From positions 23,312,001 through 23,376,000 of the forward strand of contig NC_073385.1 in assembly GCF_028641065.1 (NCBI RefSeq): a DNA stretch of 64,000 nucleotides, given 5' to 3'. The stretch is from Leucoraja erinacea. Lineage: Eukaryota. The position numbers were made by a program, and so were the translations under genes. Positions 1 to 64,000 of this stretch are shown here, piece after piece. How positions within the stretch are numbered: position 1 is the first letter of the stretch; each line of letters begins with the position of its first letter. The notes under the pieces are model-generated. The model was not told the DNA's origin. It did no database searches and saw only the letters and a list, made by a program, of their open reading frames with translations.

Positions 1-259
1 CAATTTGATTTCACATCTACAAAGACCATGTAATGTTCACACCTAACAATGCTGTCAACGGCAGATGCATCTGAATAACTTTAATAGCGATGATGAGGTT
101 AGGTTGATTTATCCTAAATTTTGGCTCTTTGCAATGTGTCTCAGAAGCAGTCTTGCAGCAATATTCTTTAGGATTTGGTCGATACAATCAGTGGTAGAGT
201 CTTCAAGCCACTTTTATGAGGAATATTGACATTTCCCCAACCAGATTATATTCTGTGTT

Positions 260-807
260 AGAGTCATAGAGTAATACAGCATGAAAACAGGCTCTTTGGC
301 CCAACTTGCCACACTATTCCCACCTGCTTGCGTTTGGCCTATATCCCTTCAAACCTGTCCTATCCATGTACCTGTCTAACTGTTTTTTAAATTTTGGGAT
401 AGTCCCCGTCTCAATTACCTCATCTGGCAGTTTGTTCAATACAACCACCACCCTTTGTGTGAAAAAGTTACCCCTCAGATTCCTATTAAATCTTTTCGCC
501 TTCATTTTAAACATATGTCCTCTGGTCCTCGATTCATCTACTCTGGGCAAGAGACTCTGTGCATCTACCCAATCTATTCCTCTCATGATTTTATACACCC
601 CTATAAGATCACCCCTCATCCCCTTGCCTTCTAAGGAATAGAGTCCCAGCCGACTCAGCCTCTCCCTATAGCACAGAGCCTCTACTCCTGGCAACATCCT
701 TGTAAATCTTCTCTGTACCCCTTCCAGTTTGACAATATCTTTCCGAAAACATGGTGCCCAGAACTGAACACAATACTCTAAATGTGGCCTCACCAATGTC
801 TGATACA
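260..807 (-). mobile_element. CR1-clade LINE 3' fragment
   Basis: LVRPHLEYCVQFWAP...RTRGH...FFTQRVV in ORF 314..916. Confidence 0.9.
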
Positions 808-1839
808 TCTTACTACATTCAGTGAATTCTCCAAGTGGTATTAATATAAGACATTCTGATACACTGGTTGAGAGAGGCTCTATGTGTTTCCTTGCCGTTA
901 TTTGTCCTGATTCCATGAAACTTTATGGAATCCAGGGCCAATGATAATTCCAAGGTCTATTCTCTCCTTGTAGTTTACTACTGGTGTACGTGCTTCTAGA
1001 GGAACACGATATAATCAGAAAGCATGGTGTAGACATCGTGGAGGTTGGCTCCCAGACACTTACTAATAACACAATTCTAATAACCTCACAATTCTAATTG
1101 TCATTAGTTGAACACACACTAACCATCTTACCCAATGATATCAGGTGCAGCTTGTGCCACAAATGTTGATGCAAGTATCAAGAATTAATTTGGCATTCAT
1201 TATACTCAACTATGAAAACAATGAAACTGGATTTTGTAGTCTGTATATCTCAGTAAGGTTTTCTCAATACAATAATTTGAAGAATTATTATAGATTGCTT
1301 TGTTTGCAGATACAAAAGATCCCTGATAGAGGGCACTACACTAACACAAAATCAAGATAATCAGCAGAGTTAGCCAACAAGCCCACCATATGACTGTGAA
1401 AGGCCCAAGTTGTTCCTTTTCCCAAAAGGAAAAACCATGGCATTATTTCTAAATAATATAAAAGCAAAACTTTGAATGTAAATTCTGGCTTTTTTAAGAA
1501 GCGAGGTTGCAAGTCAGCCAACTATATGGATATAATAATTAAATAAATAAACAAACTTTTCCTCTGCATCTCGGTACATAACAATAATAAGCCAATACCA
1601 TTTTTAATGAAAATAAAGTAAACAGACTTTACTTCCTGTTCTTCTACCTGTCTGCTAAGCTTATATTAGGGGAGACTTCAGCATCCCTTCTTTAGGTCCA
1701 AGACCTGTACTTTCCATCAACGTTTCCAGTGCAGGAAATAAAAGTTGCTGCATAATATCATATATTCAACTATTTCTGATCTTTGCAATTTATGAAATGT
1801 TCACTCTACATTGATCGACCAATTCATTCCCTGTTGTGC

Positions 1840-2645
1840 CCCAATACACATACAGAAATGGGTTTGACTTCCTGATAGTTTTCTTCCAGAGTGGTTGGAC
1901 TGGAACATGTTCAAGACCACCTCACCCAACCTGAAAGAGTATAATTCAGTCATCACTGGTTTCATCAAGAAATGTGTTTACGAGTGCATTCCAACAACGA
2001 CAATTAGAGTCTATTCTAATTAGAAACTCTGAATGATCAGGAAGATTCACTTTCTGCAAAAGTCTAGATCATGGGCTTTCAGGAAGGATGACCCTATGTT
2101 ATACAAGAAAACCAAATATGATCTCCATGAGGCTATCAGGGATACCAAGAGCGAATACTAGAATAAGTTAGTGGCTTAATTCAATCAAGTGGTGCCAGTT
2201 GACTGTGGTAGGGCCTGAATATCATCACAAATTACAAGCCAAAATCAGGGGGTAATCTGTGGCAATACTGTATCTCTACTGGATAAGCTTAATGTCTTTT
2301 TATGCCCATTTTGAACAGGCAAACAAAGTTCCACAAAGGCACATTTCCCCATCCTCCGCTGACTCTGTCCAATACGCTTCTGTAGCAGGTTAGATCTGCT
2401 TTTGCAAGGGTAAACTCTCAGAAAATGACCGAACCAGATGAAGCTCCTCGATGAGGTTGTTAATCAACTCGCCACTGTCTTCGCCGACATCTTCAACCTC
2501 TGACTTCCCCCATCGTTCCAGTCACCGAGGAAAATTAAAGTGACCTGCTTCAATGATTACCACCCAGCAGCTCCAACATTGATCATAATTAAATGCTCTG
2601 AAAGATCAGAGATGGCTAACATCTGCACCAGTCTCCCGGACAATC
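1840..2645 (+). mobile_element. Decayed Rex1/Babar-type LINE fragment
   Basis: Remnant peptides FIKKCV.ECIPTTTIRVY, FADIFNL, VTCFNDYHP with stops and frameshifts. Confidence 0.65.
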
Positions 2646-2940
2646 TATATTTGCAATTTGTGCGAGTTGCTAAGTTCCTCCAGCACTTTGTTTCTTTTCA
2701 CAAGATTCCAGCATTTGCAGTTTCTTCTGTTTTCAATTAAACTGGATAACTTGGTGCAGAGTGCAAATCAAATGTAGGACTTGAGTATATTGCTGGTTAA
2801 CAAAAAAGGACACAAAGTACTGGAGTAACTCTGTGGGTCAGGCAGCATCTCTGGAGAACAATGCTAGGTGACTTTTCAGGTTGTGACTTCTCATAATCTA
2901 GGACTTCATTCGTTTGCAGGGCTGAAGAATGCTGCATCTA

Positions 2941-3156
<216 letters not shown>

Positions 3157-4489
3157 CTAAACACCATGAAACAAAAAAAAAGTTGTCATAATTTAAGAAA
3201 CAAAGTGGTCTTCAACAAATGCATAATATAATTATTTAATGAAATACAATGCAATGGTTAAAACTAAAATATGGATAATGTTAACTCTTTCTCAAGAGAT
3301 ACTGCCTTTCCCTTTCTAGAATGTTTCATTTTTATTTCATTGATTCATAAAGGAATACAGCTTTCTTGCTTTCTAGATTTTGTGTTCCCATTTACAATGC
3401 AATAATTTCTAACACTGCGTCTGGCATTCTGTTGGAAGGAGGGCAGATTGTGTGACAAAAAACAAACTGTTTGTGCTGAAATTAGAAAATCCTGTTTACT
3501 CAGAAAACGAGGTGCAGTGACAATAGATACATTTGAATTATCCATGTTAAATTCAATCTCAGCCACGTACAGCAGTGAGATTACCAAGATGAATGAACAG
3601 GCGAAATGCCCGATCATCTGCAGCCTTGCATGCAGTCGATTTATTGACAATACCTAAAGCAAGATTACGTTTGCAATATTAAGGGCCTTATTAGCCTGCA
3701 ATGTTACTATCAATGATTTCTGTAGCTGCATGGCTAGGTTCTTCTGTTTCCGCACACCTTTAAAATTGTACTATTTTGAAAATTGTACTATTTGCAATTA
3801 GTGAAGTACCCATCTATAAATAAAGGACTGATGATCATGGAAATCAAAATAAATACCGAAAATAACTGAACTACTCAGCAAGTCAGCAATCATTTGTAAA
3901 AAAATCCATCTGATGTCAATGACCTTTCATATGTTCAAACAAAAGGTCATCAGGCTAAAATGTTAATGATTTTTCTCCCTCCCTCCAGCTGCCTGACCTG
4001 CTGTGTTTCCAGCATTTTCTGTATGCACTTCCTTATTCACTATTATAATAGAATGAATGTGTCATCCAATTCACACACAACTGTGCACCAAAATGATAAC
4101 CATATAATCTATTTTTGTGATGTTGATTGAGGAATAAATGTAGGCTGAAATGTAGGAGAAATACTCCTGCTCTTTTTCAAAATAGTGGCATGGGAATCTT
4201 TCCATACTTCTCTTGGGGTAGATCGGTCTTTGATTTCAATTTCTTCTGGGAGTTAGAATATCTTCATGGTGCAACATTCCAATGCTAATATGGAGAGTTG
4301 ATTTGTTTTACATCTGATCAAGTTACCTTCAAACCTATCACTTGGATATTAAAGTACTAACAAGTAATCTTTGGCTGTGCATATATTGTCTTATTCTTCC
4401 TTTGAAAATTAATTACTTTGTTCTTTGAAATATCATTTTAGAAGGTTAGAGCCAAATAGTGGAATTAATAATGTCAAAATCATGTTTAC

Positions 4490-4710
4490 CTTTAAATGGT
4501 AGACCTCAGAGTTGAAGTGTATGCGGTTGTTTCCCAAATATAGTTCCGTTAGGGTATATAGTTTCTGCAGACCACTTAGAGAAATAATTTTGTTGAATTC
4601 AAGTGACAGATGGTGGAGATGTGTTAATTTATCTAGACCAGAATCTTCCAAACTTTTCAATTGATTATTACCAAGATTCAATCGAGTTAGATTGGTCAGC
4701 TTTGAAATTC
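4490..4710 (-). CDS. LRRC9: LRRC9 coding exon (LRR), [19 protein letters not shown]...LTELYLGNNRIHFNSEVYHLK
   Basis: tag acceptor, AAG|gtaaac donor, 221 nt, phase 1 to 0. Confidence 0.95.
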
Positions 4711-4848
4711 CTATTAATAATGAAAAGATAAATAAATAAATAACTGGAAAAGACAATAAAGAATGAACTTGCATTTACAATAATAAATAATTTGTTTTTG
4801 GTTGATGCAGTGATTTAGTAAGTGTGCCATCCAGTTTGGATTAATATT

Positions 4849-5049
4849 ACACTCTGTCCCACTTACGTGATATTTTTCAGTGACATGTGTGACGCCTGTA
4901 TAGTCATGAGTAGTGGCCCAAAGAGTCGTACCTTTTACAGGTCGCCGCTGGATTTTCAACATTTTGCCATTTTTTTTTCGGCAACCTGCTGCGACTATGA
5001 CAGGTGCCGGCAAGTCACCGAAAAAAATCGCGTAGATGGGACAGGCCTT
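4849..5049. mobile_element. PIF/Harbinger-type MITE (diverged)
   Basis: Ends ctgtcccactta ... tgggacag match the TIR core of the elements at 21557 and 28366. Confidence 0.7.
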
Positions 5050-5149
5050 TTAAACATTCACACGATATCACGAAGCCTAAACTATGACACAATGAGCGTC
5101 AACTGGTCCCAACTGCCCCCCAGCGCAGCAATCCCATTAGTTCCATTAC

Positions 5150-5590
5150 TGTAGATCAGTGTCAGTCATGTTATGAATCATACTTTGTAGCTATGCCCAC
5201 TAGTTTAACAGAAAGCTTCCCAGCCCTTTCTCCCTCAGTCTTGAGTTACGTATAAAGATGAAGTTACCTATGCTGTAACGCTAATAAAGTCTTTGGACCT
5301 TAATCACTGTGTGTGACCTTAGTTATTCCAACAACAGAAGTTTAACATGGTGTCAGAGTGTACGGACTCACTCCTTGCTTAATTATATTGCTTTTATTTT
5401 AGTTTGTTGTTTTCTCCGATTATATACTACTATAGCTTCTGCTCTCAGAAAACCAGAGATCCTGGTGTTTGACGAAGACCTCACAGAATGGTGGCGCATA
5501 TTTGAAGAAGATTTCTCAATTTACATTGAAGCATCTCATCCTACTGCTGCTCCCCGTGTTCGAGCACCGGGAGCAGCAGTAGGGTGAGGT
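5150..5590 (+). mobile_element. Truncated Gypsy element: LTR (5150-5347), PBS and gag N-terminus
   Basis: TG...CA LTR with AATAAA, then tggtgtcaga PBS and RKPEILVFDEDLTEWWRIFEEDF. Confidence 0.78.
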
Positions 5591-7393
5591 GCTTCAATGT
5601 GCTGCTTAAGAGTGTCAAACGCCCTCTGCTGTTGCTCGTGCCAGGTCCATGTAAATCATGTCAACCTCTCTGCCTTCATCAACTTCCTTAGTTACCCCCT
5701 CAAAAAATGCAACCAGATATATGATCTCCCTGCACAAAACCACATATAAGAGTCAGGAAGACATGTTGCAGCTTTATAGAACAAGTACTTTAATTTGGAT
5801 ACATACAGAAACCATCGAAATGCATACTGCAGGCTCCGAATCATATGTTGAACTAACCAGCAAGGCTGCCCGCATGTCACCAGTTGGTGGTGTGGGAAAC
5901 CTGACATGGTTTATGGATCAGGTCATCAGCAGCAAAACCAGACACGGATCAAATCAGCAATACTGTTTGATCTACATCCCTCTTCTTGGGCTTTTACCCA
6001 AAGGGCAAACATAAAGCATGCAGGAGTAATATGTATATAAAGCTATAAAATTTAACTGTCATCTACAGTAAAACAATGGAGGATATACTGCAAGTAATAT
6101 AAGTAACGTCGGTTATAGTTAATTAGAGTCCAAGATCTGCATCTAGACAAAATCCATGTATCTAGCCACAGGTTTGCTGACCTGTACTGCACGTGTACGA
6201 TACAGGCCTTCAGCCGTGCCACTCACAGGAGATGTCACCACAGGTATGGTCTCCATCAGGACTTTCTTTGCAGGCAACAACTCAACCAGCACCAGTTTCG
6301 CAGGGAATTTGTCGACGGTCTTTGTCCTCATCACCAGTCCCGTTGGCACTCCTTTTGCAGGTACAGAAACAAAGTTCTGATCCCAGAACTGCTCACCGTC
6401 TGCTGTCACATGTCCCTCATTCAGATAATCGTTTCCATCCTCTCTCCATAACACATCATCTGCATCATCATCATACTGAACCTGCCTCAATGGCACCGGC
6501 TCATTTACTGGCAGAATATGTCGGCGGTTTCGTCTGTATAGAACTCCGCCAGATTATATCAAATAAGACCTTGGTTCTGGACACACCTCCTTGACCGTGT
6601 CCATACGGTCATAACCCTTCTGGGTTTGGAGACGGTCCACCTGGCCCTCTGACAATGGTTAGAGAGGACATAGAACGGTCGTAGTACGCCTTCTGCATCA
6701 GTTTTTTACGCTGCAGATGCGCCCGAACCACCTCGGGCTCGCAGACTTGTGGCTGGATCAGCTGCTTTGAGTCTGGAAGAGTAGCTCTGCTCTGTTTGGA
6801 TATGAGTCGCTGAGCTGGCGAACCGAGTGTGGGATCATGTGGAACGATGCGGAAATTGAAAAGATCCAAAAACATGTCCGACCCGGCCGTGCTGGACTTC
6901 TCCATGAGCTCCTTTGCACTGCGGACAGCTCGCTCAGCCAGCCCATTCGACTGGGGGTACTCCGGACTGCTGGTGATGTGCCTAAAATCCCATTCCTTTG
7001 CAAAATCCTTGAAATGCTGGCTTGTGAATTGGCCACCCTTGTCAGACATGAGGGTTTGAAGTACCCCATAAACCGAAAAGTGCCTCGCAAGTTTCTTGAC
7101 GACTGCCGCAGCGAATGCTGAGGGGAGCAGATCGATCTCAAGTCACCTGGAGTAAGAGTCAACCAGAACCAAGTATTGGTTGCCATGCCAGTCGAAAATG
7201 TCAGTAGCCACCATAGACCATGGCAAGTCAGGAACACGGTGCTGCAAAAGGGGCTCTTTCTGTTGATGTGGAGCCATGCTGTTGCACACTGGTGTATATA
7301 ATCTGACATGGCAGGCCAGAAAAATATGCTCTTTGCTCATTGCACTGAGCAAAAGGGGCTCTTTCTGTTGATGTGGAGCCCCTTTCTGTTGAT

Positions 7394-9049
7394 GGGGGGG
7401 GGGGTTAAAACGGGGTTTTTTCCCCAACCTGGTCCTGAATTATATTTGTTGGAGTGCTAGATTTTGCTAAAGAATCGTTCCCACGGCCGTTCTGTGTGTT
7501 TTTAAAAAAAATTCACCCGACAAGACAAGTTAATCGCTGGAATGATTTTAAAAGCAGCTTCTGAAGCCGTCAATGCTGACAACTGGGACGGATTTTATGG
7601 AGGACCAGGTAAAAGAAAGTAGTTTATTTTTATGTATAAAAGTGTTTCTTAAGATGTATTTAATTCACATTTTAAGTTGCGAAACGGTGATTTTTCCCCC
7701 CCCCCGAAGAACCGGCAGTGTATTTGCTGCAGATATGGGGGTATAAATTCACCGCAACCTCAACGTTCTAAATGTTCCCGTTCCAGAAAATCCCACTCGC
7801 AAGCTGATTTAAATGGCCATTAATTTACAGGTATTAAACATTAAATTCCTTCCATTTGGCCTATAAACCCATGACAATGAGATTTAAAAATTATGTTATA
7901 TTCTGAATTCTTGTGTGAATGTTATTTGGACACTTAGGCTATTTAAAAATGTTAATCTATTCTTAAGAAATGGATAGATGTTTAGATCTAGTAATTGAAT
8001 TTTGTAATTAGCTACAATTAGGTAACTAACTAATTATATGCTTTAATTTCAAGTCATCTAAGTAAGATTGTTTCATATTTGTTTCAGAATACTTCAATCT
8101 ATAATAACTGAAAATTTCTTTCAGTTCTCTTAAATTTTAAGAAAGTTATCGGCCTTTAAATGTTCTTGATCACAGCTTTTGTGTTATCGGCCTTTAAATG
8201 TTCTCGATCACAGCTTTTGTGTTCATAGCAAAAGGATTTGAGTATAGGATTTGAGTATAGGAGCAGGGTGGTTCTACTGCAGTTGTACAGGGTCTTGGTG
8301 AGACCACACCTGGAGTGTTGCGTACAGTTTTGGTCTCCTAATCTGAGGAAGGACATTATTGCCATAGAGGGAGTGCAGAGAAGGTTCACCAGACTGATTC
8401 CTGGGATGTCAGGACTTTCATATGAAGAAAGGCTGGATAGACTTGGTTTGTACTCGCTAGAATTTAGAAGGTTGAGGGGGGATCTTATAGAAACGTACAA
8501 AATTCTTAAGGGGTTGGACAGGCTAGATGCAGGAAGATTGTTCCCGATGTTGGGGAAGTCCAGGACAAGGGGTCACAGTTTAAGGATAAAGGGGAAATCT
8601 TTTAGGACCGAGATGAGGAAAACTTTTTTCACACAGAGAGTGGTGAATCTCTGGAATTCTCTGCCGCAGAAGGTAGTTGAGGCCAGTTCATTGGCTATAT
8701 TTAAGATGGAGTTAGATATGGCCCTTGTGGCTAAAGGGATCAGGGGGTATGGAGAGAAGGCAGGGACAGGATACTGAGTTGGATGATCAGCCATGATCAT
8801 ATTGAATGGCGGTGCAGGCTCGAAGGGCCGAATGGCCTACTCCTGCACCTACTTTCTATGTTTCTAAGTCAATGAAAAAGCAATAGGGAACAAGATGCCA
8901 ATTTCCGAGTATGAAAATGGCCATAACTTTTTTAATACTGAAGATATGAAAGTGAATTAGGTGTTAAATTAAACTTCTTTTTATGCTTTATCTGATGGGA
9001 TAAATTAAAAACTTGATTTTTAAAATCTCAAAATTTTGTAACATTGCTA
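7394..9049. mobile_element. AT-rich non-coding insertion in Gypsy pol, probably a non-autonomous DNA transposon
   Basis: Abruptly interrupts pol between RNase H and integrase; itself interrupted by a CR1; family and left end unresolved. Confidence 0.5.
8223..8866 (+). mobile_element. Young CR1 LINE 3' fragment
   Basis: Intact ORF 8238..8777 plus 3' UTR and tttctatg tail; near-identical to copies at 16630 and 38440. Confidence 0.92.
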
Positions 9050-12000
9050 CCTTGTGGCCCTTTTTGATAACCCGACCTTCAATGGCCAGCTCGTCTCAGA
9101 CAGAAAAGTAAAGCCGAACAGCAAGCGTAGCGAATGCTGATTGCCAGGTCTTCCATGGTTGTTAACTGAGGCGAGCATCTGCAGGGTGGCATCTTCTGTC
9201 GTGCGAACCACCAAAGTACCCAGATGTGAAGGATGAGTGAAATCAATTGCCATGACGTCAAATGTGTCTATTTCTGATGTGTGCTGGGCGCTCGATCTCC
9301 TGGGAGCACGGGATAAGGTGTCTGCCTGATACATGTGTTTACCCTGCTTGTAAGTGAAAGAGATATCATACTTCTGGAGCTGCAGCATAATTCTTTGCAG
9401 CCACGCTGGTGTATAGGCTTGTTTAAAATGATAACAAAAGGTTGGTGGTCAGTCTCTACGGTAACAATTTTGCCAAAAATATAATCGTTGAATTTAACAC
9501 ATGCAAAGACCATTGCCAGTAATTCCTTCTCGATCTGAGCACCTCGTCTCCGTGTCCGTCACCGTCACCGTCCTGGAGGCATAAGCAACAGGCTGCTCAT
9601 CCTGCAGACATGCTGCACCGAGGCCGTACTGGGATGCGTCACAGGTTAAAGTAACAGGTTTATTGACACCATAATAAGCCAGGGTAGGTGAGCATGACAT
9701 CTGACGTTTTAGTGTCAAACGCATGTTGCTGCTGTTTGCGCTATGCCCAGGCATTATCCTTGGGAGTAAGCTGTCACAAGGAAGCCGAGATCTCGCTGAA
9801 GTTGGGAACAAATTTTCCGAGGTAATTAACCATCCCCAGAAATTTCTGCAGGCGTGCAACATCAGTGGGTGTGGGCATTTCGATAACACCCACAGTCTTA
9901 GAAGGATCCGCCTTGAGACCATCAGCCGTGAAAATATGCCCTACGTTAACACGGAACCAACATTTTTGGAGATTCAGTTTTAAATTCACTTCCCTGGCAC
10001 GTTCAAGTACCTTCTTCAAGTTGGCATCATATTGTTCCATTTCTTTGCCACTAACAATGATATCATCCACGATGATAGCACAAGGGTATCTGTTAAACAG
10101 TTGCTCCATGGAGCGCTGAAACACCTCACTGGCTGAACGGATCCCAAACGGCATGCGCAAAAATCTGTAGCGGTCAAAACCAGTGCTGAAGGTGGTACAC
10201 ATAGATGATGCATCATCCAGGGGAATCAGCCAGAAGAAGCTCTTGGCATCTAATACAGAGAATACTTGTGGCTTACCCATGTGGGCAGCTACCTCGTCCA
10301 CGGTACGCATGGGGTGATGGGGCCTTTCGAGTGAGGTGTTCAGGTCCCTCGGATTAATACATGTACGAATCTCCTGTTTATTCTTCTTTGTAGCAGCCAC
10401 CATCGAGGACACCCAGTCTGTGGGTTCTGAAAGAGACTTGATGACTCCCAATGCCACCATCCCATCCAGTTCGGCTTTGACCCGGTCTCTCATGGCAATA
10501 GGTACATGCTGAGCAGGACGAACCACAGGACGCACCTCTGAATCTAAAGACATAGAGTAAGTTATTGGTAGCTTGCCAAGTTCTTCAATGAAAAGATCGT
10601 GGTAATCCATGAGAATACGCTGTGTAGAATCCGGAACTGGAGTTAGTTGATGCACAGCCTTGCTAAAGGTAACCAGTCACATATATTTGCAGGCATCATA
10701 GCCTAAAAGTGGAATAACATTGCGGTCAACGACATAGAATCGCACCCTGTATGGTTAATCCCCTAGGTGGCACTGCAGCTTCACAATACAGACCATATTG
10801 ATCTTGCTTCCCCCATATGCGAGAAGAGTAACATTGGTGGGTTTTAATAGCTCTGCGTTCCTCAGATGATTAAACTGTTCCCAAGACAGAACATTGCATT
10901 TCGTTCCAGTGATGATTTTCATCTCGATCACTTTATTGTTTACTGTTACGGTGACCATTGGCTCACTATTCTGCACATTTTTTGTGATAATAAAATGTAC
11001 CTGCAGAACGATTCCATCGACCTTTGGCCTCTTGTCCATGCTGCTATCAGACAAATCGACAGGGGCTCAGCCTGCAGCAAATTTATGGGCTGCTTTGTCT
11101 GCCCTCAGTTAGGTCGGGATCTGCAGCATCTCCAGAAATGTTTACGCCTCTTGCATCCATGACAAACTTGACCAAAGGCAGGGCACTTCTCTCTCTTGGC
11201 CAAGTACCCCCCACCACAGTTACATTTTTGAATAAAACAAGCTGCAGGATAATTAAGCTGTCTCTGCCTTGTTAATTCTTACCAGGGTTGACTGGGAGAT
11301 TACATGTAATTCAACGATTACATTTTTGGCAAAGCTTTTACCGAAGGGACCGACCACCAACCGGTCTCTAATAAATTCGTCTTTGAGATCACCAGATCTG
11401 CAAGTTCCTGCAGCCTTCTTTATAGCAAATGATTCAATAGTTTCACCCTCATTCTGTTATCTTGAGGAAGATTTCACATGTTCGATAAGTGGATTATCTT
11501 GAGGGTCACACAATTCTCCAAACTTTATCTTGAGACACTCCGGGTCATCTGGCGACTCAGCCGAGATGATGCACCATCGGCAGGTTGATGAGTTATTGCC
11601 TCAGTATATACAAACTGTTGTGTTCATTCGTAAGCTTCATTTCCTGCGAGGAGAAGGAGCATGCTTGCACGGAACATTGCCGGCTTGTCATAGTTGCAGC
11701 AATGAACAAATCATACTGTTGCTAAAAAGTACGTCACCGTTGTCCGATTCTGCTATCGAAAACTGGTGGGTCATGTTTTCTGAAAGCTTCAGCCATATTT
11801 GAGACTATGAAAAGCCTTGTAAATAACAGCGGGTCAAACCAAAATCTGACTTCTGACACCATGTGCAAAGTACTTATGATACAGAGTCATTATATATCAT
11901 AACAAGTACTTTAATTTGGATACTAACAGAAACCATCGAAATGCATACTGCAGGCTCCGAATCAAATGTTGAACTAACCTGCATGGCTGCTCGCATGCCG

Positions 12001-12117
12001 CCAGGTAGTGGTGTGGAAAACCTGATATGGATTATGGATCAGGTCATCACCAGCAAATCCTGACATGGATCAAATCAGTAATACTGTTTGATCTACAATG
12101 ACCTCAAAATTAGATTT

Positions 12118-12344
12118 TTAAGAAAGAACCGTGACTTCTCCAATTTCAGGTAGTCCTTGCTTTCTCCCTCTTCCCCTACCCTTCCCAGCTCTCCCACAGT
12201 CTCCACCTCTTCCTTTCTTCTTACCACCCCCACCCCCACTCCCACATCAGTCTGAAGAAGGGTCTCGACCCGAAACATCACCTATTCCTTCGCTCCATAG
12301 ATGCGGCCTCACCCGCTGAGTTTCTCCAGCATTTTCGTCTACTT
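12118..12344 (+). mobile_element. Penelope-like element terminal remnant with hammerhead-like core
   Basis: 14-bp TSD tcaaaattagattt; DFSNFR* ORF end; CTGAAGA...GAAAC at 12252-12276. Confidence 0.75.
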
Positions 12345-12482
12345 TCAAAATTAGATTTAATCAAATTAAACTAAATGGAATTGAAAATTTACTGCTGACA
12401 GATCGAAAACACGATTCGGGTCAGTCTCTTCCTTCCCCTTAACTGCAAGGAAAATTCTGAAAACAAGACTTTTGGAAATTTA

Positions 12483-12686
<204 letters not shown>

Positions 12687-12897
12687 TTAACATATAAAAG
12701 AAAGCAGATTTGTTATAACTGGTTTATCTTTTAATCACCATCTAATCCAAGAGTTACAGATCTAAGAGTTATAATTCCCAAACCATTTTTTCTAGTTTTA
12801 TATTTCAGTGTAACAAGAATTAGGCTTATATCAAGTTCTCGATTAACTTTTGAGAAATTACCATATTACCTTCTGATATACCTATCTTTTATTTTAG

Positions 12898-13555
12898 GTC
12901 ATAAGGTCGTAAGGAATAGGAGTAGAATTAGGCCATTCGGCCCATCGTCTAGTCCGCCATTCAAACATGGCTGATCGACCAGAGGACATAAGTTCAAGAT
13001 GAAGCGGGAAAGATTTAATAGGAATCTGAGGGGTAACATTTTCACACAAAGTGTGGTGGGTGTATGGAACCAGCTGCCAGAGGAGGTAGTTGAGGCTGGG
13101 ACTATCCCATCTTTTAAGAAACAGTTAGACAGGTACATGGATAGAACAGGTTTGGAGGGACATGGACCAAGTGCATGCAAGTCGGACTAGTGTAGCTGGG
13201 ACATTGTTGGCCGGTGTGGGCAAGCTGGGCCGAAGGGCCTGTTTCCACACTGTATCACTCTATGACTATGACTCTATCTATCTCTCCATCCTAACCCCAT
13301 TCTCCTGCCTTCTCCCCATAACTTCTGACACCTGTACTAATCAAGAATCTATCAATCTCTGCCTTACAAATATCCAGACGGCCTCCACAGCCTTCTGTGG
13401 CAAATAATTCCACAGATTCATCACCCTCTGACTAAAGAAATGTATCCTCATCTCCTTCCTTAAAGAACATCCTTTATTTCTGAGGCTATGACCTCTAGTC
13501 CTAGACTCTCCCATTAGTGGAAACATTCTCTCCACATCCACTCTATCTAACCTCT
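12898..13555. mobile_element. Cluster of CR1 3' fragments in both orientations
   Basis: ORFs 12999..13190 (+) and 13341..13541 (-) encode CR1 C-terminal motifs. Confidence 0.85.
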
Positions 13556-13958
13556 CATTATTCTGTATGTTTTCAGATAATTTTAGAGCATCATAGCAAA
13601 TCTTAATTACAAAATTACAAATGACAATTTAACAATTGGCTGATTCGAATAGTACACTCAAATTTAAGTTGAATGGGTAGTTAGATTGATTAGTAGGACT
13701 GGATGTTACATTCCCTAATATTCACTACAATTGACATTCTTGGTATGACCACTAGGTGAATTTGCTAACAATCAGACACAATTAAATTATACTGAAATCA
13801 AATCTCATCCTAGTAAGGATATTTTGTACTGATGCATACATATTTTGTTACAATACGACTGGACATAATTTTGCAGACAGGGTACAATTCCTCCAAGTGA
13901 CACATTTAGTGCTGGGCATACAACTTTAATAAGTCGGATGTCAAGAATTTTTATAAAC

Positions 13959-14099
13959 CTTAGATAACCAGCTTGTACTTTGGTCCACAGGTAGATTTGG
14001 CTTGTTTTTGCTGAACCGAGTCAGGATCTGAGCACAGTTCATTAAACTGAGGCTACGATGGGGCACTTCATCTGTCCGTGAAGAAGCCAATAAAGATAC
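13959..14099 (-). CDS. LRRC9: LRRC9 coding exon, VSLLASSRTDEVPHRSLSLMNCAQILTRFSKNKPNLPVDQSTSWLSK
   Basis: ttctcttccag acceptor, AAG|gtttat donor, 141 nt. Confidence 0.9.
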
Positions 14100-14626
14100 C
14101 TGGAAGAGAAAGGAAAACGATTTTATCTTTGGTGATGAAAACTAAAATGAATGCATCATTACAGAGAGGATTATTGTTTATGTTTGTAAACTCTATTCAC
14201 TTTCTACCAATTGTATCCTCTTCTCAAACTAGTGTTCCAGGTTGCTGCAAACGTTTGACAACGTTGACAATCTATTTGTCCACAAAGTGTGCTTGGAACA
14301 CTACATCTTCTATATTACATTGTCTTAGTCTAAAGTAACATCATTCATTTCCACCACTACGATACCTCCCCACTCAGCCAAGTCTCACTTTACCTGCAAA
14401 GCCCCCACAGGAGATATCAGCAGTAGAAGAACTGAGAAACCGCAGAGTTACATAAAGCTAAGAAGAGGAAAATAATTGTTTTAGGGATGGTGTATATGTT
14501 CAAAGGTCATCATGGAGTCATTATCGACACCAAGGTTGTATCGAGTTTGGTTCAGCCTCAGGTGGTCACCAAGAAGAGGGACAAAGTGAGAGGTTTAATG
14601 ACAAGAGCCTGTGATGGGGGGAGAGA

Positions 14627-14877
14627 NNNNNNNNNNNNNNNNNNNNNNNNNNNNNNNNNNNNNNNNNNNNNNNNNNNNNNNNNNNNNNNNNNNNNNNNNN
14701 NNNNNNNNNNNNNNNNNNNNNNNNNNNNNNNNNNNNNNNNNNNNNNNNNNNNNNNNNNNNNNNNNNNNNNNNNNNNNNNNNNNNNNNNNNNNNNNNNNNN
14801 NNNNNNNNNNNNNNNNNNNNNNNNNNNNNNNNNNNNNNNNNNNNNNNNNNNNNNNNNNNNNNNNNNNNNNNNNNNNN
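14627..14877. other. Assembly gap (251 N)
   Basis: Run of N flanked by G-rich sequence. Confidence 0.99.
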
Positions 14878-14886
14878 GAGCGCGCT

Positions 14887-14917
<31 letters not shown>

Positions 14918-14919
14918 GA

Positions 14920-15250
14920 GAGGTGACACACATGTTACAGCCAGGACATTCCGATACGCTCTGGCAGTCCTTGACGTCAACAATCAGGTAGTTACACCAG
15001 CAGAATCTTCTGTCGATCCCACTTCTAACACCATATAAACGTGTAAACAAGAGAATCACACGACATGTAATCCAAGATCATGTTTAATTGATATGCAAAC
15101 TATAGCAGTACAGTAGATTGTTAGTCGTCAGAGCATCCTGATTGCTTCCAGAACTGAGCAGTGTAGGAAGTGTGTGTTAATATAAATGATACAGTACAGT
15201 TAGTGATGCTAACCTATTATGATTGGTTGTCATATATAAGCCAATCTACA
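14920..15250 (-). mobile_element. LTR plus PBS remnant of a Gypsy-type element
   Basis: LTR 15034-15250 begins TGTAGA on minus; adjacent cccacttctaacacca resembles a tRNA-Leu PBS. Confidence 0.65.
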
Positions 15251-15254
15251 GTGA

Positions 15255-16515
15255 TCCCCGATAGAAAGCGACCCCAGAAAGAAAATGACTCCCGGGGGAG
15301 GGGCTTTCTGGAGCGCTAGTATGGGTGTTGTGGGCTGAAGGAACTGGTTTCCAGAAGGCTAGTATGGACATTGTGGGCCGAATGGATTCTTGGGCTGACG
15401 GCTCAGTCACTCAAGCCTGTTGTGCTTGCAGCTAACTCACTCACGGCTGGTGGGCTGGCAGTTGAAATTCCATTTCAAGAAGGGTGCAAGGCCACCAAAT
15501 TCAAGTGCAGTTTCATACCATTTCAAGCAGGGTGCAAGGCCACTAAAGACAGCGAGTCATGACCTCTCCCTCCTCCATCTTGCAGAGATTGAGCCACGCC
15601 CACACTTCTGGGTTTTATAGTCCTTCCCTCCTCCCACCAGAAGGGGCACTGCCTTCATGGCGTGATTGACAAGAGAGAGAATCTCAGAATTTTGTAAACA
15701 CTAATAACTCTTATTTTTCATCGATGGGAAAAATCCTCGGCAGCTGATGAGCAGAGGGGGACTCTGAGTAAGATGGCCAAAGATCACAGCCGTACGTGGT
15801 AGCGTTTTTTCTAAAATCAATTTAAAGTGCAAACAGGTAGTGGTCAAGATTAGACTTTTAATTATATAGAAGGCAAGGCAACTTTAATTCGGCATGGCAA
15901 CTTTAATTAGGCAAGGCAACTTTAATTAGGCTAGGCAACTTTAAATAGGCAACACAGCTTTAGCATTTCCAAACCAAAGGCAACACAGCTTTAGCATTTC
16001 CAAACCAAAGGCAACACAGCTTTAGCATTTCCAAACTATATTTTCAAACCGCATTAAGGGCACTGACAGGTCAGTAAAACCACTTACAGTTTAGTAATAA
16101 TAATAATAATAATCTTTATTTATATAGCACTTTTCAACAAAACCAGTATTTGAACCAAAGTGCTTTACAGAGATTGATTAAATTAATTGAACAGATCAAA
16201 TGTCAATATATCCATACAAAACAAAAAAGAGAAAAAAGAAAAAAGACACAGAACAGTACACTATAAGACATGTGTTCAGTGTTATTCACAGCTCAGACAG
16301 AGACATGACCCTCTCGCTCTCCCATCTTACAGAGACTGACTGAGGCACAACACTTCCGGGATTTATAGTCCCTCCGGAAGGGGCGTGGCCTTCAGGAGAG
16401 CGAATCCCAAATTTTTTTAAACACAATTACTCTTTTTTATTTTACATCGATGGGAAAAATCCTCCTGTCCTGCGCAGCGGAGGGGGACGTCGAGTAAGAT
16501 GGCCAAAAATTACAG
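15255..16515 (-). mobile_element. Non-autonomous Helitron-like repeat, partly duplicated, with an L2-like tail inserted at about 16095-16265
   Basis: TCTATATAATTAAAA 5'-end motif at 15870 resembles those at 35416 and 59535; block 15560-15790 recurs at about 16305-16515. Confidence 0.5.
15874..16036. repeat. Short tandem arrays: 20-bp unit x4, then 31-bp unit x3
   Basis: ggcaactttaattaggc repeats, then caacacagctttagcatttccaaaccaaagg repeats. Confidence 0.9.
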
Positions 16516-16587
16516 ATAAAGAAGCAAGTCAAATTAGTTGAAGTCAAGTTTGTTCTCATCATATAGTCAAAAGAAAATCCACAGTAG

Positions 16588-17272
16588 AAACATAGAAACA
16601 TAGAAAATAGGTGCAGGAGTAACATAGAAACGTAGAAAATAGGTACAGGAGTAGGCCATTCGGCCCTTCGAGCCTGCACCGCCATTTAATATGATCATGG
16701 CTGATCATCCAACTCAGTATCCTGTTCCTGCCTTCTCTCCATACCCCCTGATCCCTTTAGCCACAAGGGCCACATCTAGCTCCCTCTTAAATATAGCCAA
16801 TGAACTGGCCTCAACTACCTTCTGCGGCAGAGAATTCCAGAGATTCACCACTCTCTGTGTGAAAAAAGTTTTCCTCATCTCGGTCCTAAAAGATTTCCCC
16901 CTTATCCTTAAACTGTGACCCCTTGTTCTGGACTTCCCCAACATCGGGAACAATCTTCCTGCATCTAGCCTGTCCAACCCCTTAAGAATTTTGTAAGTTT
17001 CTATAAGATCCCCCCTCAATCTTCTAAATTCTAGCGAGTACAAACCGAGTCTATCCAGTCTTTCTTCATATGAAAGTCCTGACATCCCAGGAATCAGTCT
17101 GATAAACCTTCTCTGTACTCTGTACTCCCTCTATGGCAAGAATGTCCATTCGGCCCTTCGAGCCAGCACCGCCATTGAATATGATCATGGCTGATCATCC
17201 AAAATTAGTACCCCATTCTGGCTTTTTCCTCATATCCCTTGATTCCCTTAACCCCAAGATCTAAATCTAACT
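16588..17272 (-). mobile_element. Young CR1 3' fragment nested in a second CR1 tail
   Basis: ORF 16714..17085; duplicated catagaaa tails. Confidence 0.9.
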
Positions 17273-17307
17273 CTTAGTACAATTAGTATGATCAATGATG
17301 GTCATAC

Positions 17308-17433
17308 CTGTGTTAGCTTAAATCCAGTAGTTACACACAAGGCTTCTGTAACTTCTTCCTGTGTTACAATGGACCCATTCAAATAAGTGAGGGCCTTTAA
17401 TTGGCCAATGGCTATCGTCCGTAATAATGCATG
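17308..17433 (-). CDS. LRRC9: LRRC9 coding exon (LRR cap), HALLRTIAIGQLKALTYLNGSIVTQEEVTEALCVTTGFKLTQ
   Basis: cag acceptor, CAG|gtatga donor, 126 nt. Confidence 0.92.
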
Positions 17434-19238
17434 CTGTTCAAATATTATAGGTAAAAAGAGTAATTAGACTTTCTGGTATTAATTAAGTGACAATTAATAT
17501 TTTAAAGAAAACAATATTGATAAATGTTATAAAAACATTTATTTAAAAAAACTGTAACTGTACAACTAAATTTATGTCACAACCAATTTTGACTGCATCA
17601 CCTGGCTCTCTTCAGCATTTCAGATACAAGTCCACGACATACATGGACCACCCGATGTTTCTTTTACTAGCTCTGACACTGAAATCAATGAGAAGCCCAA
17701 ATGGAATTCAATGGCGGACATGCTGAGAGTCCCAATATTATTCTGAGTAATAATTTATTTGCTGCTATGTCTGACCCCTCAGTGACCTTGCTCATTTGAA
17801 TGATGATTCTCAGTATGTAGAATGGGGAAGGCAATGCTTCTGTTTAAATATGTTTTAACGTATGTTGCATAAATTAAAAAAATAAAATAATGTTCTTTTG
17901 TTGCATTTTTTCTTTACATTTTGAAAGTCAGAGACTTTAAAAAACTGTTAAAAAACATAACAATTTTGGTAGAAACCCAAGTTCCTCCCTTGCTTTGTCT
18001 TCCATCAAAACTTGTCAAGGTCATCTCAGGCCTATTGTCATCATCACCCAACTCCAAGGAGCAGAGGGGCAGCAACTTCAACCAAGCTAAGAGTGGATAA
18101 GCTGGAACCATGTGTGATGCCTAAAATGTAAGAAGATCCAGTGCAACATCATTGAGTTGACTCTCTCCAGAGATGCTGCCTGTCCCGCTGAGTTACTCCA
18201 GCATTTTGTGTCTAACTTGGATTCAAACCAGCATCTGCAGTTCTTTCCTGCACAAATCATTGAGCTGTTATTCTCATATCCCCACAACAGATTACAGATC
18301 TTCATGCCATTCACCATGAACTGGAAAAGCTGGTAAATATTCAGCTTTTAACATGTAGAACTTCAATGTTACTCAAATAAAAGCACATTTTGTATAAATA
18401 TTTGACTAAGCCAAACTGGTTTATTACCATGTTGCATAAATATAATTAAAGTGCTTTTGGTACCTCCATGTAATTGATATTGAAAATTCAGAAAGGATTG
18501 TGCTTAAACCTGCATCTCTCCAGTCCACTATTCTATGGATCAGAGTGCAAATAGACTTACCTTTTATCTAGTTGCACCCTTTGAAAATGGAAAAAGATAA
18601 TGAAGTAAAATAGCATAAGAGAGATTTGTTCATTGCAAAATGTGGTATAGTTCAACCCATTACACAATATTTTGCAGCTGACTTGGAAATCTGTCATAAT
18701 ATTAAATAGTCAATGCAGTGAAAATTAAATGAAATACACAATATGCTGAGTTGCTGCTAAATTATCTAGGTTTTTGCAACAATTAACTCAAAGGAAGGAG
18801 CATAGCTTATGAACCAAAGAGGGGCATTAATAAGCTGGGGAATAGTATGCCAGTAACATTTTAATTTTGTATTCACTGCTTGAAAATGCAGTAACATGCA
18901 AAGCCAAGACATCAGATGCTATTGGATTGGCCTGACACAAGGGGGAAGCCTTTACTTTGTTCAAAGAGAAAAGATTAATTGTAATTATGTCCTACTGTGG
19001 GGGGGTGGGGGGAGAATATATTTTTGTGCAGGTAGTTGAAAAAAAAAGTGTAACATGATCGAATTTCCAGGTCTAATTGAATGAAAAATAACCACGTGAT
19101 AAACATAAAACATTGTAGGGGACTGAATTAAGGCTGCATTGTAAACATTTGGGTATATGCAACATTTAATAGTAGACGATAGGCACGGTGCTTTATAAAA
19201 TGTTTAGTCTTTATGACTGATACCTCAATGAAAAATAC

Positions 19239-19430
19239 CTTTTTCCAAGGGTTGTGGCGGAGATCAAGTGTAAGAAGGTCTGAAGCATGTTTACGAAGGA
19301 CTCCAATTTCTTCTTTAATGTATGTCAGTTGATTCCAACTCACGTCCAAATATTTAAGTGTTTCCGTTCCTTTTAATCCATCCAATGTTAACAAATGATT
19401 GTGGCTTGCATCCAAGTATTTTAATTGTTG
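19239..19430 (-). CDS. LRRC9: LRRC9 coding exon (LRR), QQLKYLDASHNHLLTLDGLKG...LLTLDLRHNPWKK
   Basis: cag acceptor, AAG|gtattt donor, 192 nt; overlaps ORF 19128..19415. Confidence 0.94.
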
Positions 19431-21249
19431 CTGTAGAATTTTAAAACAATGTGATAAGGATCATTTATCTAGAAATGTTTCGGTAGCCTAAAGGTACACT
19501 GTAAGGCTGCAGCAGTAGTAGGATCTTGACCATTATCATGGATAACCATTTGTACATAGTTAGTTAAATTACTTGGATGCCTTTAAAAGCTGAGTTGCAC
19601 AGAGAATGATATCATTCTGTTAGGTTTAATGATTTGCTTACTTAAATTTCTGAAGCGGCATTAAATGGTCCTGAAATGGTCTTCATCATTTTTTTGTTAT
19701 ATTTCACGAAAATAGGAATCTCAATTGCATTTGCGGTGAAAAGCATTATAAATCAATTGCAGCAAGTAAGAATTTCATTATTCCGTTTCACATGCTCTTG
19801 TCCCTTGAATGTCGAGGCAATAATGCAATGCTTGATAACAGGCAAGATCCATAAGAACAAGAATTAAGACAGTGGAAAATTACAGTATTATTTTTGTTGC
19901 TCAATTAACTTTTGTGTTACTATATAATAAAAAATTGTCAGCAGGCAAATGGTGCTATTACTCGTAAAAGGTGAGGCTAATTTGGTCAAATTTCCATAGT
20001 TTGTGACAACACATTTACAATATGCATGAAACACCATTTCCCATGCCATGCAATGTTCAAGAGATTTATCAAGCAGACCACATGGTTTAGTGTCAAAGAA
20101 GGTATTGGATCAGGGGATCAGCAACCTGGTCAAAGTAGCAGACTTTAAGGAACACCATACAGGAAGAGAGAAGCATCGCGTGGCAAAAATATTCTGGAGG
20201 AAATTAGTGCTTGGTGCCTGAACAACTGAAGGTGTGGTTGCAAATAGTTCAGCGAGTAAGATCATGGAAACAGAAGAACCTTAAATTTGAAAAGCACTAA
20301 ACTTTGAAAAGCACTAAGCTTGTAGGACTGGAAAAAGATCCAGTAAATGATGGATTCAAACCATGGAATATGTTGAAATCATGGATGTGAATTCTAAAAT
20401 TGGAATGCTGCTAGACTGGGTTACAGAGATAATTTACCATGGTAAAAAGTTACAACTGATGTAGCATGTAACATCAATGCTACATCAGTTGTAACTTTGA
20501 TAAAAGCTATTGCAATACTGCGGTAATGCTTATAATCAGAATGTAAGATCTCAGATAGAGTTTGGGGGAAAATAGCCGTTGATTTGGTAGGTTAGTGTAG
20601 ACAAGGAGCTCAGAGAGTAGTAAGGTTAGGGACTGGAAGACAGATGACAAGGACAGAGGGGGAATAGTAGAGAAACCATGAGAAGAAATTCTCCAATGTC
20701 TATTCAGAATTAAAGTGTGAATCAAATTTATATATTTTTCCATCCATTCTAACTTTTTGGAGACTAGTTTCCCCTTTTAAAGTGGCAGTCTGGAAATGAT
20801 ATTGCCAGCCATCCGAATTATATTGACATCCTTTTTTGATGAAGATATCTGAAATGATGGAGTTGACAGAGTGAAAACTTGAAAGAAGTGATTAAAAAAA
20901 GATAAAAACAAAGGTAAGAATATGGTCACATAGAGGGACTTATTCAGTACCTCGATATGAATCTAATCTAAATGGACATTTTTCTCATTTATTCAACCAC
21001 AATTTGTAAATATATCATATTTCAAACGTTCAATAAAATAATTAGCTAAAATTAGCTTAATATTAAGATTTATTTTAAATTTATACCACAAATTTATACC
21101 ACAAGGTATCAATAATTCTAATAAAAAGCATTAAATTCATTATTTTTAGCAATGGCTCAAGGCTAGGAGTCTTTTCCAATATTTGTTTTAACCATTTCAG
21201 CAATGACAATGATCTGCTCTGGTTTTGTAAGTTCTTAGACTGTTAATTA

Positions 21250-22025
21250 AGTCAATGTGTGAACCAGTCTCTTTCACAGATGGGGCAGATGGTGGCTGCT
21301 TTGACAGGTGGGCGAATAGTTTGTGATGTAGTTTGCTTTTTTCACTCTTTACAAGGGATTTTGTGTTCTCCTAATAAGTAGCTTCAAGTTTCACAGTGTC
21401 ACCCTGGATGTTCCTTTGCCACTTTGAGTAATCAAGGGCCATAAGTTCTCAGAAGTCAGTGGGTATGTTGTACTTCTTCAAGGAGCTTTGAACACATCCT
21501 TGAGTCTTTTCCTCTGTCCGCCTGGTAATCTCTTTCCATTATAAAACTCAGAATAAAGGGCCTGTGCCACTTAGGCGATTTTTGGGGCGACTACGCAAAA
21601 TTTTCAACATGTTGAACATTTTTCGGCGCCAATTTTTGCTGTTGTAGGTTGTCGTAGGTGCTGTCGTAGGTTGTCGCCAGGTGAATTCCATTAAAACAAG
21701 TCCCTGGGAGTTGCCTAAAGAGTCGCCTAAGTGGGACAGGCCCTTAAGGGCCTGTCCCACTTAGACAATTGTTTTGGCGACTACAGGCGACTGCCGCAAA
21801 ATTTTCAACATGTTCGGCGACAGTGGCGACAATTTTGCTGTCGTAGGTTGTTGTAGGTTGACGTAGGTGTTGTCGCAGGTTGTCGTCGGTGCTGTCGTGG
21901 GTTGTCGCCAGGTGTCATAGGTGGATTCCATTAAAACTAGTCCCGGGCAGTCGCCTAAAGTGTTGCCCTACTGGGACCTCTTCAGAAGTGGCGTCAGGCA
22001 TATTTATGACATGGCCTGTCTGGAT
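21250..22025 (-). mobile_element. Decayed RTE-clade LINE fragment interrupted by MITEs
   Basis: Remnant GHVINMPD...GKRLPGGQRKRLKDV peptide. Confidence 0.6.
21557..21978. mobile_element. Two tandem PIF/Harbinger MITEs (21557-21744 complete; about 21747-21978 with damaged right end)
   Basis: TIR agggcctgt(g/c)ccacttaggcga / tcgcctaagtgggacaggccct; TAA on both sides of the first copy. Confidence 0.82.
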
Positions 22026-22759
22026 CTGCGTGTTACTAGCTACTCGGGACTTGGGCTTTTGGCCAGATTGAGATTGGTTTATGTAAGTAATCTAATCCTG
22101 ACACAAGATTATTTGTCCATTTTTACATACTGGAATAATTGCAAATGGAAATGTAAATGTAAACTGCTATAATCTTTATAGTCAAAGTTTTTCTAAGATG
22201 CTATGAACTTGGTTATTCTAACGAAGTAATGGAGGTAGAATGGAGGAAGAATTTAGTTTGGAAGGAAAAGTGTAAGCAGTGGTGATTTCCCCTTGCCCTT
22301 GGTGCCTTGTCCATCTAATCTGTAAAAGAGTGTGCAATTCAGAAATACTGTTGAAGTAGCTTTTGGTGATATCTCCAATAACTCTGTATGGTGTAAAGCT
22401 TCTTGATTATAGTTGATGTTACAGTCAAGCTTCTTGAATACCACAATCAACCAGGTGTACTGTATAATTGTGAGGCACTTGGCAGTGTGCAGATTAGTTA
22501 AGTTTTTGCGTGAACTTCTGGTTGGAGATAACTGTCAAGATGCATGCATGGTACTGTTATCTTTGTTCAATATAGTATATTAATTCATGGGCAGTTCTGT
22601 GCCATGAATGAAAGTTGTCATTTTACCACCTACTGACAATAAGCAATCCAGGTCTTGTCCTATGCACCAAGGATCATTTCATATCCAAGGAGTTGAAATG
22701 GACTAAACCTTTCAACCATCTCTACTTATATCCTTTAATTGGAGGAAAAGGCTTTCATA

Positions 22760-23005
22760 ATTTTTCACACAGATAGTGGTGAATCTCTGGAACTCTCTGC
22801 CACAGAAGGTAGTTGAGGCCAGTTCATTGGCTATATTTAAGAGGGAATTAGATGGGGCCCTTGTGGCTAAAGGGATCATGGAGAGAAGGCAGGTACAGGA
22901 TATTGAGTTGGATGATCAGCCATGATCATATTGAATGGCAGTGCAGGCTCGAAGGGCCGAATGGCCTACTCCTGCACCTATTTTCTATGTTACTATGTTT
23001 CTATA
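22760..23005 (+). mobile_element. CR1 3' end
   Basis: Same 3' UTR as the copy at 8223-8866. Confidence 0.88.
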
Positions 23006-23319
23006 ATGTATTTGAAGGTGCTTGAGTCTATGGCACAGGCTTAAAGAATTTGTGCAATGTTGTCCCAGTATTAAAATGATTGCCATCAGCAACCACAGCC
23101 CTTTTCCTTTATGATAAGTGTAATTGATTCAAATGAGATCCTGATTAGTTTAAGGAAGTGAATATCTTTAAGTGATTTTTTGATATCGGCATCACTGTGA
23201 AGGGGCCAGGTTAGGTTGTTAGTGATATGGACATCTTTGTACATGCTGTAGAACATTTCTAAGACAACCCCACTGATGAGTTCACAGTTGTGTTCAAACC
23301 ACAAACACAAACAGTGTGA

Positions 23320-23582
23320 CGGTGGAGCAGTGGATGTGGTAGAGTAGCTGCCATACAGTGCCAGGACGGGTTTGATCCGGATTACGGGTGCTGCCTGTAT
23401 AGAGTTTGTACGTTCTCCCCTTGATTTGCATGGGTTTTCTCCAGGTGCTCCAGTTTCCTTCCACACTCCAAAGATGATAAAATTGTAAATTGCCGCTTGT
23501 TTGTGTAGGATAATGTTAGTGCACAGGGATTGTAGGTCGGCGCAGGCTCGGTGGGCTGAAGGGCCTGTTTTGGCGCTGGTCA
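23320..23582 (+). mobile_element. tRNA-derived V-SINE (HE1-like)
   Basis: tRNA-like head, gagtttgtacgttctcccc...tttccttccacactccaaaga core, LINE-like tail gggctgaagggcctgttt. Confidence 0.8.
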
Positions 23583-23589
23583 ACAGCCA

Positions 23590-23890
23590 ACTCTTTCATC
23601 TTGCTGACACCATGATATAAAGATCCTAATCTCCTTTCTGTACATCACATCTTTGTTGTCAATCCGGCCAACAACAGGGGCATCATGTTGAACATGGTGG
23701 ATTGGATTGGTGCTGTACTTGGCCACACAGTCATGGGTGGACTGGCAATCGAGCAGGGGACTGAGCACACAATCCTGAGGAGCACCAGTGTTGTGGGTCA
23801 ACATGAAGGAAATGTTACGATCAATTTTAACCAAATGAGGTCTGAGGGTAAGAAAGTTCAGAACACAGTGGGTAGTTCTTGTTCCAATTC
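23590..23890 (-). mobile_element. Decayed Rex/Babar RT fragment
   Basis: NTGAPQDCVLSPLL...THDCVA motif in ORF 23580..23894. Confidence 0.7.
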
Positions 23891-23975
23891 TCATTAATTT
23901 CAGTTTGACTGTAATTCTATGCTGAAAATATTTATAGGTTGTAAACAGATCTACATATAATTTACTGTCATTTTA

Positions 23976-24140
<165 letters not shown>

Positions 24141-24289
24141 TTAAATTAAATCGCACAGGGGAATTCATAACTATTCCACATTTGGTAGCTATTTTCATGA
24201 ATGTGTGTTTCCTGTGTTTTCATATCATAGAACATAGAACAATAAGTGTTTTTTGAAATGGCTGTCGAACACATTATTTATTAGCTGAC

Positions 24290-25211
24290 CTTGAGTTCTG
24301 GTTCTGGTTGATTACTGCGCAATCAGTGGTTATCTCGCGCAGGTCGGAGTGAGTAGAGTAGTGATTAAATTTTGAAGTGGGCCTTTTTCACCAAGTTGAG
24401 GAGATCTAGTTGCTCAATCCCCTTTTTAAATGACTTAACATCGGGAGCAGTACGTGCGTTGGGTGGTAACATATTCCATTCCCTTAACGTTCTTTGGTAA
24501 AGGGAATATTGGTAGCAAAGTTTATTGAAATTTAACGAGTTGATGATGTAGGGACCGTTATTTTGTCTTGTTTCATGGCAGTTGGTGCTCTGGGATGACG
24601 GGAGATTTGATGGCGTGATTTTGTGAATCTCGTTGTAAATTGCAATGTCTTTGCCTGATTCTGCGGAGCTCTAGGGTATCCCATCTGAGAGAAGCCAGCA
24701 TATTATTCACGCTTGATTCGCACTCATAGTCATTACAAACATAGCAGGCTGCTCGGTGTTGTACTTCCTCCAGGGTGATCTTGGTGTTGTTGTTGAAAGG
24801 ATCCCATACAGCTCCACAATACTCCAGTTTGGGCCTGACCAAGGACTTGTAGGCATTCTCTTTGACGGATGTACTACATGCGTGAACATTTCTTTTGAGT
24901 AGACCGAGAGTTCTATTTGCTTTGTTGGACACTTGATTAATATGCATCGCCCAACTTAAATCTTTGTTTAATTCGACTGCAAGATATGGGTGATGGTCGA
25001 CAGCAAGCAATGTATGGCTACCCTTGTTGTACTCCGATAAAAGTGGTTTAATCTTGAGCGAGACGTGCATGGTATGACATTTGGTTGTATTGAATGACAT
25101 CTGCCAGGTTTTTCCCCACTCACAGAGAGCATCCAGATCCTTCTGTAAGGACAAGCTGACTTCTGGTGTACGCTTCATCTGTTCTTGATTTCTATGAGCA
25201 TTCAGTGTCAT
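24290..25211 (-). mobile_element. Divergent CR1-group LINE 3' fragment
   Basis: LQKDLDAL.EW...KANRTLGLLKRN...AYKSLVRPKLEYCGAVWDP; ccagaa-repeat tail. Confidence 0.8.
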
Positions 25212-25359
25212 CTAGCCAGTCATTCTAATTGAGAATTTCATTGTTGGTAATCCATTTTCACCAAGGAATTCCAGGAGATTTTCTGTGACTTCAAAGGTGG
25301 AAGCTGTTTCATTTCCACACCTACTTTGAACACAGCTGTAAAGGAAAGAATTGTGGACA

Positions 25360-25975
25360 ACACCCACAACATCTGTGCCAAACATAATGCCAAGACCAAA
25401 GCTTATCTGCCTGCACATAATCCATATCCCTCCATTACCTGAGTATCCTTATGCCTATCCAAAAGTCTCTTAAATGCCACTATCGTATCAGCCTCAACCA
25501 CCAATCCCAGCAGCATGTTCCAGGCACTTATCAACCTCTGTGTAAAAAAACTTGCCCCGCATATTTTCTATAAACTTTGCCCCTCTCACCTTAATGGTAT
25601 GGCGTATAGTATGTGATTTTTCTATTCTGGGGAAAAGGTTCTGATCGTCTACCCTATCTATGCCTCTTTTATATACCTCTATCAGATCTCCCTGCAATCC
25701 CTGCCATTCAAGAGAAAACAATTCAAGTCTGTCCAACTTCTCACTATATATAATCCAGGCATTTCTTTTTAAAACCTCCTCTGTACCCCTTCCAAACTCT
25801 CCACATCCTTTCTGTAATGGACAACCCGAACCACACAATACTCCAAATGAGGCATAACCTAAGTCCTCAAAGCGGCTTCCTGACTCTTATACCTAATGCT
25901 CTAATACCAATTAAGGCAAGTATACCATATGACTTCTTTACCACTCTAGCTACTTGTGTTGCCGCTTTCTGGGAG
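25360..25975 (-). mobile_element. Old CR1 3' fragment
   Basis: Degenerate CR1 motifs in ORFs 25494..25838 and 25867..26052. Confidence 0.8.
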
Positions 25976-26019
25976 TTAATATATCCTACGTTAAAAAACA
26001 CCATGTTTTTGATTGATAA

Positions 26020-27078
26020 AAATACATCTACTGATGCTCCTGAACACGTCATCAGTGATGTAACCTGGGGTCATTGGGTGTTTCGGGTCTTTCAACATCA
26101 GACACCCTCACCCAGGCGACCCAGCCGTGGTTGATCAGACCACGACTTGTGTTCAGGTGGCATTCGCTCCTCCCCATGGACCTTCTCTCCTGATCCAGAG
26201 CCATCTTGAGGCCTTCTCCACTGCCTCTGGTGTTCTTGATGGCTCTTCTCCTCGTCATTCCATTGATGCCCAGTGCACTCAAGACTTTGTAGAGCGAATG
26301 CCCTGCAAAACCTCTGCAGCCAACCTCGATGGGCATACATCTTGCCTTCCAGCCCTGCTTACGGCAGTCTATGACCAGCTCTACGTACTTGGCTACCTTC
26401 CTCTCGTGGGCCTCCTCCCACGGTCTCTGTCAGTTCCAACAAGACAATGTTTTTGTTCGCCTGAGAGCAGGAGAATGTCTGGCCTCAGGGTGGTTGTGGC
26501 AATGTGCTGCGGGAACTTCAGCTGTTTCACCAGGTCTACAGAAAGCTGCCAGTCCTGCGCAGTCAACCAAGATTCCTGGCTGCTGTGGTTCTTGGCAGCT
26601 GCACTCCGGCCTGCACGAAGGTGATCATCTGGGTGGTGGGGCGTGCTCGTCTGCAGCTGCTGATTCCCATACTGATGGCTTCTGCAATGGGTTTAAGAAC
26701 CTGATCGTAATGCCAGGTGTACCAGCCCTGCCCAAGAGCCTTTGGGCAGCAGCTCAGGATGTGTTCCAACGTCCCCTTGCCCGAGCATTGCGGGCAATCC
26801 GGAGATTCCACTTTGCCCCAGATGAAGAGGTTCGATGGGCTGGGCAGGACATCATACACTGCCTGGACTAGGAACTTGATGCACTGTGGTTCAGCCTGCC
26901 AGAGCTCAGTCCATGTGACTTTTCTGTCCATGGCCTGCTCCCACCTTGTCCAGGCTCCCTGTTGCCTCAATCCAAACGCTCTGGTAAACCTCTCCTCCTC
27001 TACCACTGCCCTCACTTCCTACTGGACCAGCCTGCACCTCTCCTTCCCCTTGGCCTTGTCAAACTGGGGAGTTGGGAA
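26020..27078 (-). mobile_element. 3' fragment of a Hero-type (R2-group, restriction-like endonuclease) non-LTR retrotransposon
   Basis: CPQC...LEHILSCC zinc knuckle; frameshifted RPD...ELT.PWEE...KVAKY and PIEVGCRGF endonuclease motifs; 3' UTR. Confidence 0.82.
26043..26116 (-). ncRNA. Hammerhead-like RNA with permuted strand order and kink-turn (predicted)
   Basis: Core elements GUC, GAAA and CUGAUGA all present; perfect 6-bp stems I and III; imperfect stem II. Confidence 0.72.
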
Positions 27079-27484
27079 TATAAATTAGATAATTTTCTAA
27101 AACTATAATTGGTTTTCATAGCAAATTTTGAAAGCAAATCAAAAGTAAACTTGAATTTGTTAACATGCTATCTAACATGATATGAAAAACAGCTGGTTCC
27201 CACAATAACAGATAAAAAAAGAATAAAGTAACACAAAATTACATTGCCAAATTTGTTTCAAGAGATATTGCGCATTTTCTTTTCAGCATTGTCGAAGTTT
27301 TGCAAGACCAATTCTATAAAAGCTTATGATGATGCAGGAGTCAAATTTAACTCCCACTACGAAGAAAGAAAAGAGAAATAAGTCAATTTATCTGCCTAAG
27401 GGTGGATAAATCTCATTGTGCAAAATCTAATCTTCACTGATTATCAAGAGGGCATATGTTCTTGCTGCATTTGAATGAAGATCT

Positions 27485-29290
27485 AATTCCCCTGATGGTC
27501 TGAATCCCAGGGTACTGTAGGAGGTGGCTCTAGAAATCATGTACGCAATGGTGATAATTTTCCAATGTTCTATAGATTCAGGATCCTGTGGATTGGGAGG
27601 TAGCTAATATTATCCCACTTTTCAAGAAAGGAGGGAGAGAGAAAGCTGGGAATTATAGACCAGTGAGCCTGACATCAGTGGTGGGGAAGATGCTGGAGTC
27701 GATGATCAAAGGTAATAGCGGCGCATTTGGATAGCAGTAACAGGATCGGTCCAGGTCAGCATAGATTTATGAAGGGGAAATCATGCTCATCTAATCTTCT
27801 GGTATTTTTTGAGGATATAACAAGTAAAATGGATGAGCCAGTGGATGATGTGTACCTGTACTTTCAGAAAGCCTTTGTTAAGGTCCCACCCAGGAGATTT
27901 GTGGACAAAATTAGAGCACATGGTATGAGGGTAGGATATTGATATGGATAGAAAATTGGTTGGCAGACTGGAAACAAAGAGTAGGGATTAACGGGTCCCT
28001 TTCACAATGGCAGGCAATGACTAGTGGGGTGCCACAAGGCCCAGTGCTGGGACCGCAGCTATTTTCAATATAAATTAATGATTTTGATGAAGGAATTAAA
28101 AGTAACATTAGCAAATTTGCAGATTATACAAATCTGGGTGGAATGGTGAACTGTGACGAGTATGCTATGAGGATGCACAGTGATTTGGACAGGTTGGATG
28201 AGTGGGCAGTTGCTTGCCAGATGCAGTATAATGTGGATAAATGTGTGGATATCCGCTGGTGGCAAGAACGGAAAGGCAGTTTATTATCTGAATGGTATCA
28301 GGTTAGGAAAAGGGGAAGTACAACGAGACCCCTAGGTGTCCTTGTACATCAGTCACTGAAAGTAATGCCCCTGTCCCACTTAGGAAACCTGAACGGAAAC
28401 CTCTGGAGACTTTGCGCCTCACCCAAGGTTTCCGTGTGGTCCCAGAGGTTTTTGTCAATCTCCCTACCTGCTTCCACTACCTGCAACCTCCGGCAACTAC
28501 CTGCAATCTCCAGGAACCGCATGGAAACCTTGGGTGGGATGCAACGTCTCCAGAGGTTTCCGTTCAGGTTTCCTAAGTGGGACAGGGGCATAAGGATGCA
28601 GGTACAACAGGCAGTGAAGAAAGCTAATGGCATGTCGGCCTTCATAACAAGAGGAGTTGAATATAGGAGCAAAGAGGTCCTTCTGCTGTTGTACGGGGCC
28701 CTGGTGAGACCACACCTGGAGCATTGTGTGCAGTTTTGGTCTCCTCATTTGAGGAAGGAAATTCTTGCTATTGAGGGAGTACAGGGTAGGTTCACGAGGT
28801 TAATTTCCGGGATGGCGGGACTATCATACGATGAAAGCATGGAGCTACTGGGCTTGTATTCACTGGAATTTAGAGGGATGAGAGGATATCTTATAGAAAC
28901 ATATAAAATTATTAAGGGATTGGACATGCTAGAGGCAGGAAACATGTTCCCGATATTGGGGAAGTCCAATATTGGGGAACCAAGGGACACAGTTTAAGTA
29001 TAAAGGGTAGGCCAATTAAAACTGAGATGAGGAAAAACTTTTTCACACAGAGAGTTGTGAATTTGTGGAATTCTCTGCCTCAGAAGGCAGTGGAGGCCGA
29101 TTCACCAGGTGCATTCAAAAGAGAGTTAGATAGAGCTCGTAGGATTAGCAGAATCAAAGGGTATTGGGAGAAGGCAGGAACGGGGTACCGATTGTGGATG
29201 ATCAGCCATGATCATATTGAATGGCAGTGCTGGCTCGAAGGGCCGAATGGCCCACTCCTGCAGCTATTGTATATGAATCTATGTATCTAA
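27485..29290 (+). mobile_element. 5'-truncated CR1 LINE (RT region to 3' end)
   Basis: Frameshifted RT motifs NYRPVSLTSVVGK, GVPQG, SKFAD; CR1 tail. Confidence 0.92.
28366..28590. mobile_element. 225-bp PIF/Harbinger MITE in CR1
   Basis: Perfect 45-bp TIRs; TAA TSD (28363-28365 and 28591-28593); empty site seen in the sister CR1 near 32870. Confidence 0.93.
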
Positions 29291-29546
29291 GCAATTCCAA
29301 TCCAATTCTAATTGAACTTTGTTCATTTTTTTAACGTAAAGAAGTAAATTGTTATCATTAGGTAAATATTGCACAATATATCAGATGCATCATTAAAACA
29401 TCTTAAAGATATCATATCTATTCATAACATCCTTATTTCCATTAAATTGTGAATACTTCAACGTGAATCTTGGCGTTGTTATCAGGAACCAGTGTTTGGC
29501 CAAAATCTTTAGTTACTTTATATAAAGTTGACTGGAAATAACTCAC

Positions 29547-29762
29547 GGTGATCTGATTCAATGCTGAACCTTTAGATATAGAAAGTAATGTTGTTTCTTC
29601 CAGGCTTAGGATTTTTGGTTTTTGCTTCACAAGAGGTTCCATTCTCAGAATGTCATCATCAAGTGCCATGGAATGCTGTGTTATCATTATCTCTGCTTTA
29701 CTGCACTTCCTTTGAGATGTTTTATTTTCAGAAAAAGCAGAATAAAATTTCTGCTGATCATT
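29547..29762 (-). CDS. LRRC9: LRRC9 coding exon, NDQQKFYSAF...LDDDILRMEPLVKQKPKILSLEETTLLSISKGSALNQIT
   Basis: tag acceptor, ACC|gtgagt donor, 216 nt, phase 0 to 0. Confidence 0.9.
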
Positions 29763-30154
29763 CTATATAAAATATAATTTGTATGAAATATTGATTAAAC
29801 ACACACAGTTAAATATTCTACTAAATGTCTCATCTATTAGTATTTTGTATTCATTTATTTCATACAAGAATGAGGATAAATGAATAAGTTATTGACTAAA
29901 TAAGCCTTAACATAACTCTTTGCATTTTGGAGTTACAGAATAATGAAAGTCAATATAATGCAAGGTCACTATTCTTTCCTGCATATCCATGCCATACTTT
30001 TAGAACAATCTAGTCTAAACCTAATTTTCAATCCTTACCTTTACAGGTCTTGGCACTTCAAGAACTTTTTAAATGCAATGAGATTTCTGGTTCAAATGAA
30101 CAACAGATCATAATGCCTTCTGGGAGAAACAAATCTCGAAACAAATTCAAGCAG

Positions 30155-30335
30155 CATAGTGCTCCATCTGGTTGAGCTGCTGCCTCATAGTGCCAGAAAC
30201 CTTGGTTAGATCCTGACCTCCGGTGCTGTCATGTGGAGTTTGCACATTCACCCTGTGACCACTTGGGTGGCCTGCAGGTGCTCTGATCACCTCCCATATC
30301 TAAAGATGTGCGTGTTTGTAGGTTAGCATTGTAGG
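30155..30335 (+). mobile_element. V-SINE (HE1-like), diverged
   Basis: Similar to 23320-23582. Confidence 0.7.
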
Positions 30336-30830
30336 TTGCTACACGTGTGGGTTTAAACTAAATAGTGGGGGGGGGAGGGGTTGACAAATTGAGAGTATGA
30401 AGATGGAGTTAAAGAGGAAGTGAGTACAGGAAAAGTTACAAAAGACTCCAGAATTAATGGGAAGGAAAGTTCAAGAAGGGATAAGAGAGGAAGGCCAGGA
30501 CCAATAGTGTGAGAGAGGAGGTGAATACCGAAGATAAAGTGTTGTATATGAATGTGCGAAGTATAAGAAATAAAGTGGATGAGCTTGAGGCTCAGTTAGA
30601 AAGTGGCAAGTATGATGTTGTGGTAATTACAGAGTCATGGCTGCAAGAGGGCCAGGGTTGGGAACGGAATATTCAAGGGTATACGTCCTATCGAAAAGAC
30701 AGACAGGCAGGTGCACAGAGGGGGTGAGGTAGCTCTGTTGGTGAGGAATAAAATTCAGTCCCTTGCGAGGGGTGACATAGAATTAGGAGATCTAGAGTCA
30801 TTGAGGATAGAACTGAGAAATTGTAAGGGT

Positions 30831-30963
30831 CTTCTTTCGTGTGGCGTGCACAGCCTAAAGTTGTTGGACAACTTGTTCTATTTGATCTTCCGTTTGTGCA
30901 CGTCGAGTTAATTGCATTAGTCGAAACAGGGTGGACCACGTGAAGGTTGCAATCTTCCACCCC
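30831..30963 (-). mobile_element. 133-bp ribozyme-headed SINE-like insertion inside a CR1 LINE
   Basis: 11-bp TSD attgtaagggt (30820-30830 and 30964-30974); GAAAGAAG tail; interrupts the CR1 endonuclease frame. Confidence 0.88.
30910..30963 (-). ncRNA. Minimal HDV/CPEB3-like self-cleaving ribozyme (predicted)
   Basis: GGGGUGG-AAG-AUUGCA-ACC-UUCACGU-GGU-CCACCCU-GU-UUCGA-CUAA-UGCAAU: 7-bp P1 with G1.U wobble, 6-bp P2, 3-bp P3, 7-nt L3, J4/2 CUAA. Confidence 0.88.
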
Positions 30964-33689
30964 ATTGTAAGGGTAAAAAGACCCTTATGGAAGTTATCTA
31001 CAGGACGCTAAACAGTAGCCTGGAGATAGGGTGCAAGTTGCATCACGAGTTAAAATTAGCACGTAACAAAGGTAATGCTACGGTGGTTATGGGAGATTTC
31101 AACATGCAGGTGGACTGGGAAAATCAAGTTGGTACTGGACCCCAAGAAAGGGAGTTTGTGGAGTGCCTCTGTGATGGATTCTTACAGCAGCTTGTACTCG
31201 AGCCTACAAGGGAGAAGGCAATTCGGGATTTAGTGTTGTGCAATGAACCAGATTTGATAAGGGAACTCGAGGTAAAGGAGCCATTAGGAGGCAGTGACCA
31301 TAATATGATAAGTTTTAATCTACAATTTGAGAGGGAGAAGGGAAAATCGGAAGTGTCAGTATTACAATTGAACATAGGCGACTATGGAGCCATGAAGGAG
31401 GAGCTGGCCAAAGTTGACTGGAAAGATACCCCAGCAGGGATGACAGTGGAACAACAATGGCAGGTATTTCTGGGAATAATAAAGAAGGTGCAGGATCAGT
31501 TCATTCCAAAGAGGAAGAAAATTCCAAGGGGAGTAAGGTGCGATCGTGGCTGACAAGGGAAGTCAGGGACAGTATAAAAAGAAAAGAAAAGAAGTATAAC
31601 ATAGCAAAGATAAGCGGGAAGCCAGAGGCTTGGAGAACTTTTAAAGAGTAACAGAAGATAACTAAAAAGGCAATACAGGGAGAAAAGATGAGGTACGAAG
31701 GGAAGCTAGCCAAGAATATAAAGGAGGATAGTAAAAGCTTCTTTAGGTATGTGAAGAGGAAAACATTAGTTAAGACCAAAGTTGGACCCTTGAAGACTGA
31801 AACGGGTGAATTTATTATGGGGAACAAGGAAATGGCAGGCGAGTTGAACAGGTACTTTGGATCCGTCTTCACTAAGGAAGAGGCAAACAATATCCCTGAT
31901 GTACTAGTGGCCGGAGGATCTAGGATAACGGAGGAACTGAAGGAAATTCACAATAGGCAGGAAATAGTGTTGGCCAGACTGAGGGGACTGAAGGCTGATA
32001 AATCCCCAGGGCCTGATGGTCTGCATCCCAGGGTACTTAAGGAAGCGGCTCTAGAAATCGTTGGCACATTGGTGATAATTTTCCAATGTTCTATAGATTC
32101 AGGATTAGTTCCTGTGGATTGGAGGGTAGCTAATAATATCCCACTTTTTAAGAAATCTGCAAATTATAGATCAGTTAGCCTGACATCGGTGGTGGGGAAG
32201 ATGCTGGAATCAATTATAAAAGATGAAATAGCGGCACATTTGGATAGCAGTAACAGGATCGGTCCGAGTCAGCACGAAGGGGAAATCATGCATAACTAAT
32301 CTTCTGGAATTTTTTGAGGATGTAACTAGGAAAATGGACAAGGGAAAGCCAATGGATGTAGTGTACCTGGACTTTCAGAAAGCATTTGATAAGGTCCCAC
32401 ATAGGAGATTAGTGGGGAAAATTAGAACACACGGTATTAGGGGTAGGGTACTGACATGGATAGAAAATTGGTTGGCAGACAGGAAATAAAGAGTTGGGAT
32501 AAACTGGTCCCTTTCAGAATGGCAGGCAGTGATTAGTGGGGTACTGCAAGGCTCGGTGCTGGGACCGCAGCTATTTACAATGTACATTAATGATTTAGAT
32601 GACGGGATTAAAAGTAACATTAGCAAATTTGCAGATGGCACAAAGCTGGGTGGCAGTGTGAACTGTGAGGAGGATGCTATGAAGTCGCAGGGTGACTTGG
32701 ACAGGTTGGGTGAGTGGACAGATGCATGGCAGATGCAGTTTAATGTGGATAAATGTTATCCACTTTGGTATAAAAAACAGGAAGGCAGATTATTATCTGA
32801 ATGGTGTCAAGTTGGGAAAAGAGGAAGTACAACGAGATACTGGGGGTCCTTGTTCATCAGTCACTGAAAGTAAGCATGCAGGTACAGCAGGCAGTGAAGA
32901 AAGCAAATGGCCTGCTGGCCTTCATAACAAGAGAAGTTGTGTTTAGGAGCAAAGAGGTCCTTCTGCAGTTGTACAGGGCCCTGTATTTGAGGAAGGACAT
33001 TCTTACTATTGAGGGAGTGCAGTGTAGGTTCACAAGGTTAATTCCTGGTGAGACTGTCATATGCTGAAAGAATGGAGCGGCTGGGCGTGTATACTCTGGA
33101 ATTTAGAAGGATGAGAGGCAATCATATTGAAACATATAAGATTATTAAGGGTTTGGACACGCTAGAGGCAGGAAACATGTCCCCGATGTTGTGGCAGTCC
33201 AGAACCAGACACCACAATTTATGAATAAGGGGTAAGCCATTTAGAACGGTGATGAGGAAAAACTTTTTCACACAAAGGGTTGTGAATCTGTGGAATTCTC
33301 TGCCTCAGAAGGCAGTGGAAGCCGATTCTCTGGATTCTTTCAAGAGACAGTTAGATAGAGCTCTTAAAGATCGCGGAGTCAGGGGATATGGCGAGATGGC
33401 AGGAACGGGGTACTGATTGTGGATGATCAGCCATAGCCTCGAAGGGCCGAATGGCCTACCCCTGCACCTATTTTCTTTTGTTAATAAGCTTCTGTAAAAT
33501 TGCAGGGTACAGGGAGTCAATGAGAAAATATAGAACTAATGTGAATGGGTGATCAGTGGTCGGCATGGACATGGTAGGCTGAAGGACTGTTTCCACCTCA
33601 AGGCCTGTTTCCATGCTGCATTTCTAAAATGAACTAAACTAAACTAATCTAACCTGTGATCCCTCAATCAATTATCTAAATCTATGCCT

Positions 33690-34230
33690 CATGGTTAGTA
33701 AATTGGTCTTTCTAGCCTCACCAATATCTTATACAACTGTAACATAACATGCCTACTTCTACACTCAATACCCTGACTGATGAAGCTCAATGTGCTGAAC
33801 GCCTTCTTGACCACCCTATCTACGTGTGATGCCGCTTACCTGAACTCCTAGATCCCTCTACAATACCCCTCAGGGCCCTGACTTTCACAGAGAAGGTCCT
33901 ACCCTGGTTAGACTTCCCAAAATACAACATCACACACTTATCTTCATTAACCATGCCTCAGCTCACTTGCCCAGCTGATTAAGTTCCTTCTGTAATTTTT
34001 GATAATTATCTTTGCTATCTACAATATCACCCACTTGTTCATCTGAAAACATACTAATCATGCCTTGTACATTCTCATCCAAACCATTGATATAAACCCC
34101 AAACAGCAATGGGCCCAACACCAATCCCTGAGGCATACCACTGGCCACAGGCCTCCAGTCCAAAAAAAACCCTCCACCATCTTCATTCCATGAAGCCATT
34201 TTTTATCCAGTCGGCTATCTTTCCCTGAAT
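33690..34230 (-). mobile_element. Old CR1 RT fragment
   Basis: WRPVASGMPQGLVLGPLLF in ORF 33963..34199. Confidence 0.8.
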
Positions 34231-34995
34231 TTAGAAATAATAATTGCCTTAAATATTTTTCAAATTAATGTTTAAAGAAAAGCGAATGTAAAGCTTTTAT
34301 ACGTTCACTTCAATCACTGAAATAACAACAATTTTATCCTCTTATCTTGCGGTGATGAAGATTCCAATCTCATGCCAAGACCAGCTGGTGTTGAATCAGA
34401 GAAATAGATTTCCCTGCAATTAGCAGTGGAATCCCATGACAATCTGGCTCTAGTTGGACTACATGTAGAGTCCAGTGATGGAGTAGAGATGACACCACAG
34501 GATTGAAATGTTTCTTTAGAAGTTAATGACATATTCTGATCTGCCGTGAAACACCAGAGGATCTACCACAGCCAGCATGGTTTGTCCAATTATTGCTGCA
34601 AAAGTTAGTCACATTTTTTAAACTAAGAAGGGCAGACAAAATATTGATCAGTTTCTTATATTCTCAAAGATTTCTATTTCTCTATTGATGAGAATGGAAT
34701 TTGAGGCTAGAATATGTTAATAGTATCGTAATGATTATGTTCAATAAGTACAACATAATAGATATTTTAACAAAATTGTCAATTTTGTAGAAAAAAATGG
34801 CACATCGAACACAAGGAGGATAGTACTGCAAATGGTTGTCGTCAGACGGGTCATAAATATACAATGGTATTTTCCTGGGATCAGAATTGTCATCACTGCT
34901 TTCCTCATGTATTGATGATCTTAACAAGGAATCCTATAGGTAGTTGGGTCACATGCCTTATTTGTATTAATAAAATTCAAATCAGAAAATAATTA

Positions 34996-35250
<255 letters not shown>

Positions 35251-35415
35251 TTACAAATTTTGATTGTTTTATAGTAATTATTTACAAACACAATACACAG
35301 GTTAAAAAACCGAGGGACCTCATCATGGCAATTTATTTACACTGCAGTTTATGGATGTGCACTGTAAAAAAATGACTGTCTTAAGTGTGCAAAAAGAAGT
35401 GACTAGGAGATATAA

Positions 35416-36283
35416 TCTATACATAACTAAAACTGATCTTGTTATTTTCCAGTTTGGCGGTGTTTCTATTTGCGCAAAACGGTTCGCGATAGCGCTATGA
35501 TTAGTCACCAGTTCACTTACCCTTCTCCTGTGCTGTGAGTGCACCAAGTTTTGTTCCGATCAGTTGAATGTCGTAAAAGTTAGCGAGGTATGAAAATGTT
35601 ACAAACCGCGCGCGCGCAGATCGATCGCTTCTCCAGCTAATCAGCGCCACGCAGATTAGTCTCTTCCCCTGTCACTCCCCGGGATGGTCCGCCCCTTCCT
35701 GCACCATCGCATATTTACTGGAGCTGAGGATGGCCGGCGGAGGTTTCCAATCGGACTTTCAGAGGGACCCGAAGCAGCCCAGCCCAGCCCCAAGCAGCCC
35801 AACCTCGCTCCAAGCAGCCCCACTCCAAGCAGCCCAGCCCCTAGCATGCACCCCAGCCTCAAGCATGCAGCCCAGCCCCAAGCAGCCCAGCCCCAAGCAG
35901 CCCAGCGCCGGAGATCCTGCCCAGCACAGCCCAGCTTGGGAGACCCAGCCCAGCCCAGAGTTGGAGACCCGGCCCAGCCTGCAGTCAGAAATATCGCCAA
36001 ATGGAAAGTGGAGACTCAGGCGGTGGAGAACAACCTGCACCCGCTATGAGTCCCCATCGCACCGCTAATTCCAGCCACCACCCCTCTGGTCACCCTCGCT
36101 GGCTCTTTCCCCCCTCCTGTGATGCCCCCGCTCCCCCATGGATCTTCCCCACTTTTTTCGGAGCTCCTCCCCGCCCACACACCCCTTTCCCCCTCACAAC
36201 CTCCGCCCACACACCCCTCCCCCCCACAAGCCTAACTGCTGACACACCTCCCCGCCCCCACAACACCTCCTCCTCCACAAGCC
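35416..36283 (+). mobile_element. Non-autonomous Helitron-like element, 3' end missing, with GC-rich cccag repeats
   Basis: a|TCTATACATAACTAAAACTG start resembles the 5' end of the Helitron at 57947-59535; no hairpin-CTAG end found. Confidence 0.55.
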
Positions 36284-36296
36284 TTATTTATGTCTA

Positions 36297-36394
36297 AGGT
36301 AGACGAAAATGCTGGAGAAACTCAGCGGGTGAGGCAGCATCTATGGAGCTAAGGAATAGGTGACGTTTCGGGTCAAGACCCTTCCTCAGACTGA
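36297..36394 (-). mobile_element. Penelope-like terminal remnant with hammerhead-like core
   Basis: 13-bp TSD ttatttatgtcta; CTGAGGA-A-GGGT-CTTG-ACCC-GAAAC-GTC. Confidence 0.78.
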
Positions 36395-36409
36395 TTATTT
36401 ATGTCTAGG

Positions 36410-36835
36410 TCATTTATATATATCACAAACAGCAGAGATCCCAGCACAGTTCCGTGCAGAACTCCATGGGTCACAGACCTCCAGCCAGAATATCTACCTT
36501 CCACCACAACCTTGTCTTCTACGAATATGCCAGTTTAGACCAAGTCATCGTGAATCACATAAATCTTAGTCTACTGGATCAGCCTACCATGAGGGACCTT
36601 ATCAAAAGCCTTACTAAAATCCATGTATGCAATATCCACTGCCCTACTCTCATAGAGCATCTTTGTCACCTCCTTAAAAACCTTGATCAAGTAAGTGAGG
36701 CATGAGCCGTCAGGTACAAAGCCGTGCTGGCTATTCCTAATTAACCCATTCTCTTCAAAATGGGAGTAAATCTAATCTCAAAGAATTTTCTCCAATAGTT
36801 CCCCTACCACTGATGTAAGACTCACCAGCCTATAG
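36410..36835 (-). mobile_element. Old CR1 RT fragment
   Basis: Similar to the DFSKAFDKVPH region on the minus strand. Confidence 0.7.
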
Positions 36836-36869
36836 GATAAAGCTAGGATAACTAGAGTGTATTCTCTAT

Positions 36870-38845
36870 AGCAGGGGACCCCAGCTATTTACAATATATA
36901 TTAATGATCTGGATGAGGGAATTGAATGCAACATCTCCAAGTTTGCGGATGACACAAAGCTGGGGGGCAGTGTTAGCTGTGAGGAGGATGCTAGGAGGCT
37001 GCAAGGTGACTTGGATAGATTGGGTGAGTGGGCAAATGCAGTATGATGTGGATAAATGTGAGGTTATCCACTTTGGTGGCAAAAACAGGAAAGTAGACTA
37101 TTTTCTGAATGGTGGACGATTAGGAAAAGGGGAGATGCAATGAGACTTGGGTGTCATGGTACAACAGTCATTGAAAGTAGGAATGCAGGTGCAGCAGGCA
37201 TTGAAGAAAGCAAATGGTATGTTAGCATTCATAGCAAAAGGATTTAAGTATAAGAGCAGGGAGGTTCTACTGCAGTTGTACAGGGTCTTGGTGAGACCAC
37301 ACCTGGAGTATTGCGTACAGTTTTGGTCTCCTAATCCGAGGAAAGACGTTCTTGCCATAGAGGGAGTACAGAGAAGGTTCACCAGACTGATTCCTGGGAT
37401 GTCAGGACTTTCATATGAAGAAAGACTGGATAGACTCGGCTTGTACACGCTGGAATTCAGAAGATTAATAATAATAATAAATTTTATTTGCGGGCGCCTT
37501 TCAAAGTCTCAAGGACACCTTACAGAGATTAACAAGAGAGAAAAAGCATATAGTCGGAGTAAAATAAATAATAAGGACATCACCAATACACAAATTAAAG
37601 ACAGAAATCGCTCCAAGGACAAAAATTCAAAAACACAATGTGAAGAGAGAGCAGCGGCAGCTAAACCGCACCAGCGTCCACTCTCCCTTCACGGCAGCCA
37701 TCTTGGACACAGACTAACATATTAACTTACACACAAAAAAATCATTCCCCCACAATGGTTACCACTGTGGGGGAAGGCACAATGTCCAGTCCCCATCTCC
37801 AGTTCTCCCAAACTCAGGCCTATTGAGGCCACCGCTATTGCCTCTACGGAGGCCCGATGTACCTAGCCGTTCTGGCCGGGTGGTGTTGCCCCGGCGTCGG
37901 GCGAGTCCTCTCAGCGGCTGGGCCACCTGGAATGGCCGCTTCCTAACTGGGGACCGCAGCTTCCGAAGCCGACAAGGCCTCACCGGTTTGGAGCTCCCAG
38001 GCTCCCGAGGTTAGAGTCGGCGCCGCCCGCTCCGCTCCGCAGACCCGCAGCCCGGAGGTGTTGATCTCGGCGGTCACAGCTCACCGGAGCTCCAGCGCGC
38101 CGATCCAGCGCAGCGACCCAGGCAAGGCATCGCCCGCTCCGCTCCGCGATAGCGCTCCAGCGCTGTGCCGCCACCGAAGCCGAGGTGCTGGGCGGTCCCC
38201 GCCAGGAAACGGCGCTCCACACCCGCTGGTAGGCCACGAGGACCGGTCGACGGGGCAGCCCGGAGAAAAAGCTGCCTCACCGACCAGGTAGGGACCTAGA
38301 AATATTATTACCCCCTACCCCCCACATTAAAAAGTAATTTCTCCCACAGACAAGGCACAGGACTCACTAAAACTGCAAAAAAAATGAATTAAACGGACGG
38401 CTGCTGGTTAGCAGCCATTCCCCAAGATGGCTCCTCCTTGAGGGGGGGGATCTTATAGAAACTTACAAAATTCTTAAGGGGTTGGACAGGCAAGATGCAG
38501 GAAGATTATTCCCGATGTTGGGGAAGTCCAGAACTAGGGGTCCAGTTTAAGGATAAGAGGGAAGTCTTTTAGGACCGAGATGAGAAAATCAGTTTTTTAC
38601 ACAGAGAGTGGTGAATCTGTGGAATTCTCTGCATCAGAAGGTAGTTGAGGCCAGTTCATTGGCTATATTTAAGAGGGAGTTAGATGTGGCCCTTGTGGCT
38701 AAAGGGATCAGGGGGTATGGAGAGAAGGCAAGGATGGGATACTGAGTTGGATGATCAGCCATGATCATATCGAATGGCGGTGCAGGCTCGAAGGGCCAAA
38801 TGGCCTACTCCTGCACCTATTTTCTATGTTTCTATGTTTTTATGT
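36870..38845 (+). mobile_element. CR1 3' portion interrupted by a 970-bp element
   Basis: ORF 37147 CR1 peptide breaks at LEFRRL and resumes at about 38439. Confidence 0.9.
37466..38438 (-). mobile_element. Non-autonomous GC-rich retroposon with L2-like (ATT)n tail
   Basis: Second copy at 52151-53098 with the same 5' start; no coding homology recognised. Confidence 0.8.
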
Positions 38846-39359
38846 ATTGCTGGAATTGCATATGGCTCTTTGCTTTACTAACCGAGGCATTAATCAATTA
38901 CATTGTACTAAACTGTCATAAATATTTGATGTGACTTCAACTAGAATAACTCAATTGTTGTGTATAGTTCTGGTTAACACCTTTCATGAAGCCTATCTTG
39001 CCTTGTTGAGGTTGCATAAGAGATATACTATAAGGAGGAATGTGGGACTTCAATCACATAGCGAATCCCATTAACACAAAGAGATTTGTTGATGCCCTAA
39101 ATGATAAATGGTTTTGATTAGGAAGAATTGTTTCTATGACAAAAGGTCATGAACAAGATTATGCAAATTTAAGATTATTAACCAAACATACCAAGTTAAA
39201 AAAAAGTGTGTAATTGTGATCTGGAATCCATAGGCTGAAGCAAGGTGGGAGCAAATTCTCTAGTAACATTCAAAAGACTCTTGGATAAATAACTGGCAGG
39301 AACAAATTATAGGGACACAGAGCAATAAGTCATTTGGATACGTTTTCCAAACCTTGTAC

Positions 39360-39500
39360 CTTTGTCTATGGTAGATCTGCCATCCATCTTCTGCGGTCTA
39401 TAGACAGAATTTACGTGTGGGTACTTTAACCGTTGAACCTGGTCTGAATCATAGGCTTGAACACTATGACCAAGGAATACTTTGGCAATGATCAGCTGAC
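39360..39500 (-). CDS. LRRC9: LRRC9 coding exon, QLIIAKVFLGHSVQAYDSDQVQRLKYPHVNSVYRP...
   Basis: ttttag acceptor, AAG|gtacaa donor, 141 nt, phase 1 to 1; KVFLG.SVQA motif. Confidence 0.92.
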
Positions 39501-40779
39501 CTAAAATAAAAATGGTATAATTAAATTAAGATATGTCAAGCACAATAGAATGCTTATATTCAATCAAGTTTAATATGGAAAGTATGGATAAAAAAATAAC
39601 ACTGGTATGGAACAAAGAAAATGTCTGGCTGGACATTTTCTTCCCACAACCAATTTGGTTTGCAATCAATTTCTTTGGTATCCTGAATAAAGTAAAGCAA
39701 GGAAACTGTGTAGTTCTAAACAGATGACAGCACTGGTTCATTGCTGGTTGATAGGTCAATCAATGCAGATTCAAAGTAAAAACCAACAAAAATGTGCACA
39801 TCAGATCTTAGAATGTGCAAGCCCATCATTATTCTTGAACCTAATGGAAGAACAACACTCAAAGTAATTGCATTTCATCAGGAAGGTTACTGTGCTCAGC
39901 TTCCTGGCATCAGTTGTGAAGCATCAGTCTTTGGTAGCTTCTTGAATTTAATCAAATTAATGGTTTCGAGAGAAACCTCTCAAGAATGAGAACTATAGAT
40001 CCATCAAGGTTTTTCGCTGTGCTAAATATTGTGTTTTGATATCTGTCTGCTTATAAAATAAGTAAACTAGTACATAATGTACAGAGAAAGATGGCTGCAC
40101 ACACACTCATGTTGGAATCAAAAACAGGAATGATTTATTTCCAAGTCAAAGGTCACTGACTGATTTATTGAGCATGTGCGAGAATGAGCATAGCTCATAT
40201 GCATAAATTACAGGGATATTGCCACATCCTTTCCTTTTTGACATTTTGGGATTACATTTCCGACAATCTCAAAACAAAGTAAACGTAAACACTTTTCATA
40301 ATATTACACCATAGTAATATGGTTTAACTTAACAGTTCTGTCTTATTTCACAATTTCAATCATAGTCACACTTGTGACATTTCAATAACATAAACTAATG
40401 TTCATATGCTTTCTTCACATAAGCAGGTAGGTCCATCACAGCAAAACACATTACTTCGTGACATACTTGCCGTACCTTTCCAGCGGTTTGACAGCTCTAC
40501 CTGCGCTAGTCTTTGTGATGGTGTTTCTTTCAGAAATGTCTTTCTTTTCAGTAGGTATATTCTGTGCATCAGTTTAATTTTCTTCTATTGTGTCACTTTG
40601 TTTTTGTTTTGATTTCTCTGGGTTAAGAGTTTCACGAGTTGCCTCTTTTTCCGGTGATGCATGTTGTGTTGATCTTTTCCATGTTAACTGAGGTTGCAAA
40701 AGTTTCTCAGTCTTCTCCACGTCTGGTGATTTCTCTGGAGTTATGTGTGGAGGTAGTTCTCCGGTCTTCTTCAGATCCC

Positions 40780-41188
40780 AGATTCAGATTCAATTTTAAT
40801 TGTCATTGTCAGTGTACAGTACAGAGACAACGAAATGCATTTAGCATCTCCCTTGAAGAGCGACATAGCAAACGATTTGAATAAAAAAAAAATAATAATA
40901 AGTGTCGGGGGGGGGGGGGGGGGGGGGGGGGGGGGATTAGCAGTCACCGAGGGTACGTTGTTTAGTAGAGTGACAGCGGCCGGAAAGAAGCTGTTCCTCG
41001 ACCTGCTGGTTCGGCAACGGAGAGACCTGTAGCGCCTCCCGGATGGTAGGAGGGTAAACAGTCCATGGTTGGGGTGAGAGCAGTCCTTGGCGATGCTGAG
41101 CGCCCTCCGCAGACAGCGCTTGCTTTGGACAGACTCAATGGAGGGGAGCGTGGAACCGGTGATGCGTTGGGCAATTTTCACCACCCTC
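40780..41188 (-). mobile_element. Rex/Babar LINE 3' fragment nested in Gypsy
   Basis: HPNHGLFTLLPSGRRYRSLRCRTSRSRNSFFP; gattca tail. Confidence 0.85.
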
Positions 41189-41868
41189 GCAGTCGGTTAC
41201 GTCGGATTAGAAGTCCTGACTATGTCTCGACTTTGTATGATCTCTCATCCAGTCGTCTCTGAACTGTTGCTCTGCCATCTGGTATCTCCTAGTTTGTAAG
41301 GTTTGAGTCTTACGACATCACCTTCTTCCAGGATTGGCAGATCCTTGGCATGTCGGTTGTAGATATTTGATTGTTTTCCTTGCAAATCCTTCATCTTTTT
41401 CCTCTCTTCTGTGAGTATCTCAGCACCACGTGGCTTGAGGAGGTTAGATGTCGTCCTTGTTATCGTTCCATGTAGTCTTTGTGCAGGATTACTGTTCAAT
41501 CCTTGCGCAGGGGTATTGCAGGTATCGCTTAGCTGCCTTAACTGCCAATTCCATATTTCCATTAGCTTGGCTATGTCTTGGAGAAATTGTGTAGTGGTCA
41601 AATGCCCATTTCCTGGCAAATTTGGTGAGCTCCTCTGATGGGAACTGTGTCCCGTTGTCACTTACCACAGCGCTGGGAATTCCGTATCTTGCAAAGTGGT
41701 TCTTGAGTTTCACAATGATTGTCCTGCTGGTCAGGTCGTACAGTCTGTCTATCTCCCAGAAATTAGATAGATAGTCCACTGTGATTAAATAGTGCTTTCC
41801 CTCAAGTTCAAACATATTGGTTCCATTTTCTCCCGATCTAGGAAGTCATGGGGCATCAGAGTTTCTTT

Positions 41869-41963
41869 CTGAAGAAGGGTTTCTGCCTGAAACATTGCCG
41901 ATTTCCTTAGCTCCATAGTTGCTGCCTCACCCGCTGAGTTTCTCCAGCATTGTTGTCTACCTT
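41869..41963 (+). mobile_element. Penelope-like terminal remnant nested in Gypsy integrase
   Basis: TSD agagtttctttctga (41858-41872 and 41964-41978); begins at CTGAAGA. Confidence 0.78.
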
Positions 41964-44900
41964 AGAGTTTCTTTCTGATTCTGTTGTTCATACATGCTGC
42001 AGGCTTCACAGTTTGAAATGAACTGTTTCACATCACAGTTCATTCCAGGCCAGAAAATGCATTCTCTAACACGTATGAGGGTTCCTTTTACTCCAAGGTG
42101 AGAGGTGTGGAGTGTCTCCTTCATATCCCTACGTAGAGTGACAGGGATTACAACTCTGTCACCTCTGAATACTAGGCCGTCTTGCACACTCAATTCATCT
42201 CTGATGTTGAAGTACGGTTGTGCTGCCTCTGGAACTTCTGCCATCTGGCCATCCATTTTGGATTACTCTCTTAACTGTTTGGAGTGTTTCGTCTTCCCTG
42301 ATGTGGGCTTGGATGCGTTTGACCTTGTCCTCCCATGCTCAAGGACTCAACTACGTTGACATCAGTGAATCTGGTTGATCCTGTGGTGTCAGGGAGGTAT
42401 GCCCGGGAGAGCATATCTTTTCCCTTTACCCACTTGATCTCGATATCATAGTGTAGCATCCTCACCATCATGCCCTGGAGACGTCTTGGTGCTCTATGCA
42501 GAGGCTTTTTGACTATGACTTCCAATGGTGGTCACTCTCAATGATCATTCTCTGTCCGCAGGTGTACTGATGGAAGCGCTCGAGGGCAAACACTATTGCT
42601 AGTGCCTCCTTTTCAATCTGCGTATATCTCTGCTCGGTTGGCGTCAATGCACGACTCACATAGGACAGTGGTTGTCCCTTCTGCATAAGTGTTGCACCTA
42701 GACCTGCCTTGTTTGCATCATATTTTATGGTCAGCTGTTCGTCTAGTGTGTAGTATGCCAGGATAGGTGCCATTGTCAACGGCTCCTTGATCTTTGACAT
42801 TGCCGTGTCGTGTTCTGATGACCATTCCCACTCTGATTCTTTGTGGGTCAATCTCCTCAAATCTCCTCCTCGATTGTGTCCGACAACCTTGGCAGGAATC
42901 TTGCCAAGTAGTTTACACTGCCTTGTAATCTTTGGATTTCTGTTGGATGGTAGGGTTGAGCATCTCTAGGATAGCTTGGATCTTCTTCGGATCCAGTTTC
43001 AGTCCACAATCTGTAATTATATGTCCTAGAAATGTGATACGCGTAGTTTTCACTACCGACTTCTTCCGGTTCAGCTTGATGCTTCAAGGGCTTGTTGCAG
43101 CTTCTTCTAGAAGATCTGTGGACTTACTTTCAGTCCAAATGGGAACCTCTTCCAGCAATATCTCCCAAAAGGGGTGTTCATAGTTTTTAGGAAACTGCTC
43201 TCCTCGTCTAGTTCGTAGTGGAGATATCCTGACTTCAGGTCAAATTTGGTGAAAATCTTCGCCTTGGACAGCTCTGGGAGTACATCCTCTATGACTGGTA
43301 GTCTGTGGATCTCCCTTTTCAGGACTTTGTTGAGGGTTCTAGGATCTATGCAGAACCTCAAATCTGTGCTGTCCTTTTTTTCCGTAACGACCAGCCTGCT
43401 ACACCATTCACTTGGTTCTTCAACTTAACAAGATGTCCTGCTCGACCAGCTTCATGAGGCCATTCATGACGATCTCTTTCATGGCTACAGGTACCGGCTT
43501 TGCCGAACACTGTGGTGAGGTCACATCCTCCGTCCTAGTTACCAACTTGACCTTGCCAGGCAGTCTCCCAGGTCTTTTGTCGTCAAAGACATCTTTGTGT
43601 CTCTTGAGTAATGAGTCAGCCTCCCTAACTGCATTCAGGCTCTTGAAGTTCTCGTAGTGAACCATGATGAGTTTCATCCGTTGCACAGCTTTGCCACTCA
43701 GGAGCGGTGTGAGCCAGCCTTCCTGCTCCACTATGAAGTGAACCCGGTACTTCTTGTTGTTCGTCTTGTACGACTTTCGCCCAACCTTCCGCCAGCAGGT
43801 TGGATCCGTTGTACATCTTTAAGGTGTTTTTCTCTCGTCTAATGTCCTCTTTGTTGGTTACAAGATGCTTGGGAATCACATTAACACTGGCACCCAAGTC
43901 AATCTGAAACTTGATGGCTGCTGTGCCGACCTGCATCTCAGCCAACAGGCCTGAAGAGGAACTGTTTCCGGCTGCATTGATCTCAATGCAACTCACAGAC
44001 TCTGTGTTGGAAATGGACGTTGGGTCAGATGTCTCTATGACTTTGTGCAGACCCCGTTTCTGCATGCTCTCTTTCCTCTGCTGGCGGCAGCAGCAGGCAA
44101 AGTGGTTTTGTCGTCTGCATCTGTTGCAGTTCTTCCCAAACGCTGGGCATTCCTCCTTACTGCGCTTGTGCGTCCTTGCACAGAACTTGCACTTTACTAG
44201 TCCCTGATTCTTCGTCTGAGAAGGAAAATCAAACATCTCTTCCCTTGGTTTGAATCGTTCCACCTTGTGTATTGTAGGATCTTCGCTGATGACATGCATT
44301 CTTGCCGCTGTTACCTCTGAGGATCTACATATGTCCAATCCTCTGCAGCATCAGAATCCTCTTTTGAAGGAGTGTCTTCCTAGTTGACCGTTCTGCAATA
44401 CCAATGAGATGCGATCTCGAATGAAGCTTTATCTCAGGCACTCACAGAAGTTGCATGTTTTAGCAAGCTCCTTCAGCTCTGCAATATGCTTTCCCCTGAT
44501 TTCTGGTCTCGTTTATTGAAAACAAATCTTTCATAGGTTTAATTCGTCTCTCCTATGATGATCAAAATGCAATTTCATTTAAACTGGAGACAGTTTGAAT
44601 GACATTAAAGGCTACTTTATACTTTATGATGGTAGACATCTTGTTGATGATGACTTTCAAATCTGTCTCATCTGCTTCTCGAACTTCAGGATAGTGTAGA
44701 TTTGCACAGCCTCCAGTCCAACAGTATGCAGGAATACTGCTTTTTAATACTGTTTCTCCTTCTTATCCAGTTCTGTTATCACTGCATAATTTTCATTCAT
44801 TTGTTTAAACATTTTTCACTCTCCCACCCTGTTCTCTTTGAGCTTTAGATTGGGTGGCGGAGCCACGTGAAAAGATGGACGGGTCTGCGCCATTTTGAAA

Positions 44901-45989
44901 TATCAGCGTATTCCCTCGCTCTTACTAGCTTATTTAATCTTTAATCAGTCTCACAGCACGTCGTTTTAAACTTTGACTCCCACAACGCTGATTTACATGC
45001 AGCGTCTTGTCTTTGTGTGTTCACTGACCTGCATTCATTCATGCATGCAGCTAGTCCTGTCGCTGAGCTTTGAAACATTGAATCTTGAAAGCTTTTCAAA
45101 GCATTTTTTCTAATCATCATAGCGTCTATTTGATTCACAAATGTTCACTTTCACCGCTGCCACCATGTTTTGATATCTGCCTGCTTATAAAATCAGTAAA
45201 CTAGTACATAATGTACAAAGAAAGATGGCTACACACACACTCATGTTGGAATCTAAAACAGGAGTGATTTATTTCCAAGTCAAAGGTTTAAAAAAATCAA
45301 GACTGATTTACTGAGCATGTGCGAGAATGAGCACAGTTCATATGCATAAATTACAGGGATATTGTCACATAATGGCACCCTTAGGCAATGCTTCCTGTCC
45401 AGGTGGATCTGGAAGGGTTGTCCTGGACAGCCTCAGAAGGAGATTTATGGTTCAATATGACTTGCTGCATGCATTACAATATAACACTATGAGGGAGCAA
45501 TGCAATTTCCTGAGGAGGAAGAGGTGCACCAGCCATGAGAAGTGGATCAAACAGTAGAGTATGTCTGTCCCGTGGAGTGAGTATTGAAAGGCAACAAATT
45601 ATTGAGGATTTATTTGATCAATCTTCCAATCTTTAATTGAAAATAAGTTATCTTTCTCCCCTGAAATCAGCAAGGAATCAGACAGATGATGCAGGAGGGA
45701 GGCTGTTAGACTTCTGAGACACTGGAATGATTTCTGGAGCAGTTGTACCATGTGTAAAACAGTATAAATTAGACACTGGTTTGACGTCCTTGCAGGGGAG
45801 TTGCAGTGGGGATGGTAGTGATGTTGGGAGGGTGTAAACCATCTTGGCAGAGGAGTGGAAACCTTAAGGAGAGCTCAGCATTGAGAAAAACAAAGCAGGA
45901 ATTGGAAGTTAGAAAACTAGTAAGTGAAATAGCAGAAACAAAGACAAGCAACAAATCGAGACAAAGTATGAGAAAATATTAAAATAGAA

Positions 45990-46430
45990 CAAAGAACTGT
46001 GCAGCACAGGAATAAGACTTTCAGCCACAATGTCTGTGCCAAACACAATGCCAAGTTATACTTTTGTGGCTGTATGTGATCTATATCCCTCCATTACATG
46101 CATATTTATGTATAAATCTAAAGGCCTCTTAAACATCACTATTGTATCTGCCTCCTCCACCACCCCTGGAAAAAAACTTGTTCCACTCATATTCTTTAAA
46201 CTTCCCTCTCTGATCTCTAGTCTTTGACATTTGCACTGGGGGAAAAAAGGTGCTGCCCCAATCCATGTATTTCATAATTTTATATACTTCGATACTCCCC
46301 ATAACTCCAATCCTAGTCACAATCCAAGTTTATCCAACCTCACCTTAGAGGTGATAGCCTCTATTCTAGGTAGAATTCTTGTAAACCTCTTTTGCACCCT
46401 CTCCTCAGCCTCTACCAGAATACTCCAAAT
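45990..46430 (-). mobile_element. Old CR1 3' fragment
   Basis: Degenerate CR1 C-terminal and tail sequence. Confidence 0.7.
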
Positions 46431-46439
46431 AAGGCTCGA

Positions 46440-47898
46440 CTGCAGTCCATCTGTCTTTTTTTTCCATTTTTGTCTTGTTAAATGTATGTCTCTAAGGCTA
46501 GTTTTTATTTTCTTTCTTTAGCTGTGTATATGAGGGGGGGGGGGTTCCTGCCCGGTGGACAGGAACATCGGGAGCTCGCAGGTGGGAGACCACTTTTGGT
46601 GGGAGACCGCTTTTCGGAGCTCCCGCAACAGAAACTTCCCCCACTGCAATCGCGGGGTTTAAAGGACTCGGAGCGGGGACTAACATCGCCCGACGTGGCT
46701 TAAACGGCCACGGGACTTACCATCACCTGCCGGGGGCTTTAACATCGGGAGCGCTGCAATGGCAGCAGCCTGTCAGCAGCGCGTTAGTTTTTTCAACTTT
46801 TTTTTTATTTTTTTAGTATGTTTTAAAGTATGTTTTTGATGTTTCTCGGTATGTTTTGTGTGGGGGGTGGTGTGGGGGGGTAAGGGGGAAACCGTTTTGG
46901 TCGCCTCCTCCAAGGAGGGGCGACTTTTTCCAGGTCGCCTCCACCGTGGCCTAACAGCAAGGATCGGCGCGGCCTTTCCCGGAGACGCGCCCGGGGCTTC
47001 AACGGCGGGCGCAGCGTGGACTCTCAGCGTGGAGCGGGTGAGCCCTCGCTGGGGCTCTCTGGAGGGGAGCGCTCCATTTCGCTGGCCCGGGGCAGCCGGC
47101 AGCCTGAAGCCGCGGTCTGCACAGCTCCAGCTGGCGCGGCATCTACAGCGTCTACAGTTCCCTTGTGGGGGACCCGGGGGAAGAAGAAGCCATCACTGCC
47201 GGCCCGCGGCCAACTTCTACCGCGGGTCCAGCATGGACTTACCATCACCCCTGGAGGGGAGCTTCGACCACCGGCCCTGGTCTGCGGTGCTTCTGGCTGC
47301 GGCGCGGCGGGACCCTTAAATCTTCAACCACCGGCCTGCGGCCTACACCAGCCTGAAGCCGCGGTCTCTGGTGGGGAAGAGCTGATCCTGGACTTACCTT
47401 GCCTTTGACTTTGTCCCTTACCATCTGGATGCCCGCAGCAATGGCTGCGGAGGGTGGAGGTCTCGACCACTGGGGAAAATGGAGGAGGTCTGGCCAAGTT
47501 CTGTGCCTTCCACCACAGCGATGAATGCTGTGGTGGATGTTTGTGTTATATTTTTTATTGTGGTTGTGTGTTCTTTATTATTGTACCGCTGCTGACAACC
47601 CAAAATTCCACCGACCCTGGTTGTGTGGCAATAAATTCTATCAATCAATCAATCAATCAAGCCCCAGTTCGCCTCGATGTTGCAGTTCGACTGCTGGACC
47701 GCCGGAGAAGAACAAAGGAAAGAGATAAGACTTTTGCCTTCCATCACAGTGAGGAGGTGTTGGAGATTCACTGTGATGGATGTTTGTGTAAACTGTGTTA
47801 AGTGTGGGTCTTGTTTTTTTTTGTAATGTAAGACTGTAGAAAATGCAATTTTGTTTAAACCAAGCTGTTTCAATGACAATAAAACGCATTCTATTCTA
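46440..47898 (+). mobile_element. Nested GC-rich non-autonomous retroposons with simple-repeat tails
   Basis: Two AATAAA + microsatellite tails (tcaa at about 47640; ttcta at about 47890); shared gccttccatcacag...tggatgtttgtgt block. Confidence 0.55.
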
Positions 47899-48299
47899 TC
47901 CCCACTACATGTTCTTGTGCAGCCATAGACACATCTTCACACCAAAACACTCTCCATCATGTGTTATGATATTACAAATGTGCCAACTGGGATAGATTAT
48001 GAACAACTGAACCTGGCAGAACAAAATCGAGCATTCATGAGACATTGTGAACCAACAGAGACTGTAGAAATGCGCACCATCAGTACATGTAAACATATGA
48101 CCCAGCATAACCTTCCATCTACCATTACTTTCAAACCAGGGGACCAAACCTGAATCAATGAGAGGGGAATGCCAGGAGCAACACGAGGCATTCCTAAAGT
48201 TGGTAATGTACCAGCCAAGTGAAGCTGAAAAACTGGATTGCATGTGTGCATATAGATATTCAAGATCAATAGCAAGAATATTTATTTGTCATATATGTC

Positions 48300-48786
48300 A
48301 CCTAAGGTTTGTTGTGCTGTGACTTGGGTCGGTGCCACGGAGTCATCCAGAGAGGACCTGGCAGCGTTAGTGGAGAAGTTGGTGAGGCTGTCGACAATGG
48401 CGCCGATCGACGGACGAGGACGGACAAGTGGAAGTAAGGACGTCGCTGCCGAGGGAAGGAACAAAGGAGGACTCAGTGTGGGGGGGGGGTTGGTGGTTGA
48501 ACAATGGCCAATGGGGACCCGGCATGGGGGGGACCGCCATGAGGAACAATGAACAAAGGACAATCCGGCGTGGGGGGACCGCCATGTGGGAGGGGGACGA
48601 ACAATGGACAATGGACCGCCGTGAGGGAAGGGGTGGAGGGGAAGAACAAAGGGGGAACTGGCGCAGGGGGATGGGAGGGGATTTGTAACTTTGTAAGCGA
48701 CTATTTGCATACCTTGGCATGGTATGCACGCAAAGAATTTCACTGTGACTGTGACAGTAAAGTATTCAATTCAATTCAATCAATCA
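48300..48786 (+). mobile_element. Non-autonomous retroposon with Rex/Babar-like tail
   Basis: aaagaatttcactgtgac...taaagt followed by (attca)n tail. Confidence 0.55.
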
Positions 48787-49539
48787 AACCACATAGATTG
48801 AGAGGCTTTTTTTCACCTGTGACTGGTGACTCCACAGAAGAAAAAAAACTGCTCTGTTACTAGTTACTAAATCCCAATATAACAGAAATATGTATTTTAA
48901 TTCACTTGTACACCATTTAAAATTAGAGGTTTACGGATCTATGTGCAAATATCTTTGTATGTGCCAGAAATAGCAGGGTTCAACATTTGTGAGATATTGT
49001 AACCATATTTCGTCACTACATGTAAAGAAGAAAGTGAATGTTTTGCAGAGGGTGTGGAACATACTCAGGAGATTGCTTCCAGAGCTTAAATAATACTGTC
49101 TGAGGGAGAGACAGAAGACGCAAAGGTGTTGGCCTCAGAGCAAAGATGACTAAGGGGAAATTAGTTGAATGTTTAAAAATATCAGGAATTAAGTTAGGAT
49201 AATTGAAGGAAAATTGTTTTCAAAAGCTTAAAAACAAAAATATTGATTCACATGATTGTCAAGCGTGACATGAGGAATAAAACATTTGAGATGAAATCAT
49301 TCAGTTCCCAAAAAGTAAATGGATAAAAAAATAGCAAGAACCTGGGGAAAACATGGGAATTGATATAAGCACAATAGGCTGATGATCTCCAATTGGGCTG
49401 CACCATTCTATGATTCAACGTTAGTAGACTCCAGTATACCATATTTAAATAAAATAACTAATTATTTTTATGAAAACAGTACTAGGAAATACAGCAAGAA
49501 AGAACAAAAACAAAATGCCATTACACCAGTCTCTTTTAC

Positions 49540-49672
49540 CATATCTGAAAGGTACCGGATCAAGAAAATTTGTATTCCAGGCATTTGCTTGTTGTTGCAG
49601 GTATTCTATTCTGGGTTGTTCACATAAGCTGATACTGTTGCAGAGAGGAACTGCCTCATCACGTCCTAGAAA
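49540..49672 (-). CDS. LRRC9: LRRC9 coding exon, FLGRDEAVPLCNSISLCEQPRIEYLQQQ...PFRYG
   Basis: cag acceptor, G|gtaaaa donor, 133 nt, phase 0 to 1. Confidence 0.92.
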
Positions 49673-50605
49673 CTGTGAAGATATACAAAGATATATTCAC
49701 TAATTATATTTATCATGTGGAATATTCGTAGTTCCTTTTACCATTAATGATGACCTATTTTTGAGAGGCAACTGCATAAAATCTATACACTTTTCAAAAA
49801 AGAATAACATTATTAATGTTAAAAAATATATTTGCATAAAAACAAATCTCATAACAACAGATGAATTACATCTCTAAAATTGGTAGACTCTTAAATTGGT
49901 AATAACTCCAGACTACTCAAAATAATTAAGGATGCTAACGGCAATGTACAAAGCACGTTGCAAAACAGTACCAAAATCTCTGAAAACTCAATGGGTATTT
50001 GAGGGAAACTTAAAATCTCACTTCCTCAATGGCATCTTAACCTGGGAAAGTACAAATAGTTAGATCATCAAATATCAAACTTAAAAATCAATTATATATT
50101 TTTGACAATGATCTACTGTGATATTTTCAATCACAATTTATAAATGGTTAAAAATTGTATCACTCAAGACAATAACCCAGATTCATATGTAAATAATAGT
50201 CCAACATCAAATTCTGCAACAGGACCTGACAGTGATTTAATTTAATTTTTAATAAAATACTCTCTGGGATGTCTTTGGACCGCAATTAGTACTTGTACTT
50301 AAAGGATTTTCATGTATAAAGTCCGAGATTAGATATTGAAAATATATCCAAGATGTCATGAAGCAAACAAATTTAATCAAATAAATATAGGCAAGTCACA
50401 GAGAACAATGAACACCTTGTTACGGGAGGGCCACCTTGTACTTGTTTAAAGAAATACATTATTTATTTGAGATATTGATTTTATAGAGTAGATGTGACAA
50501 AGCAGTTTCCTCCACTGTGTGTGTTGCTAGGAGGCATAGTCACAGGATAAGACCTTGAGTGTTTTGATCAGAGATTATAGCAAATTTCTTTATACATAGT
50601 TGTTA

Positions 50606-50785
50606 ATAGAAACATAGAAAATATGTGCAGGAGTAGGCCATTCGGCCCTTCGAGCCTGTACGTCCATTCAATATAATCATGGCTGATCATCCATCTCAGT
50701 ATCCTGTACCTGCCTTCTCTCCATACCCCTGATCCATTTAGCCACAAGGGCCACATCTAAATATAGCCAATAAACTGGCCTCAAT
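50606..50785 (-). mobile_element. CR1 3' tail
   Basis: Matches the tails of other copies. Confidence 0.85.
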
Positions 50786-51716
50786 GCTAGTCAGGTGTAC
50801 GGATTATCAAGTATTGAGTATATTGAAGGGTGAAATTATCTGATTTTTGGACATGAGAATAAAATGATAATATTTTATGATAAAATGATAAATATTTAGA
50901 TTTATAAATTTGGATTATAATGTTTATGCTGTGTTGCTTTTGTTTTGACACTGTGATAGAGGTGGGACTGTTCGTTGGAAGGTCATAGTTAATTAATGGG
51001 GAACTGGGCCTGCTCATCATAATGTTAGGATTAAGACATGAACCCTTAAGATTGGGATATCTGAAATTCATCTGTCAAGTATTACAGAAACCCTCCAAAG
51101 TAGTCATTGCAGTAAAATCTTTTATTTGAACATTCCGTTGATCAGTTCTATCACATTTTGTATGGCAGCATGACATTGCCCAATGTTGCCTGAACATTGC
51201 CTATATGTGCCTATGGTGCAAAGTTGTGAGAGCAAAGTCCTTGATCTAATCACATGCTCTTTGGTATATTAAGGGTCCCATTTCCCGCATGAAAATGGTG
51301 ACATCATTACTGCTAAGATGTCAGGCTTGATGTGGAATGCACGATTATACAGCGGCTGAGAGTAACATTATTGTGTTATCACCTCTAACTGTTTATACAA
51401 CATCGCCTCTAACTGTTTACATCTCCACATTAATATGTGATGTCCGACAAGAAACATGCATGCACTCAAAGGGACTTTACACCAAGCAATTATCATGAGA
51501 CTATTCATTCACTATTTTCAGCAGAGAAAGAATGATATATACCCAGCTCTCTTGGACTGCATTATCTATTGGCACATAATGCAGCGGTGCATGTATTGAT
51601 AAAATTAGCTGAAGATACTCAACAGATCTGGAAGCATTTGCAGAGAGAGATGTAAAGTTAATGGTTGAAAATGGAATATTTCATGTTTGAGTTTAATTTA
51701 CTGAAATGTTACATAC

Positions 51717-51834
51717 CTTATATGCTTCTGCTTCTTTGAAGCCATCTTCAAGAATACATAGGATTTCATTCTTTCTACTGGATATTTCTGGATCAAATAT
51801 ATAAAAAAGGTATTCCAGCATCTTTTTGTAGTTT
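51717..51834 (-). CDS. LRRC9: LRRC9 coding exon, NYKKMLEYLFYIFDPEISSRKNEILCILEDGFKEAEAYK
   Basis: tag acceptor, AAG|gtatgt donor, 118 nt, phase 2 to 0. Confidence 0.93.
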
Positions 51835-52150
51835 CTAAGGACAGAAATTATGGATTACAGGGCAGTATGATGTAACTGATATAAACACAATAATTCTGCA
51901 CTAGACATGATTAACACCAAGAGAACCTATGCCAAACAGTGTTACACTGTTACCTGACAATCACTAAGCTAGTATTTTAGCAATGTTTTAATGATATGAG
52001 CTTCTGCCTGGAAGTCAAAAGAATTGTAGGTATTTAAAAAAAATCTTTGTGAAGCTCTCCTCCTCTTCAGCGGGTACCATTTTCACAACATATCTAAAGA
52101 CTTCCGGCAATAAATTAACAATGTAAAAGAGGAAAAGGGATTACTCAAGT

Positions 52151-53098
52151 AGGAGGAGCCATCTTGGGGAGCAGCCGTCCGTTTTAATTCGCTTTTTTTT
52201 TAAAGTTTTTAGTGAGTCCTGTTTAGTGATGTTTGGAGACATGGACTTTTTAATGGGGGGGGGGGGTTGGGGTCAATTTTACTTCTAGGTCCCTACCTGG
52301 TCGGTGAGGCAGCTTTTTCTCCGGGCTGCCTGTCGACCCGTCCTTGTGGCCTACCAGCGGGCTTGGAACGCCGTTTCCTGGCGGGGACCGCCCAGCACCT
52401 CGGCCTCAGTGGCGGCACAGCGCTGGAGCGCTATCGTGGAGCGGAGCGGGCGATGCCTTGCCTGGGTCGCCGCGCTGGTTCGACGTGCTGGAGCTCCGGT
52501 GAGCTGTGAGCGCCGTGTTCAACGCCTCCGGGCTGCGGAGCGGAACGGGCGACGCCGATTTCAACATCGGGAGCATGGGAGCTCCAAACCGGCGCGGCCT
52601 TGTCGGCTTCGGAAGCCGCGGTCTCCAGCTAGAAAGTGGCCATTCCAGGTGGCCCAGCCGCTGAGAGGACTCTCCCGATGCCGGGACAACACTACCCGGT
52701 GAGAACGGCGAGGCAATTGCGATAGCCTCAATAGGCCTGACTTTGGGGTGGACTTGGGGTTGGGGACTAGACATTGTGCCTTCCCCCACAGTGGTATCCA
52801 TTGTTGGGGGGATGATTTTTTGTCTGTAATGGTAATCCTGTTAGTCTTTGTCCAAGATGGCTGCCGTGAAGGGAGAGTGGACGCTGGCGCCCTTTAGCTG
52901 CCGCTGCTCTCTCTTCACATTGTGTTTTTGATTTTTTGTTTTTGGACTGAATTCTGTTTTTAATTTGTGTTTCTGTGATGTCTTTAATATTTATTTTATT
53001 CTGATTATATGTTTATATTCCTGTTAATCTATGTAAGGTGTCCTTGAGATGTCTGAAAGGCGCCCAATAAATAAAATTTATTATTATTATTATTATTA
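52151..53098 (+). mobile_element. Non-autonomous GC-rich retroposon with L2-like (ATT)n tail (second copy)
   Basis: Colinear with 37466-38438. Confidence 0.8.
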
Positions 53099-53802
53099 CA
53101 AAAGAAAAAGTGATTAAAAACTAGAATGGGGCAGAGAGTAGTTAAGATAGCACACCAGCAGTTTATCTTCAGCGAAGACTGGTGTGGAGAAAGAAGATCT
53201 AATTCCATTAAAAGATGTTACTTGTTATGTTCTTAAGAAATATTTGGTATCATAATTCTACCAAATTAGAGCATCAACCTTTAATTGCTTGTAAGAACAA
53301 CTATAAAATAGGCAAAGGTAGATATTTAATTTATGATTATTATTTGTTGATCAAAATGTGTAGTGTGCAGTCTTGCTTGGCCATGTTACAAAATTACTTG
53401 ATCATCTGTACAAATATTTAAGAGAAATGGGAGCACAAAAATGTTACTATGTAAATGTAATTTCCTTCTTTCAGTCGAGTCAACAGTGTTTAATTGTCAC
53501 ATGTACCGAAAGGAAACAATGAAATTCTTACTTGCGCCAGCACAACAGGTTTGTAGTACAGGTACTCAATAAACAAACTACAAACAATGTCAATAAATTT
53601 TAAAAAACACAATATAGTGCAAAACAACAAAAGCCGTTAGTTGCTCGTGCAACGAAGATATATAGTCGTTCGAAGTTTAGTTGGTTTAAACTATTATATT
53701 GTAATTTGTTGCACTGTTCGAAAGTAAAAGGACTTCTCAAAATCAACTGTGTTCCTTTAAAGTAAACAGGATTCAGAAAAGTACCAACATTCAAGTAACT
53801 TA

Positions 53803-54006
<204 letters not shown>

Positions 54007-54274
54007 TTAATTTATATCTAAATTTCTCGAATGAATTATAGATCATGTTTTCTCATGCAAGCAAAAGTATTGTAAATACTTTTTGAACTATGCAACCCTA
54101 AACCATGGTATGCAGAAACATTTAACATCTAATTTTTAAGTGTTGGTAAATATTTTTTTTTGAAAAACTAGAAAAAGTGTAATTCTTCTTTTCTCTAATA
54201 ATAATAAGCATCATGCCTGAATAACCCTGCACCAAATATATATGTGCACATCTACATCACAAACCCTGCTTCGA

Positions 54275-55125
54275 ATAAAGGTTGATCACCTGAAATTGTT
54301 TATTAGAATATTGAATCTCAAAGATTGCAATGTTCCTGGACAAAACATAAGCTGTTTATTCTCAAGTATAAGTTCAAACGGTGTTGGAAGCCAAAGACAG
54401 GTAGGTCAGTGTGAGATTGGAGCAAAGTGTTAAAGATTGGAAGCTCTGAGCTACTCTTATACTTCATACATCTCTAATTCCATCTCAAGGGATAGTTAGT
54501 AATCAATATCCATTATAAGGCCACATTCTCCTGCAGCTACCTCGACTACATTGCATTCCACTCCGCTTCTTACAAGGACTCCATTGTACCAATTTCTTTC
54601 ATATCTATTGTGATCATGACTTTTTGCACTTTGCCTTTAGATGTCTTTACTTTTCTTAAGCATTTCTTCCCCTTTGTCACGATGACAGGGCCCTTAATCG
54701 ATCACTTTTTTTTTTCACTTCTTCTCTCAACTCTCTCATCCTAGTCAGGACATGGATCGGGTTCCCTTGTCATCACTGTATTCCACACACCATATATTCC
54801 ACGTATCCTCCCCCCCCCCCCCCCCCCGTTCCTCTCCCCCTCCTCTCCCCCCCTTCACCCCCCACTCACCTTCTCCCCTTCCTCCCCTCCTCCTCCCTCC
54901 CCCCCCCCACCTAGTTCCCTCTTCCATCATTAACTGCCAATATTTAATGCATTGATTACCCTGACAACTTTGATCTAAACCCCATGTTTTCTCCTAGTGT
55001 TTCCTGCAACTTAAAATATGTTTGTTTTTCCACATCTGGCTCTGATGAAGGATCATTGTTAAAACATTCACTCTGTTTCTCTCTCCAGGAAGCTGCCAGA
55101 TCCACTAAATGTTTCAGAACATTTC
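54275..55125. mobile_element. Highly decayed Penelope-like element
   Basis: Remnant NIHYKATFSCSYLDY (RT C-terminal-like) peptide; degenerate ctgatgaagg terminus at about 55042. Confidence 0.55.
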
Positions 55126-55309
55126 TTTACCTTTCCTTTTCTTTGTGAGAAATGAAATGCTCAATGCTAATAGGTTCTAGCTTTTTGAATTGGTATTATA
55201 TAACCCTATAACAATTACAGCACGGAAACAGGCCAACTCGGCCTTTCTAGTCCGTGCCGAACACTTAATCTCCCCTAGTCCCATCTACCTGTACTCAGAC
55301 CATAAATGT

Positions 55310-56390
55310 TTATTATTGTCACGTGTACCAAGGTCACGGTAACAAAAAAGTTTTATGTGCTATCCAGGTAAGTCATACCATGCACCAGTACATTAGCCAG
55401 TGCAAAAGAGAAAGAAAACAGAGTGTAGAATATTGTACAACAGCTACAGAGAAAGTGTAGATAAAAAATAGTGCAAGGGCCACAAAAAGGTAGATTGGAA
55501 GATTGGGAATCTATCCCCAGCCAATGAGGAGTCTATTCAAGAGTTTGATAACAGCAGGGATGATGAATCTGGTAGTATCTCTTTTCAAGCTTTTGCATCT
55601 TCTGCATGACAAATTTCTTAGTCTTGGGCAGAGCAGCTGCCATGCCAAACTGTGATGCATCAGCACAGGATGCTTTCTGTGGTACATCTGTAGAAATTGG
55701 AGACCTGCCGGATTTCCTTAGTTTCTGTGTAAGTGGGGATATTAATGTGTTTTCTCTGCCATAGCACAAATATGTTTGGACCAGGACAAATTGTTGGTGA
55801 TATTTACACCTCGGACCTTGAAGACTCGATCATCCCCAATTTTGCACCATTTAGACAGACTGGGGCATGTACATCACTTTTCTCCCTGAAGTCAATGACC
55901 ATCTCCTTCATATTACTGATATGGAGGGAGAGGTTGTTGCCTCAATATCAAACTACCAAGCTGTCTACCTCCTTCCTGTCCTCGATCTCGTCGTTGTTCC
56001 ACATCCAACCCACTATGGTGTTGTCACATGCAAACCTGCATAGGGAGTTAGAACAGAATTTAACTGCACAGACATGTGTGTATAGGAAGTATAGTAAGGG
56101 GTTGCGAATGTAGCCTTGCAGGGCATCAATGTTGTGATTTTGTAGAGAATAGTTTGTCACCCATCCTTACTGATTGCAGTCTATGAATCTGGAAGTCAAT
56201 GATCCATTTGCAGAGGATTTTGCTAAAACCTAGGTCCAGGAGTCTGTAAGTGAATTTGGTACTACTGATGAATTGGAATTATGGTGTTGACTGTGGAACT
56301 GTGGTCAGTAATTATGAGACTGATGTAGGCATTTTTGATATCCAGATGTTATTGGGTTGAGTATTGGGTCAGGGAGATGGTTGCCTGGCA
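55310..56390 (-). mobile_element. Decayed Rex/Babar LINE
   Basis: YFLYTHVC...FACDNTIVG in ORF 55948..56160. Confidence 0.7.
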
Positions 56391-56676
56391 TGGACCTATT
56401 GTCCTGCCAGTTGGTCCACACAGGTTCTGAAAACACAGCCTGGAAGATTGGAGGATGGCAAATGTGCCTATTCAAGAAGGGCTGCATGGAAAAGCCTAGG
56501 AACTATAGGCCAGTGAATCTAACATCTGTGGTTGGAAAGTTATTGGGGAATATTCTGAGCAATAAGATATACATACATTTAGATAGACAAGGGATGATTA
56601 GGGATAGTCAGCATGCTTTGTACGTGGGAGATCATGTCTCATGAATCCTATTGTTTTTTGAAGATGTGATCAAAAA

Positions 56677-57266
56677 GTAAGTAAGTAAGTTTATTGGCCA
56701 AGTATTCACATACAAGAAATTTGCCTTGGTGCTCCGCCCACAAGTAACAACATGACATACAGTGACAGTTACAAGTGACTCAGAAAACACTCAACATTAA
56801 TAATAATAAGACATTAATGATAAAACACCATTGATCAAGCATATGAACCAAAAAAATACCAGATCAACGGGAGGCTACAGATTTTTGGCTGTTGAGTAGA
56901 GCAACTACCCGTGGATAAAAACTGTTTTTATGTCTGATTGTGGCAGCTTTGACAATACGGAGTCGCCTTCCAGAGGGAAGTGATTCAAAGAGTTTGTGGC
57001 CAGGGTGAGAGTGGTCAGAGATGATCTTGCCCACTCGCTTCCTGGCCCTTGCAGTGTACAGTTCATCAATAGAGGGAAGGTTGCAGCCAATAATCTTCTC
57101 TGCTGATCGGACGATTCGCTGCAGCCTCCAGGTGTCGTGCTTGGTGGCTGAGCCAAACCACACCATGATAGAGAAAGTGAGAACAGACTCTACGATGGCC
57201 GTGTAGAATTGGACCATCATTGCCTGTGGCAGATTGTGCTTCCTCAGCTGCCGCAGGAAGTACATC
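56677..57266 (-). mobile_element. Rex/Babar LINE 3' fragment
   Basis: RMYFLRQLRK...HPGHKLFESLPSGRRLR; (taag)n tail. Confidence 0.88.
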
Positions 57267-57946
57267 CTCAACAAAGGTTGAAGAAGGCAGAGCTGCAGAT
57301 GTTAGATATATGGATTTCAGCAAGGCATTTGACAAGATTCCGCATGGTAGACTGCTCTGGAAGGGTAGATCACATAGGATCCAAGAAAGGATAGCTAACT
57401 GGATAGAAAATTGGCTTCATGGAAGAAAGCAGAGGGCTATGGGGGAAGGTTGTTTTTCAGACTGGAGGCCTGTGACTAATGGTGTGCCTCAGGATTCAGT
57501 GCTGGGACCATTGTAGTTTGCTCTCTATGGATATAAACACACAAGGTATGATTAGCAAATTTGCAGATGACATTAAAGTGAGTGGTATTGTAGATAGCTA
57601 AGATGCTTGTAAGAAATTGAAGCAGGATCTTGATCGGTTGGGCATGTACACGGAGGAATGGTTGATGAAATTTAATAGTGAAATATGAGGTGTTGCATTT
57701 AGGAATATCTAACCAGGGCAGGACCAACACAGAGAACGGCAGGGCTCTGGAGGGTGTGTTGTAGAGCAGAGGGATCTAGGAGTGTAGGTACATAACGCCA
57801 CAGGTAGATGTTGGTCAAAGAAGCTTTTGGCAGATTGTCCTGCATCAGTATAGAAGTTGGGGGGTCATGTTACAGCTGTACAAGACGTTGGTGATGACAG
57901 ATTTAGAGCATTGTGTTCAGTTTTGGTCACCTTGTTATAGGAAAGA

Positions 57947-59469
57947 CTAGACCAAGTGCAGACCCGTTGGGTCTGTTTCCCCAATGGCGTTTGCGGGGGG
58001 GGGGGGGGGGGGAAGAAGAGGGGGGGAGGAGGAGGAAATGGGACAGATTTGGGAGGGAAAGGAGAGTGGGGTAGGGGGTGAGAGAGGAGGATGGGGAGAG
58101 AGATGTGGGGGAGGGGGGGGATGGGGAGGTAGGGGAGGAGGGAGGGAGGGGGAGAGGGGTGGGGGGAGAGAGGGGAAAGAGTGGGGAGGGAGAGTGGAGG
58201 GGGAAGGGGAGAGGTGGAAGAGTGGGGAGGGAGGAGGAGAGGGGTAGGGGGAGTGATGGAAGAGGGACAGAGGGGTAGGAGGAAGGGGTAGGTGGAGAGA
58301 GGGAAGGGGGTGGCGTAGAGAGGGAAGGAGGGTGGGGGAGAGAGGGATGGGTGGGAGAGGGAGAGGGGTGAGGAGAGGGAAACATAGAACCATAGAAATT
58401 AAGTGCAGGAGTAGGCCATTCGGCCCTTCGAGCCTGCACCACCATTCAATATGATCGTGGCTGATCATCCAACTCAGTATTCTGTACCTGCCTTCTCTCC
58501 ATACACCCTGATCCCTTTAGCCACAAGGGCCACATCTAACTCCTTCTTAAATATAGCCAATGAACTGGCCTCAACTACCTTCTGTGGCAGAAAATTCCAC
58601 GTTTCTATAAGAACCGCCCTCAATCTTCTAAATTCTAGCGTTTACAAGCCGAGTCTACCCAGTCTTTCTTCATATGAAAGTCCTGACATCTCAGGAATCA
58701 ATCTGGTGAACCTTCTCTGTACTCCCCCTATGGAAAGAATGTCTTTGAGCATTGGGCATTGTGACATAACACAATGGAACGTTCATCAGGGGCTGGGGCT
58801 GTGGCTGCTTCTATGGGTGAGAAGGGGGTAAGATCCTCCCTCAATCTTCTAAAATCTAGCGAGTACAAGCCGAGTCTATCCAGTCTTTCTTCATATGAAA
58901 GTCCTGACATCCCAGGAATCAGTCTGGTGAACCTTCTCTGTACTCCCTCTATGGCAACAATGTCTTTGAGCATTGGGCATTGTGACATCACATGATGGAA
59001 CGTTCACCAGTGGCTGGGGCTCCTGCAAAGGCATATGTAAATGAATCCATTCCGATTGGACATATGTGAACATTGGGCATTGTGACATCACACGATGGAA
59101 CGTTCACTGGGGGCTGGGGCTGGTTGCTATGGGTGAGAAGCCAGTTCATTTTTGAAATATTGAGGGGGAGGGGGTGAAGGATTTGATTAAAAACGTGTAC
59201 TTAAACACGACGAAATGTAATGAGGAGCTGATACTTAGAAAGAAAAGTTAAATCTCTACCGAAATGGAAAAGATGTCGGCGATTCTGCGTCTGGTTTCGG
59301 AGTTGCAGGGAATCAAAGGAAGAAAGGCGGCTGGCAGCCGTCCATGTAAATTGATCCATTCCGATTGGACATCTGCGAGTATTGGGCATTGTGACATCAC
59401 ACGATGGAACGAATCAAAAGGCAGAAAGGCAGCCGGACGGCAGGCGGCAGGCACACAGTTTTAACATAT

Positions 59470-59535
<66 letters not shown>
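57947..59535 (-). mobile_element. Non-autonomous Helitron (1589 bp) carrying CR1 fragments
   Basis: On minus: A|TC start; cagaccc-aac-gggtctg hairpin then CTAG|T end; no TSD; host CR1 rejoins across the site. Confidence 0.85.
59470..59535. repeat. (GATA)n microsatellite at the Helitron 5' end
   Basis: About 16 perfect units. Confidence 0.97.
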
Positions 59536-59536
<1 letters not shown>

Positions 59537-60566
59537 GTTCAGCTGGAAAGGATGCAGAGAAGATTAACAAGGATGTTCCCAGGACACGTGGGCCTGAGCT
59601 TGAGGGAGAAGTTGTGCAGGCTAGAACTTTATTCCTTGGAACACAAGAGGTGTATAAGATCATGAGGGGAATATATAAGGTAAATGCACAGACTCTTACC
59701 CAGAGTATGGGAATCAAAAAGCAGTGGACATAGGTTTAAGGTGAGGGTGGAAAGATTTAATAGGAACATGAGGGGCTTCTTTTAAAAAAAAAATACAAAT
59801 GGTAGTAGGTATATGGAGTGAGCTACCCGAGGAGGTAGTTGAGGCAGCTATTATCATATTGTTTAAAAAACATTTGTTCAGGTACATGCATAAGATAGGG
59901 TTGGAGGGATGTGGGCCAAACGTAGGCAGGTGGGACTAGTGTAGATGGTGCATGTTAGTTAGCATGGTCAAGTTCAGCTGAAGACCCTGTTTCCATGCTG
60001 TATGACTCTTATACCTCTATGATATTATGTTGCAATAACCTGGAAAATAAATTCATGAAAATTTGTTTATGCAACATAATCTTTTCTTCTAGACACCTGC
60101 TATGTAGCAATGTCAGCAAAAAGTTACAAGCCATCACTTATTTATCAATATGGGATCTATCCTCAACATGTCTTTGCATGTGTAAACGTCTCTTCGATTT
60201 TAATAAGCTCAAACTTCCTCCATCAAATTATTTTTGTTATGTTCGTGTTTGGACATGAAGCATTCCTATATTGGCAAACAGGATAGAAACAAGGCAATTA
60301 AAATGGGAAAGTTGCATCTATTAAATTGTCATGTGTGATTTTCCAGATTGACAGAGGAAGAAGCAAAGTGCAAGGAGATATTGACAGAATATTCCAAGTG
60401 ATCACCAGAGTGAGTTCTATCTAAAATCATCTAGTTGAGAAATAGTACTAAATAGAGTTAAAGGGTAGCTTGCAAGAGAACTGGTTGCAGAATGAATTAC
60501 CAATGGAAGAGAGAGAGATGACAGGAATTACAGTTAAGGTCTAAAATAATGACAAGTACAAAATGT

Positions 60567-60733
60567 TTAAGAAGGAACTGCAGATGCTGGAAAATCGAAG
60601 GTAGAATCTATGGAGTGAAGGAAATAGGCAACCGATCAGTCTGAAGAAGGGTTTCGGCCCGAAACGTTGCCTATTTCCTTTGCTCCATAGATGCTGCTGC
60701 ACCCGCTGAGTTTCTCCAACACTTTTGTCTACC
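60567..60733 (+). mobile_element. Penelope-like inverted terminal remnant with hammerhead-like core
   Basis: 16-bp TSD gaca(a/t)gtacaaaatgt; arms aaggaaataggcaac / gttgcctatttcctt flank CTGAAGA...GAAAC. Confidence 0.78.
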
Positions 60734-61119
60734 GACATGTACAAAATGTAGGGTTCACATTACAGTGTGGTTATAGTTTGTAAATTATTAGTAATTTCAT
60801 GTGCCTTTTATTGTTGTATTTATATTTAAAGTAATTGTGATGAAAGATCAATTTTTACTAAACTGTTCAAAAGAGTTCCTGTCTGTGTTAATCTGTGAGC
60901 CTTGACTGGTTTTCCCCATGCAGATGAGTTCAAGCTGCAGGAGAAACTACCTACAGTGTGAGTTTCCAACCTCCGCAAATTCATGAATATCAACCTTTAT
61001 GATGGTAGAAATGTATTTACTTTGTTGCATCTGATCTCCAATTCATCTCAGACTTGAGAACAGGTGGTTGAGGTTTTCTATAAAGACACCAGCTAGAGGG
61101 TTATACAATCCAGTCTATA

Positions 61120-61495
61120 ATATCATACTGTAGATCATTCAGCACGGAAACAGGCCCTTCAGTACAAATTGCCCATGCCAACCAAGATGCCCCATCTATC
61201 TATCTCATTAAACCTTTCCTATCTATGTGTCCGTCTAAATGTCTTGTAAATGTTGTTACGGTACCTGCCTCAACTACTTCCTATGTCAATACTCAATACT
61301 TCCTATGTCAATGTCAATACTTCCTATGTCAATACTCAAATTAAAAAAATACTTCCTATGTCAGGTTGTTTCATATAATCCCTCAGGTTACTATTAAATC
61401 TTTCCCCTTAAACCTATGTCTTTTGGTTCTTGATTCCCCTACTCTGAGTAAAAAACTGTGCGTCCACCCTTTCTATGCCCCTCATAATTTTCATA
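61120..61495 (-). mobile_element. Old CR1 3' fragment with a repair scar
   Basis: Similar to 260-807. Confidence 0.75.
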
Positions 61496-61757
61496 CTATG
61501 ATCATGTGACAGTAAAAGCAATATTATTGCTGAGCTACTGAAAGGAATTAAAAAATACAAGTGCTGTCAAGCCAATGGAATGGGTATAATATAACCAGTT
61601 ATTTCTGCAGAGAGTAATATATCTTTACCCAAGGCGGTGAAACTTTAGACGTGATCTCTACAGCATTTTAGTTGTTACTATTCAAATAATATTTTAATAA
61701 CATTTCCATGCAGGAATGCAAGATATTTTGCTATGTATTTTGTAGGTGTCACCATAC

Positions 61758-61889
61758 CACAGATCAGAAGGCGTGCCTTCTTCAAAGCGAATGTTTCCCA
61801 CAGTTTCCAGTTCAATTAATAGAAACAGAATACTCAAATTAAAAAATTCAGTTGCTGACTTTACTTCCATCTCATAGGCATCTTCAGTT
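61758..61889 (-). CDS. LRRC9: LRRC9 coding exon, TEDAYEMEVK...LLIELETVGNIRFEEGTPSDLW
   Basis: pyrimidine tract + cag, TG|gtatgg donor, 132 nt, phase 2 to 2; conserved ELETVGN.FEEG motif. Confidence 0.93.
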
Positions 61890-62649
61890 CTGCGGAGTAA
61901 AAAAATGTCTAATGATATATTTGTAAAACATGAAAAATGTTACGTTGGTATATTATGTATTTTACAGTCCATCACAAGATGAATGTTTGATATTATCCAC
62001 ATTATTAAAGTTTTATGTCTGAAAAATTAGGTGCTATAATGCTACTGGGTCTGTTCAAACACCAAGTTTGCCCAAGTACCTCAATCTTCAAATATTTCTT
62101 ACCCTTCATATTTCCATCGTTGTCTGCCTTGATCCTTGGCACAAAAGTTTAAATGACATTTCACTACCAGTCACTTCCCATCGCTCACTGACAAAGCCCC
62201 AATCTTACTCAATTCACTCCAATCCTTAAGTGTAGTGTTCTGATAACTCTTCAGTTATGTCCCTTCGCCATCACAAATGCCATAGCATTAGCCTGCAATT
62301 CATCTCGCCTGTTAATCCTGGCTAAATTGGAGAGGCTAGACTTCAAAATGGGGTAAAAGATTCAGGGCTGCTGGGAGAATTTGGTCAATTTGGAATTGCT
62401 CTCTGCAGACCCTGTCAATTCAATGCAAAATGCATAGAATGGATTGGATGGCTGCAAACCAGGCATACACCTTGTAAATAATTCTAAATAATGTTGCAGA
62501 GTTCAATGTTGCCGAGTGTTAATTGGATGAGGATGAGCCTTGTCTGGGTTTCTTGCAGAGCAGGGTAAATGTTTCTAAGTTGGCTTCCTTGTGAAGTTCG
62601 GTTTGAATACAATGTATTGAGCTGCTGTATTATTGCGAAGGGAAATGTC

Positions 62650-62985
62650 TGTTATGTATGGGGTTAATCGATATCTGTAATTGGATTATTAAGAGACCAC
62701 CCCCATGTGGTTCGGCCCCTCGAGGTCCCGAGACATATAAAAGTCTGCTACCACGAGGTCCCATGTCGATCTTCTGGGAGAGCGCTTGGGACTGTGTGAC
62801 TTTCTGGAGTGTCTCTGTTTGAGCGAGGCCTAGAGGTTGATCAGGCAGATACGAGGATCGAACCCGCAGTGGGATAGGTACAGTAGTTGAACTGTAATTG
62901 CGCTTTTATTAAAATAAAGATTAGTTGTTCAAGTGCTTGATTCAGTGTTTTTGCTGAAACTAGACTTGGGGGAAGCTTTGATATG
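62650..62985 (+). mobile_element. Probable solo LTR
   Basis: TG start, TATAAAA at about 62737, AATAAA at about 62913; CA end and TSD not clear. Confidence 0.5.
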
Positions 62986-63124
62986 AGCAATGTACACTCT
63001 CACCATGACAATACTCATTATAATTTATACTTTCACAGGAATTTATAGTCATCCATCATAGAGACATTGTTTTAGAAGTTAAACCCCTCACAGAAAAAAA
63101 GTGTATCAGAACCCCTTTACTCAC

Positions 63125-63342
63125 TCGTCCAGCCTTGTGTTCCAAAATGTTAATCTTTTATTCAGAGCATCCAATTTTTGGGTAAATTTCTCCTCTGTAT
63201 TATGATCTTCTGTAGTTTTCTTACTACAACTGCCACTGGTTTGCAATTCTTCCATCTCACCTGTATGCTTCAACCCATTCAGTGACGATAGCGCAGAAAT
63301 TCTCTTTTTGCTCGTTTGGAACATTGTCAATTCAGATTCTAG
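63125..63342 (-). CDS. LRRC9: LRRC9 coding exon (first in window), LESELTMF...KLDALNKRLTFWNTRLDE
   Basis: cag acceptor, GA|gtgagt donor, 218 nt (phase 0 to 2); peptide resembles the LRRC9 coiled-coil region as I recall it. Confidence 0.88.
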
Positions 63343-63909
63343 CTGTTTCAAGAATATTGGTTTGTTATCTATTTATTGTTTTCATTGTTAAAATCTCCAA
63401 TTTTTTTCAGTAACTTGTTTAAAAAGTAATAGTCAAAAAGATGAATCTTTGAGCTTGACTCAATGGTTGCATTATCATTATTAGGTTTACAACCAATCAA
63501 CTATCTGCTACCTCATTGTCTGATCTGTGCCAATGAAAAAATCAGTGACAGTACACTGCATATACCAATGGAAGTTATCTCTGGGTCTGAATCAATTGGT
63601 AAGAAAGTATGGCAAATTATAAGCAGCATGGGTGAAACAAAGAATCTGAAATTACTGGAACATCTGACAAGATTAATAACAGTGGAGAAATCAATAGTCA
63701 GAAATTGAAAATAATTTGAAGCAGTAAATGTACTCTCTTTTAACTATAAAATAATAGACATAATACTTTTGATAAAGATTTGGATAAGCAGACCAACTCA
63801 AAGTTAGACAATTAGTAATTTCTTGATTATTTTCAGGATAGATTTCTGAAGTAATATGCCACTTGCTCATGAGTTTAGGAAAAATAGATAAATCAGATCA
63901 CCGAGTAAT

Positions 63910-64000
63910 AGTGGTGCAGTGGTAGAATTGCTGCCTTACAGCGCTTGCAGCGCTGGAGATCCGGGTTCGATCCCAGTTATGGGTACTGTCTGTACGGAGT
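63910..64000 (+). mobile_element. V-SINE (HE1-like) head, cut by the window edge
   Basis: A-box tggtgcagtgg and B-box ggttcgatccc; similar to 23320. Confidence 0.75.

Follow-up and report, generated by a model that had tools for sequence, protein, structure and literature searches.

Penelope-like elements (PLEs) combine a Penelope-type reverse transcriptase (RT) with a GIY-YIG endonuclease. Together with the retrozymes, they carry a hammerhead ribozyme in terminal repeats, occur as partial tandems, dimerise with the aid of a palindrome, have non-autonomous derivatives and have been proposed to use a circular template, as described in the accessible text of PMC4209133 and PMC6765202, and their hammerheads keep a base between positions 9 and 10.1 (PMC4209133). 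Among non-LTR elements, R2, L1Tc and RTE LINEs have HDV-like ribozymes at their 5' ends, which possibly free them from co-transcripts and aid translation (accessible text of PMC6765202). A different kind of hammerhead, type SGC (HRIMA-1 and its variants), cleaves in vitro and has a bulged U at the link between A9 and G10.1; the scheme to which it belongs assumes that block C of the core is uninterruptible, and in the accessible text of Eckert et al. 2023 (PMC10085705) it comes only from metatranscriptomes, with no example in the genome of a known organism.

The motif that we describe here is genuine and conserved, and its structure is new among hammerheads. It lies in the 3' UTR of a retrotransposon that resembles PLEs and retrozymes in its hammerhead-bearing terminal repeat, partial tandems, proposed circular template, predicted palindrome-aided dimerisation and non-autonomous derivatives, and that behaves like a PLE without belonging to that group. 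Its protein joins an RT to a C-terminal restriction-like endonuclease (RLE) and is of another retroelement class; its motif is pseudoknotted and non-circular, in contrast to the type I/III hammerheads of PLEs, and its palindrome sits in a separate hairpin instead of helix III. With R2, L1Tc and RTE elements it has in common a predicted self-cleaving RNA in a non-LTR element, with similar possible roles, but the ribozyme is of another class, is located in the 3' UTR and reaches the 5' side only via a tandem repeat, and the predicted cut lies inside the copied sequence.

In the window, a stretch of 64,000 nucleotides from Leucoraja erinacea, sequence matching placed a copy of this RT/RLE non-LTR element, 5'-truncated and frameshifted from a unit of about 3.65 kb, at 26010..27081 on the minus strand, to which all features below belong. 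It matches positions 2553-3645 of a full-length genomic copy with 91% identity, and a search of the genome for a 21-mer of the 3' UTR, taken from immediately 3' of the predicted cut, gave 591 exact occurrences. What is left of the ORF is its broken C-terminal part (26153..27081), with a CCHC knuckle and a PD..E..K endonuclease region recognised by eye, ending in the stop codon (26155-26153). The insertion ends without poly(A) at the junction J (26010..26017), next to a terminal hairpin (26024..26037) that resembles hairpins seen by eye in relatives and is likely part of the RT initiation signal. The full-length copy has a single ORF, whose RT matches RVT_1 (Pfam, E 2.1e-18), with zf-RVT below the cut-off; an N-terminal zinc finger, a CCHC knuckle and a PD..E..K motif were read by eye. 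Pfam scans of the RT and C-terminal parts gave no match to a GIY-YIG endonuclease, the C-terminal profile had no significant match in the PDB, and no relatives were found in viral contigs. Matches in the ESM Atlas were to unnamed eukaryotic RT clusters, none labelled HERO. The initial annotation spoke of a Hero retrotransposon, and we keep this as a presumptive clade name, calling the element Hero-like. The part of this label that found backing is the domain layout, together with the hosts of the named protein relatives (fishes, a ray, a skate, lancelet, scallop and mussel): both fit HERO as described in the accessible text of PMC9004415 and PMC4640811, and the hosts agree with the range given in the former.

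The motif as first quoted (26116-26043) begins about 40 nt past the stop codon, in the 3' UTR, and its letters and positions were recovered on the minus strand as given. The fold, which is a conserved, covarying hammerhead in type-SGC order, is larger than first drawn and extends over 26039-26157. Read in its own 5' to 3' direction, it starts with the 5' strand of a helix P0 (26148..26157), which overlaps the stop codon, followed by the 9-bp hairpin Pb (26123..26147) with the self-complementary loop hexamer UGAUCA (26132..26137). The 5' strand of stem II, GGGUC, comes next (26118..26122; G10.1 at 26122), then the 5' strand of the helix that bridges stems I and II (26111..26116), which is also the non-canonical helix of a kink-turn (k-turn), and the non-bulged k-turn strand (26108..26110; 3n U, 2n G, 1n A). 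The 5' strand of stem III (26102..26107; U16.1 at 26102) leads to the scissile bond, predicted by analogy between C17 (26101) and U1.1 (26100), and to the 5' strand of stem I (26095..26100). Beyond a short linker lie the stem II 3' strand GACCC (26085..26089; C11.1 at 26085), the GAAA of G12, A13, A14 and A15.1 (26084-26081), the stem III 3' strand (26076..26081), the bulged k-turn strand (26070..26075; AAU bulge, 1b G, 2b A, 3b C), the 3' strand of the bridging helix (26064..26069), the stem I 3' strand (26056..26061) and CUGAUGA (26055-26049; C3 to A9). The P0 3' strand (26039..26048) follows directly after A9.

All core elements, GUC, GAAA and CUGAUGA, are thus where the initial annotation had put them, and so is their order, S-G-C with crossing helices, outside types I, II and III. 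These types (CGS, GSC or SCG, with a three-way junction and without pseudoknots) do not describe the motif, and Rfam returned no hammerhead match in the window or in eight relatives. The plain minimum-free-energy (MFE) fold of the window motif is unremarkable (z -0.79), as expected for a doubly pseudoknotted RNA; MFE folding misses the pseudoknots.

Relatives were collected in one metagenome scan with an alignment of 50 proteins, which gave 80 loci with 37-78% protein identity. Both core anchors are found behind the ORF in 48 of these, and the full pairing descriptor is satisfied there in 42/80, compared to 0/80 reverse strands and 0/1600 shuffles, counts that exclude a chance match. Seven further descriptor matches elsewhere in the 522,238 bases are, judged by eye, more copies of the motif. 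The remaining 32 relatives comprise ten with fewer than 150 bases after the match, four with the motif elsewhere in the locus, nine with motifs that appear decayed or truncated by eye, and nine with enough sequence in which it is absent (from the first 230 nt past the ORF, and elsewhere by the descriptor). In the distant families L067 (~1990), L083 (~2450) and L095 (~2270) the distance from the ORF match to the ribozyme is 450-750 nt, which shows that 3' UTRs differ in length.

The window motif and 40 non-redundant loci were aligned with MAFFT from sequence only, giving 41 sequences. The model pairs are filled in 90.1% of 891 cells, compared to 36-46% in slid controls, and both sides change in 20 of the 23 pairs. 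In an analysis of mutual information (MI-APC), each of the 11 highest-ranking column pairs out of 3680 belongs to the model, and on the protein tree the three variable pairs of stem II show 11, 8 and 8 shared changes, with a background fraction of 0.003 or less. Stems I and III, present as pairs in the window, are supported by the same alignment, and the proposed contact of stems I and II is a covarying bridging helix, CCUGGG/CCCAGG, paired in 91.6%. As CUGANGA and GAAA served as alignment anchors, the non-anchor positions were counted separately. They follow hammerhead rules: U16.1 and G10.1 are each present in 38/41 sequences, position 7 is free, and position 17 is C in 15, A in 9, U in 17 and never G, which fits the GUC cut position predicted earlier. 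The CUGANGA/GAAA/NUH core, the covarying stems I-III and the stem I/II contact expected of a hammerhead are all present, and the expectation that core and stems would be conserved and covary among homologues was borne out. We consider it very probable that the RNA is a cleaving hammerhead.

Stem II itself had to be redrawn. The initial annotation paired GACCC with the downstream GUGUU, but this pairing is filled in only 53% of cells of the 41 sequences, no better than slid controls, with MI-APC ranks of 374-3298 and shared tree changes not beyond background, and was rejected. The true partner of GACCC is the upstream GGGUC (26122-26118), which lay outside the earlier coordinates; it is paired in 95.5% and covaries. 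The strand after A9 pairs instead with the strand at the stop codon, forming P0, and the base that had been read as an extra one before stem II is the first base of P0, a copy-specific C at the first pair that is U in 28/29 other copies. Pb fills the stretch between P0 and G10.1 without leaving a base unpaired. The hammerhead core is thus interrupted at the link of A9 to G10.1, where a perfect four-way junction, with Pb as its second arm, occupies the opening. Without mismatches, this junction is found in 30/39 families, compared to a mean of 1.7 and a maximum of 6 in offset controls; with one mismatch allowed it is found in 33/40, where one shifted control also reaches 27. The loop of Pb holds a self-complementary hexamer in 27/33 families (2000 shuffles: mean 4.1, maximum 11). 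There are six different hexamers, one of which occurs 15 times, and the 27 loops are not independent events, because related families have hexamers in common. Judged from its sequence, the palindromic loop is likely a kissing or dimer signal.

K-turns follow a consensus in which a 3-nt bulge and then tandem G.A/A.G pairs separate two helices. The same arrangement, known here from the letters, stands beside stem III, as initially noted; the 3-nt-bulge pattern occurs in 24/40 families (in L035 through the wrong GA), other bulge lengths in two or fewer.

The likeness to type SGC comprises the S, G, C order, a short linker from the 5' strand of stem I to the 3' strand of stem II, and a stem II of 5 bp that one base separates from a helix to the strand before the stem I 3' strand, as judged from the SGC-2 oligonucleotides in the accessible parts of PMC10085705. 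In the present motif, however, the 5' strands of stem II and of the bridging helix come first, the chain is opened between A9 and G10.1, and two helices stand where SGC has its bulged U. A further difference is the k-turn, which connects stem III to the bridging helix along either strand; the word 'kink' is absent from the supplement of Eckert et al., as far as accessible. Since block C is not contiguous, with no stem II 5' strand within 1-2 nt after CUGANGA, we do not file the motif as a member of type SGC, even though it works like one. We know of no natural hammerhead with two helices at A9/G10.1 that has been assayed.

The genomic surroundings of the motif are those of a partial tandem with the hammerhead in the repeat, as in PLEs. 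At three loci, a 3' fragment is joined directly to a full-length copy, and among all 52 copies with the 5'-UTR marker in this genome, 47 continue upstream past J for at least 16 nt, into sequence of their own 3' end (44/49 after removal of three duplicates, a count in which a further duplicate pair, L126/L258, remained). The joint is fixed, being one and the same across all crossing copies. Insertions end within a 4-nt window at J without poly(A), the copies examined showed no pile-up of starts at J, and 42 copies showed no consistent target-site duplication, the longest shared word being mostly 4-5 nt. Among relatives, the 3' UTR runs into the 5'-UTR motif in 10/40 and the ribozyme precedes the 5' UTR in four more, in metagenome contigs whose tandem joints repeat assembly could mimic.

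The predicted cut lies 90 nt upstream of J (-90). Of the 43 overshoots that reach -36, 22 pass the cut and 21 stop before it, compared to 2/95 terminal copies (p 5e-11), the terminal set having been drawn from the first 100 of the 532 tail matches, of which 96 were terminal and 4 joined, with one duplicate dropped. Beyond the cut, 19/22 overshoots stop before -520, compared to 40/93 first passes (p 2.6e-4), a first-pass rate that is overstated, since at least 7 of the 40 stops are internal deletions. Those overshoots that pass the cut have scattered ends, and only four sets of likely duplicates have flanks in common. Nearer to J, 17 of the 43 end at -44 to -56, at a TCA-containing site. These ends correspond to about 26053-26065 of the window, so that the first letters of these upstream repeats are those of the stem I 3' strand or CUGA. 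Two upstream overshoots, in L127 and L141, exceed 1.4 kb and are possibly full tandem dimers.

The predicted cut shows no excess of traces in the genome. None of the 591 occurrences begins at the predicted cut, with a pattern that would catch about four in ten clean starts; one pattern match ends there, and 92 copies gave no per-position excess at the cut. Length variants are as frequent at the cut (12/561) as in a control window (10/576), which a sealed circle predicts but uncut RNA predicts equally, and about 98% of copies have a clean, uncut-type joint. These counts gave no excess that would mark a genomic scar at the cut. Three rearranged joints were seen at the cut: a reiterated one (G000:C1:4038135-4038185), one in L137 and one more. 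The first two lie in upstream repeats and resemble template jumps, but are too few to be more than suggestive. The element is represented in four contig sets guessed to be RNA, where one contig spans the cut site; as ends, strand and circles are beyond what contigs reveal, we give this no weight as evidence.

The initial annotation had posed the puzzle of how both sides of a cut could be copied together. The partial-tandem layout offers an answer, as a proposal: since full-length copies run past their own start, it is likely that the element cleaves its RNA and religates it to a circle, which is then copied. Transcription would pass through both copies at a locus with a whole ribozyme in its upstream repeat, and both ribozymes would cut at NUH, giving a monomer that carries the ribozyme's 3' half at its start and the 5' half at its end. 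These halves would pair via P0, stem II, the bridging helix and stem III over about 27 bp; with the ends rebuilding one nicked ribozyme, religation should be favoured, perhaps aided by kissing of the palindromic loops. The protein would then prime internally at J and copy across the sealed site and round the unit, and strand displacement past J would remake the partial tandem, renewing donors with two ribozymes. That the element cuts its partial-tandem transcripts, religates the unit RNA into a circle and lets its RT copy for more than one round is the reading we lean towards, by a modest degree. Against it speak the peak at -44 to -56, which lies away from -90, is unpredicted by a plain circle and supports the rivals, and a genome without trace of the cut in starts, ends or length variants.

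The strong tendency of overshoots to stop inside the upstream motif, as if that copy were folded and blocked the RT and the downstream one did not, could also mean that an active hammerhead serves 5'-end processing only. In a partial tandem, the upstream copy would release the element from co-transcribed host RNA and may enable translation without a cap, as HDV-like ribozymes do in R2, while the downstream copy would be kept inactive in the RNP, with a linear, terminally redundant template. R2 and L1Tc provide precedent (PMC6765202), as does the chrysovirus 5' UTR, in which hammerhead cleavage drives translation (PMC13725137; both in their accessible text). Yet half of the overshoots (22/43) pass the cut, two of them by more than 1.4 kb, none ends at -90, and the scattered ends without shared donor flanks suggest that the overshoot is remade each time, which leaves this explanation rather unlikely in our view.

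The sharpness of the -44 to -56 peak and its TCA-containing site would better suit RNA that starts at about -50 from an internal promoter, for which the conserved 5'-UTR motif is a candidate. The motif would then be a protein-binding, dimerising fold that rarely cuts in vivo, consistent with the palindromic loop and with a cut site without scar or pile-up, and the partial tandems would stem from RT jumping between identical 50-nt ends, as in an R-like repeat. Such a scaffold is, however, not obviously in need of a position 17 that varies between C, A and U but is never G, and every catalytic letter is kept across 37-78% protein identity; we regard it as improbable. Finally, cleavage might act as a negative regulator that removes the priming tail, limiting retrotransposition or destroying read-through RNA, with only uncut RNA being copied. 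The clean joint in about 98% of copies and the slow rates of SGC ribozymes (0.007-0.13 per min; accessible text of PMC10085705) are compatible with this, but the fixed head-to-tail joint and the overshoots would be left unexplained and the products would remain paired by about 27 bp, and we give this possibility very little weight.

For the circular-template reading in its widest form, in which a whole animal clade of RLE LINEs replicates via circular RNA made by a hammerhead of a seventh topology (an SGC core with its opening at A9/G10.1, a Holliday-like four-way junction, k-turn closure and a retrovirus-like kissing loop), we see about even chances. If true, an element of the R2 superfamily would use a rolling-circle template, and animal genomes would encode a family of non-circularly permuted ribozymes. 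The motif extends the six-permutation hammerhead scheme by a break thought impossible, and it places non-circularly permuted ribozymes, so far met in metatranscriptome contigs, in the genomes of animals. The k-turn suggests how stem III meets the bridging helix, a question of geometry that Eckert et al. had left open. The long-proposed circular-template model for retrotransposons becomes testable in an RT/RLE LINE, a class now engineered for RNA-templated gene insertion, and a ribozyme that keeps its products clamped together through four helices may also be of use in circularising RNA. In the openly accessible literature we found no report of a hammerhead in Hero or another RLE LINE, nor of this wiring order, although subscription journals, Repbase Reports and bioRxiv supplements may already describe the tandem layout; the motif goes unmentioned in the accessible text of PMC13580325, PMC7650587, PMC5678591, PMC13725137 and bioRxiv 10.64898/2026.07.22.740005.

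Several observations were made in passing. The conserved 5'-UTR motif was seen just after J in L033 (4520-4620) and also in L040, L044, L045, L050, L051, L053, L056, L071, L093 and L110, families with 39-56% protein identity, and is a candidate for an internal promoter, an IRES or an RNA bound by the RT. In L048, the ribozyme before the 5' UTR (1700-1900) differs in sequence from the one after the ORF (5420-5530), by chimeric insertion, a second subfamily or misassembly. Internally deleted derivatives of about 950 bp retain both UTRs, the whole motif and the tandem joint; in L144, L120/L197, L151, L196, L232 and L233, unit positions 553-566 are joined to 3253-3272, with at least four different joints, reflecting a recurrent deletion hotspot or splicing, SIDE-like. 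In the window, the element is flanked by ORF fragments of other LINEs, CR1/L2-like by eye (24573-25211, 25494-25886, 28074-29290 and 30921-32867), which are ordinary repeats.

Follow-up and report, generated by a model that had tools for sequence, protein, structure and literature searches.

[quoted passage not shown] We analyzed a stretch of 64,000 nucleotides (NC_073385.1, positions 23,312,001 to 23,376,000 of assembly GCF_028641065.1), here called the window, and all coordinates below refer to it. A preliminary description, made from the sequence alone, had reported a 133-bp SINE with a complete minimal HDV/CPEB3-type ribozyme at its head. We found that every sequence feature in that description is present at 30831-30963 on the minus strand, and the observation is confirmed.

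The insertion is flanked by an exact 11-bp target-site duplication (TSD), ATTGTAAGGGT on the plus strand. One copy is at 30964-30974, next to the 5' end of the element, and the other is at 30820-30830, next to its 3' tail. The element lies antisense within an ORF for an APE-type LINE endonuclease (30630-31553, plus strand). The sequences flanking the insertion translate without stop codons, as ...ELRNCKG on one side and KKTLMEVIYR... on the other, and the ORF matches Pfam PF14529 (E = 1.6e-07). The closest proteins come from rays and a skate.

The first 54 nt of the element (30910-30963, minus strand) fit an HDV-like nested double pseudoknot that lacks P4, with the predicted cleavage site between 30964 and 30963. 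We number the RNA from the 5' end of the element, such that position p is 30964 minus the window coordinate. P1 is formed by GGGGUGG (1-7; 30963-30957) and CCACCCU (30-36; 30934-30928), and G1 is paired with U36 in the G.U wobble that closes P1 in HDV-like ribozymes. J1/2 is AAG (8-10). P2 is formed by AUUGCA (11-16; 30948-30953) and UGCAAU (48-53; 30911-30916), and G10 (30954) can add a seventh pair with position 54. P3 is formed by ACC (17-19) and GGU (27-29), and encloses L3, UUCACGU (20-26; 30938-30944), within 30935-30947. P1 is followed by GU (37-38), which makes the 3' strand of P1.1 with G37 paired to C22 and U38 opposite U21, and then by the linker UUCGA (39-43) in place of P4 (GU and linker together, 30921-30927). 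J4/2 is CUAA (44-47; 30917-30920), with the presumptive catalytic cytosine, C44, at 30920, at the first position of J4/2 as expected (bioRxiv 10.1101/2023.06.13.544163). There is no mispair in any of the helices.

We tested whether this pattern could be found by chance. The bare topology was uninformative: there were 49 hits in the window and 51 +/- 8 in 40 shuffled sequences. In contrast, with constraints on L3, the G of P1.1, and J4/2, there was a single hit in the window, the site described here, and none in 40 shuffles. A relaxed version of this descriptor also had only this hit in the window and detected no second ribozyme, compared to 494 hits in 2341 shuffles. That is, 0.21 hits are expected per window, or approximately 1.7e-6 per position and strand. 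The weight therefore comes from G1 being the first base of an insert delimited by a TSD. These descriptors were written after the candidate had been seen, and partly from a general consensus, and are not fully independent.

A search with the 4227 families of Rfam, using 81 nt, gave one hit, RF02682, the HDV ribozyme of Faecalibacterium prausnitzii. Model positions 1-74, from the first position to the last, aligned with 30963-30910 (18.8 bits, E = 0.065). This score is well below the gathering score of 44, and the missing P4 lowers it: the model has 20 nt where this element has 5. The two share P3 (ACC/GGU), most of L3 (CUNNACGU), and J4/2 (CUAA). RF02682 is a bacterial ribozyme found upstream of glmM (PMC6765202). 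There were no hits at the gathering threshold in the entire window, and the Rfam CPEB3 (RF00622) and HDV models gave no hit at E values up to 10. Predicted minimum free energy (MFE) folds retained P1 and P3, but the nested-fold energies were no better than those of shuffled sequences (z = -0.38 and -0.50). This is expected for a pseudoknot but gives no support.

Downstream of the head, the middle of the element (positions 55-82; 30882-30909) is variable. It is followed by a predicted hairpin, AAGUUGU-CCA-ACAACUU (positions 90-106; 30858-30874), that is based only on the MFE fold (z-score -0.5, not significant), and the element ends in the tail CGAAAGAAG (30831-30839), a short form of a (GAA)n tail. 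The 44-codon open frame of the element matched no predicted protein, and an exact 24-mer from the head was absent from the metagenome, genome, and viral contig collections searched.

The element belongs to an abundant family. We compared the window to public contigs carrying two organism labels, in four sets (X1, X6, X15, and X17, with 14169, 17974, 1202, and 140 contigs, respectively). X1, X6, and X15 each had one contig from a LINE copy that lacks the insert. These contigs join 30819 to 30964 and skip exactly 144 bp (30820-30963), with 11 letters fitting both sides. The best-supported break points into unrelated, AT-rich sequence (agreement 0.34-0.40) were at G1 or within two bases of it: at 30963 (139, 199, and 25 contigs in X1, X6, and X15), at 30964 (149, 223, 28, and 7 contigs in X1, X6, X15, and X17), and at 30965 (82 contigs in X6). 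At the other end, 472, 580, 89, and 15 contigs (X1, X6, X15, and X17) departed at 30830, continued as ...TTCTTCT on the plus strand, and then diverged (agreement 0.4). In the middle, 129, 104, and 17 contigs (X1, X6, and X15) departed at 30889 with a shared variant sequence, indicating subfamilies that differ here, including by a short deletion. Depth of coverage also suggested that the head and tail are more common than the middle and the LINE flanks, but contig depth cannot rank parts of an element and we rely on the counts at break points. X15 and X17 are only guessed to be RNA (X15 is probably DNA) and all four sets are assembled contigs, in which no RNA 5' ends were seen; we draw no inference about expression.

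Variation in the pooled contigs is compatible with the predicted fold. Of the ten variant sites listed inside the element, six are at positions 58-74, one (30865, position 99) is in the loop of the predicted 3' hairpin, and three are in the head. Position 32 (30932) is A in this copy and G in 58-88% of pooled depth, and both can pair with U5. Position 54 is U here and C in about 99% of pooled depth (30910 A>G), giving G10.U54 in this copy and G10-C54 in the family. Position 45 (30919) is U here and G in 7-36% of pooled depth, changing J4/2 from CUAA to CGAA. No variant of 5% or more was listed at the presumptive catalytic C (30920). These are pooled values rather than alignments of individual copies, and cover only part of the variant sites and of the places where contigs depart, so disruptive variants and truncated copies may exist. 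No double-sided compensatory change was seen, the two variants at paired sites are single transitions, and A32 could be CpG decay of G32.

The preliminary description inferred a promoter-less SINE that frees its 5' end from host read-through transcripts by self-cleavage and recruits a partner LINE through a GAA-type tail. We found this interpretation to be partly supported. The family, its sharp 5' boundary at G1, and its (GAA)n tail are supported, and the head has every sequence and pairing feature of a minimal HDV/CPEB3-type ribozyme. The term SINE is loose. The element is short, high-copy (thousands of contigs in each of two DNA sets), flanked by a TSD, and has a LINE-type tail. However, SINEs in the strict sense have a head derived from tRNA, 7SL, 5S, or snRNA with an internal Pol III promoter (PMC4494074; PMC5786205). 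We found no tRNA in 30600-31200 using ARAGORN, which ruled out a tRNA-derived head, and no small-RNA family in Rfam. With no Pol III-type head, no ORF function, a conserved head and tail around a variable middle, and a common 5' end, the element fits what Kojima calls a bipartite non-autonomous LINE, or a SIDE (PMC5786205; PMC3414825). The two ends of such an element are those of an autonomous LINE of the same genome. We found no partner LINE in the window, which contains an RT ORF at 9774-10655: there was no similarity to the 3' part of the element and no (GAA)n or (TTC)n array. A blastn search (word size 7) found no second copy in the window, only chance matches of 11-16 nt.

Based on these results, we think it likely that this is one copy of an abundant, SINE-sized, non-autonomous non-LTR retroposon of a ray (batoid) genome, with a predicted 54-nt ribozyme without P4 at its 5' end and a predicted hairpin region and (GAA)n tail at its 3' end. 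In this view, copies have no promoter of their own and are transcribed as part of longer host or neighboring transcripts. The head would fold and cleave immediately 5' of G1, with C44 as general acid, freeing an RNA that begins with G1 and has a compact 5' structure. A LINE reverse transcriptase supplied in trans would recognize the 3' region and tail and copy the RNA to its very 5' end by target-primed reverse transcription, giving full-length insertions with TSDs. The analysis itself establishes the fold at the level of sequence, the TSD, the empty site, the family, the boundary at G1, and the tail, whereas catalysis, read-through transcription, and the identity and mode of action of the partner LINE are inferred. 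HDV-like ribozymes without P4 are active in vitro (bioRxiv 10.1101/2023.06.13.544163), and about 50 nt suffice for the catalytic fold (PMC4870747).

It is possible, although unlikely, that the fold is real and conserved but selected for something other than self-cleavage, such as binding the LINE protein, protecting the 5' end as a cap-like structure, or signaling the completion of reverse transcription or second-strand synthesis, and that cleavage is weak or absent because P4 is missing. In R2, the ribozyme region also binds R2 protein and the fold is said to protect the 5' end (PMC6765202; PMC13708176), and nothing in our analyses shows catalysis. However, G1 as the exact 5' end of hundreds of copies is what cleavage predicts, the catalytic C and the G1.U wobble are present, P4-less relatives cleave in vitro, and other roles do not exclude cleavage. 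Still less likely is a chance resemblance, in which the sharp 5' end reflects a transcription start, from an unrecognized internal promoter or the 5' end of a parental LINE transcript, and the HDV-like pattern has no function. The bare topology is at chance level, the relaxed descriptor has 0.21 chance hits per window, the Rfam score is below threshold, and UUCGA at positions 39-43 resembles the core of a Pol III B box. In contrast, the probability of a hit at the exact first base is about 1.7e-6, there are no mispairs, L3, P1.1, and J4/2 are like those of CPEB3, the only Rfam hit is to an HDV model aligned end to end, the listed head variants are structure-neutral, and there is no tRNA-like head and no A-box match by eye.

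It is about as likely as not that the family works as proposed but that this copy is an inert relic, antisense in a dead LINE and not transcribed or not cleaved at this locus. It differs from the pooled majority at 30865, 30910, and 30932 at least, and the insertion disrupts the LINE ORF. However, all pairs of the head are intact, U5-A32 is even stronger than the majority U5.G32, and the TSD is still perfect (11 of 11). This possibility concerns the copy and does not compete with the explanation for the family.

The same architecture is established for two groups of non-autonomous elements. R2 SIDEs (Short Internally Deleted Elements) of Drosophila consist of a 5' HDV-like ribozyme that sets the 5' end by self-cleavage of a co-transcript and a 3' end recognized by the LINE protein, and they propagate by target-primed reverse transcription (PMC3414825). 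They are site-specific in 28S rDNA, rare, and carry a large ribozyme, whereas the element described here is dispersed, very abundant, has an 11-bp TSD, and has a predicted ribozyme of only 54 nt without P4. [quoted passage not shown] Those elements are in protists and Pr77 is also an internal promoter; here the host is a vertebrate, the predicted ribozyme is shorter, and no promoter role is known.

The predicted head also resembles ribozymes outside of such elements. Minimal HDV-like ribozymes (drz-Mtgn, theta ribozymes) are double pseudoknots of about 50 nt without the P4 domain and with the catalytic C first in J4/2 (bioRxiv 10.1101/2023.06.13.544163), and the head fits this definition. They come from metagenomes and gut phages, often beside tRNA genes; the predicted ribozyme here is at the 5' end of a vertebrate retroposon. 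The preliminary description proposed that the mammalian CPEB3 ribozyme has the same L3. This is borne out for the named positions U20, C22, A23, and G25 (PMC4836649), but L3 positions 21, 24, and 26 were not covered by this comparison. P1.1 (one G-C plus one U-U) and a 4-nt J4/2 that begins with the catalytic C also agree, the minor CGAA form of the family matches C57 G58 of CPEB3, and P1 is 7 bp and starts with G1. In contrast, CPEB3 has a P4 helix and is a conserved single-copy element in a CPEB3 intron, whereas here P4 is replaced by 5 nt, P1 and P2 have other sequences, and the element is a retroposon inside a LINE ORF.

Ribozyme-headed non-autonomous retroelements are known from Drosophila rDNA and trypanosomatids. 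What would be new is a vertebrate family of this kind, its high abundance, and a head that is a "minimal" HDV-like ribozyme without P4, a form that the theta-ribozyme preprint found only in gut-phage genomes and whose origin it left open. We found no description of such a family in cartilaginous fish in the literature that we searched, in agreement with the preliminary description. A more speculative and improbable reading, although not excluded, is that the CPEB3-type catalytic core (L3 UUCACGU, a G-C/U-U P1.1, and J4/2 CGAA or CUAA) is an old retrotransposon module of vertebrates, carried in cartilaginous fish by a LINE lineage related to Vingi and its sister clade Ingi and by mini-derivatives of that lineage. 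The "mammal-only" CPEB3 ribozyme would then be a domesticated copy of such a head, and this 133-nt element would be the smallest natural template that a vertebrate LINE mobilizes in trans, with a 54-nt self-processing head and about 45 nt of 3' signal.

If active, the family would provide a natural minimal design, a 54-nt head, a short 3' signal, and a (GAA)n tail, and a way to study how LINE machinery accepts uncapped, 5'-OH RNA templates. It would also allow a test of a retrotransposon origin for the CPEB3 ribozyme. If a Vingi-like partner were confirmed, Vingi would be added to the LINE clades with 5' ribozymes, among which it was not listed as of 2018 (PMC5786205). Vingi 5' and 3' UTR modules are in use as donor-RNA ends in gene-insertion platforms (PMC13708176), so a natural minimal template is of practical interest. 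For the host, an active family would mean thousands of potential self-cleaving sites in introns and UTRs, and would offer a look at how these affect host transcripts.

We found that the region from 30963 to 30831 on the minus strand is a 133-nt segment flanked by an exact 11-bp direct repeat. The repeat is ATTGTAAGGGT on the + strand and is located at 30820-30830 and 30964-30974. The sequences on either side of the segment translate without stops, in one frame, as a single APE-type endonuclease domain of a LINE on the + strand (...GGEVALLVRNK...ELRNCKG, then KKTLMEVIYR...VVMGDFNMQVDW...). The downstream ORF matches Pfam PF14529 (E 1.6e-07). The segment is therefore a true insertion into an older LINE, antisense to it, and it splits the LINE endonuclease ORF (30630-31553, + strand). 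The closest proteins to this piece of the LINE are annotated in Hypanus sabinus (80% identity), Hemitrygon akajei, and Leucoraja erinacea. The genome is thus that of a ray or a close relative, and the reference to cartilaginous fish in the preliminary description is reasonable. These are listed as uncharacterized proteins, which suggests that LINE fragments have been annotated as genes in ray and skate assemblies. In addition, a 213-aa partial hypothetical protein from an assembly of Aeromonas cavernicola is 74% identical to this endonuclease, probably because of fish DNA contaminating a bacterial assembly.

The head of the insertion fits the predicted HDV-like fold, and each structural element listed in the preliminary description is present in the sequence. 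P1 is formed by GGGGUGG (RNA positions 1-7) and CCACCCU (30-36), with a G1.U36 wobble. J1/2 is AAG. P2 is formed by AUUGCA (11-16) and UGCAAU (48-53), and G10 can add a seventh P2 pair with position 54. P3 is formed by ACC and GGU, and L3 is UUCACGU (20-26). The GU at positions 37-38 can form P1.1 with C22 and U21. A five-base linker, UUCGA, is found where P4 would be, and J4/2 is CUAA, with the presumptive catalytic C at 30920. None of the pairs is a mispair. In the nested minimum free energy (MFE) fold, the linker UUCGA (30921-30925, minus strand) can pair with UCGA at positions 58-61 (30903-30906), and this could be a competing fold. However, the other subfamily (see below) has CCGG at that place, so this pairing is not conserved.

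We tested whether the fold is more than a chance resemblance. The bare topology is not: there were 49 hits in the window compared to 51 +/- 8 in 40 shuffled sequences. In contrast, when constraints were placed on L3, the G after P1, and J4/2, this site was the only hit on either strand, and there were 0 hits in 40 shuffles. A relaxed form that allowed one P1 mispair and a P4 of up to 120 nt again found only this site, compared to 494 hits in 2341 shuffles. That is, 0.21 hits are expected per window, or about 1.7e-6 per position and strand. The significance therefore rests on G1 being the very first base of an insert delimited by a target-site duplication (TSD). We note that these descriptors were written after the candidate had been seen, and partly from the general consensus rather than from the published descriptors (PMC4870747), and so are not fully independent.

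A search of Rfam provided a test that does not depend on our descriptors. Among 4227 families, searched with 601 nt and with 81 nt, the only ribozyme hit was RF02682, the HDV ribozyme of F. prausnitzii. The sole other hit, found with the 601 nt, was a lncRNA model in the flank at E 7.5. RF02682 aligns from model position 1 at 30963 to position 74 at 30910. P3, most of L3, and J4/2 are identical, and a 20-nt P4 region is replaced by 5 nt. The score was 18.8 bits (E 0.48 with 601 nt and 0.065 with 81 nt), well below the gathering score of 44. The CPEB3 and HDV models did not appear at E up to 10, and there was no hit at gathering thresholds anywhere in the window, including at 26043-26116, where a hammerhead-like motif in a Hero retrotransposon 3' UTR had been placed. 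Nested MFE folds retained P1 and P3 but were no better than those of shuffled sequences, a result that says little for a pseudoknot.

We found that the insertion belongs to a family whose copies end at G1. The window itself contains one copy. A search of sequencing runs found 20 entries from 11 studies under seven organism codes, all kept as contigs. We compared contigs from four of these runs to 30700-31100 at 80% likeness: X1 and X17, from one organism (organism A), and X6 and X15, from another (organism C). There were 14169 contigs from X1, 17974 from X6, 1202 from X15, and 140 from X17. X15 is probably DNA and X17 is only guessed to be RNA, and contigs cannot show the starts of molecules, so we draw nothing on expression from these runs.

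The best-supported places at which contigs left the reference for unrelated sequence were at the two ends of the element. At 30963 there were 139, 199, and 25 contigs in X1, X6, and X15, respectively (not listed in X17), followed by AT-rich sequence with an agreement of 0.35-0.40. At 30964 there were 149, 223, 28, and 7 contigs in X1, X6, X15, and X17, also followed by AT-rich sequence (agreement 0.34-0.46). At 30965 there were 82 contigs, listed in X6 only, again followed by AT-rich sequence (agreement 0.37). The spread of one or two bases on the 5' side is what chance matches to A and T in AT-rich flanks would give. At 30830 there were 472, 580, 89, and 15 contigs in X1, X6, X15, and X17. 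These continued as ...TTCTTCT on the + strand, that is, as (GAA)n on the strand of the element, and then diverged (agreement 0.40-0.43). An internal break at 30889 (129, 104, and 17 contigs in X1, X6, and X15) carried a shared alternative sequence, indicating a subfamily with a shorter middle. In addition, contigs of other copies of the LINE joined 30819 to 30964, skipping 144 bp with 11 letters fitting both sides (one contig each in X1, X6, and X15). This is the empty site. These are only the best-supported places, so truncated copies and rarer variants surely exist.

Ten of the best-supported variant sites, all of at least 5%, are inside the element, and three of these are in the 54-nt head. 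Position 32 is A in this copy and G in 58-88% of the pooled depth, and both pair with U5. Position 54 is U in this copy and C in about 99%, and both pair with G10. Position 45 is U in this copy and G in 7-36%, changing J4/2 from CUAA to CGAA. None of these variants is at the presumptive catalytic C. Six of the variant sites are in the middle, at positions 58-74, and one (position 99) is in the loop of the predicted 3' hairpin. These results fit a conserved head and tail with a free middle, although the data are pooled and limited to the best-supported variants. There was no double-sided compensatory change among these variants, and A32 may simply be CpG decay. The head of this copy is intact. 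The element is also open in frame 1 for all 44 codons (30832-30963, minus strand), but no protein in a collection of 5.8 billion clusters shares words with it, so this open frame is probably due to chance.

Other features of the window were found in the course of this work. A 293-aa ORF at 9774-10655 on the minus strand has a reverse transcriptase domain (PF00078, E 6.8e-19) and is another LINE or retroelement fragment. A run of 251 N (14627-14877) is followed within 10 bases by a run of 30 G (14887-14916), and a second run of 29 G is at 40907-40935. A long G/A-rich tract of low complexity (58000-58400) lies next to a 221-bp unit repeated 1.9 times at 91% identity (58608-59021), and (GATA)17 is at 59470-59536.

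The predicted head resembles several ribozymes that have been described. HDV-like ribozymes need about 50 nt and few fixed bases (PMC4870747). Minimal forms lack P4 and cleave in vitro. They were first found in metagenomic samples, and the searches in the same preprint detected them only in gut-phage genomes (bioRxiv 10.1101/2023.06.13.544163). The CPEB3 ribozyme is described as having U20, C22, A23, and G25, a U20.G25 wobble, a P1.1 of one G-C plus one U-U, and a 4-nt J4/2 with C57 G58 (PMC4836649). The element has the same letters at the same numbers, and the minor form of J4/2 in its family is CGAA. The preliminary description had claimed that the mammalian CPEB3 ribozyme has the same L3 sequence, and our comparison supports this for the four L3 positions named in that work.

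Non-autonomous elements headed by ribozymes are established, including the R2 SIDEs (PMC3414825) and NARTc and other derivatives of L1Tc/ingi (PMC3383444; PMC4035085). Kojima lists RTE, Ingi, Vingi, and R2 as makers of bipartite non-autonomous LINEs, but Vingi is not among the clades that he lists with 5' ribozymes (PMC5786205). In the literature we searched, which did not extend to Repbase, we found no paper on HDV-like ribozymes in sharks, rays, or chimaeras, or in Vingi, although it is possible that the family has already been catalogued.

Our results confirm the observation of a TSD-flanked insertion that begins at G1 of an HDV-like pattern. The interpretation offered with it, a promoter-less SINE that frees its own 5' end from read-through transcripts and uses a GAA-type tail to recruit a partner LINE, is supported in part. 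The element is not a SINE in the strict sense because it has no Pol III head, and it is not a member of the Rfam CPEB3 family because there is no hit to the model and no P4. By its sequence, it would instead work like an HDV-like ribozyme of the minimal type. The fold at the level of sequence, the insertion and its empty site, the family, the boundary at G1, and the (GAA)n tail come directly from our analyses, whereas self-cleavage, transcription by read-through, and the use of a partner LINE are inferred. Based on these results, the reading that we consider likely is that this is a SIDE-like, non-autonomous non-LTR retroposon headed by a predicted ribozyme. In this view, the minimal HDV-like head most likely sets the 5' end of the element by self-cleavage of read-through transcripts, and the 3' region and (GAA)n tail would be used by a LINE in trans.
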